The notes: generated by a model not told the origin, from the letters alone. Counted from the stretch's first letter, positions 1 through 64,000 are shown. The stretch is DNA of 64,000 nucleotides from a virus (IMGVR_UViG_3300046000_004279:1-64000), one strand, 5' to 3'. A program made the numbers and translations.

Positions 1-1
1 T

Positions 2-454
2 AGTGCAGCAGGCGCTTTGGCAGGCTCCGTAATAGGTGCACTGTATGGTGCATTTGTCATTTATGCAGACTACATGAGTATGAAAGAAATCATACTGAAC
101 ATTGACGTTGCTGCAATTGATGCTAAGAATGAACTCATTGACACTAAACTAGAAGAAGCGATTTCGTACACCAAAGACATTAAGAACAGTCTAAAAGAAG
201 ATATCACTAGACTAGAAACGTCTGTTGATAGATCAGAGCAACGTGTTAAAGATGCTCAATCAAACATCGAATCTGGCATTGAGTCGATGACATCTGACAA
301 CAATCAGTTGCAGAAGGATGTTACTGAGTCTATCAGAGAAGTTGAATCCAATAACCGAACTGTTGAAAAAGATTTGAGAGCTGCGATGCGTCAGTTAGAG
401 ACTGATCTAAATCAAAAACTACAAGAGGCACTAAACAACCCTCTTTCAAAATAG
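2..454 (+). CDS. Hypothetical membrane-anchored coiled-coil protein (5' truncated)
   Basis: Frame is open from the window start; hydrophobic segment followed by a long heptad-rich helix. Confidence 0.7.
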   Translation, partial: SAAGALAGSVIGALYGAFVIYADYMSMKEIILNIDVAAIDAKNELIDTKLEEAISYTKDIKNSLKEDITRLETSVDRSEQRVKDAQSNIESGIESMTSDNNQLQKDVTESIREVESNNRTVEKDLRAAMRQLETDLNQKLQEALNNPLSK

Positions 455-462
455 TAAATGTT

Positions 463-903
463 TTGATGCGGATAGTTGTGCTCTTTATAATTTTACTATT
501 TGCATTTAGTACGCCATGCAAAGGTTCTACTAAACAAGACATCATATGTCTAGCCAAGAACATATACTTTGAAGCCAACAACCAATCATATGTTGGTCAA
601 CAAGCTGTTGCGTGGGTAACATTAAACAGAGTTTATAGTGGTGACTATCCAAATACCATTTGTGGTGTAGTTTTTCAGTACAAACAGTTTAGTTGGACGA
701 TTGATGGAAAGCATAGAAACCCTCGTAGTGTCAAGAAGTTTTCAGTAGCTTTGGCTGCAGCCATATCTGTCTATAATAACTATGGGCGAGTAAAAGATCC
801 GACTCAAGGTGCTACGATGTATCACACAGTGTACATAGTGCCCTATTGGCAGAAAGATTACAATCCCACAGTTATCATAGGCGATCACATATTCTTAAAA
901 TGA
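463..903 (+). CDS. Cell wall hydrolase, SleB/Hydrolase_2 family
   Basis: CLAKNIYFEA, AVAWVTLNRV, PNTICGVV, QFSW, DPTQGATMYH and IGDHIF motifs; signal peptide. Confidence 0.9.
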   Translation: MMRIVVLFIILLFAFSTPCKGSTKQDIICLAKNIYFEANNQSYVGQQAVAWVTLNRVYSGDYPNTICGVVFQYKQFSWTIDGKHRNPRSVKKFSVALAAAISVYNNYGRVKDPTQGATMYHTVYIVPYWQKDYNPTVIIGDHIFLK

Positions 904-1179
904 TTACTCTTGATCTTTTTTCTTACGAGAAGATCCTTGACCACTCAACATAATACCAGACAGCGTACCTGTCAAGAATGTTGCGATTGGTTGAATTAAT
1001 TCAAAGAACTTCATGTCGTTTGGTGAGACAGACATTGGTTGTGTCACGTGAATAAGTGAATATAGAACAGCAAAGATTGTTCCAGTGAGAGTGAATGCAA
1101 GACATACCCCAACGATAAAACGCAGCTTCGCATTAAGCTCTTCTACGATATCTCTTGGTTCAGTTGGTTGTTCGCTCAT
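904..1179 (-). CDS. Hypothetical protein with two transmembrane segments
   Basis: Two hydrophobic helices; overlaps the upstream minus-strand ORF. Confidence 0.65.
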   Translation of the reverse strand: MSEQPTEPRDIVEELNAKLRFIVGVCLAFTLTGTIFAVLYSLIHVTQPMSVSPNDMKFFELIQPIATFLTGTLSGIMLSGQGSSRKKKDQE

Positions 1180-1499
1180 GGGGTTCCTCCTTGGGTTTCA
1201 ATATCAGTTAATATTTGGTCAATTGGTTCCTCAGCGACAGCTTCTGACTGTGGCTCTGGATTCAAGATTTCAGGTGCTGTTTCCAACACTTGTGCTGCAG
1301 CTTCGCCGTCATACACTAGGTCCTTTGTGCATACCCCTGCAGCTTCACACATTGGTGGCTGGCAGATTGGGTTTTCCCAATTAGCTGGGTCTTGGCACTC
1401 ATAACGATAAGTGTCTTCAGAAGCGAAGACGAATACTATTCCAAGGAGTAGAGCGACAACAGGAAGATACAGGTACATTTTTAAAACGATCTGTTTCAT
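1176..1499 (-). CDS. Hypothetical membrane/exported Cys-rich protein
   Basis: N-terminal hydrophobic helix, YRYECQDP..C..P.C...G.C motif; minus-strand TATAAATA upstream. Confidence 0.65.
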   Translation of the reverse strand: MKQIVLKMYLYLPVVALLLGIVFVFASEDTYRYECQDPANWENPICQPPMCEAAGVCTKDLVYDGEAAAQVLETAPEILNPEPQSEAVAEEPIDQILTDIETQGGTP

Positions 1500-1539
1500 A
1501 CATTACCTACTTTCTGTTATGTAAACCATGTTTACGCGG

Positions 1540-1547
1540 TATTTATA
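1540..1547 (-). promoter_or_regulatory. T4-type late promoter (TATAAATA) for 1499-904
   Basis: TATTTATA on the + strand about 40 nt before the minus-strand start. Confidence 0.7.
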
Positions 1548-1582
1548 ATTGCGCGATCTTCCGCGCATGGTGCCTTTTGTAG

Positions 1583-1613
1583 TTGACTTGTTGTTTAGGC
1601 TATGGTATAAATA
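1583..1613 (+). promoter_or_regulatory. Overlapping sigma70 (TTGACT-17-TATAAA) and late (TATAAATA) promoters
   Basis: TTGACT 1583-1588; TATAAATA 1606-1613. Confidence 0.65.
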
Positions 1614-1643
1614 AGTCACCTGTAACAACAAACGGAAACAGTA

Positions 1644-2186
1644 ATGAAACTTGGCACAAAGATTGGCTTGATCGGCAGTATTGCTGTGATTGCCTCAATG
1701 ATCGCTATAGGAGTAGATTCCGCTGATGCAAGAAGCAACTTCGATCAAATCGTTATTAGTAATACTGAAGTTGATAGACTACAATACATTGAAATTAGTA
1801 AACAAATTAACTGCCTTGCTGAAAACATTTACTTTGAAGCAAGAGGAGAGTCGAACCTTGGCCAAATGGCTGTAGCATGGGTCACTCTCAATCGCGTACA
1901 AGATCCCAATTTTCCTAACACCATATGTGAAGTGGTGTGGGAAGATGGTCAGTTTAGCTGGACGCAAGATGGTAAATCTGATGCCATAACTGACCAAATA
2001 GCTTGGGTGGATGCTCTAACAACCGCATGGTTAGTGTACAACACCCAAGATCGTCAATTTGACCCTACAGATGGTGCAACAATGTTTCATGCTACTTACG
2101 TTAAACCAAAATGGCGTAAAGAGTATGATCAAACCAGTCGAATTGACAACCATGTGTTTTACAAAAACTTCGTAAAACCTTCATAA
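1644..2186 (+). CDS. Cell wall hydrolase, SleB/Hydrolase_2 family (second copy)
   Basis: CLAENIYFEARGE, AVAWVTLNRV, QFSW, DPTDGATMFHA and IDNHVFY motifs. Confidence 0.92.
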   Translation: MKLGTKIGLIGSIAVIASMIAIGVDSADARSNFDQIVISNTEVDRLQYIEISKQINCLAENIYFEARGESNLGQMAVAWVTLNRVQDPNFPNTICEVVWEDGQFSWTQDGKSDAITDQIAWVDALTTAWLVYNTQDRQFDPTDGATMFHATYVKPKWRKEYDQTSRIDNHVFYKNFVKPS

Positions 2187-2222
2187 AAACGTTAACACAT
2201 TTTTACAATTTAACTCATAAAT
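2167..2222 (+). promoter_or_regulatory. Pho-box-like tandem ~11-bp repeats upstream of pstS
   Basis: ACTTCGTAAAA, CCTTCATAAAA, CGTTAACACAT, TTTTTACAATT and AACTCATAAAT at 10-12 nt period; resemble CTGTCATAAAA. Confidence 0.5.
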
Positions 2223-2270
2223 ATCCCCGAAGCAATGGGGCTTCAAACATATACACATTAAGGAAATCTA

Positions 2271-3260
2271 ATGAAACTTACACTAGCCGTTCTCGCGACT
2301 ATTCTTGCTATGCCTACTTTTGCGTATGCTGAAAATAATATCCACATCACTGGATCCTCAACCGTACTACCATTCTCAACTATTGCGGCTGAATATTTTG
2401 GTGAAAATTCAGGGTTTGAAACTCCTATTGTTGAAGGTGGCGGCACTGGTGCTGGCATCTCTAAATTCTGTGAAAGCGCTGATGAAAATTCAGTTGACAT
2501 TACGGGCGCTTCACGTAAGATGAAGTCCAGTGAATTGTCACTATGCCGTACAAATGGCGTAAACGATGTACTAGAAGTTCGTATTGGATACGATGGTATC
2601 GTATTTGCATCTGATGCCAATGGCCCAGAGTTTGCCTTTACTCCATCCGATTGGTTCAACGCACTTGCTGCTGAGGTTGAAGTTAATGGTAAACTTGTTC
2701 CAAACCCATACACTAAATGGTCAGAAGTGGATCCAAAACTTCCTGATCAGGAGATCATGGTATTCGTCCCGGGTACCAAGCACGGCACACGTGAAGTGTT
2801 TGACCTAAAGGTTATCACTGTGGGTTGTACTGTGTTCAAAACAGACAAACTGTTCAAAGCTCGTGACGGCAAGGCGGATGGCTGCACAGCACTTCGTCAA
2901 GATGGTCGTGCTGTAGAAATTGATGGAGACTACACCGAAACACTACAACGTCTTCAAGCTAACCCAGAAGCGGTTGGTGTGTTTGGTCTTTCGTTCTATG
3001 AGAACAACACAGATAAACTACGTGTAGCTACTTTCCAAGGCGTAGTTCCTACAAGAGAAACTATCGCTTCTGGCAAATACAGAGTATCACGCCCATTGTT
3101 CATCTACGTTAAGACACAACACTATGGTTCAACTACTGGTCTAAAAGAGTTCGCACAGTACATGGTATCTGACGAATTGGCTGGACCTGATGGTATCATG
3201 GTTGAAGCGGGTCTTGTTGCTGATCCTAAGCTAGCAGAGACGCAAGCTAAAGTTCAGTAA
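2271..3260 (+). CDS. pstS: Phosphate ABC transporter substrate-binding protein
   Basis: Signal peptide; ITGSSTVLP, GGTGAG, ASRKMK, GYDGIV, GTREVF and SRPLFIY motifs. Confidence 0.93.
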   Translation: MKLTLAVLATILAMPTFAYAENNIHITGSSTVLPFSTIAAEYFGENSGFETPIVEGGGTGAGISKFCESADENSVDITGASRKMKSSELSLCRTNGVNDVLEVRIGYDGIVFASDANGPEFAFTPSDWFNALAAEVEVNGKLVPNPYTKWSEVDPKLPDQEIMVFVPGTKHGTREVFDLKVITVGCTVFKTDKLFKARDGKADGCTALRQDGRAVEIDGDYTETLQRLQANPEAVGVFGLSFYENNTDKLRVATFQGVVPTRETIASGKYRVSRPLFIYVKTQHYGSTTGLKEFAQYMVSDELAGPDGIMVEAGLVADPKLAETQAKVQ

Positions 3261-3284
3261 TCGATAATAACAGACACCTAAATA

Positions 3285-3316
3285 GAAAAGGAGAGGGGGA
3301 GACCTTTCTCCTTTTC
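3285..3316 (+). terminator. Hairpin after pstS (probable terminator)
   Basis: GAAAAGGAGAGG/CCTTTCTCCTTTTC inverted repeat. Confidence 0.55.
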
Positions 3317-3339
3317 GCATTAACAATTGAGTATGATTT

Positions 3340-5232
3340 ATGAACAATGATATGTTGGTGTTGCAAACCCTTGCACCAAAAGTTATAAACAAATCTCCAC
3401 GTAATTTTATTGAGCCTGTAACTGTAGAATACAGCGCCACAAGAAAAACTAAAATAACCTTTGCGTTATTTGGATCTTGGTCAATCCAAATGCCGCCATA
3501 CGGGCTGGCAAGGTTGGTGGCATTAACAAGAGCATCAGGATACAACACCCAAGTTTATGATTTTAATGTACAGTCGTACTACGATCTAAAAGCAGAAGAT
3601 CCAGAACTCGCTGGCGCCTATGAAGTCGCGAACTATTGGTGGTGGGAAGAACCATACTATTCACAAAAGATATTTCCAGTATATCAACACTTGTTGCAAG
3701 AATACGTTGATAAGATCCTTGAAGGTGAACCTGACATTGTTGGGCTTAGTGTTTACTACACAAACATTCTATCAACCACTTGGGTAGTCAATGAGATCAA
3801 AAGAAGAAGCCCTCAAACCACTATTATATTTGGCGGGCCACAATGTAATGAAGGTCACTTTGAAAAACCAGATAACGTCGATTACTATTTTATGGGTGAG
3901 AGTGAGCAAACCATACTAGACTTTCTCAACAATTGGGAGAATGGTATAAAACCAGATGCCCCCAAAGTCGGCATGTTGTTTGGTAAAGTTCGTGTGGATA
4001 TTGACAGTTTACCGCTTCCTGATTATTCAAGCTTTAGTCTATACAAATATACACTGCCTAACTCCATATGCACCGAACTAAGTAGGGGATGTGTTGCAAG
4101 GTGTACATACTGTAGTGAGGTGTGGTATTGGAAATTTAGAGACAGAGATGCAATAGCTATTGTTGATGAATTGGAATATCAAGTAAAAAAATACAACTTA
4201 AATTTTGTATTCTTTGTTGATAGTTTGGTCAATGGTAACGTCAACGGATTAAAAAGATTCTGTGAAGAACTGATTGACAGAAAATTGAATATTCATTGGT
4301 GGGCATATGCTCGTATCGATGGTAGAATGGATTTAGATTTCTACAAGTTGTTAAAAAAATCTGGATGTATTGGTCTTAACTACGGTGTTGAGTCTGGCAG
4401 TGATAAAGTTCTTATGGCGATCAACAAAAAGAACACTGTTGTTGAAATCAATCAAAACCTTATCGATAGTCAAATTGCTGGCATGAATGCAACCGTGTGT
4501 TGGGTGATTGGTGCGCCTGGCGAAGACATCGAAGCTATGAACCATAGTTTCAACTGTGTTTGGAATCACAGAACGCGGATCTTTGCAATCAGTCCAGGTC
4601 CTGGTCTTGGTGACAATATTGGATCCGCATACGATGATCGAAAAAAGTACAATATGAACGAACGAGATCAGTACTGGCTTAAGGGTTGGTATACGTTAGA
4701 TTTTACAAACACTAGATTGCACAGATATATTCGAATCAAGTTGATGCATATTTGGTTAGACTTGTGCAACACGTTTGATGGGTCTATAATCAACTCACAC
4801 ACTGTGGGGGACATAAAAAAACACTACACTGTTAAATTTGATGACAATATTCCTCGTGAAAATGTTCAGTATGAGAATTTTGATTACAACATCATTGAAT
4901 CTGGTTTTGGCGTGTTTGCTGATACATCAATGAATGAAGTGTTTGGTTTTCTGCGAATGTTGTGGAGAACAAAAGGAGCATACGAGATTAACATCAAGTT
5001 TAACCCAGATCTTGATTATAAGTCCTTTGCGTTTTGTATTGATCCACCGTTTCAAACATATGTTGCAGATATCAACTTTAAGATTGATGCACATGGTAAC
5101 TATACTGTCAACAACATGTACAGCTTTGAGAACCTAGACAGACTGTCTTTTATTGGTGACAAAGACTATCAGTACACATATAAATCATCTGGTACATGGT
5201 GTGATCCAAAAGGCACAGTTGAGAAAGTTTAG
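3340..5232 (+). CDS. B12-binding-domain radical SAM protein
   Basis: PPYGLARL and IFGGPQ cobalamin-domain motifs; SRGCVARCTYC; GVESGS. Confidence 0.88.
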   Translation: MNNDMLVLQTLAPKVINKSPRNFIEPVTVEYSATRKTKITFALFGSWSIQMPPYGLARLVALTRASGYNTQVYDFNVQSYYDLKAEDPELAGAYEVANYWWWEEPYYSQKIFPVYQHLLQEYVDKILEGEPDIVGLSVYYTNILSTTWVVNEIKRRSPQTTIIFGGPQCNEGHFEKPDNVDYYFMGESEQTILDFLNNWENGIKPDAPKVGMLFGKVRVDIDSLPLPDYSSFSLYKYTLPNSICTELSRGCVARCTYCSEVWYWKFRDRDAIAIVDELEYQVKKYNLNFVFFVDSLVNGNVNGLKRFCEELIDRKLNIHWWAYARIDGRMDLDFYKLLKKSGCIGLNYGVESGSDKVLMAINKKNTVVEINQNLIDSQIAGMNATVCWVIGAPGEDIEAMNHSFNCVWNHRTRIFAISPGPGLGDNIGSAYDDRKKYNMNERDQYWLKGWYTLDFTNTRLHRYIRIKLMHIWLDLCNTFDGSIINSHTVGDIKKHYTVKFDDNIPRENVQYENFDYNIIESGFGVFADTSMNEVFGFLRMLWRTKGAYEINIKFNPDLDYKSFAFCIDPPFQTYVADINFKIDAHGNYTVNNMYSFENLDRLSFIGDKDYQYTYKSSGTWCDPKGTVEKV

Positions 5233-5241
5233 AAATAGATA

Positions 5242-5270
5242 TTGACACAATTGAGTTTTTCGTTTACTAT
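5242..5270 (+). promoter_or_regulatory. sigma70 promoter of tmRNA
   Basis: TTGACA-17 nt-TACTAT. Confidence 0.8.
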
Positions 5271-5276
5271 ATAAAT

Positions 5277-5585
5277 TGTAAACGTTGAAGCAACGTGGAC
5301 ACATTCTGGACTCGGGGGCGGTACCCGACGACTCCACCACAGATACACAGGCCGCAACAGGTTTTGATGGGCTCTTATGAGCAAAGTAGCGTGAAAGTCG
5401 TTACACTGTGTATCTTTGCTGGGGTCGAAATAGGATCGACAGGTGTGAAGATGACGTGGAGTTTACCGGATGGCCTCGTATCGGCCGCTAAACTAAATGC
5501 AAACGATAATTTTGCTCCTCAGGCTTACGCACTAGCTGCATAAGCACTTGGGTATGGTTCCACCTAGAAACAGAACGGGCCGCTA
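5277..5585 (+). ncRNA. ssrA: Circularly permuted two-piece tmRNA (alphaproteobacterial type); tag ANDNFAPQAYALAA
   Basis: Acceptor piece ends ...CGACTCCACCA (5339); coding piece starts GGGGTCGAAATAGGATCGAC (5421); G3-U70 pair; tag frame 5499-5543; outer ends approximate. Confidence 0.93.
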
Positions 5586-5614
5586 AACATGTTTAACAAA
5601 ATAGGACTACTCTA

Positions 5615-6010
5615 ATGAAAACTTTTCTTATGACCGCTGCTGCTGTTCTCGCTCTTTCTGCTGGATCAGCTTCCGCTCTTGATTTTGGCACTACTGGTGT
5701 TGCTTTGAACACTGAAGTGACCAGCGAGTACAACATCGACACCGCGCTGTTCACTGTTGTATCGACTCCAGAGCTTGCTTACTCTCCAATCGAAAGTCTT
5801 GGTCTGTATGTCAACACTGATCTAACCCTCTATGATGGTACTGATGTAATGGTGTTTGACGAGAGTGCTTTCACAGGATTGACTGTTGGTGCTACTTACG
5901 TTCCAAACCTCAGCCTAGGCAAGACTTCTGTCGAGCTTTACATCGAGTCAACTTTCGATGCAGATCTTCTACGTACAGATGCAGTTCTTGGTGCTACTCT
6001 TAGCTTCTGA
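5615..6010 (+). CDS. Small outer-membrane beta-barrel-like protein
   Basis: Ala-rich signal peptide (ASA), alternating beta-strand pattern, C-terminal Phe (GATLSF). Confidence 0.6.
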   Translation: MKTFLMTAAAVLALSAGSASALDFGTTGVALNTEVTSEYNIDTALFTVVSTPELAYSPIESLGLYVNTDLTLYDGTDVMVFDESAFTGLTVGATYVPNLSLGKTSVELYIESTFDADLLRTDAVLGATLSF

Positions 6011-6018
6011 TATAAATA
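6011..6018 (+). promoter_or_regulatory. Late promoter TATAAATA
   Basis: Exact consensus. Confidence 0.65.
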
Positions 6019-6047
6019 CTGTTCGGGTGGTCACGTAATAGACTCGT

Positions 6048-6075
6048 GCCGCGCCAAGGTTAGCGCGGCTTTTTT
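6048..6075 (+). terminator. Rho-independent terminator
   Basis: GCCGCGC/GCGCGGC stem followed by T6. Confidence 0.75.
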
Positions 6076-6089
6076 ATTGGAGAAACACA

Positions 6090-6386
6090 ATGCCAGTTTA
6101 TCTACACTACGATTCAATTTATACTGACTCTGCTGCATTTAATGCAAACGATATTACAGTTAATGATGTTACGCGTAAAATTTATTATAAGCATGTTGAT
6201 AATGGTAATATTATTAGTTGGAACAAGCAGGATTTTCCAGAAACTTTAACCAAAACCATTTCAATTGGTTATCGGGATAGTGATGCTTATGACAGCCACA
6301 TCAATGAAGTAAAATCAACAGTTGATACGGATACCGAGTTAAGTTACGTGACAAATACAAACTATAGGATGACAAACTCTATATAA
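6090..6386 (+). CDS. Hypothetical protein
   Basis: GGAGA RBS; 98-aa ORF. Confidence 0.65.
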   Translation: MPVYLHYDSIYTDSAAFNANDITVNDVTRKIYYKHVDNGNIISWNKQDFPETLTKTISIGYRDSDAYDSHINEVKSTVDTDTELSYVTNTNYRMTNSI

Positions 6387-6412
6387 ATTACTATTGATTT
6401 ACAGGATATGTT

Positions 6413-7342
6413 ATGAAACACGAAATAGGTATGGACTATTCTGACATTTTGGCTACACGTAAAGGTAAAAGAGATTTACCATTTGTACTGAAATTAAAGA
6501 AGAAGATTGATATAGATGCAGCTAAAGAACAGCTTGATGTGTATCTCAATCAGTTAGCTGATGACAAGACATTCAAATATGATAAGGCTAGCACCGAGCA
6601 CAATTATGATCTTGTTAATACAAAGGGTGAGAACTTTGTTGCTAACTACGAAGACATTTACAAAACATACGCCAAGATAGGCTTTCAAAGTCTAACCGAT
6701 GATGCACTCCGCGTTGCTGCAAACATCAAGCGTAAGGTCGAAGAATACACGCCCTACGAGCGTGCTAAGGGGATGCGCCACACATCTAGTGCTAACTATC
6801 ACCCATACTATGATGAGCGCAACTATACCAAGCCTACAGAATTCTACGATGGTTACTTTGGCAAGTTTTTAGACAGCTTCAAAGATGAGGCTTGTCGCTC
6901 CGCTATTGTTACACTAGAGCCAAGTAAGTTTCTTTCTCCCCATTTTGACATTGGCCCAGAATATGTTTTGAGATTGCAAATTCCTCTGATTACTAATACC
7001 GCTGCTGTGATGGGGTTCCGCAAAGATGCTGACACGTGGCACGAATACCATCTACCTGCGGATGGTTCAATATACTGCGTCAATAGCGGTTGGGAACACT
7101 ATGCTGTTAACAATGGCTTTGATAATAGGTACAATCTGCGCGTTTGTCTCAATGGTCAGCTTGAGTTAGCAGATGCTGAAGAGGTTATTCCAACTCAAGT
7201 GTTTAGTCACGAGGTGTTCAGTATGCGCCCGGAAAGTGGTAGCTATTATGGAACAAATGATAACAACTTGATGGCAAGTGCATTAACAGAGCTCGGTATG
7301 AACTCTGAGCATTATACAAAATATGCAGCGGCTAAGGTGTAA
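6413..7342 (+). CDS. Asp/Asn beta-hydroxylase-like 2OG-Fe(II) oxygenase
   Basis: PHFD...RLQIPLITN...HLPADG...NSGWEHYAVN...R. Confidence 0.8.
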   Translation: MKHEIGMDYSDILATRKGKRDLPFVLKLKKKIDIDAAKEQLDVYLNQLADDKTFKYDKASTEHNYDLVNTKGENFVANYEDIYKTYAKIGFQSLTDDALRVAANIKRKVEEYTPYERAKGMRHTSSANYHPYYDERNYTKPTEFYDGYFGKFLDSFKDEACRSAIVTLEPSKFLSPHFDIGPEYVLRLQIPLITNTAAVMGFRKDADTWHEYHLPADGSIYCVNSGWEHYAVNNGFDNRYNLRVCLNGQLELADAEEVIPTQVFSHEVFSMRPESGSYYGTNDNNLMASALTELGMNSEHYTKYAAAKV

Positions 7343-7345
7343 ATT

Positions 7346-8116
7346 ATGATATTTACAAATGAATATAAGATAAAGCTAATCTTGATTTTTAACCACATAG
7401 CTGTGGTTGTTGGACTATTTGTCGCCGACTACCATTGGTTAATATTATCACTTGTTGGATGGATCTTAATAAATCGAGTTGGTGGTGAAATTGGATTGCA
7501 CAGATATTTTTCACATGGAAGTTTTAAAACCTCTAAGTGGAAAGAAAAATTGCTGTTTATACTTGCAACATTTAACTGCGTAGGATCTCCTATGATGTGG
7601 GTCGGTATTCATCGTAAGCACCATGCAAATAGCGATAATGAAAAAGATCCCCATGGCAGTCAATCTATATTGAGAATATGGTCAACATTTTGGAAACCAT
7701 TTACTATTGAACCAAAGTATCTTGTTGATATGATGAGAAGCCCAACCCATAGATTTTTTCACAAACATTATTTTAAAATTCTCATTTTAAGTTATATTGC
7801 ACTGGGTCTAATTGCGTGGCAAATACCTGTATTTTTAATTAGCGCAAGTAGCTTAATAACTATACACAGTGCAGGATTAGTTAACTCTTTGTGTCACAAA
7901 TATGGGTATAGAAATTTCAAAACAAAAGATTTAAGCACAAACAATACATTTATAAACATACTAACTCTTGGTAGTGGTTTACATAACAACCATCACGCAG
8001 ATCCTATGAATTACTCTAACAAAGTAAAAAAATATGAGTTTGATTTTCCAGCATGGATTATCAAAAACTTTTTGATGCAAGGTACAAATAATGATAGTTC
8101 ACAGATCAACTCTTAA
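7346..8116 (+). CDS. Membrane fatty acid desaturase (delta-9 type)
   Basis: His boxes HRYFSH, HRKHH and HNNHH; DPH motif; TM helices. Confidence 0.92.
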   Translation: MIFTNEYKIKLILIFNHIAVVVGLFVADYHWLILSLVGWILINRVGGEIGLHRYFSHGSFKTSKWKEKLLFILATFNCVGSPMMWVGIHRKHHANSDNEKDPHGSQSILRIWSTFWKPFTIEPKYLVDMMRSPTHRFFHKHYFKILILSYIALGLIAWQIPVFLISASSLITIHSAGLVNSLCHKYGYRNFKTKDLSTNNTFINILTLGSGLHNNHHADPMNYSNKVKKYEFDFPAWIIKNFLMQGTNNDSSQINS

Positions 8117-8969
8117 TCCGCGTGTACGAACTCTTAAAGACTGTATATCGCCATTAGATCTAATGCCTCGTAGTGAACAAGGGGCCAAGATCATACATCA
8201 GTATGAACAAGACAATCCAATAATTCTAAACATTAGACATCGTCCTCATATCAGACTAAACATAGAAAAGTTTGATCTTGAAGCAGCACGAAAAGAAGTT
8301 GATCAGTTCTATCAAAGCAATGACTTCATGCAGTTGAACATGAAAGGCATTTCGTTAGATAGTGGTGGGCGCCCATACGACTATGATGGTTATCACTCGT
8401 GGTGGTCAAGTAGAGCTCTTGTAAACTATATTCCACAATCTAAAGGGGTATGGGGTAAAGACGATAGAGAACTTGCAATAAAAGAGTATCCACAATACCA
8501 ACAACGAGCATCTAAAATAGAAGGTCATCGGCCGTTTCTCCAAGATATGGATTTCTATAAAACTGAAGTATGGGATGCATTACCATACATTACTGATTAT
8601 ATTATGACAAATATATGCAGCGATTTTAAATATATGCGCCGAACACATTTGTATAAAATGAATCCAAGAGGTTGTTTAACTTTTCATAATCATAGATTAC
8701 TTCCATGGGAAACAGAAGAAGCTCCTCACGATGAGGGGATCATTCACATCCCTTTGTACACCCATGAAAATTGCAAGATGTTGACTCAGATTGGCGATAG
8801 TGATTGGATTGACGCCCAGCACTATGCGGAAGGGGAAGGCTGGCTGCTCAATACATACATGAATCACGCTGTAGATGCAACATCCTGCCCAATTGATAGA
8901 CTTCATTTAACCATTATGGTTGATTTTGCAGATCCAAAGTTTGCAAAGCTATTGGAGAATAGTTTGTGA
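8091..8969 (+). CDS. Asp/Asn beta-hydroxylase-like cupin oxygenase
   Basis: FHNH...IHIPLYTH...WLLNTYMNHAV...RLHL. Confidence 0.7.
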   Translation: MIVHRSTLNPRVRTLKDCISPLDLMPRSEQGAKIIHQYEQDNPIILNIRHRPHIRLNIEKFDLEAARKEVDQFYQSNDFMQLNMKGISLDSGGRPYDYDGYHSWWSSRALVNYIPQSKGVWGKDDRELAIKEYPQYQQRASKIEGHRPFLQDMDFYKTEVWDALPYITDYIMTNICSDFKYMRRTHLYKMNPRGCLTFHNHRLLPWETEEAPHDEGIIHIPLYTHENCKMLTQIGDSDWIDAQHYAEGEGWLLNTYMNHAVDATSCPIDRLHLTIMVDFADPKFAKLLENSL

Positions 8970-9670
8970 GTAACTTTGATGTGGTTAATAGCAATCGGGG
9001 AACCTTTATTGTTAATAAGCACGATACCCACCAATATCAACCTTTGAAAACAAACGGCACTACTCATATAGAAAATGAGATTGATCACATTTTAGACATT
9101 GTTGCTACACTACCAAAGCAAGAGGTATTTGTCGATGCTGGTGCCAATATTGGCTTAATTACTATATCTGTTGCTAAACATTTTAAAGGTAAGGTGCTTA
9201 GTTTTGAACCTCAACCAGTTATATACAATTGTTTATGTGGCAATATAGTACTCAACGATTTGTTAAATGTTATTCCGTATAATATTGGTTTAGGAGACAA
9301 TTCTTGTAATATGATTGTTCCTAATATAGATTATACAATTGCTCGAGACTTTGGTGATGTTAGATTGCGCCCACTGATGTATAGCGGAACTGAAGTTGAT
9401 GTTCATCCTTTGTCACAGATTACTGACACCATCGACTTTTTAAAAATTGATGTTGAGGGAATGGAACAAAGTGTTTTAGCTGGTGCCGAGTCGCTAATCA
9501 CAAAGAACAGACCATGGTGTTGGATTGAACATTTCCGATCAGATTTAAACGTGTTAGTGCAATTCTTCAAATCAAAGCGGTATCGTGTTTATAAAATTAA
9601 AGGCGACTTGGCTAACATTGTAGCTTGTCCAAACGATCAAACATTTCAGTGGATGGGTAATGAACTATAA
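8966..9670 (+). CDS. FkbM family SAM-dependent methyltransferase
   Basis: VDAGANIG, SFEPQP, FLKIDVEGME. Confidence 0.9.
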   Translation: MSNFDVVNSNRGTFIVNKHDTHQYQPLKTNGTTHIENEIDHILDIVATLPKQEVFVDAGANIGLITISVAKHFKGKVLSFEPQPVIYNCLCGNIVLNDLLNVIPYNIGLGDNSCNMIVPNIDYTIARDFGDVRLRPLMYSGTEVDVHPLSQITDTIDFLKIDVEGMEQSVLAGAESLITKNRPWCWIEHFRSDLNVLVQFFKSKRYRVYKIKGDLANIVACPNDQTFQWMGNEL

Positions 9671-9962
9671 TAAGTTTTATGCAGTCAGATGGTTTGATAG
9701 TGAGTGTTTTACCAGTGTCAACACAGTAGATTATGTGATGCAGTTGAAACTAGCTGATAAACCAATGTTCTATAAGTATTTGGTATACGAGTTAATTGAG
9801 ACGCCTCATTCTTTTAAACAGCTAACTCTCATGTTACCTTTTGATAGGCATTTTAATAGAGTATCATCTCTAAAACTACATGCTGCTGAGAAAGCTAAAA
9901 TGAAATATCATTTTAACAAACTTAGAGAAGCCACCCACGGTCAGCAACAAATTCAAACTTAG
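9660..9962 (+). CDS. Hypothetical protein
   Basis: Overlaps the FkbM stop; 100 aa. Confidence 0.55.
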   Translation: MNYNKFYAVRWFDSECFTSVNTVDYVMQLKLADKPMFYKYLVYELIETPHSFKQLTLMLPFDRHFNRVSSLKLHAAEKAKMKYHFNKLREATHGQQQIQT

Positions 9963-10548
9963 TATTCAATTTTTGTCGCACAGCTGTCGGTATATCATAG
10001 GTTGTTCTCCAGGGATAAAACCAATTTGTTGAAGGACTGCTATACATTATGTATTGAGGGCACGACATCTCTTCAACCATTGTATCCAAGACATACCACT
10101 GTCGAGATATTACACTCTTACCAAACTCATCAACGTAATTGTTTTTAACTCGGCGGCAATGCTTTAGTGCTGACCACATAAACGACTTATAGTTGTCATC
10201 ATTAAAAGCGCAATATAGGTTATCGATGGGCTTCTCTAACAACCAATCAAAGAACAACGGTTCCCAATACTTGTTCATTATTGTATTTGACAGATAGCAA
10301 TAATCTTCTCTAACGTGAAGCCTATGAGGATACTTTATACTGTATACACCTCGTTCCTCTACTATAATAGCAGATGACGTGGCAACAATTTGATCATTAT
10401 CAATCATCAAACCGAGAAACCCACTTGTACCATCATACAAGTGGGTTTTGAACATATCATGGTTAGCATTGTTTAGAGGTGTACTGGGATGTTTAAAATA
10501 CTCCTCCAGCATACCTAGATATGATGGATCATACTTAACAAAGTTCAT
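9922..10548 (-). CDS. Hypothetical protein, possibly GNAT-like
   Basis: Coupled to ACP gene; IVATSS...RLHVREDY resembles GNAT strands (weak). Confidence 0.55.
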   Translation of the reverse strand: MNFVKYDPSYLGMLEEYFKHPSTPLNNANHDMFKTHLYDGTSGFLGLMIDNDQIVATSSAIIVEERGVYSIKYPHRLHVREDYCYLSNTIMNKYWEPLFFDWLLEKPIDNLYCAFNDDNYKSFMWSALKHCRRVKNNYVDEFGKSVISRQWYVLDTMVEEMSCPQYIMYSSPSTNWFYPWRTTYDIPTAVRQKLNTKFEFVADRGWLL

Positions 10549-10775
10549 CTCTTCGATTCAATGAGTGTTAGAATATCTTGGATTGTTTTAACATCCTCTG
10601 CTTCTTTATCAAGCAGCTCAATTGAAAACTTCTCCTCGAGCTCAATGATTAATTCGACAGCATCTAAACTATCAAATTTTAAATCATTGAAAAGGTTTGT
10701 TTCAGCAGTTAAAACCTGATCTTTTAGTTTAAATTGTTGTCTAATAACTTGTTCAACTTCATTAAATAGTGTCAT
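10545..10775 (-). CDS. acpP: Acyl carrier protein
   Basis: DLKFDSLDAVELIIELEEKF phosphopantetheine motif; 76 aa, acidic. Confidence 0.92.
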   Translation of the reverse strand: MTLFNEVEQVIRQQFKLKDQVLTAETNLFNDLKFDSLDAVELIIELEEKFSIELLDKEAEDVKTIQDILTLIESKR

Positions 10776-11509
10776 TGTGTTTTCTTTCTAATTTTTGATA
10801 CAATCCAACCTGTGATGTCAAACTCTTTGGAGTTGTGCGCAAAGTTGATATTTTTAGGATCTTTGTGGTGGTTGTTATGATAACCTTCGCCTGCTATTAA
10901 TACTGAAAGTACTTGGGAGTTTCTACTTTCATCCTCTGTATCGTATGTTCTATAACCCACCCAAGGTAAATGTGAGAAAACATTTATTGCGGCCGTGGCA
11001 TGCCATAGAATTGCAGCGGGTAGTAGATGTAACCATACAACCAATTGAGGATCTATAACTGCAAGGATAACATCATACGATATGTTAATCTTAAAATAGT
11101 TTTTATGGAAAAACATTACAAGTTTATCTCTAAGCAAGTCTTTGGCGAATCTTAACTTTGGCTGATACGTCACAATACCAAAATATGTTTTGATTATACC
11201 TTTGAACGATGGACTATGTGGATCTTGTTCAGTATCACTATGAGCGTGGTGTTCTCTATGCATTGCCCCCCACACAAGTGCACTAGCGTTCAAACCTAGC
11301 GTTGCAATCAACAGTGATACGGTCTTAAACCACTGCGGAGATTGGTATCCTCTGTGACTAATCAGACGGTGGTAGCCAGCACTAATTCCAATAGAAATCA
11401 TCAAAAAGTAAACAACAATTGCGGCAATGAAACCGTATAGACTAAAATAGGTAATTGCGTATAGTATTGATAAATGCGCAGCAATCTGATAGGTTAGCAG
11501 CTTATACAT
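10772..11509 (-). CDS. Membrane fatty acid desaturase (second copy)
   Basis: GYHRLISH, HREHH, DPHSP, GEGYHNNHH. Confidence 0.93.
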   Translation of the reverse strand: MYKLLTYQIAAHLSILYAITYFSLYGFIAAIVVYFLMISIGISAGYHRLISHRGYQSPQWFKTVSLLIATLGLNASALVWGAMHREHHAHSDTEQDPHSPSFKGIIKTYFGIVTYQPKLRFAKDLLRDKLVMFFHKNYFKINISYDVILAVIDPQLVVWLHLLPAAILWHATAAINVFSHLPWVGYRTYDTEDESRNSQVLSVLIAGEGYHNNHHKDPKNINFAHNSKEFDITGWIVSKIRKKTQ

Positions 11510-12264
11510 TATAACACCACATCATCATTGAAAACACCATCAACTCGTATAGTATAACTGAAATGTGGTAACGCATCAACTCCATGGTAGTCTGTTGTTT
11601 GATAAGCATATAATTTATGATCTTTGGGTAAATAGTGTTTTGTGTCTGTTACAGAATCGTAAATGTAAACGGGCCGATATCCACCAGGATTAAAATTTAT
11701 ATGATGGTTAAATACTCCATCTGGTATCCAATCTCTATGACAAGGCACATCTGCTTGGGGCCAAGATCCGTATATTACAACTCTACCAACAGATTTGAAA
11801 GGGAGTTTTTCAATGCACTGCTTAGTGTACGGTGTAAGATCAGAAAACTCACTCCACGGGTAATTGTCGTGAGCCCTATTGACAAACAGATTTGGCTTTA
11901 AATCAATAATAAAAAACCATGGTAATAAACTTTTGTGTTTAAAAAATAAAAACTTGCGTTTTTCCATCTGCGGAAGATCTTTTACATCATTTCTATCACC
12001 ATTGAAGTTATACATTACTTCATTTTCAAATTGACCATATTGTAACTTTGGAGGCATAACACCAGTAACAATTGGATATTTATTTAACTCTGTTTTGGCC
12101 AACGCCAAGCAAATTTCTGTATCCATCCTGTCATAATCAAAGTCAGCATATTTGGAAAAATCAAGAAACAATTTACCATTAACTCCTTGCGGCGGCAAAT
12201 CATCGTGTTCAAATTTAAACACAGTTCCAAAATCAGGATCGTCTTTTTTATCAAGTATTTTCAT
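11509..12264 (-). CDS. 2OG-Fe(II) oxygenase-like protein
   Basis: GRVVI...PCHRD...DYHGV...RVDG. Confidence 0.7.
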   Translation of the reverse strand: MKILDKKDDPDFGTVFKFEHDDLPPQGVNGKLFLDFSKYADFDYDRMDTEICLALAKTELNKYPIVTGVMPPKLQYGQFENEVMYNFNGDRNDVKDLPQMEKRKFLFFKHKSLLPWFFIIDLKPNLFVNRAHDNYPWSEFSDLTPYTKQCIEKLPFKSVGRVVIYGSWPQADVPCHRDWIPDGVFNHHINFNPGGYRPVYIYDSVTDTKHYLPKDHKLYAYQTTDYHGVDALPHFSYTIRVDGVFNDDVVL

Positions 12265-12706
12265 TTATTCCTCCAACAATATGGATTCGATCTTCAAGAG
12301 ACGCGTTAACGAATGTGTGAATCTTAGTGGTATCTGCTAAATAATGATTGCCATCTGCAGGATATCTATATAACTTATCCTCAATAATCATAAAGCAGTT
12401 TTCATTTGTAATCAACGGTATATGCACACGAACTGTCGGATCAATGTGGTAAGAATAACACTGGTATGGTTGAAGTCGCATAAGTCTAGTGCGAAACATA
12501 CCAAGCTGCTTGATCACACTGTTGGTGTACGTCATTTCTGGAAACAGTGGTTCAGTAAAGTCTGCTTCACCATGATTTAGCTTTTCAAGTCGACCTGTGC
12601 CATACGAAGGATCAATGTTTCCTGGAACACCCTGAAGACTAATTTGGTTGTCATATTCAGGAATAAACTTTTCGATCTCTAACAGAATTTTATCAATATC
12701 AATCAT
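12251..12706 (-). CDS. Asp/Asn beta-hydroxylase-like 2OG-Fe(II) oxygenase
   Basis: RTRLM..YSYHID..RVHIPLITN..DTTKIHTFVN..RIHIV. Confidence 0.82.
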   Translation of the reverse strand: MIDIDKILLEIEKFIPEYDNQISLQGVPGNIDPSYGTGRLEKLNHGEADFTEPLFPEMTYTNSVIKQLGMFRTRLMRLQPYQCYSYHIDPTVRVHIPLITNENCFMIIEDKLYRYPADGNHYLADTTKIHTFVNASLEDRIHIVGGINENT

Positions 12707-13137
12707 GGTGTAACTGTCATTTCTTTTATCTTATAAGGTTGCAGCAAGATCCACAGTATCAAATCAAGTGCATATTGTTTGCTAATCTTGGGTTCTTTAA
12801 CTGACTCAACGCGTTCTGTATCAATCCAACCAAACCGAATTATTGTTGTGTTAATTCCGCGATAGAATAATATCTCATTAGTATTATCTAGAGCCATTTT
12901 TTCTACAGAGTATTTCCAATGATCGTTATCAGCACATAGCCAATCAGCAGCGTTGGATCCAATGTTTATGATTCTTTTGTTTAATTTAGCAGCTTTGTCT
13001 AACATATCAACTTGGCTGAATTGATCATGTTTACAATTGATAAACACATCACAGTCTTCCAATCTGTCAACACATACTAAATTATCTACTAAATACTTTC
13101 CGAGGCCTCTTCGCGTGCCTGTAATGTAAAATTTCAT
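12703..13137 (-). CDS. Minimal short-chain dehydrogenase/reductase
   Basis: Start reassigned to MKFYITGTRRGLG (Rossmann motif); DVFIN, INIGS, YxxxK (YSVEK). Confidence 0.8.
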   Translation of the reverse strand: MKFYITGTRRGLGKYLVDNLVCVDRLEDCDVFINCKHDQFSQVDMLDKAAKLNKRIINIGSNAADWLCADNDHWKYSVEKMALDNTNEILFYRGINTTIIRFGWIDTERVESVKEPKISKQYALDLILWILLQPYKIKEMTVTP

Positions 13138-13138
13138 A

Positions 13139-13711
13139 ATGGATACCTCCATGCAGTATATATGCGGTCCTGATTGGGACCGAAGAATAATCCCTATTAA
13201 CCAAGAAGGTAAAGTTGGCATCTTAATGTCGGGTGGGATCGACAGTTGGGTATTATACAACATGCTGAATGATCCAATAATTTTTAATATTACACGAACT
13301 GATGGTTTTGATAATGTTGAACGTGTACGTGATCTTACAGGCAAGCCAGTAATAGAAATTCCAGAATTGACCACTGACCATTGGCGAAGAGTTGATGTTG
13401 GTATAGACCATATATTTAAAAATTATGATGTTGATCAGTTGTATCATGGTATTAACATGACTCCACCTATCGACATTTTTCCCGAATTTAATATTCTTAG
13501 TAAACCATTTCGACCTTGGCGGATTGATGATCAACGTTTAAAAGTGCCATTTTTACATTTATACAAGTATCACATTATTGACTTAGCTAAGCAACTACAA
13601 ATTCCACTTGACAACACACGAAGCTGCATTGATAACGCTAGTGGAGATGAGTGCGGCCACTGTTGGCAATGCAAAGAGAAAAAATGGGGATTTCAACAAC
13701 TTTCTTCTTGA
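13139..13711 (+). CDS. QueC-like PP-loop ATP pyrophosphatase
   Basis: MSGGIDS PP-loop; C-terminal TRSC..CGHCWQC zinc motif. Confidence 0.75.
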   Translation: MDTSMQYICGPDWDRRIIPINQEGKVGILMSGGIDSWVLYNMLNDPIIFNITRTDGFDNVERVRDLTGKPVIEIPELTTDHWRRVDVGIDHIFKNYDVDQLYHGINMTPPIDIFPEFNILSKPFRPWRIDDQRLKVPFLHLYKYHIIDLAKQLQIPLDNTRSCIDNASGDECGHCWQCKEKKWGFQQLSS

Positions 13712-13757
13712 CTTTAATACAAGAATTCTGTATAGTAAAGAAGTAAGGAGAATCAAA

Positions 13758-14318
13758 ATTAACATCTTCATCCTCGACAAAGATCCAATCTCAGCTGCAC
13801 AATTGCAGTGCGACAAACATGTAGTCAAAATGATTGTTGAGTCTGCGCAAATGCTCTCAACTGCCCATCGTATACTTGATGGTGAACTCAAACGCGCTCC
13901 ATCAAAGTCTGGTAAGACGATGTCAAAACACTGGACACTGCCTGATAACCGTGAAAGCGTGTTGTACAAAGCTGTTCATATGTCACATCCTTGCACCGTT
14001 TGGTCAATGATCAATACTGGTAACTATTGGTGGCACTATGTTCACTTTACCGCGCTTTGCGACGAGTACACTTATCGATATGGTAAGGTCCATGCGACTG
14101 ATACCCTATTGCGTAATGTGTTGGCAAACTATCCAAAGAACATTCCTACCAATTGGCGCACACAATTTCCATTGGCAATGCAATCAAATCCCGAATGTAT
14201 GCATCCGAATGATCCAGTGCGTTCGTACCGTGAGTTCTACCAAACGAAACAAGCTCGTTTCAAAATGGTTTGGACAAATCGTGAAGTTCCAAAATGGTTT
14301 GGATGTTTGGCAAAATAA
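13758..14318 (+). CDS. Pyrimidine-dimer DNA glycosylase/DenV-like family protein (probable ATT start)
   Basis: (I/M)NIFILDKDP..AA..QCDKHVVKMIVESAQMLST, HPCTVW, EYTYRYGKVH; AAGGAG RBS 7 nt before ATT. Confidence 0.75.
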   Translation: MNIFILDKDPISAAQLQCDKHVVKMIVESAQMLSTAHRILDGELKRAPSKSGKTMSKHWTLPDNRESVLYKAVHMSHPCTVWSMINTGNYWWHYVHFTALCDEYTYRYGKVHATDTLLRNVLANYPKNIPTNWRTQFPLAMQSNPECMHPNDPVRSYREFYQTKQARFKMVWTNREVPKWFGCLAK

Positions 14319-14341
14319 TACTTGACTTTACAATGAGAATG
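14310..14341 (+). repeat. 32-bp direct repeat carrying the early-promoter -35, copy 1
   Basis: GCAAAATAATACTTGACTTTACAATGAGAATG, identical at 14707-14738. Confidence 0.9.
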
Positions 14342-14379
14342 TTGTATTATTGATATTGTAGGTAACGAAGGAGAATCAC

Positions 14380-14715
14380 ATGATGGCAACATTCACCCGC
14401 GAAAAGTTTGTAGATCTAATCAGCCGCCAAGACGAGGTTGGGATGCACTCAATTGGCCGTGCTTTGGTGCACTTGTTCAATCGTCAGACTGAAGATGAAC
14501 GTGCTATCAACAGCACTGATGTTCACAACGCTCGTGGGTTCACTCCTGCTGATGCTCGTGTTGGTTCGATCACTGCAAAGTATTACATCAAGAACAAGAA
14601 GTTGCTCGACTGGCAGATGGATCAGTGGACTGCAGCTAACGACAAAGGTCGGCTGCGGCTTGAGAAGTACTTCCGTCAGATCGCAGAAGAAGTTTCTGCA
14701 AAGACTGCAAAATAA
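14380..14715 (+). CDS. Hypothetical early protein
   Basis: AAGGAG RBS; own early promoter. Confidence 0.8.
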   Translation: MMATFTREKFVDLISRQDEVGMHSIGRALVHLFNRQTEDERAINSTDVHNARGFTPADARVGSITAKYYIKNKKLLDWQMDQWTAANDKGRLRLEKYFRQIAEEVSAKTAK

Positions 14716-14738
14716 TACTTGACTTTACAATGAGAATG
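14707..14738 (+). repeat. 32-bp direct repeat carrying the early-promoter -35, copy 2
   Basis: Identical to 14310-14341. Confidence 0.9.
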
Positions 14739-14782
14739 CACTACTATAGTATAGTAGACACACACAGAGAGAGAATCACTAA

Positions 14783-15754
14783 ATGGCTCATGAACTTGAA
14801 TTTGTAAACGGCGTTGCTCAGATGGCTTATGCAGGCGATACGCCTTGGCATGGTTTGGGTGTACAGGTCTCCAACGATCTGACTCCTGAGCAGATGATGG
14901 AAAAGGCTGGTCTTAATTGGGCAGTTGAGAAGAAAGATCTGACTATTGAAGGTACGAACATTAAGGTCGCGGGCCACCAAGCCTTGATCCGTTCGTCTGA
15001 CAACAAGATCTTGGATGTTGTTGGCGAAGATTGGAACCCCGTTCAGAACGAAGATGCGTTCAAGTTCTTCTCTGAGTATGTTCTTGCTGGTGACATGGAG
15101 ATGAACACCGCTGGTTCGCTGAAAGGTGGGCGTAACGTTTGGGCTCTTGCAAAGGTCAAAGAATCGTTCACGATCCTTGGCGAAGACCAAGTCGACTCGT
15201 ACTTGTTGTTCAGTAATCCTCACCAATACGGTAAGGCAATTGATGTACGTTTCACTCCCATTCGTGTCGTGTGCAACAACACTCTGACGATGTCACTCAG
15301 CAGTGCATCAAAGAATCAAGTCAAGATGAACCACCGTTCAGTGTTTGACGCTGAGACTGTCAAAACGACTCTTGGAATTGCCCACGAGAAGTTCGGCAAG
15401 TACAAAGAGATGGCGGAGTTCTTGGCTTCTAAGAAGTTCTCTGTTGATACTCTGATCCAATACTACAACGAAGTGTTTCCCCACACTTACAACAAAGAAA
15501 AGGGTGTGAAGGTCACTAAGGCTGCAGATCTGACTACGACTGCAAAAGCTGCGATGGCAGTTCTTGAGACCCAACCTGGGGCTAACTTCGGTGCTGGTTC
15601 TTGGTGGCAGGCTTTCAACTCTGTCACGTACTTGACTGACCACGAGATGGGTCGTTCTGCAGATACTCGTATGGAATCTGCTTGGTTTGGTATCAACCAA
15701 TCTCGTAAGATCAAAGCTGCACACAAAGCCGTGGAATACGCCACGGCGGCTTAA
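14783..15754 (+). CDS. DUF932 / TIGR03299-like phage-plasmid protein
   Basis: PWHGLG, AGLNW, PVQNE, TAGSL, TPIRVVCNNTL motifs. Confidence 0.85.
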   Translation: MAHELEFVNGVAQMAYAGDTPWHGLGVQVSNDLTPEQMMEKAGLNWAVEKKDLTIEGTNIKVAGHQALIRSSDNKILDVVGEDWNPVQNEDAFKFFSEYVLAGDMEMNTAGSLKGGRNVWALAKVKESFTILGEDQVDSYLLFSNPHQYGKAIDVRFTPIRVVCNNTLTMSLSSASKNQVKMNHRSVFDAETVKTTLGIAHEKFGKYKEMAEFLASKKFSVDTLIQYYNEVFPHTYNKEKGVKVTKAADLTTTAKAAMAVLETQPGANFGAGSWWQAFNSVTYLTDHEMGRSADTRMESAWFGINQSRKIKAAHKAVEYATAA

Positions 15755-15765
15755 GGAGAATTGCA

Positions 15766-15948
15766 ATGGGCTATGTGAACAATGATAAAGAACCTGAGTT
15801 GGTTTTTGTCGGTAAAGACGATCAAGAGTTGAATCAGATTGCCCGTATGGTTGAAAAACTAAATGCCGACTTGGTCGACTCTGGATTTGATCAATACAAG
15901 TTTGACCTTGAGGTGCAGGGTGATAAAGCCTATATCAAACGCGTCTAA
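15766..15948 (+). CDS. Hypothetical protein
   Basis: AAGGAG RBS. Confidence 0.7.
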   Translation: MGYVNNDKEPELVFVGKDDQELNQIARMVEKLNADLVDSGFDQYKFDLEVQGDKAYIKRV

Positions 15949-16001
15949 ACCTGAATAACCCACAGTTGATTTTTCTTCATTTTTGACAACTGTGGAAGAC
16001 T

Positions 16002-16026
16002 GGGCGGCTTCGGCCGCCTTTTTTTT
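16002..16026 (+). terminator. Rho-independent terminator
   Basis: GGCGGC-TTCG-GCCGCC followed by T8. Confidence 0.9.
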
Positions 16027-16032
16027 ATTTAT

Positions 16033-16040
16033 TATAAATA
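16033..16040 (+). promoter_or_regulatory. Late promoter TATAAATA
   Basis: Exact consensus at the head of the late block. Confidence 0.8.
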
Positions 16041-16067
16041 GTATAAACTATTTTATATGGGAAATAA

Positions 16068-17099
16068 ATGGCACATTTAGGGACTCCATCTACAGACGGC
16101 CGTCTATCTTTTCAAAAGTATGTCACCGATAACAAAAAATTCAAAGAGATTGAATATGAAATCGAAAAGGGCAAGCCCGCATCTCTGGTTTCAAGTGATG
16201 GGATTGTTATAACTGACAATATTCGTGTTGGAACTAAACTGAAAATTGTAGATCCAAACTACACGACAATTGGTAAGATGAAATATGCCCATGTGAATAT
16301 TAATCGCAAAAAGGGATATATCGCGATCAATAGCATCCGTAAACCGACAGGTGGAAACGGAACTCAATATGAAGATGAGGTGGTTGACGCAATCAACAAC
16401 TACATTCTTGAAGCTGGTGGTGTAATCAATTTAAAAATAGCTGGTGACAATAAAACTTACAGCAATCTCACTGCCGCAGTCAAGGTTGATTCTAAGATTA
16501 AAAGGCGCGGTGGAGTAAGAGGCGACCCAAAAGCTGATATTATTGTTTGTCGCGATAAAACCAAACCTTTAGACAGTGGATCAATTTACATCTCTCATAA
16601 AAAGGCGGGTGGTGCAAAAGAGTTTCAACAATATAGTGGATTAAGTGAACAGTCGGGTTTGATGATATACAATAACTCACTCACTCAAAAATTCTTAAGT
16701 GAAGTGGCTGAATCATTAGAAATGGGTAAACTAGATAAGTTACCATATCCAATCATGGGAACATTTAAAAATGATAAATTGGCACTTGTTTCAATATATG
16801 GTCCAGATTATGGTAAACAATATTCTCTACAACACGTCCAATTGATTGGTCAAGGTCATCCAGTGTTTAAGCGTGTTCGTGATGAATTATACGAAATAAC
16901 ATTTACGAGTCACATGAGTGTATCGGGTGATTTGAGTTTATTCACAGGCGGTTATGCTCCTGTATTTGGAGCCACCTTTAGAAACAATAGATCCTTCATG
17001 TATAAAGGTAGAAGATATGGTGCCGCACGGGTGGGAATATATCCACAAATATTATTGGCTGGCCGAGGCGGGATCAAAGTTGTTGAGATAAAGGAATAG
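16068..17099 (+). CDS. Putative PD-(D/E)XK nuclease-fold protein
   Basis: YEDEV...PKADII...ISHKK resembles the restriction-endonuclease-like core. Confidence 0.5.
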   Translation: MAHLGTPSTDGRLSFQKYVTDNKKFKEIEYEIEKGKPASLVSSDGIVITDNIRVGTKLKIVDPNYTTIGKMKYAHVNINRKKGYIAINSIRKPTGGNGTQYEDEVVDAINNYILEAGGVINLKIAGDNKTYSNLTAAVKVDSKIKRRGGVRGDPKADIIVCRDKTKPLDSGSIYISHKKAGGAKEFQQYSGLSEQSGLMIYNNSLTQKFLSEVAESLEMGKLDKLPYPIMGTFKNDKLALVSIYGPDYGKQYSLQHVQLIGQGHPVFKRVRDELYEITFTSHMSVSGDLSLFTGGYAPVFGATFRNNRSFMYKGRRYGAARVGIYPQILLAGRGGIKVVEIKE

Positions 17100-17101
17100 T
17101 T

Positions 17102-18406
17102 ATGGCTCAGTTTAGCACACATACAAATGCACTACTAAAGAACAACGATACTCTGTATGAAGTTGTTATGGTTGCTGGTCAATCAGGCCCATCCATTTAC
17201 GTTCCATCTGGTAACTTGAATACAAGCTCTGATGCGTTTGGTAGAGCGAGAGTTGCTACACCTCACACACTATTTGACAGCTCGTTTAGGTATGCAGATA
17301 ATTCTAAAAAGTGGGCACAGAAAAAGACAGGCACATCTAGTGCCACATTTAACGCCAACCAAGGGTTGGTTGATTTAGCAATTGGAACAGCCAATGGTGA
17401 TGAAATCATTCGCGAAACTAACCGCGCGTTTCCTTATCAGCCTGGCAAAAGTTTAATTTCAATGAACACTTTTACATTGAATCCGCCAAAGGCAAATCTG
17501 CGTCAGCGTGTTGGATACTTTGGAAAAAGCAACGGAATCTACTTAGAACAAGACAGCCTGCAGACGTATATTGTTAAAAGAACTTCTGTTAGTGGTACTG
17601 TCGATAATGTGCAAATAGCTCAAGATGATTGGAACATTGACCGGTTAGACGGAACTGGCCCAAGCGGGTTAAACCTAGATATATCCACCTCACAGATTTT
17701 CTGGACAGACTTTGAATGGCTTGGTGTTGGGTCTGTCAGAGCTGGATTTGTTATCAACGGCCAGTTTATAGTAGCACACATTTTCCACCACGCAAACAGT
17801 ATTACTGGAACATATATTACAACAGCATCACTTCCATGCCGCTATGAGTTGACTAATACAGGAGTTACGGCTGGATCAAGCACTATGAAACAAATTTGTA
17901 GTACTGTTATATCTGAAGGTGGATACAACATGCAAAATTTGACCAGAAGTGCAGCAAACCCAATAACTGGCAAAAACCTAACAAATGATAAATTAAATCC
18001 CATGATATCAATACGGTTACGAAAAGGCCGAACTGATGCAGTTGTTGTTCCCGTTTCCCTCGACTTTTATGGATTGCAAGCCACAGCTTTCAACTATCAC
18101 GTTATACGAAGTGTGTCATCACTAAACAACGCAAGTTGGGAATTGCTCGACTCTGCAGGATCTGTTGAATATGATATAACAGCCGACTCGCTGGGCGGTG
18201 GTCAAATAATTTTAGAAGGTCTATTTAAAGGTCAGTCAACTGTAACAACCATAGATTTAAACCATATATTTAACTCCGCTATGCAACTGACAAGGGGTGT
18301 TATTACTAATGATAGTACTGGCGATATCTTTACCATTGCGATCACTCCAACGACTAATAACGACGATGCTATTGCAGCATTAACTTGGCAGGAGCATAAT
18401 CTGTAA
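17102..18406 (+). CDS. Putative virion structural protein
   Basis: Late block; beta-rich; DAFGR.RV.TP.TLFD, YQPGK and DFEWLGVGSVR motifs common in myovirus proteins. Confidence 0.6.
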   Translation: MAQFSTHTNALLKNNDTLYEVVMVAGQSGPSIYVPSGNLNTSSDAFGRARVATPHTLFDSSFRYADNSKKWAQKKTGTSSATFNANQGLVDLAIGTANGDEIIRETNRAFPYQPGKSLISMNTFTLNPPKANLRQRVGYFGKSNGIYLEQDSLQTYIVKRTSVSGTVDNVQIAQDDWNIDRLDGTGPSGLNLDISTSQIFWTDFEWLGVGSVRAGFVINGQFIVAHIFHHANSITGTYITTASLPCRYELTNTGVTAGSSTMKQICSTVISEGGYNMQNLTRSAANPITGKNLTNDKLNPMISIRLRKGRTDAVVVPVSLDFYGLQATAFNYHVIRSVSSLNNASWELLDSAGSVEYDITADSLGGGQIILEGLFKGQSTVTTIDLNHIFNSAMQLTRGVITNDSTGDIFTIAITPTTNNDDAIAALTWQEHNL

Positions 18407-19635
18407 TGATAAACTTTTCAAATTTCATAACAGAAGAAAAGAACACCCACATGACTCATATTGAGGATAAGGTGATCTATGGTGGTGTCAACGGAACGCG
18501 TCAAGCTATTATGGCATTACGAATGCTACGTGATATGCTAGGGGGGACACATGAGGGATCTGTATCGGTTAAGTGGGACGGTGCTCCTGCAGTGTTTTGT
18601 GGCACTGATCCTACAGATGGCAAGTTCTTTGTTGCAAAAAAGGGGATCTTCAACAAGAACCCAAAAGTTTATAAGACTGCTGCTGAGGTCGAAGCTGATA
18701 CGTCAGGCGATCTTGCGGCCAAACTCAAAGCCGCTCTGAAGTATCTTCCTGAACTCGGCATCAAAGGAGTTATTCAAGGAGACTTCTTGTTCAGCAGCGA
18801 AGATGTTAGCAATGAAATTATTGATGGTCAGCGTTATCTAACATTCCACCCCAATACAATTGTCTATGCTGTTCCACACGATTCAGAAGCTGCTGCCAAT
18901 ATTCGTAAGGCAAAGATTGGTATTGTTTGGCACACTACATATAATGGTAATTCATTTGAATCAATGTCAGCATCATATGGTGTGGACATCTCAAAGTTTC
19001 ACAAAAGTGCAAATGTATGGTCACAAGATGCAATGCTGCGCGACTTAACAAATGCTACAATGAGCAAACAGGACACGGAGATTGTCAATGAACTTCTTAC
19101 GCAAGCTGGTAAATTATTTAACCAAATTAGTGGGTCAACCCTCAGAGAACTTGAAGCCAACGGAGAACTTGCCCAACACATCGAAACCTTCAATAACAGC
19201 TTTGTCAGAGTTGGAACCATCGTTACCGACACCAGAGCCCACGTTAACCATCTCATCAAGTGGATCCACGACAAGTACCAAAAAGAAATCGACGCGCGAA
19301 AAACCCCTGTTGGTAAAGCCAACGTCAGTAAAAAGCGCCAAGACTTCCTCGACTTCTTCTCGGAAACCAACAAAGCCAGTTTGATAAAGATGTTTGATCT
19401 GCAAAAGGTCATTGTATTGGCTAAACTAAAACTTATAAATACACTTAACAAGTTACAGACTGTTGGTACATTTGTTAAGAATCGTAATGGATTTAAGGTA
19501 ACAGGCGCCGAAGGCTATGTTGCTATTGATAAACTTGGTGGTGACGCAATAAAGATTGTTGATCGAATGGAATTCTCGTTCAATAACTTTTCGCCTGATA
19601 TACTTAAGGGATGGGATAAACTGGGAAAACGATAA
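18406..19635 (+). CDS. Conserved T4-like protein (DUF6267-like) with ATP-dependent ligase motifs
   Basis: KWDG (motif I), QGDFLF (III), EGYV (IV), KIV (V); CTS-like N-terminus MINFSNFITEE. Confidence 0.7.
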   Translation: MINFSNFITEEKNTHMTHIEDKVIYGGVNGTRQAIMALRMLRDMLGGTHEGSVSVKWDGAPAVFCGTDPTDGKFFVAKKGIFNKNPKVYKTAAEVEADTSGDLAAKLKAALKYLPELGIKGVIQGDFLFSSEDVSNEIIDGQRYLTFHPNTIVYAVPHDSEAAANIRKAKIGIVWHTTYNGNSFESMSASYGVDISKFHKSANVWSQDAMLRDLTNATMSKQDTEIVNELLTQAGKLFNQISGSTLRELEANGELAQHIETFNNSFVRVGTIVTDTRAHVNHLIKWIHDKYQKEIDARKTPVGKANVSKKRQDFLDFFSETNKASLIKMFDLQKVIVLAKLKLINTLNKLQTVGTFVKNRNGFKVTGAEGYVAIDKLGGDAIKIVDRMEFSFNNFSPDILKGWDKLGKR

Positions 19636-20501
19636 TGGTAAAGAAAATAAAATTAATAGATTTTAAAGACCTTTTGACAGTTGATTACGCTCCAGGAATG
19701 GATCCTCTGATCAAGCGAAACGCTAAGAAGCGTAAGCAAGATGTGGAAACTGGATCGAATGCGGAATATTCATCAACTTACGCTCCAAATGAACGAATTA
19801 GTACTATTGAAAATTATGGTACTCAAACTCAAAGACTAATGTCACCATTACAAAAAGTTCGTCAAGATAAAGAAAAAGATGATCGTGATCGTTATGGTAA
19901 GATTAAAGCTGGTGTACTTCCTCGTTCCAATAAAAAAATTAGCACGGAAACTTCAGAAGCTGTCGCCCCAGGCGGTAAGGCTCCCAAACCTGTAAGTGGT
20001 ACAGCTGCTCAAGCGTACATAGACGGTGGAAAACATGCTGCTAATGTGTCTATGGGGCGTGAAGGTAAACACAACGTAATAAAATCACCAAATTCAAAAA
20101 AGCATGTTCATGTGTTTACATATGAAGAGTTTGAAGAGTTGATGGATCAGTTTCTTGACGAAGCTGTGCTTACTCCTCAACAACGCCGTGTCAAAGCGAT
20201 GCAGTTTAAACGTGTGCGGGCAAAAATTGAACTTGGTCAAAAAAGAGCTAAGACTCGCTTTGCTGATCCTAAACGTCTGTTAAATCGTGCTAAGGTTGCT
20301 GCTCGTAAGGTAGTGTTTAATAAATTGACCAAAGGTATGACAAAAGATGAGCTTTCATTTCAGCGTAGACAAGAAATTGAAAAGCGTATGGATACCCCAG
20401 GAATGAAAATTAGAATTCAACGCTTAGCAATAAAAATGATTCCTAAAGAACGCCAAGCAGAAATTCAACGTCATGCACAAGCGGCCGCATCCAACAAATG
20501 A
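19635..20501 (+). CDS. Basic hypothetical protein, probably internal head
   Basis: K/R-rich; FLDEA gp21-type cleavage-like site. Confidence 0.65.
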   Translation: MVKKIKLIDFKDLLTVDYAPGMDPLIKRNAKKRKQDVETGSNAEYSSTYAPNERISTIENYGTQTQRLMSPLQKVRQDKEKDDRDRYGKIKAGVLPRSNKKISTETSEAVAPGGKAPKPVSGTAAQAYIDGGKHAANVSMGREGKHNVIKSPNSKKHVHVFTYEEFEELMDQFLDEAVLTPQQRRVKAMQFKRVRAKIELGQKRAKTRFADPKRLLNRAKVAARKVVFNKLTKGMTKDELSFQRRQEIEKRMDTPGMKIRIQRLAIKMIPKERQAEIQRHAQAAASNK

Positions 20502-21535
20502 TCAATAGATTTAGTCAGTTTTTAGTTGAAGAAGACAAGTCGGTTTATTTTACCTTTGGTAGAATGAACCCACCCACTATTGGTCATGGTAAACTGCTAG
20601 ATGCACTTGCGTCTAAGGCTGGTCGAAATCCATATAAGGTCTTTATGTCGCAGTCTCAAGATGCTGCTAAAAATCCTTTGTCATATTCAGATAAAATTAA
20701 ACACGTTCGTAAAATGTTTCCCAAGCAAGCTCGCAATATCATGGTTGACAAAAATGTAAGAACAGCAATTGAATCTGTTGTTGTATTATATAACCAAGGT
20801 TTTCGTAAGATTGTAATGGTTGTTGGTCAAGATAGAATACTTGAATTTGAAACATTATTGAAAAAGTATAATGGCAAAGACGCAAGACATGGTTTCTATA
20901 ACTTTGCTGACATCAAAATAGTCTCTGCGGGTGAACGTGATCCTGATGCAGAAGGTGTTGAGGGTGCAAGTGCATCCAAACAACGTGCCTTTGCTAAAGA
21001 GAATGATTTTATTAAATTCTCTCAAGGTGTACCATCAAACGTTTCAAATGCTGATGCGCGTAAATTGTTTAACGATGTTCGTAAGGGAATGGGTCTTTCA
21101 GAAGAAACTGGATTTAAAAACCACATTCAATTATCTCCAATTAGTGAAACCCGTGAACAGTATGTTAAAGGTCAATTGTTTAATATTGGCGATCAAGTAA
21201 TCATTAAAGAATCTGATGAGGTTGGAACTGTCACTGTGCTCGGATCCAATTATTTAATTGTTGAAACCACTGATGGAAAAAGACTACGTAAGTGGTTAGA
21301 TGCAATTGAGTTAGTTGAAAAGACTGATCGTTGGTACAAAAATCAACCAGAGTGGGGTACACCCGAAGCTGCTAAGAAAGCTAAGAAGATTACTCCCAAT
21401 CAATCTGGCGTAAAAGAAGAATCAAATGGATTGTGGTTCAATATCCAGCAACGCCGCAAAAAAGGATTGCCGAGTGCAAAACCTAGCGACAAGAATTATC
21501 CAAAAACTTTGGATATCGAAAAGGATGGCAAATGA
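20498..21535 (+). CDS. HIGH-superfamily nucleotidyltransferase (cytidylyltransferase/NMNAT-like)
   Basis: FTFGRMNPPTIGH, KNPL, VVGQDR, SASKQR; CTS-like N-terminus. Confidence 0.82.
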   Translation: MINRFSQFLVEEDKSVYFTFGRMNPPTIGHGKLLDALASKAGRNPYKVFMSQSQDAAKNPLSYSDKIKHVRKMFPKQARNIMVDKNVRTAIESVVVLYNQGFRKIVMVVGQDRILEFETLLKKYNGKDARHGFYNFADIKIVSAGERDPDAEGVEGASASKQRAFAKENDFIKFSQGVPSNVSNADARKLFNDVRKGMGLSEETGFKNHIQLSPISETREQYVKGQLFNIGDQVIIKESDEVGTVTVLGSNYLIVETTDGKRLRKWLDAIELVEKTDRWYKNQPEWGTPEAAKKAKKITPNQSGVKEESNGLWFNIQQRRKKGLPSAKPSDKNYPKTLDIEKDGK

Positions 21536-23103
21536 AATCGTTTTTTGAACTTAGAGAAGAAAAAACTCAAGTTACTGTCGGTGACTACACAACTAAGCAC
21601 TTTGATATGTGTCCATCAGCCGTTAAGTTGTATAGCAAGATTAAAAACATGACTGTGATGGTTCACCTTATCGTAGAAAACATGATGCTTCACGATGTGT
21701 TTTTTAGATTAGAAAAGCAAGCTGTAGCTCAAGGCGCGATTGATGAAGATGATTTAGAAAAAGCTCAAGAGTATGCCGATTTAATTATGGACAATGCTAG
21801 ACAAATGGATCTTGAAAAAGAACACTCATATATTGAGGATGTCCATATGCCAAAGTTTGATAAGTTAGCTGGTGTAACTGGCGATGAAGAAGATATGAAC
21901 GAGAAAACACTCACACCCGCTGAGTTAAAGAAACGCGAAGAGATTGCTAAGTCAATTGAACGCGACAGTCCTAATATGCCAATGGGTAAAAAAATGGCAA
22001 TTGCTACAGCAACCGCTAAGAGAGTTGCTGAGGCCAAAGATCCAGGTGAGTATGACTACGAAGGCGACATGGCAAAAAACAATTTAAGAACAATTTGTCG
22101 TGCTTCTGGTGAAATGATTGATATGTTAGATGAGAATACAAATCTTCCTGAATGGGTGCAATCAAAGATTACTCTTGCTGAGGATTACATTTCTTCAGCT
22201 TATAACTACATGATGAGTGAATCTGAAGAGATAGATGAATCTGCTGATGCTGGATTAGCGGCAAAAGCCAGTAAATCTGGTATATCAATCGATACACTGC
22301 GCAAGGTGTATCGTCGTGGTGTAGCTGCATGGAACTCAGGTCATAGACCAGGGACTACTCCACAACAATGGGGTATGGCTCGTGTGAACTCCTACATTGG
22401 TAAAGGTTCTGGAACCTATCATGGCGCGGATAAGGATCTTCACGAAGGTGATACGAGTAGTCTTCCAAGAGTATCAAAAGATAAAGAGTCTGGTCTACCA
22501 AAGAAATATGTTGCTGGTCTTTCTACTTCAACAGCAAAAGCTAGAGCAGCACACTTTAATAAGATGGATAAAAAAAGCGATAGAGATCCATCAGCATATG
22601 AACCAGCCCCTGGAGATGCAAACGCAAAAACTAAACCAAGCAAACATACACTAAAGTATCGTGCGATGTTTGGTGAAGACATGGATCAAGAAATCTATGA
22701 AGCCTGCTGGGATACTCATAAGCAAGTTGGCCTGAAGAAAAAGGGCAACCGCATGGTTCCTGATTGTGTACCAAAGAATGAATCTGTGAACCCTGCTCAA
22801 CAAGCAGCAATTGCTATTGCTATGAAAAAAGCTGGTAAAAAACCAATGAATGCAGTGGTCGAAGAGTCAATATCTACTGATAAGTTAAAGGTGCTTGCAC
22901 GTGCTGGATTGGTTGATCAAAAAAATGTTGAAAGACTTATAGCAGCATTTAAGATGTTGGAAGCTGGCAAGGTTTTAAACCAACAACAGAAAGATCTGAT
23001 CCTTTCATCGTATGGTGAGTTGGCTAGTATTGTTACTGGCGATTCTCAAACGTTTCAAAAGGCTAAGAAAGCTGTTGCAGAATCTGTGTTTAGAGAAAAG
23101 TGA
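21532..23103 (+). CDS. Multi-module probable internal head protein
   Basis: MKSFFELREE N-terminus; repeated xxE junctions; LPEWVQSKIT and VYRRG.AAW..WGMARVNS modules. Confidence 0.7.
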   Translation: MKSFFELREEKTQVTVGDYTTKHFDMCPSAVKLYSKIKNMTVMVHLIVENMMLHDVFFRLEKQAVAQGAIDEDDLEKAQEYADLIMDNARQMDLEKEHSYIEDVHMPKFDKLAGVTGDEEDMNEKTLTPAELKKREEIAKSIERDSPNMPMGKKMAIATATAKRVAEAKDPGEYDYEGDMAKNNLRTICRASGEMIDMLDENTNLPEWVQSKITLAEDYISSAYNYMMSESEEIDESADAGLAAKASKSGISIDTLRKVYRRGVAAWNSGHRPGTTPQQWGMARVNSYIGKGSGTYHGADKDLHEGDTSSLPRVSKDKESGLPKKYVAGLSTSTAKARAAHFNKMDKKSDRDPSAYEPAPGDANAKTKPSKHTLKYRAMFGEDMDQEIYEACWDTHKQVGLKKKGNRMVPDCVPKNESVNPAQQAAIAIAMKKAGKKPMNAVVEESISTDKLKVLARAGLVDQKNVERLIAAFKMLEAGKVLNQQQKDLILSSYGELASIVTGDSQTFQKAKKAVAESVFREK

Positions 23104-23110
23104 GAATAAA

Positions 23111-24181
23111 ATGAGAGTTTTACGGTTTAATCAATTTATAGAAGAAGGCGTTAATGATCCTTCTATTTTCAAAGCGGTGTTCCTTGCTGGCGGTCCTGGG
23201 TCAGGTAAGTCTTTTATCGTTGGTAAAACTGCTCTTACGGCACTTGGTTTTAAAGTAATTAATTCTGATATTTCTTTTGAGAATGCTCTAAGAAAGGTTG
23301 GATTGAAACCAATTCCTCAAAATATATTCTCTCCTTTAGGTCAAGAATTACGTGGTAAAGCTAAGAACATTACTGCCAAACAACAACAACTTGCAATCAA
23401 TGGTCGCCTTGGTTTGGTGATTGACGGTACAGGTAAAGATTACGAAAAGATTAACAAACAAGCTGACATGCTTCGTAACATTGGATATGATATCGCGATG
23501 ATATTTGTCAATACGGATCTTGACACTGCGTTAGTACGTAATAGAATGAGAGATAGATCTCTACCTGATGCTGAAGTAGAAAGTATGTGGAAAGATGTTC
23601 AAAAGAACATTGGTAAGTTCCAAAACTTCTTCCGTCAAAAAATGTTCATCGTAGATAACTCTGCGGGATCTAACTACGAAGGCGCGGTACTCTCTACTTA
23701 CAAAAAAATATCCGCTTGGTCTAAAATGAAACCAGATTCTTCGGCTGCGAGTGAATGGATAAAGTCTCAACGTAAAGTCAACGAAGAACTTATGCTTGAG
23801 GCAGATCACTGCCCTGTATTCACAGTTTCTCAAATGAAACTATTTGAGAAGTTTGTTGACCGCATGTTTAAAGAGTTCAATGTAAATTTTGAATTCACAA
23901 AACATTTCCATGAACGTATGTCTGATGACCGTAATGAACCTTGCATCGATCTGAAAGAACTCGCTTCTATGATACAGAAGATATATAAGAAGTATCAAAA
24001 GGGTGAGAAATCTTTGAACAATTTTGTAAATACGGAAGCTGTTATTAAAGATATACAAACAGATCTTAACATGCCTATAGTTGTTGAATACAACCGTAAG
24101 AATGATGAATTGGTCGTTACATCAAAAACTATCATGAGAAAAAAGAATTTCCGTACACCCAACTCGGAGTTAAGAGTATGA
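23111..24181 (+). CDS. P-loop kinase (zeta toxin/AAA_33/PNK-like) with extra C-terminal domain
   Basis: LAGGPGSGKS, VIDGT, RNRMRDR; start reassigned to MRVLRFNQFIEE. Confidence 0.8.
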   Translation: MRVLRFNQFIEEGVNDPSIFKAVFLAGGPGSGKSFIVGKTALTALGFKVINSDISFENALRKVGLKPIPQNIFSPLGQELRGKAKNITAKQQQLAINGRLGLVIDGTGKDYEKINKQADMLRNIGYDIAMIFVNTDLDTALVRNRMRDRSLPDAEVESMWKDVQKNIGKFQNFFRQKMFIVDNSAGSNYEGAVLSTYKKISAWSKMKPDSSAASEWIKSQRKVNEELMLEADHCPVFTVSQMKLFEKFVDRMFKEFNVNFEFTKHFHERMSDDRNEPCIDLKELASMIQKIYKKYQKGEKSLNNFVNTEAVIKDIQTDLNMPIVVEYNRKNDELVVTSKTIMRKKNFRTPNSELRV

Positions 24182-24444
24182 TATCTTTCAAATCATTTAC
24201 AGAAGCAACATACCAAGGTCGTGAAGTTCCTCTTAATAAACCATCAGCTGGTGATGTTAAGAAGTCTAAGGTATTTGTTGATCTAGATGGTGATGGTAAG
24301 GCGACAAAGGTTAACTTCGGTGATCCAAATATGACTATCAAGAAAGAAATTCCCGCGCGTAGACGTTCTTTTAGAGCTCGACATAATTGCGACACCCCAG
24401 GTCCAAAAGACAAGGCGCGCTATTGGTCGTGTAAAGCTTGGTAA
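24178..24444 (+). CDS. Small conserved phage protein
   Basis: KVNFGDP, RRSFRARHNC, ARYWSC; CTS-like MISFKSFTEA. Confidence 0.75.
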   Translation: MISFKSFTEATYQGREVPLNKPSAGDVKKSKVFVDLDGDGKATKVNFGDPNMTIKKEIPARRRSFRARHNCDTPGPKDKARYWSCKAW

Positions 24445-24487
24445 TTTAAATAGATAAATAACAATAATAAATTCTATGGGAAACTCG

Positions 24488-24766
24488 ATGGCTACTACAA
24501 ACGAAACAAGACTTAACCGAATTGAGGACAAGATTGACAAACTGACCGATGCGATGGTATTAATCGCGCGAACAGAGGAGAAGTTGATCTCAATGGAGCA
24601 GAAGTATGCTGCTCAGTATGAACGCATGAATCGTTTCTCTCAGAAACTAGATGATATAGAAAAATTAGTAGAAACCAACAATTATACTGTTATGTTAATT
24701 AACAAGATTGTTGGAGCAACCGTCATCGCAGCAATCGGTGCGTGGGCAACCCAATACTTCATGTAA
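24488..24766 (+). CDS. Coiled-coil protein with C-terminal TM helix
   Basis: RLNRIEDKIDKL; hydrophobic C-terminus. Confidence 0.7.
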   Translation: MATTNETRLNRIEDKIDKLTDAMVLIARTEEKLISMEQKYAAQYERMNRFSQKLDDIEKLVETNNYTVMLINKIVGATVIAAIGAWATQYFM

Positions 24767-24776
24767 GGAAAATAAA

Positions 24777-27260
24777 ATGAAGACACAAGACATTAGAAAT
24801 ATGGGGCTTGCTTATGTACAGGTCTTAGAAGCTGGAAAAGTAAACAAGCATGGTCACGATCATGTTGGTAAAGAAGATGGTGACGTCAACAACGATAAGA
24901 AGGTTGACGGCACTGATAAGTATCTGTTGAATCGTCGTAAGGCGATCTCTGCCAATATACAAAAAGAAGAAATGGAAAGTGATTATGAAGAGACAAAAAA
25001 GAAGACTATGAAAGCATTTCCAAATGTTAAACATTTTACAAAGTCTGGTCATCCAGATTGGAAAAAGCACGGTATAACAAATATTCCAACTACCGAATCA
25101 GTTGAAGTTGACGAGGCTCTGACAGGCAACCAGCATAAGATTGATGCCAACAAGAATGGCAAGGTTGACGCCCACGATTTTAAACTTCTTCGTCGTAAAA
25201 AGACTCAGACAGAAGAAGTTGAAGTTGTTTCAGAAGTAAATATCATTCACAATGGTAAAAAGTTCAAAAACGTTAAGCGTTTTGACAACGACAAAGAAGC
25301 AAACAACTTCATTGAAAAAAACCCAAGTCATGGTGTTCTTCATGCTGACAAAGGTGGTGTTTATGTTGCACACAATACGAACAAAGGTGTTAAACATACA
25401 TACACTGCACACAACGAAGAATTTGAAAATCTAGACGAGGGTCGTGCGTCACAAGCACATCCATTAACGGGTCATGATTATCATAAGAAAAGCAATGATC
25501 AATTGGAATACATTCGTAAAGACGCTCATGCAGCGGCTGAAGCGATGAAAGACCACAACACAACTGCTGAGAACAAATATCGTGATCAAGCAAGTGATGC
25601 CTCAACTGTTCTCCATTTCCGTAAAACCAGTGGCACACCAGATTGGTACAAGAAGAAATACGGGCACATGAAAGAGTCTTTCAATCTTGACGAAATCTCT
25701 CGTGATCTTGCCACAAGATCCGCCCAAGGGTTTGCTGACAAGGCCGATGCCGCGCACGATAAGAAAGACTTTGCTGGTTTCAGAAAAGGTGAAGCTGCGC
25801 GAAAAATGGCTATTGCCAAAGTCCAAGGTCGTGCTAAAGTTTCTGCGGTTGCAAGACGAGTTGAAGAAGTTGAACTATTTGACGAAGAAGCCGACCTAAC
25901 AAAGATCGACACAAAGACACTTCAATCAATGGTTCAACTGCACAAGCACATGGGCCAAAAAAACCCAGCATCAAAGACTGCGGCAGATCGTGGTGAAGCA
26001 GAACTGAAAAGCAGAATGAAAAAAGAAGAAGTTGAGTCACTTGACGAATTGTCGCCACAAACTCTCGGTTCTTACGCTTCAAAAGCTACAAAAGATGCTA
26101 GCGCCAATCTGAAAAAAATTACTGGATCAACAGACCGATCCACAGCTCGCCCACTCATCACGCGTGCTAACAAGCGTGAAACAGGTGCTGACATGGCAAT
26201 CGACAAAATACGAGGCAATTATAACGTAAAAGTTCATGCAAAAGAAGAAGTTGAAGGTCTTGACGAATTGTCAAAGAATACTGTTCGTAGCTATTATAAC
26301 AAAGCTGGCGAACAAGGTAGTAAGATTGCGGGCAATATAAAGGTCGGCGGTGGTGATTGGTCTAAGGATGGCGAAAACACCAAAACTCTTGCCAAGAGAG
26401 CCGCTGGCCGTGCAATGGCACTGAAGCGCCGTAGTGGTGAAGTAAAAATGTCAGAAGAAGTTGAAGTTAATGAAGCAACCAAATCCAAGAATATGATCCA
26501 TATTGGTCACGGTGATTCTTATATGGATGAACCTTGGTCACACGCTGTATACATCAATGGTAAAAAGGTTGTTGATCACAACAAACCTGGAGATTTTGGT
26601 ATGGACGGCAAAGTGTTTAAATCTGTTGATGGATACATAAAAGCACTTTCTAAAAAGCATAATGTTGATCCAAACTCTTTCGATCTGTACACACTTAATG
26701 ATAAAACTGGAAAACCTGAGTCGCAACCATATGTTTCTAGACATAAACCAAGAAACCTACCAAGTATTGGGGAAGGTAATGATATGGACGAAGCAAAAGA
26801 AGTTCCAAAAAAGACAATAACAAGTAAGCAAATTAAAAATGCTTTAGCATCAGCAAAAGCACGAGCTAAGCCAAAAGGCGAAGTTTCTCTTGCTAAGACA
26901 CCTTGGAAAGAGTCAAATGAGTGGTCAGTTTTCTCGCGTATTCAAGAGAAATTGAAACTACCATCATACAAAGTCGCAGGTATCGGTGATGATCCTCATG
27001 AAGTTAATGTTGTATACGCAAATGATGACAAACATACAAAGGGCGCAACAGAACCTGAGAAAATAGATTCAAAAGCATCTAAAGGTGAAAAAGACTTTAT
27101 TGCAGCGCATGGTGGATTAAAGGGTAATGAATCAGATATCGATGTGCACAAATACATTGCTAAAAACTCTGTTGCTCATACATCAGGTGTGAAGGTTGCA
27201 CCACCACGTCCTGGTGATTCGAAGATTGGCGATAAGAACATTATCAAATCAAAGAGCTAA
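24777..27260 (+). CDS. Large repetitive probable internal head protein
   Basis: AAGGA RBS; EEVE.LDE(L/I)S repeats; two DxDxNxDGxxD-like loops. Confidence 0.75.
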   Translation: MKTQDIRNMGLAYVQVLEAGKVNKHGHDHVGKEDGDVNNDKKVDGTDKYLLNRRKAISANIQKEEMESDYEETKKKTMKAFPNVKHFTKSGHPDWKKHGITNIPTTESVEVDEALTGNQHKIDANKNGKVDAHDFKLLRRKKTQTEEVEVVSEVNIIHNGKKFKNVKRFDNDKEANNFIEKNPSHGVLHADKGGVYVAHNTNKGVKHTYTAHNEEFENLDEGRASQAHPLTGHDYHKKSNDQLEYIRKDAHAAAEAMKDHNTTAENKYRDQASDASTVLHFRKTSGTPDWYKKKYGHMKESFNLDEISRDLATRSAQGFADKADAAHDKKDFAGFRKGEAARKMAIAKVQGRAKVSAVARRVEEVELFDEEADLTKIDTKTLQSMVQLHKHMGQKNPASKTAADRGEAELKSRMKKEEVESLDELSPQTLGSYASKATKDASANLKKITGSTDRSTARPLITRANKRETGADMAIDKIRGNYNVKVHAKEEVEGLDELSKNTVRSYYNKAGEQGSKIAGNIKVGGGDWSKDGENTKTLAKRAAGRAMALKRRSGEVKMSEEVEVNEATKSKNMIHIGHGDSYMDEPWSHAVYINGKKVVDHNKPGDFGMDGKVFKSVDGYIKALSKKHNVDPNSFDLYTLNDKTGKPESQPYVSRHKPRNLPSIGEGNDMDEAKEVPKKTITSKQIKNALASAKARAKPKGEVSLAKTPWKESNEWSVFSRIQEKLKLPSYKVAGIGDDPHEVNVVYANDDKHTKGATEPEKIDSKASKGEKDFIAAHGGLKGNESDIDVHKYIAKNSVAHTSGVKVAPPRPGDSKIGDKNIIKSKS

Positions 27261-27327
27261 TCATTACAGTATGGCACACTGCTAATAACTGCAGCTTTAT
27301 TATACAGTGTTTTTCAGAAAAGTCAAT

Positions 27328-27693
27328 ATGAAAAATTTTAAATTAACAGAAGAAAATCTCTTGATATATGCTGCGAAGAACTATTATAATCCAAAGTATA
27401 TCAATGCTGAAGAGTTTTATGAGGATTTGAAAAGGTTTAAATATATCAAGAGACTTCTAAATAGATACGATGAGACGGGTAAGTTATCGGAACGATTAAT
27501 TCTTAATCATTTAATTGTTGTCTTTAATGTGTTTGGAATTGAATCCGCCTTAAAGATTCTTGAGTTTAAACTTGAGAATAAATACTGGCCTCAAATTAAA
27601 CCATTTTTGATCTTTTTGAAATATATTCGCAATGATCAATACACTAACATAACAATGGACCCCATTGTAGTAAACAAACTGAGAAATATTTAA
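27328..27693 (+). CDS. Conserved T4-like hypothetical protein
   Basis: FYEDLKRFKYIKRLL..Y, ERLILNHLI..FNVFG. Confidence 0.75.
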   Translation: MKNFKLTEENLLIYAAKNYYNPKYINAEEFYEDLKRFKYIKRLLNRYDETGKLSERLILNHLIVVFNVFGIESALKILEFKLENKYWPQIKPFLIFLKYIRNDQYTNITMDPIVVNKLRNI

Positions 27694-28292
27694 TGGGCAT
27701 TTTTAAGACCACTGGCGATTTAATCTATACGTTTAGATTTCTCAGACTTCTCACTATGAAGTTTGAGGACACTGAAACGTATAAGGCTGGTATTATTGAT
27801 GCTAACGGTTATAGAATTAAGTCTTTTGACATGACGCTTAGTGTTAATAGAAAAAATTATGCAGAGTATTACACACCGTTTCATCGTCTCGTATTTAACA
27901 TTAAGAAGCTGATGGCTAAGGTTCCAGGCGGCGGGTCACGTTTGGCTACGTATGCTGCTGCGTTGTATCTAATGAAAGAGAAGTTTGACGTATCTGATAA
28001 ACACATTCAGCAATCGCTAAAAGAAGTTGGTCTTGATTCGACCGATTTCATGCTTGAACAATCTCAGTGGTTTGTTCTTAACGATGGTCGTTTGTCTCCG
28101 GGATCTTACAAACTTGCAAACGACAAAGTTGTTAATTCAACTTGTGAAGATGTTGTCAAAGCGAAAGATACAGTTCACGTAGAAGATAAATGCTACCCAG
28201 TTGGATCAATCTTTGGATTGAACATCTATGAGGCAATACATACTAGATCAAAGCAAACAATATACGTCACTTCAGCGGAGTTACTAGTATGA
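27693..28292 (+). CDS. Conserved T4-like hypothetical protein
   Basis: AGIIDANG, YTPFHRLVFNIKKL, YAAALYL. Confidence 0.75.
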   Translation: MGIFKTTGDLIYTFRFLRLLTMKFEDTETYKAGIIDANGYRIKSFDMTLSVNRKNYAEYYTPFHRLVFNIKKLMAKVPGGGSRLATYAAALYLMKEKFDVSDKHIQQSLKEVGLDSTDFMLEQSQWFVLNDGRLSPGSYKLANDKVVNSTCEDVVKAKDTVHVEDKCYPVGSIFGLNIYEAIHTRSKQTIYVTSAELLV

Positions 28293-28450
28293 AGTCAGTA
28301 GATGAGGAAGTCCCAGCAACATCGATCTCTAACGGATCTATTGACACTACTCCAGGAATTAAACAAACTGTAGTGGTTGATAAAAGATATAGTGCAAAGA
28401 AGCCACCAGTGTATTTGAAGAAATTTCGCAAGTTTATTGAGAAAGATTAA
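28289..28450 (+). CDS. Small hypothetical protein (53 aa)
   Basis: Fills the gap with overlapping start/stop junctions. Confidence 0.55.
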   Translation: MKSVDEEVPATSISNGSIDTTPGIKQTVVVDKRYSAKKPPVYLKKFRKFIEKD

Positions 28451-28857
28451 TGTTTAAGATCTACGCCATCCTCGCTATTGTAGGTATCGTCGCTACTGTG
28501 GGAACTGGCGCATTTGTTTATGTGTCAAGTTTACAAGAACGTGTAGCAACTCTACAAGCAAACAATGCTAAACTTGAAGGTGCAGTTCGTACTCAACAAG
28601 AGACGATCAAACGTGCCACAGAAGATGCTAAACACTTTGAGCAACTAAATACACAACTGTCTGCAGACCTTAAAGCTGCAGAAGCTGGAGTAGATCAATT
28701 GAGATCAACACTCGCAAACCATGATTTAACCAGACTTACTCTTGCAAAACCTGGGTTGATACAAACGAGGATTAATAATGCGACGAATGAATTGTTCAAA
28801 CAACTTAACACTGACACAGCTATTGCTCCCCCTATCGAGTCTGTTCCTGCTCAGTAG
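28450..28857 (+). CDS. Putative inner-membrane spanin (Rz-like)
   Basis: N-terminal TM plus coiled coil; overlaps a lipoprotein gene. Confidence 0.7.
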   Translation: MFKIYAILAIVGIVATVGTGAFVYVSSLQERVATLQANNAKLEGAVRTQQETIKRATEDAKHFEQLNTQLSADLKAAEAGVDQLRSTLANHDLTRLTLAKPGLIQTRINNATNELFKQLNTDTAIAPPIESVPAQ

Positions 28858-29194
28858 TTGTGGGTTAATGGCCAAACCGCCAGAACCACAAGTTGTTATT
28901 CAAACTGAATACATTTCGCGAACAATTCCCCTTCAAGGGCAACCGAAACCAGTACAACTTGCTGAAGTCAAGTGGTATGTTGTAACTGAGGAAAACCTCC
29001 CCCAATTCCTTGAACAGTTTAAGAAAGACAATGGTGCTGTTGCATTCATGGCGGTGGCCGTTCAAGGGTACGAGAACATTTCAACGAATGTTCAAGAGCT
29101 TCGTCGGTATATTCTGCAGCAAAAGTCTATCATCGTATACTATGAGAATGCTGCACAAGAACCCCCTAAAGCACCAGAAACTCCTACAAAATAA
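28778..29194 (+). CDS. Putative outer-membrane spanin lipoprotein (Rz1-like)
   Basis: Lipobox LLSSC; Pro-rich; overlaps the 3' end of the i-spanin. Confidence 0.7.
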   Translation: MRRMNCSNNLTLTQLLLPLSSLFLLSSCGLMAKPPEPQVVIQTEYISRTIPLQGQPKPVQLAEVKWYVVTEENLPQFLEQFKKDNGAVAFMAVAVQGYENISTNVQELRRYILQQKSIIVYYENAAQEPPKAPETPTK

Positions 29195-29290
29195 AAAAAT
29201 ATATTTTTAAGTGCAAATAGCTGTTGCGCTGGTTTCCATTTTTCTATATACTAATTCAGTAAGAGTATCAGAGATAGGGTCGTATCAATA

Positions 29291-30529
29291 ATGATTGAGT
29301 ACGTAGTTAAGCGGGACGGATCGACAGAGACGTTTGCCCGAGAGAAAATTGTTGTTGCTGTCGAAAAGGCAATGAAATCTGTCAAAATCACTAGTAAGAG
29401 TCTTCCTAACGAGATCGCAGATGAGGTGATCAAACGACTTGAGGGTGATGATCCTATCACTGAGGTCAACACCATTCACAAGACGGTGGAAGATGTTATC
29501 ATGGATATGGGTATTCACAACCTCGCGCGTGAGTATATTGTCTATCGTGCAAAGAACATGCCAGACATCTTTCGTAAACGTCAAAACTTAAAGCCATATG
29601 AATATCCACAGTTGATTGAATACCTTGAGGCTATTCGTCACTCGTATTGGATCCACACTGAATTTAACTACTCCTCTGATGTTCAAGATATTAGAGTTAA
29701 CTTGACTCCAGAAGAAGCAGACATTGTGAAACGTGCAATGTTGGCCATCTCACAGATCGAAGTCCAAGTCAAGACGTTTTGGGCGAAGATTGGCGACAAG
29801 ATGCCTAAACCTGAAGTGCAGGCTGTTGGTGTCACATTTGGTGAGTCAGAAGTTCGTCACGCTGATGCGTATTCTAATCTCATTGAAATGCTTGGTTTGA
29901 ACAAAGAGTTTGAGAATATTGTTGAAGTTCCAGCTATCAAGAAGCGTATTGAGTATCTTGAACGTGCTTTGATTGTTCCTGTCGATAATAAAGACTACTT
30001 TCACAACATCATTCTATTCTCAATGTTTGTAGAGAATGTATCTTTGTTCTCGCAGTTCTTGATTATGATGGCGTTTAATAAACACAAGAATGTCCTTAAG
30101 GGGATCTCCAACGCTGTTGAAGCTACTTCAAAGGAAGAAGATGTTCACGCGCGTTTCGGTTTTGAACTTGTCAACATCATTAAGTCTGAGAACCCCACTT
30201 GGTGGGACAAAGAAACAGTTACAACTATCAATCAATTATGCCGCGAAGCATACAAGGCCGAGGCGGGTATTGTTGATTGGATCTATGGCAACATCGATCT
30301 TGACTTCCTACCCAAAGACACTGTCAAAGAATTCCTCAAGCATCGTTTCAACCAATCCCTAAACGCTATCGAATTGAAGAGTATTTACGAAGTTGATCCT
30401 CAAGCAATCGTTGACACAGAATGGTTTATAGATGAGACTTTAAGCACCAAGAATATTGACTTCTTCGTTAAGAGAAGTACCTCATATTCTAAGAAGACTA
30501 AATCATTCACAGAAGACGATCTATTTTAA
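29291..30529 (+). CDS. nrdB: Ribonucleotide reductase class Ia beta subunit with N-terminal ATP cone
   Basis: VVKRDG ATP cone; ESEVRHADAY, ENVSLFSQF, KEEDVH, DFFVKR. Confidence 0.93.
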   Translation: MIEYVVKRDGSTETFAREKIVVAVEKAMKSVKITSKSLPNEIADEVIKRLEGDDPITEVNTIHKTVEDVIMDMGIHNLAREYIVYRAKNMPDIFRKRQNLKPYEYPQLIEYLEAIRHSYWIHTEFNYSSDVQDIRVNLTPEEADIVKRAMLAISQIEVQVKTFWAKIGDKMPKPEVQAVGVTFGESEVRHADAYSNLIEMLGLNKEFENIVEVPAIKKRIEYLERALIVPVDNKDYFHNIILFSMFVENVSLFSQFLIMMAFNKHKNVLKGISNAVEATSKEEDVHARFGFELVNIIKSENPTWWDKETVTTINQLCREAYKAEAGIVDWIYGNIDLDFLPKDTVKEFLKHRFNQSLNAIELKSIYEVDPQAIVDTEWFIDETLSTKNIDFFVKRSTSYSKKTKSFTEDDLF

Positions 30530-30539
30530 GGATATACAA

Positions 30540-32192
30540 ATGGCATTTGATTGGCTCAATGAACAATCTCGCACATTCTTATCTCGTGGCTATTTGTCAG
30601 ATGGGCAATCAGCGGAACAACGTATAAGAATTATTGCAGACGCAGCAGAGAAACATCTTGGTATCAAGGGTTTCGCTGACAAATTCTATGACTACATGGG
30701 TCGAGGATTCTATTCTCTCGCTTCACCCATTTGGTCAAACTATGGTACTGATAGGGGATTTCCCGTATCTTGTTTTGGATCGTTTATTGACGACTCCGTA
30801 GAGTCTATTCTCTATGGGCACGCTGAGAACGGTATGTTAATGAAGTCGGGTGGGGGTACATCAGGGTATTTCGGCGCTGTGCGCCCCAGGGGTGCGCCTA
30901 TCCGCGGCAACGGTGAATCTTCGGGGTCTGTACACTTCATGGAGATGTTTGACAAGTTAGCTTCTGTAGTGTCACAAGGTAATGTTCGTCGCGGTTTCTT
31001 CTCTCCATACCTACCCATTGACCATCCTGACGCCGATGAGTTCCTTGATGTTGCAACAGAGGGTCATCCAATTCAAGGTCTGACAACTGGTATTACAGTG
31101 TCAGATGAATTTCTAAACAAAGTCAAAGCTGGTGATCCAGCTGCTCGGCGTTTGTGGGTTAAAGTCCTACAAAGACGTTCTGAGATTGGTTTCCCATACA
31201 TCTTGTTCTCTGATAATGTTAACAAAGGCAAGCCTGACGTATACAAAGATCTCAAGATGGAAATCTGGGCATCTAATATGTGTTCTGAGATTGCATTGCC
31301 ATCGTCGCCAGAAGAGACATTCACTTGTGTGTTGTCTTCATTGAATCTGTTGAAGTGGGATGAGATTGTTGATACGGATGCAGTTCAAGTTCTAATTATG
31401 TTCTTGGATACTGTTGTATCGGAGTTCATTGAGAAGACATCTGGCAAGAGATACTTTGAACGTGCACATCGTTTTGCAGTTCGTCACCGTGCTCTTGGTG
31501 CTGGTGTTCTTGGTTGGCATTCGTATTTGCAGTCAAAGATGATTGCATTTGAGTCTGCAGAAGCTGCTAAGTTGAACCTACTGATTGCTAAGACTATTCG
31601 TGAACGTGCCGATTCCGCGTCTTATGATCTTGCGCGTATGTTTGGTGAACCCGAACTGTTGAAGGGGTATGGTCGGCGTAACACAACTCTTCTTGCTATT
31701 GCACCAACTAAGTCAAGTAGTTTTATTCTTGGTCAAGTATCTCAATCAATTGAACCAGAGTTCTCTAATTGTTATGTTAAGGATCTTGCTAAGTCAAAGA
31801 CCACGATCAAGAACCCATACTTGACCAAGCTACTACAAGAGAAGGGCCAAGATACTCATGAGGTTTGGGAATTGATTAAGAACATGGACGGATCTGTTCA
31901 ACATCTCACCATCTTAACTCAAGAAGAAAAAGAAGTGTTCAAGACGTTTGCAGAGATCAATCCAGAAACAATTATAACACAGGCCAGCGTTCGTCAAACA
32001 TATATAGATCAGGCGCAAAGTATCAACCTTATGCTTGATCCTGACACGCCAGTGAAGGAAATAAACGCTCTTTATTTGCTTGCGTGGGAACTTGGTATTA
32101 AGAGTCTGTATTACAGTTTCTCAATGTCCAAAGCTCAATCACTAACACGTAAAAGAGTAATGAGTCAAGGTTGTGCAGCTTGCGAGGGTTAA
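30540..32192 (+). CDS. nrdA: Ribonucleotide reductase class Ia alpha subunit (no ATP cone)
   Basis: PVSCF, GGGTS, SNMCSEI, IAPTKSSS, IDQAQS, KSLYY, C-terminal CAACEG. Confidence 0.95.
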   Translation: MAFDWLNEQSRTFLSRGYLSDGQSAEQRIRIIADAAEKHLGIKGFADKFYDYMGRGFYSLASPIWSNYGTDRGFPVSCFGSFIDDSVESILYGHAENGMLMKSGGGTSGYFGAVRPRGAPIRGNGESSGSVHFMEMFDKLASVVSQGNVRRGFFSPYLPIDHPDADEFLDVATEGHPIQGLTTGITVSDEFLNKVKAGDPAARRLWVKVLQRRSEIGFPYILFSDNVNKGKPDVYKDLKMEIWASNMCSEIALPSSPEETFTCVLSSLNLLKWDEIVDTDAVQVLIMFLDTVVSEFIEKTSGKRYFERAHRFAVRHRALGAGVLGWHSYLQSKMIAFESAEAAKLNLLIAKTIRERADSASYDLARMFGEPELLKGYGRRNTTLLAIAPTKSSSFILGQVSQSIEPEFSNCYVKDLAKSKTTIKNPYLTKLLQEKGQDTHEVWELIKNMDGSVQHLTILTQEEKEVFKTFAEINPETIITQASVRQTYIDQAQSINLMLDPDTPVKEINALYLLAWELGIKSLYYSFSMSKAQSLTRKRVMSQGCAACEG

Positions 32193-32330
32193 ATGGAAGA
32201 AGAATACTACGGTCTATGTGACAATTGTGATGTTGAGACACAGGTTATGGTAATGGACGAAGAGGAACCACCATTATATTGCCCAATGTGTGGTTGTGGT
32301 TTAGAGTTCGAAGCATTAGCAGACGATTAA
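32193..32330 (+). CDS. Small zinc-ribbon protein (45 aa)
   Basis: CDNC...YCPMCG. Confidence 0.65.
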   Translation: MEEEYYGLCDNCDVETQVMVMDEEEPPLYCPMCGCGLEFEALADD

Positions 32331-32374
32331 TTAACTTGACTAAATATCCCTGTGAAAGTGGGGATATTTTTCTT

Positions 32375-32791
32375 ATGTGGCATTATCAAGGCAAAGAATA
32401 TAGTGAAACGCCAGAAGAATATCAAGGGTTTGTATATGAAATCCTTGAGATTGATACTGGAAAGCGTTACATTGGTAAGAAGTTCTTTTGGAAACCAAAA
32501 ATCCTTCCGATAACGAAGACCCGCAAGAGACGTGTCAGAACACGTGCCGAATCAGATTGGCGAAGTTACTATGGATCTTCAACAGAAGTAAAATTCCTTG
32601 TAGAACAAAAAGGTGTTGACAACTACACCAGAACTATGTTAAAGTTATGTAAGACGAAAGGTGAATGTTCTTACTATGAAGCAAAGTTACAATTTGAACA
32701 TGACGTATTGCTTCGTGACGATTATTACAACGAGTTCATCGGTTGTAAGATCCATTCAAAACACCTAAGGAAAGATAATGATTCTAATTGA
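32375..32791 (+). CDS. GIY-YIG endonuclease (T4 endonuclease II-like)
   Basis: GFVY...YIGKK, SDWRSYYGSS, YYN. Confidence 0.85.
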   Translation: MWHYQGKEYSETPEEYQGFVYEILEIDTGKRYIGKKFFWKPKILPITKTRKRRVRTRAESDWRSYYGSSTEVKFLVEQKGVDNYTRTMLKLCKTKGECSYYEAKLQFEHDVLLRDDYYNEFIGCKIHSKHLRKDNDSN

Positions 32792-33638
32792 TTATAATGC
32801 TATTGCTATTAGCAATATCGTGACACAGAAGATGGATTTGGATGAAAATCTAATTCGTCATATGATTCTTAACTCCATTCGCATGTACCGTAAGAAGTAC
32901 TTTCGCGAGTTTGGTGAAATTGTTATCACAAGTGATGGCAGCAAGAACTGGCGTTATGAAGTATTTCCTCAATACAAATTCAAACGCAAAGATGCTCGTA
33001 AAGTGTCTAAGATCGATTGGCAAGAAGTATTCCGCATCACCAATAAGGTGTTTGATGAAATTCGTGAGAACTTCCCCTATAAGGTGGTTGTGCACGATGA
33101 GTGTGAAGCTGACGATGTGATCGCTCAGTTGGTTGTTAACTCTCAAGTTGACTTTGGTCATCAAGAGAAGGTGATGATCATTTCTTCTGACAAAGACTTT
33201 GGTCAGTTGCAGAAGTATTCCAATGTGAGTCAATACTCACCGATGTTGAAGAAAGAGATCGTGATTGTTAATCCTCGTAGGCACTTGCTTGAGTTAATCC
33301 TTCGTGGTGACCAATCAGACGGCATTCCTAACGTGTTATCAATTGATGATTCATTTACTGAAGGAGTTCGCCAGACACCTCTTCGTGAATCAAAGATCAA
33401 TGAGATTATGAAAGATCTTGACGATGGTGAGTTGTTGTATGCGGCTTCTTGGCATCGCAATTATCTTCGCAATAAAAAATTGATTGATCTTACAGAAACA
33501 CCATCTAACCTAAAACTAGAAATTATAAATAACTTTGAACAGCAAGGTGATAAGTCCGACAATAAGAAAAAAGTAATGAATTACTTAATTGTCAATGGAT
33601 GCATTAATCTAGTTGAAGTGATTGGAGACTTTATTTAA
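32778..33638 (+). CDS. rnh: T4-type RNase H (5'-3' exonuclease)
   Basis: LIDYN, NWR..FPQYK..R, EADDVI, SSDKDFGQL, GDQSDGIPN. Confidence 0.92.
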   Translation: MILIDYNAIAISNIVTQKMDLDENLIRHMILNSIRMYRKKYFREFGEIVITSDGSKNWRYEVFPQYKFKRKDARKVSKIDWQEVFRITNKVFDEIRENFPYKVVVHDECEADDVIAQLVVNSQVDFGHQEKVMIISSDKDFGQLQKYSNVSQYSPMLKKEIVIVNPRRHLLELILRGDQSDGIPNVLSIDDSFTEGVRQTPLRESKINEIMKDLDDGELLYAASWHRNYLRNKKLIDLTETPSNLKLEIINNFEQQGDKSDNKKKVMNYLIVNGCINLVEVIGDFI

Positions 33639-34069
33639 TGGCTAACCCTGTAACAAAATATATTCATGAAGTGCTTGCACTTGTTGATAAGGCTACGACT
33701 AAAAAAGAGAAGATTGAAATTCTTCAGAACAATGACTCGATGGTTCTCAAAAACATCCTCATTGGTACATTCGACGAATCGCTCGAGTGGCTTCTTCCAG
33801 ATACACCGCCGCCATATGAACCATGCGATGGCCACAACGCACCATCTTCCCTAAAAAAACAATTGGACAACTTCACCTACTTTGTCAAAGGCGGTAAGGG
33901 TCAAGACCTGTTAAAAATCAAGCGTGAGATGATGTTCATCCGCTTGCTTGAATCTATTCATCCCGAAGACGCTAAGATTGTTGTCGCGATGATTGCGCGT
34001 AAGCTGCCAACCAAAGGTTTAACTAAAGCACTAGTAAAGGAGGCTTTCCCTAAACTACTTCGTAACTAA
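33638..34069 (+). CDS. Conserved T4-like hypothetical protein
   Basis: WLLP..PPPY, KREMMFIRLLESIHPEDA, VKEAFP. Confidence 0.78.
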   Translation: MANPVTKYIHEVLALVDKATTKKEKIEILQNNDSMVLKNILIGTFDESLEWLLPDTPPPYEPCDGHNAPSSLKKQLDNFTYFVKGGKGQDLLKIKREMMFIRLLESIHPEDAKIVVAMIARKLPTKGLTKALVKEAFPKLLRN

Positions 34070-34093
34070 GTTTTAAATAAAACAGGAGATTGC

Positions 34094-34255
34094 ATGACTG
34101 CTCAGCTCGAACGATTAATAGAAGATTCTAATCAACTCCAAACATATATAACGAAAGTCGAAAAAAAAGGTCGCAAGGATTTAGTACCCAAACTAAATCA
34201 AAAACTATACTTTTTAGACCAAACAATAGCTGAGTTTAGACAACAATTGCAATAA
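34094..34255 (+). CDS. Small hypothetical protein (53 aa)
   Basis: AGGAG RBS. Confidence 0.6.
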   Translation: MTAQLERLIEDSNQLQTYITKVEKKGRKDLVPKLNQKLYFLDQTIAEFRQQLQ

Positions 34256-34310
34256 GGAGATACGCGAGTCGGTTAGTCACCCGACTAGCCGACTACTCAA
34301 GGGAAATATT

Positions 34311-34541
34311 ATGCCGACTTACAATATGAGAAATTTAGAAACTGATGAAGTACAAGAGATGTTTATGTCTCTTAGCGAACGGGAAAGTTTGCTTGCAACA
34401 GGTAAATTTAAACAAGAATTGGCTACTCCAAATTTTGTATCGATCACAGGCGGAACTTTATCAAAAACCAGCGGCGATTGGAAAAATTTAATGACCAAGA
34501 TTAAAAAAGAAGCTGGTCGGTCCAATACAGTAAAAGATTGA
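34311..34541 (+). CDS. FmdB-like small protein
   Basis: MPTY N-terminus; position upstream of phoH. Confidence 0.6.
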   Translation: MPTYNMRNLETDEVQEMFMSLSERESLLATGKFKQELATPNFVSITGGTLSKTSGDWKNLMTKIKKEAGRSNTVKD

Positions 34542-34543
34542 TT

Positions 34544-35239
34544 ATGACAAAAAGAATTAAGGCGGCTCCGATTAACCCAACTGCGGAGTGGTTAGCAGAT
34601 ATCAAACCAATCACTGCAACGCAACAGAAGGTGTTTGATAGTTGGAACGATCAATACAATTTGGTTTTAGCTGGTTCAGCGGGCACAGGTAAGACATTCA
34701 TTGCAATGTATCTTGCATTGCGGGATCTGTTGAAGTATGAGTCAATCTACAACCAAATCGTGATTATTCGTTCAGTTGTCCCCACACGAGACATGGGCTT
34801 CTTGCCTGGCACTCAAAAGGAAAAAGAAGAAGCGTATCAATCTCCATACAAATCTATCTGTAATGAGTTGTTTGGTGATGCCGCTGCTTATGCAAAGCTT
34901 GCGGGAACACAAAAGATCCATTTTGAGTCAACATCGTTCATTCGCGGCTTGACTTTTAATGATAGTATCCTTATAGTAGATGAGATGCAGAACCTTAACT
35001 TTCATGAGTTGGATTCCGTCATCACGCGCGTAGGTAAGAACTGTAAGATCATATTCTGTGGTGACTATCGTCAGTCCGACTTCAAGAAAGATGAAGACAA
35101 GAATGGTATTCTATCGTTCCTATCAATCATTGAACACATGAATAACTTTGATATTATCAACTTCGGTTGGGAAGACATTGTTCGTTCAGGGCTTGTTAGA
35201 GACTATCTAATGACAAAAGAGATGTTAGGAATCGTGTAA
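34544..35239 (+). CDS. phoH: PhoH family ATPase
   Basis: GSAGTGKT, MGFLPG, FIRGLTF, DEMQN, GDYRQSD, DIVRSG. Confidence 0.95.
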   Translation: MTKRIKAAPINPTAEWLADIKPITATQQKVFDSWNDQYNLVLAGSAGTGKTFIAMYLALRDLLKYESIYNQIVIIRSVVPTRDMGFLPGTQKEKEEAYQSPYKSICNELFGDAAAYAKLAGTQKIHFESTSFIRGLTFNDSILIVDEMQNLNFHELDSVITRVGKNCKIIFCGDYRQSDFKKDEDKNGILSFLSIIEHMNNFDIINFGWEDIVRSGLVRDYLMTKEMLGIV

Positions 35240-35487
35240 TGGTTATCATCTATGGTACGGAATGGTGCAGTTATTGCATCAGAGCAAAGAAGTTAGTTGA
35301 ACAATATCAGCTTGATTTTGAGTTCAAAGATGTGGATAATACTAATGTTGCACAACAATTGAAAGCACTGCTGCCCGATTACAAAACCATTCCTCAAATA
35401 TGGTGGCACGGGATCCATATCGGCGGATACGATAACTTTGTCCGTGAAGTTGAAAACACACGCAACTTTGCGCAAGATGGTTTCTGA
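35239..35487 (+). CDS. Glutaredoxin
   Basis: CSYC, TIPQI, IGGYD. Confidence 0.92.
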   Translation: MVIIYGTEWCSYCIRAKKLVEQYQLDFEFKDVDNTNVAQQLKALLPDYKTIPQIWWHGIHIGGYDNFVREVENTRNFAQDGF

Positions 35488-35506
35488 AAGGTGAGATAAC
35501 TCTACT

Positions 35507-35689
35507 ATGGCTAAATTTGGTCGATTTGATCCCCACAATAAAAAACGGGATCAAGACAAGCAAAAGTCTTTACACAAAGACATCCGTATACACGAGAACG
35601 ATAAAGATCGAAGATTAAAGGGGTTTACTTACACCCCCGATGCTTACCTTGAACCAGTTGAAGAGGATTATTATGATTTTGAAGAATGA
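35507..35689 (+). CDS. Hypothetical protein
   Basis: ORF in operon. Confidence 0.6.
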   Translation: MAKFGRFDPHNKKRDQDKQKSLHKDIRIHENDKDRRLKGFTYTPDAYLEPVEEDYYDFEE

Positions 35690-35903
35690 TATGTTTGAAC
35701 TGCTACAACTTCGCTTTGAATGGGAAGAAATTGCCCGTACTTTCAAATTAAGTGATAGATCTGGGCACCTAGATAATCTGAAGAGATTTGTACATGTGGG
35801 GCATAAAGCCAATCGCTTTCGTGATGGATATGACCGCGCTGTGGAGATTGCTAACTTGATTATTGCGAGGTGTCCAAATGAACGCGAAGAGATTACAACC
35901 TGA
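35673..35903 (+). CDS. Hypothetical protein
   Basis: GAGGA RBS. Confidence 0.6.
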   Translation: MILKNDMFELLQLRFEWEEIARTFKLSDRSGHLDNLKRFVHVGHKANRFRDGYDRAVEIANLIIARCPNEREEITT

Positions 35904-36174
35904 TCTAAATTCAGATGGGTTACTAACAGACTCAGAGCTCAGTCGATCAGAACGGTTGACTGAGCTTGACATTAGAAACGAAAAAGCAGACGCACAGAAA
36001 CAAATGGCATGGGTAGCAATGTTCTCCATGATAGTGTTTACTGTTGTACTGTTTAGCCCTATGCTATCGGATAGTAGAGTGCAAGCTCTTGCCGATTTGT
36101 TAGGGCTTTTTTACATTGCACAGGCTGGTGTGGTCGGTGCTTACTTTGGAATGACTGCATGGATGAGTAAATGA
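35878..36174 (+). CDS. Small two-TM membrane protein (holin-like)
   Basis: GAGGT RBS; DLNSDG loop; two TM helices. Confidence 0.55.
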   Translation: MNAKRLQPDLNSDGLLTDSELSRSERLTELDIRNEKADAQKQMAWVAMFSMIVFTVVLFSPMLSDSRVQALADLLGLFYIAQAGVVGAYFGMTAWMSK

Positions 36175-36947
36175 AAAGACTAATTTATCAAGTATATGTT
36201 GGCAAGAAATCAGCGTTGTATGATCACTGTACGACATCAGTAAAAGAATACTGCAAGCGTCACGGCATTGATTATGTTGTGCAGCGAACACCTATTCTGT
36301 TTATCAGACCAGATCCGTTTATGACAGGTCGTAGCAAAGAAGCTACTGATCGTCTTGGGTATCTGCCAATCTTTGAGAAAGAAAATGCATTCACATATCT
36401 TAAAAGTTATGACCAAGTTGCGATTATTGATAGTGATATTTTTATTCGCCCTGACGCTCCCAATATTTTTGATAGTATTGACCCATCAGCTGATTTCGCT
36501 GGTGTGGTAGAACGTGAGATGCCAATTACACCTCACTATGTCACTAAGATTGTAAACTATTCTCGTATGCAATACTCTTCTATTCGTAATGTTGATTGGA
36601 AGTGGAATGATCGTGGTGGTGAGTTTATCAACATGGGTGTGATGGTAATGAACAAGTCGATTTCAAAGTATCTCAACAACGAGACGCCTAAACAATTCTT
36701 AAATCGCCCAAGGTTCAAAGCGTTTGTTGATGGTCAAGGCCCATGGAAGTGGTCAACGGATCAAACCTTGCTAAACACTTGGATTAAAGAAGAGAAAATG
36801 AATGTTCATCATCTTGATTGGCGATTTAATGGGTTGTATACTGCAAACACTAACATCAAAGAATGCCATTTCGTCCACTTCTTCTTGAAGGACAAGCTGC
36901 CCAATCGTGGTGAGGATGTTGAACAATTGATGAAGGATATCCAATGA
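36171..36947 (+). CDS. GT-A glycosyltransferase (GT8-like)
   Basis: IDSD (DxD), INMGVM, DQTLLN, FVHF. Confidence 0.8.
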   Translation: MKRLIYQVYVGKKSALYDHCTTSVKEYCKRHGIDYVVQRTPILFIRPDPFMTGRSKEATDRLGYLPIFEKENAFTYLKSYDQVAIIDSDIFIRPDAPNIFDSIDPSADFAGVVEREMPITPHYVTKIVNYSRMQYSSIRNVDWKWNDRGGEFINMGVMVMNKSISKYLNNETPKQFLNRPRFKAFVDGQGPWKWSTDQTLLNTWIKEEKMNVHHLDWRFNGLYTANTNIKECHFVHFFLKDKLPNRGEDVEQLMKDIQ

Positions 36948-37750
36948 AGCATATTGCATTAAGAGCTAAAAGTGTTCGCAATTCAAACAACGCGTTCACA
37001 GCAACTGGGCTTGGTGATAGGATCCACTCTGTTACTCTTGCTTGGTGTTATAGTAGAGCTCACAATACACCTGTGACAATTCACTTGACTAGAAGCAAAC
37101 AAATTGGTGGTCAGTTTGATAACAAGAAACAATCTTGGCAAGAGATATTAACACTATTTCCTGTTGGATCTGTGTCAATCGGATATCACGATTATGAACC
37201 AACCGATGAGTTTGATTGGATTCAATATCTTAAAAATCAAGGAATTGATGCAGAGATATTTTGGTATAAAGATCACCCAGGACCCCAAGAAACTCCTACG
37301 AAGTTGGACATCTCAGAATATCTAACTAAGGATATTCCGCTGTTGAAAGCAGATCCCGTCGACATGCAGCTGCCCGAACGGTTTGTTACGTGTCAGTGGG
37401 ACTCAAATGATCGATCTCGCACTTTAAAGCCTCATCTTCGTGGAATGGTGATGGACAACTACAGGCGTCAAGGCTACGAGGTTGTTACTGTGGGTGGTGA
37501 GTCATCGGACAAAGATCTTAATTGGTCTTTGAAACATATTGCATATGCTATGTCAAAAGCTGACATGCATGTGGGTGTTGATTCTGCATTTATGCACATG
37601 GCTTTTTTGTATAACCCATATAAAAAGATCAACCTATATAATGAGCCAAATGGGTTTTACTCACACCATGCGCGTAGAGCAATTGACAACGGTGTCAAGC
37701 TCAACCAATACTACACTCCAATTCGTTTACCAGATGGAACCATATTATGA
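36944..37750 (+). CDS. GT-B glycosyltransferase (GT9/fucosyltransferase-like)
   Basis: GLGDRI; HVGVDSAFMHMA. Confidence 0.7.
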   Translation: MKHIALRAKSVRNSNNAFTATGLGDRIHSVTLAWCYSRAHNTPVTIHLTRSKQIGGQFDNKKQSWQEILTLFPVGSVSIGYHDYEPTDEFDWIQYLKNQGIDAEIFWYKDHPGPQETPTKLDISEYLTKDIPLLKADPVDMQLPERFVTCQWDSNDRSRTLKPHLRGMVMDNYRRQGYEVVTVGGESSDKDLNWSLKHIAYAMSKADMHVGVDSAFMHMAFLYNPYKKINLYNEPNGFYSHHARRAIDNGVKLNQYYTPIRLPDGTIL

Positions 37751-38109
37751 CATTGACAGTATTGACAGTCCCTATTAGTGTAGGTGATTTTATTGATCGC
37801 CTAAGTATCTTAACAATTAAAAACAACAAAGATCTTCCTGTATCGGATGAACTTGAACAATATGAACAACAATTTGCAGAGTTGTCTGCGTATTCGCGAT
37901 TCCATTACCTTGAAATGTTTTTAGCTGTCAATGCTCAGTTATGGGGATTGGAAGACCGAAAGCGCAGCAAGTTGCTTGAGGTTGGTTCAGAAGAATATGT
38001 AGAAGTATCTGAATTAATCACACATCTAAACGATCTAAGGTTCCAAATTAAAAAGAGCGCTGACAAATACTTTGGAAGTGCCATCTCAGAAAAGAAATCC
38101 CATGAGTGA
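37747..38109 (+). CDS. DUF6165-like protein
   Basis: VPISVGDFIDRLSILTIK, N..LW.LED, NDLRF.IK, SEKKS. Confidence 0.7.
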   Translation: MTLTVLTVPISVGDFIDRLSILTIKNNKDLPVSDELEQYEQQFAELSAYSRFHYLEMFLAVNAQLWGLEDRKRSKLLEVGSEEYVEVSELITHLNDLRFQIKKSADKYFGSAISEKKSHE

Positions 38110-38731
38110 ACACCTAGCAGCACTATTCAACAAGTATGAATGCGACAAAGCGTCTAAGCACAAGTATCATACTGTATATGGTCCTGAGCTAGAACACTTA
38201 CGACTTTCAGCGTATCCAATCAACATTCTTGAGGTTGGTGTGTTCAAAGGTGCAAGCACTGCTGCATGGCTTGAATACTTTCCTCATGCCACAATCTATT
38301 GTCTTGATATCTTCACTCGCGTTGACCCAAAAGACATTCCAGTGTTGAATGATCCTCGTGTCAAGTGGTTGAAAGGTGACTCAACTAACCTTGATGTGAT
38401 CACAAGTATCAAAGAGGCTTGGCCACGTATTCGGTTTGATGTTATTATTGACGATGGTCTTCACACCCCTCGTGCAAATGCTAGTACACTAGGTAACTTG
38501 TTTGGTTTACTGAAGGTAAACGGTGTTTACTTTATTGAAGATGTTTGGGCTCTTGATCAAATGACTAACAAACAACTTTCACACTATTGGATTCAAAATC
38601 ACAGTAGTGACTTGAATCTGCTTGAGAACCAGCAGTTCTTAAATGTGTTGGCTGACAAAACGGTAACACGTTTTGATCTACGAGAAGAAACAAAACACGC
38701 TGACAGCTACATTATTAAAGTGACAAAATGA
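38102..38731 (+). CDS. Class I SAM methyltransferase (sugar O-methyltransferase-like)
   Basis: DK..H.Y, ILEVGV..GAS, FDVIIDDGLH, YFIED. Confidence 0.82.
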   Translation: MSEHLAALFNKYECDKASKHKYHTVYGPELEHLRLSAYPINILEVGVFKGASTAAWLEYFPHATIYCLDIFTRVDPKDIPVLNDPRVKWLKGDSTNLDVITSIKEAWPRIRFDVIIDDGLHTPRANASTLGNLFGLLKVNGVYFIEDVWALDQMTNKQLSHYWIQNHSSDLNLLENQQFLNVLADKTVTRFDLREETKHADSYIIKVTK

Positions 38732-39420
38732 AAGCAGTATCAATCGTTATCAAAGACAATGCAGTCTCCGAGTTTGGATATTCCAGACTCGTAGAATCTT
38801 CTCAATCTGTTGATAATTATTTTGATATTGTAAGGTATGATGCTATCACGCCCGACAAGGTCGATAACTTCATGGAGATCTCAGGTATCAAATGGAATTA
38901 TCCTTGGGAGGGTGAGGTGGTTGACTTTGCTACTGGGTTAAAGAAGTCTGCATATAAGACAGTGAATCCAAAGGCGAGAATGGCGTGCGCTTGCAGTCAC
39001 TACAGTTTGTGGCAGGAAAGTTCTACAACCAATACCACAATGTTAATCCTTGAGCATGATGCTTACTTTACCAACAAGATTGATTTTGATCCCAAAGATA
39101 TCAAGGCAGATATTCTTGGAATCAACAATCCTCTTGGTGCAACTCGTAAGTCGCAACTTTACTATGATATGATTATGGAGTCTGCCGCAAGTTATCAACT
39201 TGCCCCATGGATTGACAATGTGTATGTGCCTCAAGGGCTTGCTGGTAACTCTGCCTACATAATAAAACCTAGTGGTGCTAAGCACTTGATTGAAATAGTT
39301 AAACAATACGGTCTGTGGCCGAATGACGCTATCATGTGTCGCCAACTTGTTCCAAGACTAGGCGTCACTCGCAAGTTTTACACCAACATTCAAGGATTGA
39401 AGAGCACAACATCATTATGA
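38728..39420 (+). CDS. Glycosyltransferase family 25-like
   Basis: CACSHYSLW, ILEHDA, AYIIKP.GAK.L. Confidence 0.8.
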   Translation: MKAVSIVIKDNAVSEFGYSRLVESSQSVDNYFDIVRYDAITPDKVDNFMEISGIKWNYPWEGEVVDFATGLKKSAYKTVNPKARMACACSHYSLWQESSTTNTTMLILEHDAYFTNKIDFDPKDIKADILGINNPLGATRKSQLYYDMIMESAASYQLAPWIDNVYVPQGLAGNSAYIIKPSGAKHLIEIVKQYGLWPNDAIMCRQLVPRLGVTRKFYTNIQGLKSTTSL

Positions 39421-40061
39421 AAAATTATGTAATTACGATCATTGATAACAAGAAATCGATTGAGGCTGCAGATCGTTGCATTGACTCTGGCGTAAAGCAA
39501 GGAATGTTAATTCAAAACTTCCGAGCAATCACTCCTCGTGATCCTATACGAGACATCTTGAAAAAACAAGGCATCTCTGATCAAGGATTTAAAGAGAAAT
39601 TCTCACGACTTGATAATTGCATTTCAGCATTCTTGTCACACTATGCATTGTGGAATCAATGTGCATTGGGTAAAGAAGAGTTTCAGATTTTCGAGCATGA
39701 TGCTATAATTGTCAATCAAATTCCAGAATTTATTGACTACAAGTATTGCATCTCTCTTGGAAAACCATCGTATGGTAAGTATCAAACACCAAACAACATA
39801 GGTGTCAATACTTTAACGTCTAAGCGGTATTTCCCGGGGGCACACGCGTATAGACTTAAACCAGCTGGTGCTAGACTACTAATTGCTCAAGCAAAGGTTC
39901 TGGCGCGCCCTACGGACATTTTCTTGACCCTAGATACTTTCCCATGGCTAGAAGAATACTATCCTTGGCCAGTTGAAGCTCACGATACGTTCTCAACGAT
40001 TCAACGGGCAGAAGGTTGTCTAGCAAAACATAACTATAGCGATAAATATGAAATCATTTGA
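39417..40061 (+). CDS. Glycosyltransferase family 25-like (paralog)
   Basis: FLSHYALW, IFEHDA, GAHAYRLKPAGA. Confidence 0.8.
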   Translation: MKNYVITIIDNKKSIEAADRCIDSGVKQGMLIQNFRAITPRDPIRDILKKQGISDQGFKEKFSRLDNCISAFLSHYALWNQCALGKEEFQIFEHDAIIVNQIPEFIDYKYCISLGKPSYGKYQTPNNIGVNTLTSKRYFPGAHAYRLKPAGARLLIAQAKVLARPTDIFLTLDTFPWLEEYYPWPVEAHDTFSTIQRAEGCLAKHNYSDKYEII

Positions 40062-40698
40062 TAAAGTGTTCCTCACGGGATGTGACAGTAAAACTGAGTG
40101 GATGTTACCTTGGTTTTTGAAAAACTTCAATAAACATAACAAAACCCCAATAGTGTTTGCAGACTTCGGTGTAAGTGAACAGGGTCTTAACTACGCATCG
40201 TCTTGTGCTAGTGTTATTGATATGACGTCTACAGGTGGTCAAGGGTGGTTTAAAAAACCTCAATCTATGATTGAAGCTTCAAAACTTTCTCATAAAGTTT
40301 GTTGGATAGATACTGACTGTCATATACTTGCGGATCTAAAAGGTGTGTTTGACCTAATAGAACCAAACAAACTAGCAATGGTTGAAGACATTCCATGGTC
40401 AAAACGCAGACAAGAAGTGTGGCACAATACAGGTGTTGTAGCGTTTGAAGACCGCCCGTTGATCTTGGATGAGTGGTTTAAAGCTGTCAAATCCAATCCT
40501 GTTCAAGGTGACCAAGAAGTATTACATACGATCCTAAGAAAGGATCTTAAACGTCAAATAAACACAACATCATTACCACAAGAATACAACTGGCTTCGTT
40601 TGATGTTGCAAGATGGTGTTGATAGTAAAAAAAAGAAAGTGATGCATTGGACAGGTCCAAAAGGCAAAGAATATATCAAAGGTATTGTTAATGACTAG
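40048..40698 (+). CDS. GT-A glycosyltransferase
   Basis: WFKKP, WIDTD, NTGVV, GDQEVL, MHWTG. Confidence 0.78.
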   Translation: MKSFDKVFLTGCDSKTEWMLPWFLKNFNKHNKTPIVFADFGVSEQGLNYASSCASVIDMTSTGGQGWFKKPQSMIEASKLSHKVCWIDTDCHILADLKGVFDLIEPNKLAMVEDIPWSKRRQEVWHNTGVVAFEDRPLILDEWFKAVKSNPVQGDQEVLHTILRKDLKRQINTTSLPQEYNWLRLMLQDGVDSKKKKVMHWTGPKGKEYIKGIVND

Positions 40699-41284
40699 AA
40701 CTGCTCATGTGATTGGAAATGGTGATAGCGCTTCAAGGTATAATCCCGCTAAAGGGTTCAAGATTACTTGTAACCTTCCACCATTCGCTGTAGAGAATGT
40801 TTATGCTAGCTGCATAGTCGATTTCAAGATGATGAATGCAATCAAAGAAGGTAGCGTAATCGTCCCAGGAGAATGGGTACTTGGTGCAAGACCTAAGAAA
40901 TTTATGGAGTTAAATCCTCAGTTTAATTTGAAGTATGCCAATCAAGTAAAAGAATACTATGATGTACTACCAAAGTATGCTGGTAACTATACAAACTTCA
41001 ACTGTGGTCACATGGCTGTTCACTATTCGGCAAACAAACTGAAGTGTGATGAGATCCACATGTATGGGTTCGATTCGATCTTTGACTTCAATCTTCGTAG
41101 TTCTAGTGACCTATACCTTGTAAGCGATAGAGAAGCAAACAACAGTCTCAGACTTTCCAACAACTGGCGTCCTATCTGGCAAGATATGTTCAAAGAGTTT
41201 CCCAACACTAAGTTTGTCCTTCATCATAAACACAATCAAATCAAGTTTCCTGTTGGAAAAAATGTTGAGATCGTTACAAATTAG
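40691..41284 (+). CDS. Glycosyltransferase-like protein (sialyltransferase/Maf-like fold)
   Basis: VIGNG.S, NCGH.A, IHMYGFD. Confidence 0.6.
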   Translation: MTRTAHVIGNGDSASRYNPAKGFKITCNLPPFAVENVYASCIVDFKMMNAIKEGSVIVPGEWVLGARPKKFMELNPQFNLKYANQVKEYYDVLPKYAGNYTNFNCGHMAVHYSANKLKCDEIHMYGFDSIFDFNLRSSSDLYLVSDREANNSLRLSNNWRPIWQDMFKEFPNTKFVLHHKHNQIKFPVGKNVEIVTN

Positions 41285-41289
41285 GGCTT

Positions 41290-41319
41290 GACTTTTCCGA
41301 CAAACACTGTATAATAAAG
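41290..41319 (+). promoter_or_regulatory. Early sigma70-type promoter
   Basis: TTGACT...TATAAT; similar promoters near 13708, 41722, 49708, 50302 and 60848. Confidence 0.65.
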
Positions 41320-41346
41320 CTGTGATTGTTAACGAGGGTCAATAAC

Positions 41347-41736
41347 ATGATCTACACGGTTGAAGGCGGAACCAAAGCTCAGCGTAAGGTTGTCGATTCG
41401 GCAATGTCTTATGTAGTGCATATACTTAAAATCCCAAATAAAGTTCATGTTGAAATTGTTCTTGGAAAGTTTATCTCTCACGGGGTGCGAGAAGATAGCA
41501 AGAACAGCTTTGAAATTGAAATTTGCAAAGATGTGAATGATGCAGAGATCGCTTACACAGTATTCCACGAGATGAAGCATGTTGAACAACTAGCTAGTGG
41601 ACGATTGCGCCATCAGGGATTTATTACGTTTTGGGAAGGTAAAGACATGCCTCTTACTGAGTACCACCAGCGCCCTTGGGAAATTGAAGCATTTAAATTT
41701 GAGAAAAATGCCGATTCTATCTTGACATTTGTTTAG
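41347..41736 (+). CDS. Putative zinc metallopeptidase
   Basis: HEMKH (HExxH) plus PWEIEA. Confidence 0.75.
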   Translation: MIYTVEGGTKAQRKVVDSAMSYVVHILKIPNKVHVEIVLGKFISHGVREDSKNSFEIEICKDVNDAEIAYTVFHEMKHVEQLASGRLRHQGFITFWEGKDMPLTEYHQRPWEIEAFKFEKNADSILTFV

Positions 41737-41777
41737 AGATGTACTATATTAATAGTATGAACAAAGGAGAGATCACA

Positions 41778-41960
41778 ATGAACGGCTTTGACTATCAATC
41801 TGCCACTGAAGTGGCGATTCGTCTTGCTGGTGTTGCTCGTCGTGCCATCCTGTTTGGTCAAAGTCGCGAACGGATCATTGAAGAGATCTTGTTCTTGTCA
41901 GAAGACTACGCTAAGGTCGCTGCACAAATTGAAGTTCACATGGAAAAGGAAGCTGCATAA
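41778..41960 (+). CDS. Hypothetical early protein
   Basis: AAGGAG RBS; early promoter. Confidence 0.7.
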   Translation: MNGFDYQSATEVAIRLAGVARRAILFGQSRERIIEEILFLSEDYAKVAAQIEVHMEKEAA

Positions 41961-42142
41961 TGGATAATGTAATGCGTGACGAAGTTGCTCGGTTGTATCC
42001 AGCAAATGTATCAAGTGACTTTGAGAACAATGTTCGCGGTGAGCTCATTGATTGGATTTTGCTTGCACCTACACCAATCAAGTTGACTGGTATGGACATG
42101 AAAGATGTAATTAAAATGTTTTGGAACGAAAGGCTAAACTGA
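41960..42142 (+). CDS. Hypothetical protein
   Basis: Translationally coupled. Confidence 0.65.
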   Translation: MDNVMRDEVARLYPANVSSDFENNVRGELIDWILLAPTPIKLTGMDMKDVIKMFWNERLN

Positions 42143-42336
42143 TGGCTGATAGAAATGTAAGTGTTCAAGTAGGTCCTAACTTCTTAGGTCTCTTGACTAT
42201 CGTGTTCATTACCCTTAAACTGACTGGATACATTGCATGGTCGTGGTGGTGGGTTCTTTCGCCGCTGTGGCTGGGTTTTGTTGTAGCCATTACCATATTC
42301 CTCATCATAGCAATTATTGCAGGATTGTTCAAATGA
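42142..42336 (+). CDS. Small membrane protein
   Basis: LTIVFITLKLTGYIAWSWWWVLSPLW motif common in phages. Confidence 0.75.
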   Translation: MADRNVSVQVGPNFLGLLTIVFITLKLTGYIAWSWWWVLSPLWLGFVVAITIFLIIAIIAGLFK

Positions 42337-42710
42337 AAACTCTCGTAGCTATCGCACTACTGTTTGCTACATCTGCTTCCGCAGATACTGTTCGTGCAAC
42401 TATCAAAGACCATTATGAATGGCAAGATGTTAACATACCAATTACGCAGACTTATTGTAAGCAGAAGTCTGGTGGTCAAGGTGCTCTCGAAGGTATGATC
42501 ATTGGTGGTCTACTTGGTAAAGGGATCACTGGTGATGACGAAGGTGCTATTGGTGGTGCAGTTATCGGTGGTATAATCGGTGCTGATAAAGCTGGTCGTA
42601 AGTGTTGGGACGAGACTACATATTACACTGAGACAACTCAAGTGTATGCGTATAGCACGATCACTTTCACTCAAGATGGTCAAACATACACCGTGGACTT
42701 TTATAAATAA
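42333..42710 (+). CDS. Exported glycine-zipper protein
   Basis: Signal peptide; GMIIGGLLG...GAVIGGIIG. Confidence 0.75.
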   Translation: MKTLVAIALLFATSASADTVRATIKDHYEWQDVNIPITQTYCKQKSGGQGALEGMIIGGLLGKGITGDDEGAIGGAVIGGIIGADKAGRKCWDETTYYTETTQVYAYSTITFTQDGQTYTVDFYK

Positions 42711-42716
42711 GACATT

Positions 42717-42793
42717 GCTTCCGTAGCACAACTGGATAGTGCAAGAGATTTCTACTCTCTAGGTTGTGGGTTCGAGTCCTACCGGAAGCACCA
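42717..42793 (+). tRNA. tRNA-Arg(TCT)
   Basis: Cloverleaf with CCA; late promoter TATAAATA at 42702. Confidence 0.92.
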
Positions 42794-42798
42794 ACATT

Positions 42799-42874
42799 GC
42801 CCATGTAGGCCAAAGGTAGAGTCAGGAGACTTAAAATCTTCACAGTGTCGGTTCGAGTCCGACCATGGGCACCA
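42799..42874 (+). tRNA. tRNA-Leu(TAA), short variable loop
   Basis: GGAGA-CTTAAAA-TCTTC; CCA. Confidence 0.88.
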
Positions 42875-42892
42875 ATCTTCTAAGGGGTTTAA

Positions 42893-43048
42893 ATGAGTAG
42901 CACAGAGTACGCCGAACTTGCAGGATTGACTATCGCGTTGAGTCGTTTAAGTCTCACCGCTGAAATACATAGAGATAGAGAGTGGGCTTTTGTTACTACT
43001 TGGATGACAGAACGCATCAATAATTTAAACAACAAAAAGAGACCATAA
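42893..43048 (+). CDS. Small hypothetical protein
   Basis: AAGGGG RBS; coupled to the next ORF. Confidence 0.5.
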   Translation: MSSTEYAELAGLTIALSRLSLTAEIHRDREWAFVTTWMTERINNLNNKKRP

Positions 43049-43221
43049 TGTTTTACGTAAAAGAACACGGATTCTACTATGAAAAAAAGCACGGACCATA
43101 CAGCACGTTGAAGGAAGCTATGGCTAACAAGCCGCCTGACAAGACATTTGGGCGCGAAGAAGCCTGTGTGGTATTTACGATTGAATCTACTGAAGGCACG
43201 GTTCAACTGCTAAACGAATAA
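43048..43221 (+). CDS. Small hypothetical protein
   Basis: TAATG coupling. Confidence 0.5.
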   Translation: MFYVKEHGFYYEKKHGPYSTLKEAMANKPPDKTFGREEACVVFTIESTEGTVQLLNE

Positions 43222-43222
43222 T

Positions 43223-43313
43223 GGAAGTGGGCGTTAGACGCAAGAGGGACTTATAAACCCTTCAGCAGTAGATGACTGTTCTCGACTGGGAGCGTAACCC
43301 AGCACTTCTACCA
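43223..43313 (+). tRNA. Atypical tRNA with TAT anticodon and long variable arm
   Basis: GGAAGTG/CACTTCT acceptor, CTTATAA loop, GCAGT/ACTGT V-arm, T-loop AGCGTAA, CCA. Confidence 0.7.
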
Positions 43314-43314
43314 T

Positions 43315-43390
43315 GATCCTATAGCTCAGTGGTTAGAGCTGGGCGCTCATAACGCCTAGGTCCGAGGTTCGAATCCTCGTGGGATCACCA
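43315..43390 (+). tRNA. tRNA CAT anticodon, probably Ile2 (lysidine) rather than Met
   Basis: Cloverleaf; C4-G69/C5-G68 as in Ile2. Confidence 0.85.
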
Positions 43391-43427
43391 TTAAAAATGT
43401 ATAAATATATCAAAAATGAGATATCAA

Positions 43428-44483
43428 ATGTTACGTTTTAAAAAAGTCTTTATGGAAAGTGGTTTAAATTCAAAAGCGGGTAACCCTGAGAATTTTGATT
43501 TACACAGTAAAAAATACGACACTGAAGGTGATCGACATACTCAAAAGTATATTGCGCCTTACTTGCCTGGCAAAATTTCTCATGCGCAAGGCACACACAG
43601 AGTAAATGGGGATGTTTCTTCAGATATTCCAAAAGGTTCTAATGTAACAATTCATGGCCATTCAATTGTTAACAACAGGCATCATGTAACTATTTCTGCA
43701 GTTGGAAGTAATAAAAAAGTTACAGTAGCTACAAGCAAACTGAACAAACCCACAGGTTCTACTACCATTGAAAATGAAGGTCATAAGTATGAGAAGTCGA
43801 CATTTGATAGATTTAAAAGTCATGGATTAATTCCTGATGGATATAGTCCAGCTGGATCCACTGCTGGTACGGATGTTCCTATCATAAACAAAAGACAAAA
43901 AACTCACCACCAAGGTCGAATTGTTGCCGATGACAAAGCATTGTTATCAGGCGAAGTTAAAAAAGATACTACAGCAGCATTTGGACAGATAACTGTTAGA
44001 CATGATCCTCAAAAGGGCGGATGGCATATTCCCGATAATAACAGAGGAAAAAGACCCAGCTATGCATCCGAAGTTGAAAAAGCTGGTTTAATAGACCACT
44101 TAAACAAAACCGCCAGTGATCCTACTAAAACGACAAAAACTGCTTCTGGTCGAGTTAAAACTGAAAGAATTACACATCCAGATCTTAAACCCGCAGAATC
44201 ATATTTGACTGATCACCATGTTGACGTGTTACACGTGGGCGGCGGTCATGGTACGTATAGTGTCGGTGAGAAAGATGTTACTGACCACGGTCTACCTAGG
44301 CTATCTGGTAAAGGATTATGGACAATTCGTCAAAAACAAACAGGTGCGAATGCACATAATACTAGAACTATCATGTTCCAGCCACATGGCAAAGCTGGAC
44401 TAAATAATAGTCATATTAATCTTGATGATGATTCGCATATAGAATCTTTCAAGAAAACCTTGGGTCACTCTACTTCGTCATAA
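43428..44483 (+). CDS. Late protein, putative PD-(D/E)XK nuclease fold
   Basis: TATAAATA at 43400; KYE...GTDVPII...GEVKK; KPTG motif shared with the 16068 protein; start 43416 or 43428. Confidence 0.55.
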   Translation: MLRFKKVFMESGLNSKAGNPENFDLHSKKYDTEGDRHTQKYIAPYLPGKISHAQGTHRVNGDVSSDIPKGSNVTIHGHSIVNNRHHVTISAVGSNKKVTVATSKLNKPTGSTTIENEGHKYEKSTFDRFKSHGLIPDGYSPAGSTAGTDVPIINKRQKTHHQGRIVADDKALLSGEVKKDTTAAFGQITVRHDPQKGGWHIPDNNRGKRPSYASEVEKAGLIDHLNKTASDPTKTTKTASGRVKTERITHPDLKPAESYLTDHHVDVLHVGGGHGTYSVGEKDVTDHGLPRLSGKGLWTIRQKQTGANAHNTRTIMFQPHGKAGLNNSHINLDDDSHIESFKKTLGHSTSS

Positions 44484-44610
44484 CAATCTATAAAACAGGA
44501 TATTCAAATGGAACCTTTAATAGAAAAGACTTAAGATTGTTCTTGCATCCGCATTTTCATTAAAAACTTCGTTGGATGTTAAAAAGTTTTCATGGAGCGT
44601 AAAAAAACGC

Positions 44611-44640
44611 TTGACTTACAATAACAAAGTACTATATAAT
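44611..44640 (+). promoter_or_regulatory. sigma70 promoter for leader and tRNA operon
   Basis: TTGACT-18 nt-TATAAT. Confidence 0.7.
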
Positions 44641-44670
44641 AGAAGTACGAACAAAGGAACTCTATTGCAA

Positions 44671-44757
44671 ATGACTTCGCTGCATAAACAAAATCAATCC
44701 TGGTTTATGACCCCGCTCTGCGGCGAGTATATTCGCATGTGTGGAGGCTCTATGTAA
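44671..44757 (+). CDS. Putative attenuator leader peptide MTSLHKQNQSWFMTPLCGEYIRMCGGSM
   Basis: AAGGA RBS (in-frame TTG at 44665 is an alternative start); last codons overlap the antiterminator arm. Confidence 0.6.
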   Translation: MTSLHKQNQSWFMTPLCGEYIRMCGGSM

Positions 44758-44784
44758 CGTATATCAAAGATATACCTTATCAAA

Positions 44785-44819
44785 GAGCCCTCCCAGATGA
44801 AAATCTTGGAGGGTTTTTT
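44785..44819 (+). terminator. Intrinsic terminator (attenuator) directly before tRNA-Cys
   Basis: CCCTCC-c-AGAT-GAAA-ATCT-t-GGAGGG followed by T6. Confidence 0.8.
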
Positions 44820-44824
44820 AATAC

Positions 44825-44902
44825 GGTGTGGTGCTCGAGTGGCCCAAGGGAACGGATTGCAAATCCGTAAAGTCGTGAGTTCGAATCTCACCCACACCTC
44901 CA
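44825..44902 (+). tRNA. tRNA-Cys(GCA)
   Basis: ACGGA-TTGCAAA-TCCGT; U73; CCA. Confidence 0.92.
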
Positions 44903-44904
44903 AT

Positions 44905-44978
44905 GTTGGTGTAGCTCAATGGTAGAGCTGCGGTGGTCAGCACCGTGCGTGAGAGTTCGATTCTCTCCACCTTCGCCA
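44905..44978 (+). tRNA. tRNA-Trp paralog with abnormal loop GG-TCA-GC
   Basis: Nearly identical to 45057-45130 except for the anticodon loop and one flanking base. Confidence 0.6.
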
Positions 44979-44982
44979 ATTC

Positions 44983-45054
44983 GGTGTGGCAGCTTGGTGC
45001 TGACTTGGGTCTCATAAGCCCGAAGAGAAAGTTCGATTCTTTCCCACACCACCA
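44983..45054 (+). tRNA. tRNA-Met(CAT) with reduced D arm
   Basis: GGTGTGG/CCACACC acceptor; CTCATAA loop; CCA. Confidence 0.75.
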
Positions 45055-45056
45055 AT

Positions 45057-45130
45057 GTTGGTGTAGCTCAATGGTAGAGCGGCGGTCTCCAAAACCGTGC
45101 GTGAGAGTTCGATTCTCTCCACCTTCGCCA
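45057..45130 (+). tRNA. tRNA-Trp(CCA)
   Basis: GCGGT-CTCCAAA-ACCGT; G73; U.U mismatches at acceptor pairs 2-3. Confidence 0.85.
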
Positions 45131-45218
45131 AAATAACTGTTGACATTTGTGTAGAAAAGGTCTATATTAAGTTAACAGGGGGAAATTAATTCGAATCAAT
45201 CTCTCTTGCTCTTTCAAA
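45130..45218 (+). promoter_or_regulatory. sigma70 promoter plus boxA-like element (leader 1)
   Basis: TTGACA(45140)-17-TATATT; TGCTCTTTCAAA at 45207. Confidence 0.7.
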
Positions 45219-45266
45219 CTAACTAGAAAATGTCCTAGCGTAAGCGATGATGGACTGGAAACAGAT

Positions 45267-45384
45267 AACTCTGTTTTCATTGGGGTGGTGCTTGGTGCTC
45301 GCTTAGTCTCTTGCAGGAGACGGTGGCTAGCTGCAACTAGTGAGCAAGGTTCGATTCCTTGGCCACCTCATTGAAAACAGAGTT
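45267..45384 (+). ncRNA. tRNA-like structured RNA inside a long closing stem
   Basis: AACTCTGTTTTCA/TGAAAACAGAGTT stem; inner GGGGTGGT/GCCACCTC helix and T-arm CAAGG-TTCGATT-CCTTG. Confidence 0.65.
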
Positions 45385-45386
45385 TT

Positions 45387-45461
45387 TGGGGGATAGCATA
45401 GTGGTTTTGCAGCAGACTTTGAATCTGTTGATCGTAGGTTCGAATCCTACTCCCCCAACCA
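45387..45461 (+). tRNA. tRNA-Gln(TTG)
   Basis: GCAGA-CTTTGAA-TCTGT; U1-A72; CCA. Confidence 0.9.
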
Positions 45462-45465
45462 ATAT

Positions 45466-45540
45466 GTCTTGGTAGCTCATTGGTAGAGCGAAGGTCTGAA
45501 AAACCTTGCGTAGGGAGTTCGATTCTCCCCCTTGGCACCA
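45466..45540 (+). tRNA. tRNA-Phe(GAA)
   Basis: AAGGT-CTGAAAA-ACCTT; U.U mismatches at acceptor pairs 4-5. Confidence 0.88.
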
Positions 45541-45560
45541 TATAACATAAGGAATATACA

Positions 45561-45794
45561 ATGAAGATTGGTGATAAAGTTATCCATACTAAGCAATGGA
45601 ATCAATATAAGGGTTGGGTTGGGACTATTGTGTCGCTTAGTCCATTAATTGAAGGATTTGTTTTTGTTAAGTGGGATACACGTATTGATCCTGATGGTAA
45701 TGTCTTTAAAGATTCTTTAGAATCGGATGGTATGCTTCAACACGTTCTTGAGTTAACACTATACCAACCTGTGTCAGATCCAGCTGCACATTAA
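45561..45794 (+). CDS. Hypothetical SH3-like protein
   Basis: AAGGA RBS; MKIGDKV..GTIV..VKWD. Confidence 0.7.
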   Translation: MKIGDKVIHTKQWNQYKGWVGTIVSLSPLIEGFVFVKWDTRIDPDGNVFKDSLESDGMLQHVLELTLYQPVSDPAAH

Positions 45795-45815
45795 AAGAAT
45801 TTCTGGCTGAATTTT

Positions 45816-45890
45816 GGTCCTATAGCTCAGTGGTAGAGCAAAGAGCTGATAACTCTTAGGTCAGGTGTTCAATTCACCTTAGGACTACCA
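45816..45890 (+). tRNA. tRNA-Ile(GAT)
   Basis: AAGAG-CTGATAA-CTCTT; CCA. Confidence 0.92.
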
Positions 45891-45926
45891 AAGTCAAACC
45901 TAGTTGATCTCGAAAGTCGCTAGGTC

Positions 45927-45995
45927 TGCTCCTACAAGTGGTTATGCGGTTGTTCGAGCAACTGCATGTGGGATCGTTCCCCACTAGGAGTAACA
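45927..45995 (+). ncRNA. D-armless tRNA mimic
   Basis: TGCTCCTA/TAGGAGTA acceptor-like stem; 10-bp helix with TCGA loop; T-arm GTGGG-ATCGTTC-CCCAC; ends ACA. Confidence 0.6.
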
Positions 45996-46000
45996 AGTTT

Positions 46001-46085
46001 GGGAGTGACGCATCAAGGTGATGCAGCAGACTGTAAATCTGTGGCGGAAGCGCAACGTTGGGTTCGATTCCCTTCACTCCCACCA
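46001..46085 (+). tRNA. tRNA-Tyr(GTA)
   Basis: GCAGA-CTGTAAA-TCTGT; variable arm; CCA. Confidence 0.88.
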
Positions 46086-46092
46086 ACACCAT

Positions 46093-46167
46093 GCAGCATT
46101 TGATTTCTGGTGAGATCGCTATCCTTTCAAGATAGAGAGACGGGATCGTAACCCGTATGCTGTACCA
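46093..46167 (+). tRNA. tRNA-Glu(TTC)
   Basis: CTATC-CTTTCAA-GATAG; T-loop ATCGTAA; CCA. Confidence 0.85.
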
Positions 46168-46170
46168 ATT

Positions 46171-46247
46171 GCCTCCATAGCTCAGCTGGATAGAGTACTG
46201 GTCTTCGAAACCATGGGTCGGGAGTTCGAATCTCTCTGGGGGCTCCA
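46171..46247 (+). tRNA. tRNA-Arg(TCG)
   Basis: CTTCGAA loop; CCA. Confidence 0.88.
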
Positions 46248-46254
46248 TAACAAT

Positions 46255-46329
46255 GCTGGATAAGGTGTAACGGTTGCACTCCTGATTGTGAGTCAGGCAG
46301 ATGTGGTTCGACTCCACTATCCAGTACCA
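46255..46329 (+). tRNA. tRNA-His(GTG), A73 and no G-1
   Basis: CCTGA-TTGTGAG-TCAGG; T at position -1. Confidence 0.88.
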
Positions 46330-46334
46330 AGAAT

Positions 46335-46409
46335 GCGGGTGTAACTCAGGGGTAGAGTACTTCGTTGCCAACGAAGCTGTCGTGGGTTCAAATCCCACCA
46401 CCCGCTCCA
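46335..46409 (+). tRNA. tRNA-Gly(GCC)
   Basis: GCGGGTG/CACCCGC; U73; CCA. Confidence 0.92.
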
Positions 46410-46451
46410 ATATATTATTATAAATATCTTAACATTAGTTAGGAGAATAGT

Positions 46452-46889
46452 ATGAAGAAGTTGTTATTGGTAGCGTTACTGCTACTGCCATCCATTGCTT
46501 TCGCTGAGAAGAAACCAGAAGGCGTAGTACACGATCTAAAGATCATTCGCGTGATTGATGGTGACACTGTAGAGTTTGAAGCACCATTCCTTATTGATCC
46601 ATTGCCTAAGAAGCTATCAATTCGTGTATGGGGTGTTGACACTCCTGAAAAGTCTTTCCGCGCTAAGTGCGAGAAAGAAGCAGCAATGGGTGCAGAAGCT
46701 TCCAAGTTCACAAAGGATCTTCTTGCCAATGCCAAGACCACACAGATCTCAATCTACGAATGGGATAAGTATGGTGGAAGAGTTCTTGGAGATGTTATCA
46801 TTGACGGTAACAGCTTAACGAAGATGTTGCTAGACAAAGGTTATGCTCGTGAATACTATGGTGATGCAAAACAATCTTGGTGTGAGTGA
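46452..46889 (+). CDS. Thermonuclease (SNase-like), exported
   Basis: RVIDGDT, IRVWGVDTPE, DKYGGRVLG; signal peptide; late promoter at 46419. Confidence 0.9.
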   Translation: MKKLLLVALLLLPSIAFAEKKPEGVVHDLKIIRVIDGDTVEFEAPFLIDPLPKKLSIRVWGVDTPEKSFRAKCEKEAAMGAEASKFTKDLLANAKTTQISIYEWDKYGGRVLGDVIIDGNSLTKMLLDKGYAREYYGDAKQSWCE

Positions 46890-46895
46890 AAACAG

Positions 46896-47204
46896 ATGCT
46901 TTTAGATATTACACCGAACGCCAAAGAATATCTCACTAAGATGACTGAAGATAACGGTAAGCGATATGTTTACCTTAATGTCAAGGGCGGTGGGTGCAGT
47001 GGGTTCAAATATGAATGGAACTTTACTGATGAAACCGACAAAGGTGCGTTGGTACAAGACATTCTTGTCTTGGATGCTATGGCTGAAATGTTTGTATTTG
47101 GTTGTACTGTGGATTACATTCGCGAGTTAGGCGGTAACTATCTCACAGTATTGAATCCTAACGCAAAAGCAAAATGTGGCTGCGGCGAAAGCTTTGGCAT
47201 ATGA
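46896..47204 (+). CDS. iscA: Fe-S cluster A-type carrier (IscA/HesB)
   Basis: GGGCSGFKY, NPNA..CGCGESF. Confidence 0.92.
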   Translation: MLLDITPNAKEYLTKMTEDNGKRYVYLNVKGGGCSGFKYEWNFTDETDKGALVQDILVLDAMAEMFVFGCTVDYIRELGGNYLTVLNPNAKAKCGCGESFGI

Positions 47205-47210
47205 TTAGTG

Positions 47211-47283
47211 AAAATAACTGTTGACATTTGGTTCAGAATAATGTATAAGTATACATGTAAGACGAATCAATGCTCTTTGAAAA
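47211..47283 (+). promoter_or_regulatory. sigma70 promoter plus boxA-like element (leader 2)
   Basis: AAAATAACTGTTGACATTTG identical to leader 1; TATAAG -10; TGCTCTTTGAAAA at 47271. Confidence 0.7.
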
Positions 47284-47298
47284 TTTAGAAACAGAAGT

Positions 47299-47393
47299 GA
47301 TTCTGTTTTCACATGCATCCTGTGAATGAGGGTAGGCCACCCAACACTTTGCGGACTACGCAGAAATGCTGGGGTGCATGTGAAAACAGAGTT
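47299..47393 (+). ncRNA. Structured RNA inside a ~23-bp closing stem
   Basis: GATTCTGTTTTCACATGCATCCT/GGGGTGCATGTGAAAACAGAGTT enclosing two small hairpins. Confidence 0.6.
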
Positions 47394-47394
47394 T

Positions 47395-47471
47395 TGCGGG
47401 GTAGACTGGAGGTGGTTCCAGCACGGTCTCATAAGCCGAATACGTAGGTTCGATTCCTGCCCCCGCCACCA
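47395..47471 (+). tRNA. tRNA-Met(CAT), initiator-like
   Basis: 1:72 mismatch (T.C); CTCATAA loop; CCA. Confidence 0.85.
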
Positions 47472-47477
47472 AAATAC

Positions 47478-47567
47478 GGAGAGCTGGGCGAGTGGTTTAT
47501 GCCTGCAGTCTTGAAAACTGCCGAACGGTGAAACGTTCCGTGAGTTCGAATCTCACGCTCTCCGCCA
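47478..47567 (+). tRNA. tRNA-Ser(TGA)
   Basis: GCAGT-CTTGAAA-ACTGC; long V-arm; G73. Confidence 0.93.
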
Positions 47568-47878
47568 GAATTCGATGGACGGCGTAGTTACACGGTCTTA
47601 GACGCCTCTCGTAGAAGCGCAACATCTAAGACGAGGTCGGGAGAGATGCTTCCCATATAGTCATACCCGCCCGTTTGGCGGTCCACTATATGGGGTATAA
47701 AGCTGATCATAACCTTGGGAACCCGTGCGCTGAAAAGGGGATGCATACCCGTTTCCATCGAACTTTATACGGAGTCAGTAGTGTGTCGGCTCGTTTTGAG
47801 GTTACAGATCTTATACCGTTGAAGGATAAGCACACCACTACTTCTGCGAAAGGCTTAGATCCCCTTTCGTATGAATTC

Positions 47879-47951
47879 GGGGCGGGTAATGGGTTACGGG
47901 TGATCCTTGCAAGATTGCTGTCGTTGGGTTCGATTCCCAATTGCTCCACCA
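47879..47951 (+). tRNA. tRNA-Ala(TGC), reduced D loop
   Basis: G3-U70; CTTGCAA loop; CCA. Confidence 0.82.
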
Positions 47952-47955
47952 AATT

Positions 47956-48029
47956 GGCCCATTGATGAAGTGGTATCATACCGGATTGTCTATCCGAGGT
48001 TGCGAGTTCGATTCTCGCATGGGTCGCCA
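47956..48029 (+). tRNA. tRNA-Asp(GTC)
   Basis: TTGTCTA loop (unusual U37); G73; CCA. Confidence 0.87.
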
Positions 48030-48220
48030 AACTTGGGGCTAGCCGCCCAAGACCAGTGTCAGAGAATTTCTTGTTACAACGCTGACACTTTAATAAACTC
48101 TGGTATACAAGCGTGCCTGTCGACGATAATAGATGGGGGTTTTAGTTATATTCCACCCTTAAGAAATATGACGGGTAGTGATGCAACCTAGAAGGGGTGG
48201 CTCCCAGCATCGTAAATTAC

Positions 48221-48294
48221 GGTCTGTTAGTTCAATGGTAGAACATCGTCTTTACACGGCGACTACGCGGGTTCGATTCCCCCACAGACTACCA
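48221..48294 (+). tRNA. tRNA-Val(TAC)
   Basis: TCGTC-TTTACAC-GGCGA; CCA. Confidence 0.9.
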
Positions 48295-48300
48295 GATAAT

Positions 48301-48376
48301 GCCTTGGTGGTGAAATGGTAAACACACCGGTCTTAGAAACCGCAAGCTGAGAGTTCGAGTCTCTCCTGAGGCACCA
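48301..48376 (+). tRNA. tRNA-Leu(TAG), short variable loop
   Basis: CTTAGAA loop; CCA. Confidence 0.85.
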
Positions 48377-48395
48377 ATAAATTTAGGAATAGATA

Positions 48396-49529
48396 ATGAA
48401 GTCCAATGTGATACAAGATGAAATCACTGCTGAAATCAGCAAGATTTTTGACTATAAGTTTGACGGGACAACTGAGTTTGTTCCACCGTCAATTGGAATG
48501 ATTGATAAAGAGACAACACTGAAAGACTTCAACATTGGCTTGATAGTCGGACCATCGGGATCTGGCAAGAGTACGATGTTAAAGGATTTCGGTGTTGAAG
48601 TCGATCCTCAATGGGATCCTGATCTCTGCGTTGCATCTCATTTTGAAAATGTGAAACAAGCACAAGAACGTTTAGGTGCAGTTGGGTTCAATAGTATTCC
48701 AAGTTGGCTTCGCCCTTATCATGTTTTGTCTAACGGTGAACAGTTTCGCGCTCGTTTGGCTCGTCAACTAGATAACAATGTAGTGGTGGATGAGTTCACT
48801 TCTGTCATTGATCGTGATGTTGCTAAGAGTTGTTCAAATGCAATTCATCGTTACATCCATGCAAATGGTTTGAAGAACATCGTCTTTTCATCCTGTCATT
48901 ATGACATTATTGAGTGGTTACGTCCAGATTGGGTATTTGATACTCAAACTGGTAAATTGACCACAAGGAGGTTTGAAAGGCCAGCCATCGTTTTGGAAAT
49001 CCTACCTTGTTCCACCAAAGCTTGGTCATTGTTCAGCGACCATCACTATCTTGACGGGGACATCAATAAAAGTTCACGATCTTGGATCGTCACGTGGAAC
49101 AACCGACCTGTCGGCTTTCTTTCAAGTTTAGCGATGCCTAGTGGTAGTCTTAAGAACGCTTGGAGAGGTCACAGAACTGTCGTTCTACCTGAGTTTCAAG
49201 GTTTGGGTATTGGTGCTAGAATGACCGAAGCTTTAGGTGAGATGCACATCAGAGAAGGCAAAAGGTTCTTCACAAAGACCGCACATCCGCGCTTAGGTGA
49301 GTATCGTAATGCGTCTGACCTTTGGAGATCGACAAGTAAAAACGGGATCTTGAGAAACGACTACAAACACATATCAACTGATGGTTTACCAAACCCTCGT
49401 GGCGCTGGTTACAGTCGTAAGTTTACAAAAGAATATCTGGCTAAACACGCTGACAGAGTGTGTTACAGTCACGAATACATAGGAAATACAACGGATCGTG
49501 GGCTGGATGGTAAAGCAGCAGTTTGCTAA
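48396..49529 (+). CDS. ABC-type ATPase fused to a GNAT/Mom-like acyltransferase
   Basis: GPSGSGKS, LSNGEQFR, VDEFTS; HHYL, RTVVLPEFQGLGIG. Confidence 0.85.
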   Translation: MKSNVIQDEITAEISKIFDYKFDGTTEFVPPSIGMIDKETTLKDFNIGLIVGPSGSGKSTMLKDFGVEVDPQWDPDLCVASHFENVKQAQERLGAVGFNSIPSWLRPYHVLSNGEQFRARLARQLDNNVVVDEFTSVIDRDVAKSCSNAIHRYIHANGLKNIVFSSCHYDIIEWLRPDWVFDTQTGKLTTRRFERPAIVLEILPCSTKAWSLFSDHHYLDGDINKSSRSWIVTWNNRPVGFLSSLAMPSGSLKNAWRGHRTVVLPEFQGLGIGARMTEALGEMHIREGKRFFTKTAHPRLGEYRNASDLWRSTSKNGILRNDYKHISTDGLPNPRGAGYSRKFTKEYLAKHADRVCYSHEYIGNTTDRGLDGKAAVC

Positions 49530-49580
49530 ACTGTACTACCTGTAAGGGTAGAGTGGGTTCGATTCCCACACGATCCGCCA
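49493..49580 (+). tRNA. tRNA-Ser(GCT)
   Basis: GCAGT-TTGCTAA-ACTGT; V-arm; G73; overlaps the 3' end of the upstream CDS. Confidence 0.9.
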
Positions 49581-49756
49581 TATAAATAATCTCATGTTCA
49601 AAAAGATTTGGTCCATTCTCTTGCCATTGACTGTCATAGTTAACTTTGGTTTAGCTATCAGTAACTTAATATCCACTAGATCAAACCATTTTATGTTGAT
49701 CGACCTATTGACTTTACATCAATCAAGCACTATATTAAGTAAGTAGAGACAGAGAG

Positions 49757-50287
49757 ATGACCATGACAAACTTCAATTCTTTTGTGACAAACTTTTCGGA
49801 GAGTGCATCGATTGAAAAATCTATGCAAGAAAAGATCTCCAAGGCATTTGCCGAATTGAATGCTAAGTTGATCAAATCTGATCAAGAGTGGGCCAAGAAA
49901 AAGATCGAAGGGTTCCAAGACCACATGAAAAAATGGGATGCAGATCACACCAAATACGCCGATTACAAACTTCGTGGTCCTGAAGTTATCAAATATTGGG
50001 GCAGTGAAGCGATGATGAAACTGATTGCGAGTCGTGGTCTTCAAGGCGGTCTTGATAACATGATGAAAAACACTCATGCTCTTATCGCAAAAAGAGACAA
50101 TCAGATTGTCGCGGCTCTACGTAAGAATAAGATCGACGGCATTCCCGATTTTGAACTGAAACACAATAGTGATGGTTACGAAGGCAGTTTCAAAGTTGGT
50201 GATCACAATGTTAACATCCGCACAATCGTTGCTGGTGGGTACAACATTCAAAGAATGCACATGCGAACGTTAATAAAAGTACAGTAA
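49757..50287 (+). CDS. Hypothetical early protein
   Basis: Early promoter; TIVAGGYNIQRMH.R motif. Confidence 0.75.
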   Translation: MTMTNFNSFVTNFSESASIEKSMQEKISKAFAELNAKLIKSDQEWAKKKIEGFQDHMKKWDADHTKYADYKLRGPEVIKYWGSEAMMKLIASRGLQGGLDNMMKNTHALIAKRDNQIVAALRKNKIDGIPDFELKHNSDGYEGSFKVGDHNVNIRTIVAGGYNIQRMHMRTLIKVQ

Positions 50288-50355
50288 AGCTAAAATAACT
50301 CTTGACTCTTGCTTAGAGATGCACTATATTGATACTGTAGTAAAGAGGAAAACAC

Positions 50356-50766
50356 ATGTACACGTTCGACGAATCAATTGTTTCTGATCTGCACAAAGAC
50401 ACTTACGGCTTCCGCCCTGACAGTGCTTTCTGGTCTAACTGGAATGTCTCCTCAGATGCTGGCAAACAGTACATCTGGGATTGTCTGCTCGAAGCTTTCG
50501 CCCACACCATTGAGATTAATGCTAACGAGGATATCGCTGCGATCAATGCTTTCGAGCTTGAGATTGCAAACACGATTGATCTTGGTGCTACTTCGCGTGA
50601 AGTCGCTATTCGTTGGATCATTGAGTCGATGGGTCTGACTGAGACCGATTTGGTGTACGGTGGCAGTTATGTCTGTTTCTTGAAGAAACTACCGTATTCA
50701 ATGGCTCCGTTGTTTGATAACGCGATTCGTGATCTTGAAAGTAACTTCATCAAAGAGGATGCATAA
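50356..50766 (+). CDS. Hypothetical early protein
   Basis: SDLHKDTYGFRP motif; GAGGA RBS. Confidence 0.75.
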   Translation: MYTFDESIVSDLHKDTYGFRPDSAFWSNWNVSSDAGKQYIWDCLLEAFAHTIEINANEDIAAINAFELEIANTIDLGATSREVAIRWIIESMGLTETDLVYGGSYVCFLKKLPYSMAPLFDNAIRDLESNFIKEDA

Positions 50767-50984
50767 TGTTGGAAACTATCTCTGCGGGTGAACTGTGTAT
50801 GGGCATTCTTGAATCAGAATTCCATCGCCCGTTGATCAATGGTAAAGCGAATCGTGAGAACATTGAAGATGCAATCACGATTGGCATGATGGAAAAGAAA
50901 CTTGGGTATGTGTCGCAAGAGACTGTTGACATTGCAATTGCTTTGGTCAACGATTTGCTAGCCCTACATAATGTAAAAGAATAA
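50766..50984 (+). CDS. Hypothetical protein
   Basis: GAGGA RBS; coupled. Confidence 0.65.
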   Translation: MLETISAGELCMGILESEFHRPLINGKANRENIEDAITIGMMEKKLGYVSQETVDIAIALVNDLLALHNVKE

Positions 50985-50988
50985 CCGT

Positions 50989-51064
50989 TTCCAGTTAGCT
51001 CAGTTGGTAGAGCATCTGACTGTTAATCAGAGGGTCGCTGGTTCGAGCCCAGCACTGGGAGCCA
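50989..51064 (+). tRNA. tRNA-Asn(GTT)
   Basis: TCTGA-CTGTTAA-TCAGA; U1-A72; G73. Confidence 0.93.
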
Positions 51065-51071
51065 AATATAT

Positions 51072-51146
51072 CAGGGTGTAGCTCAGTGGTAGAGTGCTTC
51101 ACTTGGAATGAAGAAGTCGCAAGTTCAATCCTTGTCACCCTGACCA
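51072..51146 (+). tRNA. tRNA-Pro(TGG)
   Basis: CTTCA-CTTGGAA-TGAAG; C1-G72. Confidence 0.92.
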
Positions 51147-51168
51147 AATATACGTCAACACTATTGGT

Positions 51169-52293
51169 ATGAATAAAATGATTTTGAATCCAAACGATGC
51201 TTTGTATGCATATGGTAAAATAAACGAAGCGTATGGTTCTATCAATCGTATTGACGATTATTTTAGAATGAAGAAACTTGAACGGATCAAACACCTTCCT
51301 ACGCCCTTGTTTGGGTTTTCGATGGAAGATGAGATGTTTCAATCATACGATATGTCTCCTGATGATATGAATTTCAAAGTTGTTCAACTGAAAAATCAAA
51401 CCTTCAATACTTTGTTGGAGATGACGGCTTCATTCACTTATGAAGACGCCCCTGGTAAAGAACTAAAGCTTGCAATTCAAGAAACCACAACTGGTAAGTA
51501 TGTTGGGTTTATCAAGTTAGGATCTCCTCTAATCAACTCCAAACCAAGAAACGATTACTTAGGTGATGTTCCTGAGTTCTCTCGTTTCAACAAACATGCA
51601 ATTATGGGGTTTATCATTGTTCCTGTTCAACCGTTTGGGTATAACTATCTCGGCGGTAAACTACTCAGCCTTATCTGTGCAAGTCACGAGATACGTGAGA
51701 TGATAAACAAAAAATACAATTGTAATATCTGTTTGTTTGAAACTACTTCACTGTATGGCAATATCAAAGGAACATCTCAGTATGATGGTCTCAAGCCCTA
51801 CTTGCGGTATCTTGGCGATACACAGTCTAAGTTTCTGTTAACTCTTCCTGATTCTATATACCATGATCTATACAAGTGGTTCAAAGATAAAAACAATGGT
51901 GAAGAACTGATTCACAAAGGTGCGTCTAGCAGAAAACTAAAAATTCAGACTAAGATGATTTCAATCATTAAACACTCTTTGAAAGAACATCATCCAGATA
52001 AGTATACAGAGTTTGTGGAGTTTATCAAAAATCGTGAAGAAGTCACAACTCAAAAAAGGTTCTACATGTCTGACTATGGGTTCTCAAACGTAAAAGATGT
52101 TTTGACTGGAAAGACTGATACATTGGTCCCGAATCCAGAGAACTATGACAAGTTCTATCTTGATAATCTTATAAAGTGGTGGAAGAACAAAGCTACAAAC
52201 AGATTTAACCGATTGAAAGAAACGGATTGTTTGCGTACCAATCTTGAGGTTTGGAACGAGGATACGATCAACACGATTGATATTATCAGATAA
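51169..52293 (+). CDS. DUF4338/DruA-like protein
   Basis: PFGYNYLGGKLL, ETTSLYG, SQYDG motifs. Confidence 0.65.
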   Translation: MNKMILNPNDALYAYGKINEAYGSINRIDDYFRMKKLERIKHLPTPLFGFSMEDEMFQSYDMSPDDMNFKVVQLKNQTFNTLLEMTASFTYEDAPGKELKLAIQETTTGKYVGFIKLGSPLINSKPRNDYLGDVPEFSRFNKHAIMGFIIVPVQPFGYNYLGGKLLSLICASHEIREMINKKYNCNICLFETTSLYGNIKGTSQYDGLKPYLRYLGDTQSKFLLTLPDSIYHDLYKWFKDKNNGEELIHKGASSRKLKIQTKMISIIKHSLKEHHPDKYTEFVEFIKNREEVTTQKRFYMSDYGFSNVKDVLTGKTDTLVPNPENYDKFYLDNLIKWWKNKATNRFNRLKETDCLRTNLEVWNEDTINTIDIIR

Positions 52294-52314
52294 ACTATAC
52301 TATATAATCATATT

Positions 52315-52389
52315 GCGGGAGTAGCTCAGTGGTAGAGCGCTATCCTTCCAAGTTAGATGTCGTGGGTTCGACCCCCATCTCCCGCTCCA
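52315..52389 (+). tRNA. tRNA-Gly(TCC)
   Basis: CTTCCAA loop; U73; CCA. Confidence 0.92.
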
Positions 52390-52394
52390 ATTTC

Positions 52395-52470
52395 GCTTCC
52401 TAAGCATTGCTGGCGATGCAACGGTTTTGTAGTCCGAAGATAGAGTGTTCGATTCACTCAGGAAGCACCA
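52395..52470 (+). tRNA. tRNA-Thr(TGT)
   Basis: TTTGTAG loop; weak anticodon stem; CCA. Confidence 0.8.
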
Positions 52471-52491
52471 TTTTACATTATAGGAGTTACA

Positions 52492-52854
52492 ATGGCATAC
52501 TGGGGTTATCACGCGATCTTCGATTGCGCTGCTTGTGATATTGGTCTTATCACTAGCGAGAAAAATGTTTACAATTTCATTAAAGAACTTGTCCCTGCGA
52601 TTGATATGGTAGCCTACGGTGAGCCAATGATCAAACACTTTGCTACTCACGCTATCGACAAAGCTGGTATCAGCTTCTGTCAGATGATTGAGACTAGCAG
52701 CATTACTGGGCACCTTGTTGATGCAAACGGTGATGCATATATTGACATCTTCTCTTGTAAGCCAGTTGATATTGGCATTGCTCAAGATGTTATCACTAAG
52801 TATTTCAAGCCATCTAAAGTTCGAGTTAATTTCCTCACTCGCAGTGCTGGATAA
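52492..52854 (+). CDS. speD: S-adenosylmethionine decarboxylase proenzyme-like protein
   Basis: WGYH..FD, IETSSITGH (pyruvoyl site), YIDIFSCK. Confidence 0.82.
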   Translation: MAYWGYHAIFDCAACDIGLITSEKNVYNFIKELVPAIDMVAYGEPMIKHFATHAIDKAGISFCQMIETSSITGHLVDANGDAYIDIFSCKPVDIGIAQDVITKYFKPSKVRVNFLTRSAG

Positions 52855-52922
52855 TCATACAATTTAGTATTAACGCCCCGTAGCTTATGGCTACGGGGTT
52901 GAACTCGTTTATAAGTAGCAGT

Positions 52923-53735
52923 ATGACAAGAACAACACCTTTACCATTCTATCGACCTGAAGATCCATTCTTCTTATATCATGATCTGTATCCAACAAAT
53001 CAGGTAAAGCTGTGGTTGGATATTTCAACACATTGCAATGCAAAATGCCCACAATGTCACAGAACAGATGCTAATGGATTAGGTAAATCCGATTGGTTAC
53101 CTGTTGTGCAGTGGTCTTTTGAACAATTCAAGTTTGCATTTCCTCCCAAGACTCTACAGATGTTCAAAGAGATTCAGATCTGCGGTACGTGGGGTGATCC
53201 TATGATGAACAAAGACATCTATGAGATCATGGAATACATTATGGATAACAGCCGAGGAATCCACGTACTGTTGAACACCAATGGCAGTATTCGTGACGAA
53301 GAGTGGTGGTGGAAGTTCGGCACAAAGGTCCGTAACCGTTGCACAGTGTTCTGGGCAATTGAGGGGATCACCAACGAACAACATGCAATGTATCGTCAGA
53401 ACACCGACCTTGATAAGGTTCTACGCAACATGGAATCGTTCTCTGCTGCTGGTGGCATAAGCGAAGTATTTACAGTTGTGTTTAAGCACAATGAGAAAGA
53501 TATGTACAACATCGCCAAGGTTAGCAAAGACCTCGGTGCAAGGCAGATCATGTTTGTTCAGTCAAATAGGTTCTACAGACATTCTAAGTTTGACTTTGTT
53601 GATGATCAAGGTGTTGAACAGTCACTATATAGAGCAGAACTACCACCCAACAAAGAGTTCTATTGGAAATCGTGGGATTTGAATAACCCTGTTGCTATGG
53701 AGATTATAAAGAATGAAGCCAGTCGAACGCAATAA
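52923..53735 (+). CDS. Radical SAM protein (core only)
   Basis: CNAKCPQC, GTWGDP, NTNGS; TATAAGTA late-like promoter at 52910. Confidence 0.88.
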   Translation: MTRTTPLPFYRPEDPFFLYHDLYPTNQVKLWLDISTHCNAKCPQCHRTDANGLGKSDWLPVVQWSFEQFKFAFPPKTLQMFKEIQICGTWGDPMMNKDIYEIMEYIMDNSRGIHVLLNTNGSIRDEEWWWKFGTKVRNRCTVFWAIEGITNEQHAMYRQNTDLDKVLRNMESFSAAGGISEVFTVVFKHNEKDMYNIAKVSKDLGARQIMFVQSNRFYRHSKFDFVDDQGVEQSLYRAELPPNKEFYWKSWDLNNPVAMEIIKNEASRTQ

Positions 53736-54120
53736 GTGTGGGGTTGTTTGCGAATGGATGCAGACTGGTCGCATCTTAATTAATCCTGATGGGCAAGTGT
53801 TACCTTGCTGTTACCTAGCAAATGTGATGTACATGGTTAACAAGCTAGGCACACCCGAGCAGGTGTTGGCTAATAAGAACAATCTAACAGACCAGATTGG
53901 CCAACGCAACCTGATCCAAAAAGAGTTCTATGAAGAGCCAGTGTTGGTTGAGTATCTTGAGAACAAAGAAAAGTACAGCGTGTTTCACACACCATTCGAA
54001 GAAATCATTAATAGTGATTGGTTTACTAAAACATTACCACAATCTTGGGATGATTCTGATAGATTGGTATTACAGTGTGCACAACACTGTGGAACGGTAA
54101 AGCATCGTGGCAGAAAGTAA
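53713..54120 (+). CDS. Stand-alone SPASM/twitch domain protein
   Basis: CEW..INPDGQVLPCC...C..C. Confidence 0.8.
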   Translation: MKPVERNKCGVVCEWMQTGRILINPDGQVLPCCYLANVMYMVNKLGTPEQVLANKNNLTDQIGQRNLIQKEFYEEPVLVEYLENKEKYSVFHTPFEEIINSDWFTKTLPQSWDDSDRLVLQCAQHCGTVKHRGRK

Positions 54121-55300
54121 ATTCTGCCCGCTTCCTTGGTTTAACATTACTACAGATGTAAACGGATCTGTTAGACCATGTTGTAGATATGCTCAACCTA
54201 GTGAGCAAGTTGATCACAAAATGCCTTGGTTGCAAGATGGTAGCATAAAGTCACTATGGAATGGTCCTGAGATGAGAGGCTTGCGTAAAGCTTTTCTCAA
54301 TGGCGAGCAACCAGCCGACTGTAGTTGGTGTTGGAAAGAAGAAGATAACAATATCAAAAGCTACAGACAATTACACATTGATGAGTATAGTAGCGATTAT
54401 GATAATGTTGATTTAACAACTGATTATTCACCAAATCCAATAGTGTTTGACCTAAAACTATCTAATGTGTGCAATTTAAAATGTAGGATGTGTGGTCCAA
54501 CAGCTTCTAGTTCTATCTTAAAAGAACAAAAGACTTACAAATATTTTACAGACCGCGATAAAAAAGAACACGAATACTGGCTAACTAATAAAATTCTTGG
54601 AACACATAATGAAAAAGATTTCATGGAGTGGTTACCATCTATTGTTGAACTTCAATTTACTGGTGGTGAGCCATTAGTAAGCCCAGAAAATAAACAATTA
54701 ATAAAATTAATCTCAGAAACTGAATATGCAAAAAACATTAGTATTCAATTAAACACCAATGCTACACATTTTAACACATCATTTGTTGAACAATTAAAGA
54801 AATTTAAAAAGATTCATATAGACGCTAGTATTGACGATATTGGACCCCGAATTGAATATGCTCGACATGGGTGCAATTGGGAAAACTTGAATAATAATTT
54901 AAAAAGATACAACAGCATAGAAGAAATCAAACTTAACATATGGGCTACGGTAAATAATTACAACATTTGGTATTTGGATGATTTGATTAATTATTGTGAA
55001 GAAAATAATATCGAACTGGCCTTGGGGGCTTTGCACACTCCTAGTGAATTGTCAATTCAATACTTACCAGAACATTTAAAAGATGCTATTCGCGAAAAGT
55101 ATATAAAACCAATTCACTTAGATCCTGTTGCAAATGAATTACGCGCTAAAAGATTAAAACCTATTATTAATTTCTTGGACGCTTCTAATGAAAACCGTCT
55201 TAAAGAATTTTTAAAAACAACTTGGGTCTATGATCGAATTCGTAAAGAAAAATTTAAAGATGTATTTCCAGAGTGGAGAGATATGATTTACTATGGATGA
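54107..55300 (+). CDS. Radical SAM protein with N-terminal twitch/SPASM domain
   Basis: FCPLPW..G.VRPCC..C..C; CNLKCRMC; GGEP. Confidence 0.88.
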   Translation: MAESKFCPLPWFNITTDVNGSVRPCCRYAQPSEQVDHKMPWLQDGSIKSLWNGPEMRGLRKAFLNGEQPADCSWCWKEEDNNIKSYRQLHIDEYSSDYDNVDLTTDYSPNPIVFDLKLSNVCNLKCRMCGPTASSSILKEQKTYKYFTDRDKKEHEYWLTNKILGTHNEKDFMEWLPSIVELQFTGGEPLVSPENKQLIKLISETEYAKNISIQLNTNATHFNTSFVEQLKKFKKIHIDASIDDIGPRIEYARHGCNWENLNNNLKRYNSIEEIKLNIWATVNNYNIWYLDDLINYCEENNIELALGALHTPSELSIQYLPEHLKDAIREKYIKPIHLDPVANELRAKRLKPIINFLDASNENRLKEFLKTTWVYDRIRKEKFKDVFPEWRDMIYYG

Positions 55301-56039
55301 TTATAAAAGTCTTCTTGATAAGCGACAGCTAACAATGTGGTTGGACATATCAACATATTGTAATGCTGGTTGTCCTCAATGTCACAGAACAAACCCAAAC
55401 GGGTTAGATAAGATCTATTGGTTGCCGCTTGTGCAGTGGTCAATCGATGACTTTAAAAGAGCATTCCCGATCTCATCCATGGCGAGAATTGACAAGTTTG
55501 ATATTTGTGGTACGTGGGGTGATCCTATGATGAACAAAGACATCTATGAGATTGTCGAATACATCATAGAGAATTCTGAATGTACAGTACAACTTCACAC
55601 AAACGGTAGCATGAGAGACAATGACTTTTGGTGGAACCTAGGCGTCCTTTGTGGAAAACGATTGAATGTTCAATTCACAGTTGATGGTGTTACTGAACAA
55701 GAACACGCGTTGTATAGACAAAAAACAAGCCTTGCAAAAACCCTATCTAACATGTTGACATTAACAAGTACGAATGCTACAGCGGGTGTGTACACTGTGA
55801 TATTTGAACACAACGAAAGATCTATACAAGATATCGCAAAACTATCTCGTGATCATGGTGCACACTATATAACATTTGTGCCTTCAAATAGATTCAAAGT
55901 TAATGATGAAGAATTCAATTTTTTTAAATTTACTGATGATAAGGGTGCGGAACAGATGTTTGTTAAGTCAAATTTAAAAAAATACTTAACAGGTGCGCTT
56001 ACTGATAAATTTATTGAAAGTCTTGCCCATGTCTTGTAA
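55293..56039 (+). CDS. Radical SAM protein (paralog of 52923)
   Basis: CNAGCPQC, GTWGDP, HTNGS. Confidence 0.88.
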   Translation: MDDYKSLLDKRQLTMWLDISTYCNAGCPQCHRTNPNGLDKIYWLPLVQWSIDDFKRAFPISSMARIDKFDICGTWGDPMMNKDIYEIVEYIIENSECTVQLHTNGSMRDNDFWWNLGVLCGKRLNVQFTVDGVTEQEHALYRQKTSLAKTLSNMLTLTSTNATAGVYTVIFEHNERSIQDIAKLSRDHGAHYITFVPSNRFKVNDEEFNFFKFTDDKGAEQMFVKSNLKKYLTGALTDKFIESLAHVL

Positions 56040-56409
56040 AATTGAATGTGAATGGATGCAGAGTAAAAGAATCCTTGTCAATCCTGATGGTCAAGTGTGG
56101 CCTTGTTGTTATCTTGCTAACAGTACATACATGCGTGCTGCATTAGGTTATCCAGAATCTTATACATCAAAAGAGACGTATAGAATTGAAAATCAGATTA
56201 TAAACCTTGAAGATGCTGCTGTACGTACTGGCCAACAGGTTCTGTTAAAAGAATATTTTGATGAGAAAGAACAGTATAATATATTCAATCATACGATTGA
56301 TGAGATTGTTGAATCAAAGTGGTTTGCTGAGACATTACCAAAATCATGGGACGAACCAGAAAGAGTGCTATATCAATGCAAGATCAATTGTTCGAAATCG
56401 GAAACCTAA
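56029..56409 (+). CDS. Stand-alone SPASM/twitch domain protein (paralog of 53713)
   Basis: CEW..VNPDGQVWPCC...CKINC. Confidence 0.8.
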   Translation: MSCKIECEWMQSKRILVNPDGQVWPCCYLANSTYMRAALGYPESYTSKETYRIENQIINLEDAAVRTGQQVLLKEYFDEKEQYNIFNHTIDEIVESKWFAETLPKSWDEPERVLYQCKINCSKSET

Positions 56410-57443
56410 AGACTAGGTGTAAAGCGCCGTTTAACAATCTGTACTTCTCTACATTCGGCAAAGCGGGCCCGTGCTGGCTGCAAGTTAATGTCACATCAGA
56501 TTGGAGTCACACAACATCAATCAAAGACATATGGAACGGACCTGAGTTTAACAAGATCCGCGAAGATCTACTCAACGACAAGTTTTGCGGTAAATGTGAG
56601 ATCTGCAAGACAAACTGGGATGACAACGTTTGGCCCCTCGCGCAGGCGTATGACAAGTTTGGTGTACAAGGATATCCCGAATGGCCATCTTTGTTTGAGT
56701 TAGAGTTAAGCAACCAATGTAATCTTGAGTGCACGATGTGCAGTGGATATCTAAGCAGTGGTATTCGTAAGAATAGAGAAAAACTGCCACCACTACCAAT
56801 GATGTATGATCAGACATTCGTTGATCAGTTGACCGAGTTTGTTCCACATCTGGAAGAAGTACGATTCAATGGTGGTGAGCCATTTGCTCAGAAGATTGTG
56901 CTTGACATTTGTGACATGGTTGCGGGAATCAATCCAGGATTGAAGATCAACATTGCGACCAACGGAACAGTATACAACAAACGCGTTGAGAAGATCCTAC
57001 GCCAGAACAATGTACACATGAATGTCAGTATTGACAGCTTGATAAAGGAAAGATATGAAGCAATTCGTATCAATGCAAACTTTGATCAGCTAATGGCTAA
57101 CTTTGAGATCTTCCACAAGTATAGTATGGAAGGAAATAAAGAGATGGCTGTAATGGTAAATCCAATGCGCAACAATTGGGATGAGATGGTTGACTTTTTG
57201 CAGTTTGCAAATGATCGTAACATAAATCTTTGGTACAACACAATCAAGTATCCTGAGCATCTTGCAATATGGAATCTTGATTGTGATAAGTTGGTGGAAA
57301 TATGTGATACTCTATCTGTAAAGTTAGATCAATACACGCGAAGTGTTAAACATCGTAAGTTCGACAAAGATAACACCTCTACGACTAAGCATTTGATTGA
57401 GAAACAAATAAAGACATGGTTGTTGGATAGCTACACAAGATGA
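56376..57443 (+). CDS. Radical SAM protein with N-terminal SPASM
   Basis: CKAPF..GPCW; CNLECTMC; GGEP. Confidence 0.88.
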   Translation: MQDQLFEIGNLKTRCKAPFNNLYFSTFGKAGPCWLQVNVTSDWSHTTSIKDIWNGPEFNKIREDLLNDKFCGKCEICKTNWDDNVWPLAQAYDKFGVQGYPEWPSLFELELSNQCNLECTMCSGYLSSGIRKNREKLPPLPMMYDQTFVDQLTEFVPHLEEVRFNGGEPFAQKIVLDICDMVAGINPGLKINIATNGTVYNKRVEKILRQNNVHMNVSIDSLIKERYEAIRINANFDQLMANFEIFHKYSMEGNKEMAVMVNPMRNNWDEMVDFLQFANDRNINLWYNTIKYPEHLAIWNLDCDKLVEICDTLSVKLDQYTRSVKHRKFDKDNTSTTKHLIEKQIKTWLLDSYTR

Positions 57444-58672
57444 GTCAAAAAGAATTTGAAAAGCGTAAAAAATATCTTTGCAAGGCCCCGTTTTCAGGTC
57501 TCACTGTTAACCCAACGGGATCTATAACTCTATGTTGTAGTGGTGGACCAGTAACAACTCCTCTTGGTCATATTAGTAAAGTTGACAGTCTTCAACAGTT
57601 TTACAACAGTGAGATAATGGAAAATGTTCGCATTCTTCACGAAAACAAAGCTATAGAACAATCTGTCTGTGCGGGTTGTTATAGACAATATGCTGCTGGA
57701 AAACACAATATGATGGCCATTTTTAACAACTATTGGCATTGGTCTCGAAACAATTTTGATAATGATTGGTATGCTAGAAAAGACGGTATAGATCGGCCAT
57801 TGAGATTTCTTGAATATACGTGTAGCAACATTTGTAATCAAACGTGCGCGTCCTGTAGCAGTTGGTTTAGCTCTAAGTGGCGCGACTATGAGTTAGCATT
57901 TACTCTCGACCAACAACATAAATTCGACAAAACCCCTAAACCCATTTTGAGGTTGGGGGAAACGGATATTGATAAGATCATTGATGTTCTTCCCCACTTA
58001 GATTTTCTATCAATGAAGGGGGGCGAACCTTGGGCGGATAAGAACAACGTTAAAATTCTTCAAAAATTGCTAGAAGTTAATCCATCATGCACTGTCGATA
58101 TTGTTTCTAATATGCAATCAATTCCAGAAAGCACTTGGAAAATGCTTGGTGATGTGGACCATAGTTTAACAAAGCTTTGGTTATCCGCTAGTATAGATGG
58201 TGTAGGTGAAGAGTATAATTGGATTCGCGGCGGAAATTTCAACAAAACGGTTGAAAATCTTGAAAGATGGCATGAAGTTACAAAAAAGAAAATTCGCATT
58301 AATCCTTTTGTGTCGATCTTTAACTTTTTTTCTCTAGACAAGATTGTAGATTATTTCGTATCAAAACCTTATGTTGTAGGTGTTAATATTTCTAATATAG
58401 GCACTTACCCCACATATATTAAATCTCAAAATCTACCAAAATATATAATATTTGAAAAACAAGAATATTATAGAACTAAGTTTAAATCTTACGACCAAAG
58501 CAAATTATTTTGCACCCCTTTATTAGACGATATGAACGAAAGGGAAACTAATTTTATAGAATTAAAAAAATCATTTGAGTGGATTGAAGTTGTTAACAAG
58601 ATGAGAGGTTTTGATTTGTTGGATCATGTTCCTGAATTAAAACGTATCAAAGAAGTTATTTGCGATGGGTGA
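57440..58672 (+). CDS. Radical SAM protein with N-terminal SPASM
   Basis: CKAPF..TLCC; CNQTCASC; GGEP. Confidence 0.88.
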   Translation: MSQKEFEKRKKYLCKAPFSGLTVNPTGSITLCCSGGPVTTPLGHISKVDSLQQFYNSEIMENVRILHENKAIEQSVCAGCYRQYAAGKHNMMAIFNNYWHWSRNNFDNDWYARKDGIDRPLRFLEYTCSNICNQTCASCSSWFSSKWRDYELAFTLDQQHKFDKTPKPILRLGETDIDKIIDVLPHLDFLSMKGGEPWADKNNVKILQKLLEVNPSCTVDIVSNMQSIPESTWKMLGDVDHSLTKLWLSASIDGVGEEYNWIRGGNFNKTVENLERWHEVTKKKIRINPFVSIFNFFSLDKIVDYFVSKPYVVGVNISNIGTYPTYIKSQNLPKYIIFEKQEYYRTKFKSYDQSKLFCTPLLDDMNERETNFIELKKSFEWIEVVNKMRGFDLLDHVPELKRIKEVICDG

Positions 58673-60011
58673 TCAGACATTAACAGGTCTATCATATGGA
58701 TTCCATGATGCAGCCATCACTGTTATTGATGGCGATAAAATTATAGAATGTCATCACGCAGAACGATTCTCTAAGATCAAAAACGATCACAATCTTTGGC
58801 CCGAGTTCAAAACCTATGGTAAGACTGCCTACTATGAACGACCGTTTCTAAAGAACACTCGTAGATTGTTTGCAGGTCAGTCTTGGGTTAAGAAACCAAA
58901 ACACGACTATTACGTTCCACATCATTGGTCACACGTTGCTGCTGGATACTACACGAGACCGTTCGTTGAAGAACCTGTATGTGTTGTGATTGACGCCGTT
59001 GGCGAATGGGACACCGCATCTATTTGGTGGAAAAAGCAGAAGGTGTGGTCAACAAAATACCCTAGATCTCTTGGTCTGTTGTATAGTGCCATTACCGACT
59101 ACGTTGGTTTGAAACCAATGGAAGATGAATACATTCTTATGGGGATGGCTGCATATGGCAACTACAGCATTAGGTTAGAAGATGCTATACAGAATCTTAT
59201 GAAGACCAACCTACACAAAGGATGTCGTTGGGATTATCGACATCTTGGTCAAAACTATAATGACCTTGCTGCAACTGTTCAAAGTGTGCTAGAAGATAAG
59301 ATTGTAGAGATTATGGCAATCGCTCGTCAATACTCAAACTATTTGTGTTACGGTGGTGGAGTGGCTCTCAATTGTGTAGCAAACTCAAAGATCCGACCAA
59401 TGTTCACAGATGTGTGGATCTTTCCTAGCCCTAGTGATAGTGGCAGTGCATTAGGAGCTGCTGCTGCAATCAACGACAGGATCTTAGATTGGCAAGGACC
59501 TTATCTTGGTTACGACATTAATAGGGAAATCAATCCAAAAGAAGTAGCACAATATCTCGTTGAAAATAGTGTCTGTGGTGTTGCAAATGGTCGTGCAGAG
59601 TTTGGACCTCGTGCGTTAGGCAACCGTAGTCTTTTGGCTGATTGTAGACTGCCAATCAACGATACGGTTAACACAATCAAAAAGCGGCAGAAGTTTAGAC
59701 CATTCGCCCCCGCAATACTAGCAGAGTTTGCTGATCAGTACTTTGATGGTCCAATGAATGAATATATGCAGTTTGTTGCGAAAGCAAAGCACGACTACAG
59801 ATCTGTTACTCACGTTGACGGAACATCGCGAGTTCAGTTGGTAAAGGCTAACTGCAAGTCGGTGTTGAGACCAATACTTGAAGAGTGGTACGAGTTAACG
59901 GGTTGCCCTATGTTGCTAAACACCAGCCTAAATATAAAAGGTCAGCCTTTGGTAAACGATTGGAATGATGCAGAGGCTTTTGCAACTACAAATAAAGTAA
60001 AGGTTTTTTAA
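58665..60011 (+). CDS. Carbamoyltransferase (NodU/CmcH family)
   Basis: HDAA, ERFS, HHWSH, DAVGE, GGVALNC, EFGPRALGNRS, FRPFAP, LLNTSLN. Confidence 0.93.
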   Translation: MGDQTLTGLSYGFHDAAITVIDGDKIIECHHAERFSKIKNDHNLWPEFKTYGKTAYYERPFLKNTRRLFAGQSWVKKPKHDYYVPHHWSHVAAGYYTRPFVEEPVCVVIDAVGEWDTASIWWKKQKVWSTKYPRSLGLLYSAITDYVGLKPMEDEYILMGMAAYGNYSIRLEDAIQNLMKTNLHKGCRWDYRHLGQNYNDLAATVQSVLEDKIVEIMAIARQYSNYLCYGGGVALNCVANSKIRPMFTDVWIFPSPSDSGSALGAAAAINDRILDWQGPYLGYDINREINPKEVAQYLVENSVCGVANGRAEFGPRALGNRSLLADCRLPINDTVNTIKKRQKFRPFAPAILAEFADQYFDGPMNEYMQFVAKAKHDYRSVTHVDGTSRVQLVKANCKSVLRPILEEWYELTGCPMLLNTSLNIKGQPLVNDWNDAEAFATTNKVKVF

Positions 60012-60839
60012 ATGAGTTATTTGCTAGCATCGGGATGTAGTTGGACTGACGCCAATTTTAAATCTCCTATTATACCAACCTATGATGTTTCATTTCCAAA
60101 GTGGCCAGCGGTGCTAGGTGAAAAAATGGGAATACAAAAAGTTGTAAATGTTGGCGTTAACGGCGCATCTAACGATTCTATTTTTAAAAAATGTTACGAT
60201 GAGATTTCTAAACAAAAACCAAAGTTGGTGTGTATATTAATTACCGATTGGTCAAGACATTCTGTTTTTGATAGTTACGCTTTAAACATTATTCATCTTT
60301 TAGCAACAGACCGTTCTGTAGCGAACGATGATTTATCCGAAGAGTTGTATTTGCTGCGCGAATGGGTAGGACATGAACATGATGCTGTGCAGTTTGCTAA
60401 ACATTTATGGTCATCCACTTTATGTGTAGAAGATATTGTAAGAAATACGTTGCGAGAAATTTGGTTGTTCCAGAATTTTTGTCAACACAACAATATTGAT
60501 TATATTATAATGTCAGGATTGAATCCTATTTATGATTACGGTTTAACTCTTTTAAATAGATTTGAATCCGCCGATTCGACAATTACAAATTTTAGTAGTT
60601 ATATAAAACAGACTCTAACTTCCCCCTATGCAGATAAACTCAATGATAAGAATTTGCTTGGATGGCCATTCTTTGCAGAAATTGGTGGATATAGCGTTTG
60701 GTCAGATTGGGCAGACAAGGGATACGACGATGTTTTTGTCCATAAAGATTTTGATAGTCACCCCAATGGTTTAGGTCATCAACTAATAGCAGAAATGTTT
60801 TATAAAGGATATCAAGACATATATGGTAAAATATCTTAA
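60012..60839 (+). CDS. SGNH/GDSL-like protein
   Basis: GCSWT, GASN, DSHPN..GH. Confidence 0.7.
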   Translation: MSYLLASGCSWTDANFKSPIIPTYDVSFPKWPAVLGEKMGIQKVVNVGVNGASNDSIFKKCYDEISKQKPKLVCILITDWSRHSVFDSYALNIIHLLATDRSVANDDLSEELYLLREWVGHEHDAVQFAKHLWSSTLCVEDIVRNTLREIWLFQNFCQHNNIDYIIMSGLNPIYDYGLTLLNRFESADSTITNFSSYIKQTLTSPYADKLNDKNLLGWPFFAEIGGYSVWSDWADKGYDDVFVHKDFDSHPNGLGHQLIAEMFYKGYQDIYGKIS

Positions 60840-60938
60840 ATATCATTTGACAATTATAAGAATGTACTATAATATATGGTTTAAACGTAAAAAACGCAAA
60901 CCAAATCAACTTTACATTTATGAACAACGCAAGGATAA

Positions 60939-61163
60939 GTGATGTTTACAGCGATAGTTTTAATGTGCACAACAGAGATGTGGTGCTACACAATTGTTCA
61001 AGAACAAGGGTTCTACGAATCTGAGAAGCAGTGTGTTGCAGCGATTGAAGAGTTGCTAACCAATGAAGAGTTTGATCCTGTGTATCGTTTTTACGAAGAA
61101 GGTCAAACGTTCGATGTGTACAGTTCAGAATGCGTTGAGTGGAAATTCTCGCGACCAACATAA
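60939..61163 (+). CDS. Hypothetical protein
   Basis: AAGGA RBS; Cys pattern. Confidence 0.6.
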   Translation: MMFTAIVLMCTTEMWCYTIVQEQGFYESEKQCVAAIEELLTNEEFDPVYRFYEEGQTFDVYSSECVEWKFSRPT

Positions 61164-61229
61164 AACCTCTTGCCTTTCTGATCTAGATACTCTATAATAT
61201 TAGTATAGAAAGGAATCATTGGTGTAATT

Positions 61230-61715
61230 ATGTTCACTGATCGTCAAGTTGAAGAAATCGTAGATCTACTCGCTGGCTTGGAAAAGACTTCGCGTGTATA
61301 TCTTGGTTGCGATTCGGTTCGTTACCGTAGAGATAATGCGAATTGGGCTCGCTACGCTACCGTTGCAATCGTTCACATGAACGGTAAGAACGGCTGCCGT
61401 GTGTTCCACACTATCTCACACGAACCAGATTACGATGCAAAGAAGAACCGTCCAAAGGTTCGTATGATGAACGAAGTTGCAAAAGTTTGTAACTTGTACA
61501 ACCAACTAATCCCTTTTATTGATGAGTACAATGTTGAGATTCATCTTGACATTAATACAGACCCCAAGCACGGCTCGAACTGTGCTGCTACCGAAGCTGC
61601 TGGTTACGTTCTTGGTATGACTGGTGTTGAACCTAAGCTCAAGCCAGAAAGCTGGGCTGCTAGCTTTGGTGCAGACGGTATCGTACATGGTCGTGGTATT
61701 AGAGAGGAAGCATAA
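61230..61715 (+). CDS. RNase H-like YkuK family protein
   Basis: YLGCDS, RMMNEV, EIHLDIN, KPESWAAS..AD. Confidence 0.82.
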   Translation: MFTDRQVEEIVDLLAGLEKTSRVYLGCDSVRYRRDNANWARYATVAIVHMNGKNGCRVFHTISHEPDYDAKKNRPKVRMMNEVAKVCNLYNQLIPFIDEYNVEIHLDINTDPKHGSNCAATEAAGYVLGMTGVEPKLKPESWAASFGADGIVHGRGIREEA

Positions 61716-62473
61716 TGAAGGTTGTACTGGTCACTGGTGGATTTGATCCTATTCATAGTGGACATATCGAGTACTTTAAGGAAGCTGCTCAACACGGTGA
61801 CTTGGTAGTTGTTGGGTTAAACTCAGATGAATGGCTGACTCGTAAGAAAGGTCAGCCATTTATGTCTTTTGCTGAACGCAAAGCTGTTATTGAAACTTTG
61901 TGGATGGTTGATGAAGTAATTGCATTTGATGATACAGATAACACCGCTTGTAAAGCTATTGAGTATCTTCTTGAAGATCCTAACATTTCAATTATATTTG
62001 CCAATGGTGGAGATCGTACAAACACATCAACGCCTGAGTACGAACGATTCAAAGATAACCCTCGTGTCGAGTTTGCGTGGGGTGTTGGTGGTCGAGATAA
62101 GAAGAACAGCTCAAGTTGGGTTCTAGATAACTGGAAGAACGCTAAAACAATCCGACCGTGGGGTTGGTATCGTGTTCTTGATGATAAAGATGGATACAAA
62201 GTCAAAGAGCTTGTAATCCAGCCTAGCCAAAGTCTATCTGACCAGCGACATATGCTACGTAATGAGTACTGGTATGTCCTAAGTGGCTGTTGTAAAATTG
62301 ATATAGAGTCGCTACACTTTAGAAAGACGTTCGAGCTCTATCAGCTTAGTGAGGGGTTGGATATTCCTGTGAACACGTGGCATAGAGCATATAACGATAC
62401 AGACAAACCTTGCCATATTCTTGAGGTGCAGTTTGGATCAAAATGTGTTGAAGATGATATTGAAAGGAGATAA
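61715..62473 (+). CDS. Cytidylyltransferase fused to a type II mannose-6-phosphate isomerase-like cupin
   Basis: TGGFDPIHSGH, NSDEWLTRKKG, ANGGDR; RPWG, LSDQRH..R.E.W, EDDIER. Confidence 0.88.
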   Translation: MKVVLVTGGFDPIHSGHIEYFKEAAQHGDLVVVGLNSDEWLTRKKGQPFMSFAERKAVIETLWMVDEVIAFDDTDNTACKAIEYLLEDPNISIIFANGGDRTNTSTPEYERFKDNPRVEFAWGVGGRDKKNSSSWVLDNWKNAKTIRPWGWYRVLDDKDGYKVKELVIQPSQSLSDQRHMLRNEYWYVLSGCCKIDIESLHFRKTFELYQLSEGLDIPVNTWHRAYNDTDKPCHILEVQFGSKCVEDDIERR

Positions 62474-62475
62474 CA

Positions 62476-62715
62476 ATGGCTAATATAGATGTAACCGTTG
62501 ACATTGACATTGAAGACTATCTTGATGAGGTTGATGATCAGGATCTTGCTGATGAACTATCAAGTCGTGGATGGTTTGTTGGCGAGACTAAAGATTGGTC
62601 ACCGCCAAACGAAGAGTTGACTTATGAAGAGATAAATGTTATACTTGAACTGTTCCAAATGGCTTTGCCTGGAACGATTCGTTATGAAATCTATGAGAAG
62701 TTGAGAAAGCGATGA
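62476..62715 (+). CDS. Hypothetical acidic protein
   Basis: AAGGAG RBS. Confidence 0.7.
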   Translation: MANIDVTVDIDIEDYLDEVDDQDLADELSSRGWFVGETKDWSPPNEELTYEEINVILELFQMALPGTIRYEIYEKLRKR

Positions 62716-63146
62716 ACATTGCCCACCACCCCTTGTTTAACACTACCACCATTGCCGAATATTATTCAGAAATTGATGGTGTTCCTGTAAAATATGTCTG
62801 CACCTCTGCATTAACCAGTGATGCTAACTGGGCCGTAGACATCTTCTATCGTGAAACGCCACATCCCAAACATGGTAACCGATACTTTGGTATCTACAAG
62901 GATTCATACAATCTTGTTATGATTTGTAATGCTGATAAGATTGAGGATCTTAGGTTTAGTATGATTGAAGGGCCCAGTGGTTGGGAATACTCTCAACACC
63001 GTCATGATTATCGGCAAGTTGGTCAGGCTGCTATTGATGGTGGTCGTTCATATGTTAGATTGGTTGGCTATGGCAATGCTCAGATAAAAGTCGAAGTTAT
63101 GAAGGTCAAAGATGGACAATTTGTGAAAGTTGCACATGAGGCATGA
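62712..63146 (+). CDS. Conserved phage hypothetical protein
   Basis: YSQHRHDY...IDGGRSY.R motif. Confidence 0.72.
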   Translation: MNIAHHPLFNTTTIAEYYSEIDGVPVKYVCTSALTSDANWAVDIFYRETPHPKHGNRYFGIYKDSYNLVMICNADKIEDLRFSMIEGPSGWEYSQHRHDYRQVGQAAIDGGRSYVRLVGYGNAQIKVEVMKVKDGQFVKVAHEA

Positions 63147-63321
63147 AGTGCTCATTCCACAACCACTCTCAGACTGGGTCTGTTACCTCAGTGGTGATCC
63201 ATCTAAACCTATGGGTTCGGTGACGTACAGACCGCCTAAAGACAGAGAACCAAAATGGTTCAATAGAAAAATGCAGGAATTCTTTTTTGGAATTAAATGG
63301 TATAAACATGAAAAAAGATAA
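63130..63321 (+). CDS. Hypothetical protein
   Basis: PKWFNRKMQ..FFG.KW. Confidence 0.55.
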   Translation: MHMRHEVLIPQPLSDWVCYLSGDPSKPMGSVTYRPPKDREPKWFNRKMQEFFFGIKWYKHEKR

Positions 63322-64000
63322 TATCACAGAAACATCACAGGATTACTACAACAAGATAATCACAACACTTAATAATCCTCTCAATCTTACTAAAGAACTG
63401 GTAGAACAAATGCCAGAACCTAAGGAATATCCAAATTCTAAATTTGTTGAGAGAGTGATAGTTCCACGTTCTTTGGTTAATTATGACAGATCAAAACAAC
63501 CTAGGGATAAACTTAACGATAAAAAACACTTACAAGATCTCAAGAACGATTATGAGGTTTATGGTATTCGAACGGAAAAATATCCACCTATTGTTAAGAA
63601 ATCAACTGACAGCACAAATGAACATCTTCTAGAAGGTGTTGGAGGGTGGCATCGTAACGAAACTCTGTCACAAATTGACCAAGAGTTTTATGTCTATGAC
63701 ATCTACAAGTTCGATTCTCCTTGGGCAGAACGTGTCGTGAGGAATGGATCTAACTGGTCAACTGGGCCCGCCAAGACACAGTCTCGAAATGACTACATAA
63801 AAGAGATTTGTAATGCTGTAGAAGCTGGTGAAATTTCATCTGATGAAGAATCTATTGATAAAGCAATCGAAGAAATTGCAGCAGATACTACAGCAAAAAC
63901 CCGTAGATTTATCAAGAAAGAAGTAATTGCAAATACTCAAGTAATTGCTAACTTCCGTACATATAATCCTGAAGGTGGTCTGAAATCCAATAACTCAGTT
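63308..64000 (+). CDS. ParB-like N-terminal domain protein (3' truncated)
   Basis: Frame open to the window end; QPR...PPIV...GGWHR. Confidence 0.5.
   Translation, partial: MKKDNITETSQDYYNKIITTLNNPLNLTKELVEQMPEPKEYPNSKFVERVIVPRSLVNYDRSKQPRDKLNDKKHLQDLKNDYEVYGIRTEKYPPIVKKSTDSTNEHLLEGVGGWHRNETLSQIDQEFYVYDIYKFDSPWAERVVRNGSNWSTGPAKTQSRNDYIKEICNAVEAGEISSDEESIDKAIEEIAADTTAKTRRFIKKEVIANTQVIANFRTYNPEGGLKSNNSV

Follow-up and report, generated by a model that had tools for sequence, protein, structure and literature searches.

A leader element of about 210 nt, situated directly upstream of a tRNA-Cys gene in a viral contig, contains a 28-codon ORF and can be folded into two mutually exclusive structures, an intrinsic terminator and an antiterminator that begins within the last codons of the ORF. 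With a probability of roughly 0.6, judged from comparative analysis and modelled folds, we propose that this leader is a ribosome-mediated transcription attenuator of a phage tRNA-Cys-(Trp)-Met unit, which would be off if translation of the ORF keeps pace with transcription and on if it lags. Most likely the leader represents a new use and a variant of a known attenuation mechanism. If this is true, the phage would measure decoding in real time and adjust its own tRNA supply, and the logic of the trp-type attenuators would be extended to RNA genes. The reasons for which phages carry tRNA genes, and the timing of their expression, are still debated; candidate reasons include codon compensation and escape from tRNA-cleaving defences (e.g. 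PMC10264068, PMC11555353).

The window, by which we mean the whole stretch of 64,000 nt that was analysed, is the initial 64 kb of an IMG/VR viral contig of 110,888 bp (~53% complete), in which the structural genes are similar to those of T4-like myoviruses from marine and fresh water. It contains 25 tRNA genes within one 10-kb stretch, and several sigma-70 promoters close to consensus, all belonging to one repeat family, are scattered among them. Upstream of this tRNA region there is a tmRNA gene of the permuted, two-piece type (5245-5634) with the tag ANDNFAPQAYALAA.

Relatives of the leader were gathered by two routes. One homologue, L007, was reached via a conserved P-loop/GNAT protein encoded 3.5 kb downstream of the leader, and further variants were recovered by exact-pattern scans of IMG/VR and the JGI metagenomes. 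The 12 distinct variants come from different metagenomes and fall into three diverged lineages of uncultured phages, namely the window group (the window, L087, L088, L094, L101 and L108), the L007 lineage, comprised of L007 alone, and the L091 group (L091, L093, L095, L106 and L112). All 12 possess the promoter, an AAAGGA word, the ATG, 28 codons, the stop, the terminator and a gap of 5 nt to tRNA-Cys; since the search patterns were placed in the region termed region 3 below, in the 3' arm of the terminator or in the C-terminal peptide motif, the invariance of these parts is partly a matter of ascertainment. Among the 21 metagenome matches to a terminator/tRNA junction pattern, 8 were unrelated protein-coding stretches matched by chance; a looser terminator pattern yielded only ordinary terminators of another phage group, and a degenerate DNA pattern for the peptide motif retrieved only the same four contigs from IMG/VR and nothing from prokaryote genomes. 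A 355-aa protein encoded upstream was useless as a synteny anchor, as its relatives (L002-L006) have no tRNAs nearby, and it had no match among isolated phages; a distant blastn comparison of the region with isolated phages matched the tRNA genes only. Immediately 5' of the leader promoter L087, L088 and L007 carry an intact gene whose product includes the stretch KLRWMLKSF; in the window this gene is displaced by a region with an ORF at 43416-44483, and a remnant of its 3' end (44572-44610, ...KLRWMLKSF...) persists.

All elements of the leader lie on the plus strand. A preliminary description of this DNA had placed a sigma70 promoter at 44611-44640, and a sigma-70-type promoter of the form TTGACT-N18-TATAAT is present there. 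It agrees with 11 of 12 consensus positions and is the joint-best consensus match within 42-53 kb, an interval in which such matches are not enriched as a whole (26 found vs 23.8 expected). In the relatives a AAAATAACTGTTGAC word lies upstream of it, and the same word is seen at other promoters of the tRNA region. With the transcription start taken at its predicted position, the 5' UTR would span 44647..44670 and contain an invariant AAAGGA (44653-44658) together with a pyrimidine word, which reads CUCU in the window and CCUCC or CUCCCC in the relatives. This word can be paired with the antiterminator strand termed region 2 below, and might possibly serve as an anti-antiterminator, comparable to the 1:2 hairpin of trp, by which an untranslated leader would terminate: the pairing appears in several full-length minimum-energy folds, in a register that varies by lineage, and is weak in L095 and L106. 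The ORF begins ~24 nt past the predicted start of transcription, and its ATG is, like the AAAGGA, invariant in the 12 variants. The AAGGA word (44654-44658) that had been read as the ribosome-binding site is present, though at an atypical distance of 12 nt from the ATG (10 nt in L007); in those genes of the phage with a recognizable AAGGA or Shine-Dalgarno-like word the spacing is mostly 6-8 nt. Hence, initiation at the leader ATG is not assured.

The ORF (44671..44757; 28 codons followed by TAA) had been described with these same boundaries, and its length is exactly 28 codons in 12 of 12 variants. The predicted peptide is MTSLHKQNQSWFMTPLCGEYIRMCGGSM in the window, MKLSHNQTQNWFMTPLCGEYIRMCGGSM in L094, MYSQTVTFKQNMCPLFGGEYIRAFGGSM in L091, MKSHNVTFKQNMCPLFGGEYIRAFGGSM in L095 and MLCHLQSPMNAKRSVFTGEYIRMRGGSI in L007; it has a variable N-terminal half and a C-terminal motif of the form GEYIRxxGGS(M/I)-stop that is conserved across the three lineages. 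The lineages differ inside the ORF by two compensating 3-nt indels, and outside it by gaps of 1-5 nt. In eight conserved codons (18-22, encoding G18-R22, and 25-27, encoding G25-S27) all five variable sites are synonymous third positions, the N-terminal parts of L095 and L112 are separated by 3 synonymous and 0 non-synonymous changes, and in nearly all variants the remaining two frames are interrupted by stops. This pattern of substitutions and indels is that expected of a translated ORF under purifying selection and suggests that the leader is indeed translated. The predicted helices would, by wobble pairing, tolerate four of the five synonymous changes, and constraints on the RNA therefore contribute too. 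Further, the conservation of the motif indicates that the peptide itself may matter, something of which a simple attenuator has no need. Its conserved part, the C-terminal 11 residues, would occupy the exit tunnel when a ribosome stands on the stop, and 7 nt before this stop lies GGAGG, the consensus Shine-Dalgarno word; speculatively, either the C-terminal peptide or the GGAGG word could prolong the residence of the ribosome on region 2. In 11 of the 12 variants, L007 being the exception, GGAGG, 4 nt, an AUG and the stop (44743-44757 in the window) also constitute a minimal start-stop ORF, and a ribosome initiating on it would likewise cover the antiterminator strand. A hairpin within the leader ORF (44716..44746), in which CUCU/GGAG encloses GCGAG-UAUA-UUCGC (44723-44736), is a candidate for a pause hairpin or a competitor of region 2.

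The leader as a whole folds far better than its shuffles (z = -5.3). Its 3' end is formed by a predicted intrinsic terminator (44782..44819) whose 12-bp outer stem, in which the A/U tracts are included, is separated by a 1x1 mismatch from an inner stem of 4 bp; the loop is GAAA, and a U6 tract follows. The arms are AAAGAGCCCTCC and GGAGGGTTTTTT, the inner part is AGAT-GAAA-ATCT, the computed energy is -21 kcal/mol, and the T6 run is separated from tRNA-Cys at 44825 by 5 nt, in agreement with the preliminary description. This hairpin is likely to terminate transcription; a simple terminator scan did not call it, a C/T mismatch within the stem being the probable reason. In the alignment of the variants 100% of its cells are paired, and one inner pair changes in a compensatory manner from U-A to C-G.

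The competing antiterminator is comprised of a 5' strand, region 2 (44743..44757), which consists of GGAGGCUCU (codons 25-27) and UGUAA (the last codon and the stop), an apical hairpin (44759..44775), and a 3' strand, region 3 (44777..44793), which from 44782 onward is also the 5' arm of the terminator. Both elements noticed at the outset are present: GGAGGCTCT (44743-44751) pairs with AGAGCCCTCC (44784-44793) over 9 bp with one bulged C, and GTATATC-AAA-GATATAC (44759-44775) is a perfect hairpin. The duplex alone amounts to -14.5 kcal/mol, a value reached by ~2% of 130-nt stretches, whether shuffled or genomic. The antiterminator of each variant is a stem-loop of three tiers: in the basal helix GGRGGYUC is paired with GAGC-CCUCC, in the middle helix the last codon and the stop are paired with ACCYUAUCA, and at the top there is an apical hairpin that is kept in the relatives while its sequence and loop vary by lineage (GUAUAUC, GUAUAC, GUUAGA and others). 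In nine variants its energy lies between -19.2 and -22.1 kcal/mol, vs -19.6 to -22.4 kcal/mol for the terminator. The mutually exclusive geometry that had been claimed, a terminator opposed by an antiterminator of equal stability in which the last codons of the ORF take part, is thus found in 12 of 12 variants. Of the cells of the antiterminator alignment, 96% are paired; the final base of the stop codon and 44777 form an A-U pair in the 6 variants of the window group, a G-U pair in L007 and a G-C pair in the 5 variants of the L091 group, and the covariation score was matched by only 3 of 500 column shuffles. The covariation check that had been suggested for both stems accordingly turned up one varying compensatory pair in each, and as most pairs are invariant the covariation rests on one pair per helix. 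Among the observations that would speak against the proposal, related phages with the terminator but without the ORF and the antiterminator pairing had been named; 12 of 12 variants retain all of these elements, partly through ascertainment.

In transcripts cut before the 3' arm of the terminator, the minimum-energy fold contains the antiterminator in all variants, and folds that lack it are less favourable by 4.7-13.3 kcal/mol. Once the full-length leader is allowed to equilibrate, the terminator prevails, in the L091 and L007 lineages almost regardless of the position of the ribosome; hence the switch must be kinetic, as it is in the trp leader. When the ribosome was modelled as a 29-nt footprint around each A-site codon of the nascent RNA of the window, the probability of the antiterminator was ~0.88 with no ribosome and 0.82-0.88 with the A-site at codons 1-20, fell at codons 21-22, and was 0 from codon 23 to the stop (29). 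The masked folds that had been suggested as a check therefore came out as anticipated for nascent RNA, the antiterminator being lost only with a ribosome near the end of the ORF and abolished from codon 23. The related claim, that a ribosome stalled at almost any earlier codon allows read-through, agrees with the nascent folds (codons <=20) but not with the full-length equilibrium folds of the L091 and L007 lineages. Equilibrium mask scans of the full-length leaders gave no codon window that is consistent across the lineages, and we draw no codon-specific conclusion from them. The distance from the stop codon to the terminator stem is 24-30 nt in all variants. In a study of terminator placement, terminators that lie a few bp after a gene are reported to be repressed, with an efficiency that grows with distance (PMC4824070); at 24-30 nt a terminating ribosome should not block the hairpin.

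Combining these elements, the attenuator might operate as follows. The strong promoter would fire and the 28-codon ORF would be translated; during transcription of regions 3 and 4, the latter being the 3' arm of the terminator, region 2 would pair with region 3, the three-tier antiterminator would form and the polymerase would read on into the tRNA genes. A ribosome that has arrived at about codon 23 or at the stop would instead cover region 2, the terminator would form, and the transcript would end 5 nt before tRNA-Cys. The tRNA output would hence rise with slow or absent translation of the leader and fall with translation that keeps pace. We infer both the race between ribosome and polymerase that would decide read-through and the cause of any slowing of the ribosome.

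The unit behind the terminator (44825..45130) encodes tRNA-Cys(GCA), a Trp-like tRNA with the anticodon UCA, tRNA-Met(CAU) and tRNA-Trp(CCA), and is bounded by the next promoter (TTGACA-N17-TATATT, 45140..45168). In the relatives it is Cys-Trp-Met or Cys-Met, followed by the same next promoter, and across every array examined a stem with a T-run stands directly before tRNA-Cys only. As there is no space for a promoter between the terminator and tRNA-Cys, the conserved Cys-(Trp)-Met tRNAs depend on read-through. The leader had originally been regarded as the gate of the whole tRNA array. This part of the proposal has to be abandoned: a new promoter at 45140 and different leaders at other tRNA blocks indicate that it gates only the Cys-(Trp)-Met unit of 2-4 tRNAs. 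The unit is followed by no terminator of its own, so that read-through transcripts could continue further.

The array shows several other features. Repeats of the promoter family (AAAATAACTGTTGAC...) at 45127-45281, 47208-47394 and 50289-50390 are followed by leaders with a boxA-like TGCTCTTT word, in which an AU-rich hairpin, GAAACAGA...TCTGTTTTC, precedes the next tRNAs; these leaders constitute a second, ORF-less type in the tRNA array of the window. The Trp-like tRNA of the gated unit (44905-44978) is a suppressor-like duplicate of tRNA-Trp with a UCA anticodon and no U33, and suppressor-like tRNAs are also seen in L007 (CUA; 12220-12294) and L094 (UUA; 3148). The leader stop, TAG in L007 and TAA in L094, matches the suppressor tRNA of the respective phage; the TAA of the window does not match UCA. 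Proteins encoded inside the tRNA region include the 377-aa protein with P-loop and GNAT acetyltransferase domains (48396-49529), which lies between tRNA genes and has >320 relatives in IMG/VR, most of them away from tRNA arrays, as well as a DruA-like protein (Pfam PF14236, E 2e-12; 51169-52293) and a staphylococcal-nuclease-like protein (46452-46889). Long ORF-free spacers between tRNA genes (45891-46000, 46086-46170, 47571-47955 and 48030-48220), one of which ends in a T-arm-like GGGTTCGATTCCC...CCACCA, may hold further small RNAs or degenerate tRNAs.

What the leader senses is a separate question. The first 22 codons had been reported to use 17 of the 20 amino acids, with A, D and V absent, and this count is correct. 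Compared with a background of 12.7 +/- 1.5 amino acids per 22 codons in real proteins of the phage, such diversity has P ~0.004, whether estimated from these proteins or from short ORFs of the window. It is 16-17 in the L091 group and 18 in L007, with N-terminal halves that differ between the lineages; conditioned on shared residues, Fisher's method gives P ~7e-5 over the three lineages, and the two non-window lineages alone give a combined P < 0.001. This recurrence favours a broad sensor. It is possible, and we offer it tentatively, that the leader gauges decoding capacity in general: with nearly every amino acid sampled once, a shortage of almost any tRNA, its cleavage, or a general slowdown of ribosomes would open the gate, and a ribosome that finishes the ORF would be detained on the antiterminator strand by the C-terminal peptide and the GGAGG word; the leader would then belong to a class of tRNA-supply feedback devices that recurs in unrelated tRNA-rich phages such as the Caulobacter phage phiCbK. 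We can only surmise that an anticodon nuclease or starvation would be the trigger. The leader has no runs of regulatory codons, and a pure "any codon" sensor does not predict the conserved C-terminal motif. The idea that the leader mirrors the whole array was discarded, as the overlap between leader and downstream tRNAs (15 of 17 amino acids vs ~14.5 by chance) is not significant; the K and E codons of the leader have no phage tRNA on this contig. A reading specific for Cys, Met and Trp fits about as well. Here the ribosome would be slowed at Cys and Met (and Trp) codons, and the unit would sense and feed back on its own tRNAs. Every leader has at least one Cys and at least two internal Met codons; in the window lineage Cys (2), Met (3) and Trp (1) account for 6 of the 27 residues (P ~0.003), Trp is found in the leader only in the lineage with tRNA-Trp in the gated unit, and in phiCbK mini-ORFs with annotated terminators that are rich in the amino acids of the tRNAs behind them precede tRNA blocks. 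However, the proportion is 3 of 27 (P ~0.19) in the L091 and L007 lineages, the association with Trp is a single evolutionary contrast, and several Met codons are shared by descent. Further, the Cys of L007 is at codon 3, one of the two Cys of the window is at codon 24, under the terminating footprint, and this reading offers no account of the marked diversity of the remaining residues. We regard this form of autoregulation as possible, though less likely than not.

Two further explanations dispense with attenuation by a ribosome altogether. According to one of them the promoter, ORF and terminator form a small stand-alone gene whose product is the peptide or an RNA of ~170 nt, the tRNAs being expressed through a constant leak or from upstream transcripts, and the complementarity of regions 2 and 3 would be incidental. 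The synonymous changes at the conserved codons, which point to purifying selection on the peptide, and the retention of the C-terminal motif in three lineages are what such a gene would show; complementarity of the observed strength does occur in ~2% of random stretches, and the same type of terminator sequence also ends ordinary genes in other phages. This explanation nevertheless appears unlikely, given that in all variants the three-tier antiterminator is as stable as the terminator and its covarying pair involves the stop codon, that the apical hairpin changes its sequence yet remains a hairpin, and that the length of the ORF and the distance from stop to terminator are held. Moreover, a strong terminator with no promoter behind it would be an odd expression route for conserved tRNAs, and the peptide motif has no relatives outside the clade in IMG/VR or prokaryote genomes. 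The other explanation treats the ORF as untranslated and the CGCUCU word with its GCGAR-UAUA-UUCGY hairpin as a boxA/boxB-like (nut-like) site, or as a leader bound by a protein or RNA, with a modified polymerase passing the terminator. In its favour are the poor Shine-Dalgarno spacing, the conservation of CGCUCU(U/G) followed by the hairpin in two lineages, and the much better boxA-like TGCTCTTT word in other leaders of the same tRNA region. The boxA consensus is TGCTCTTTAACA in rrn operons and CGCTCTTA in lambda; the word of the leader matches only part of it, CGCUCU alone being shared, and is altered in L007 (CGGTCTTT). The word is embedded in an ORF whose pattern of change is that of coding sequence. 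As the coding-type substitutions and indels and the fixed frame of 28 codons would be unexpected in an untranslated RNA, and no Rfam family matches the leader, we regard this explanation as highly improbable. A T-box or riboswitch was likewise dismissed, no family of Rfam matching 44611-44824 at E <= 1. Attenuation coupled to translation of the leader remains the reading that we prefer.

Full-text searches of the literature recovered leader-peptide attenuators for amino-acid, synthetase and resistance genes, and none for tRNA genes. The classical examples are trpL, hisL, pheL and leuL, the multivalent thrL and ilvL, and pheM of pheST. With these the present leader shares a promoter-proximal short ORF, a terminator before the genes and a mutually exclusive antiterminator that starts at the end of the ORF, as well as the predicted polarity, in which a ribosome at the stop leads to termination and a lagging one to read-through. 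It differs from them in that its targets are tRNAs rather than biosynthetic or synthetase genes, in that it has a high diversity of amino acids instead of the run of cognate codons that is their hallmark, in that the ribosome-free default in the nascent-RNA folds is the antiterminator and not a 1:2 hairpin, and in its conserved peptide C-terminus and its occurrence in a phage. Stalling on a short leader ORF also causes terminator read-through in bmrB-bmrCD (PMC4191407), the mef/mel leader (PMC4335068) and the whiB7 uORF (PMC10274678). These can act, as the leader might, as general gauges of impaired translation; unlike it they control bacterial resistance or stress genes and sense ribosome-targeting drugs or amino-acid shortage. 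The nearest case in print, to which the leader would be similar in its output, is the trn operon of Anabaena sp. PCC 7120, a silent tRNA array that is induced by translational stress (PMC8421152, PMC10272220), since in both a supernumerary set of tRNAs would be turned on under impaired translation. The trn operon, in contrast, is regulated at its promoter, where the repressor TrcR binds direct repeats, and the words attenuator, leader and terminator are absent from the 2021 paper on it. A parallel in the arrangement of ORF and terminator is offered by phiCbK (NC_019405.1), in which each of three tRNA blocks follows a short ORF and an annotated rho-independent terminator (8040-8180, 9541-9800 and 11344-11510): Glu-Asp in block 1, Pro-Pro-Lys-Lys-Leu-Leu-Leu-Ser-Ser in block 2 and Phe-Val-Ile-Ile-Val-Gln-Gln-Gly in block 3. 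The GenBank record lists these terminators but attaches no interpretation to them. The sites have no sequence similarity to the present leader, and their peptides are biased towards the downstream tRNAs, as in gp335 (45 aa), in which 23 of 45 residues are Pro, Lys, Leu or Ser, whereas the peptide of the present leader is diverse.
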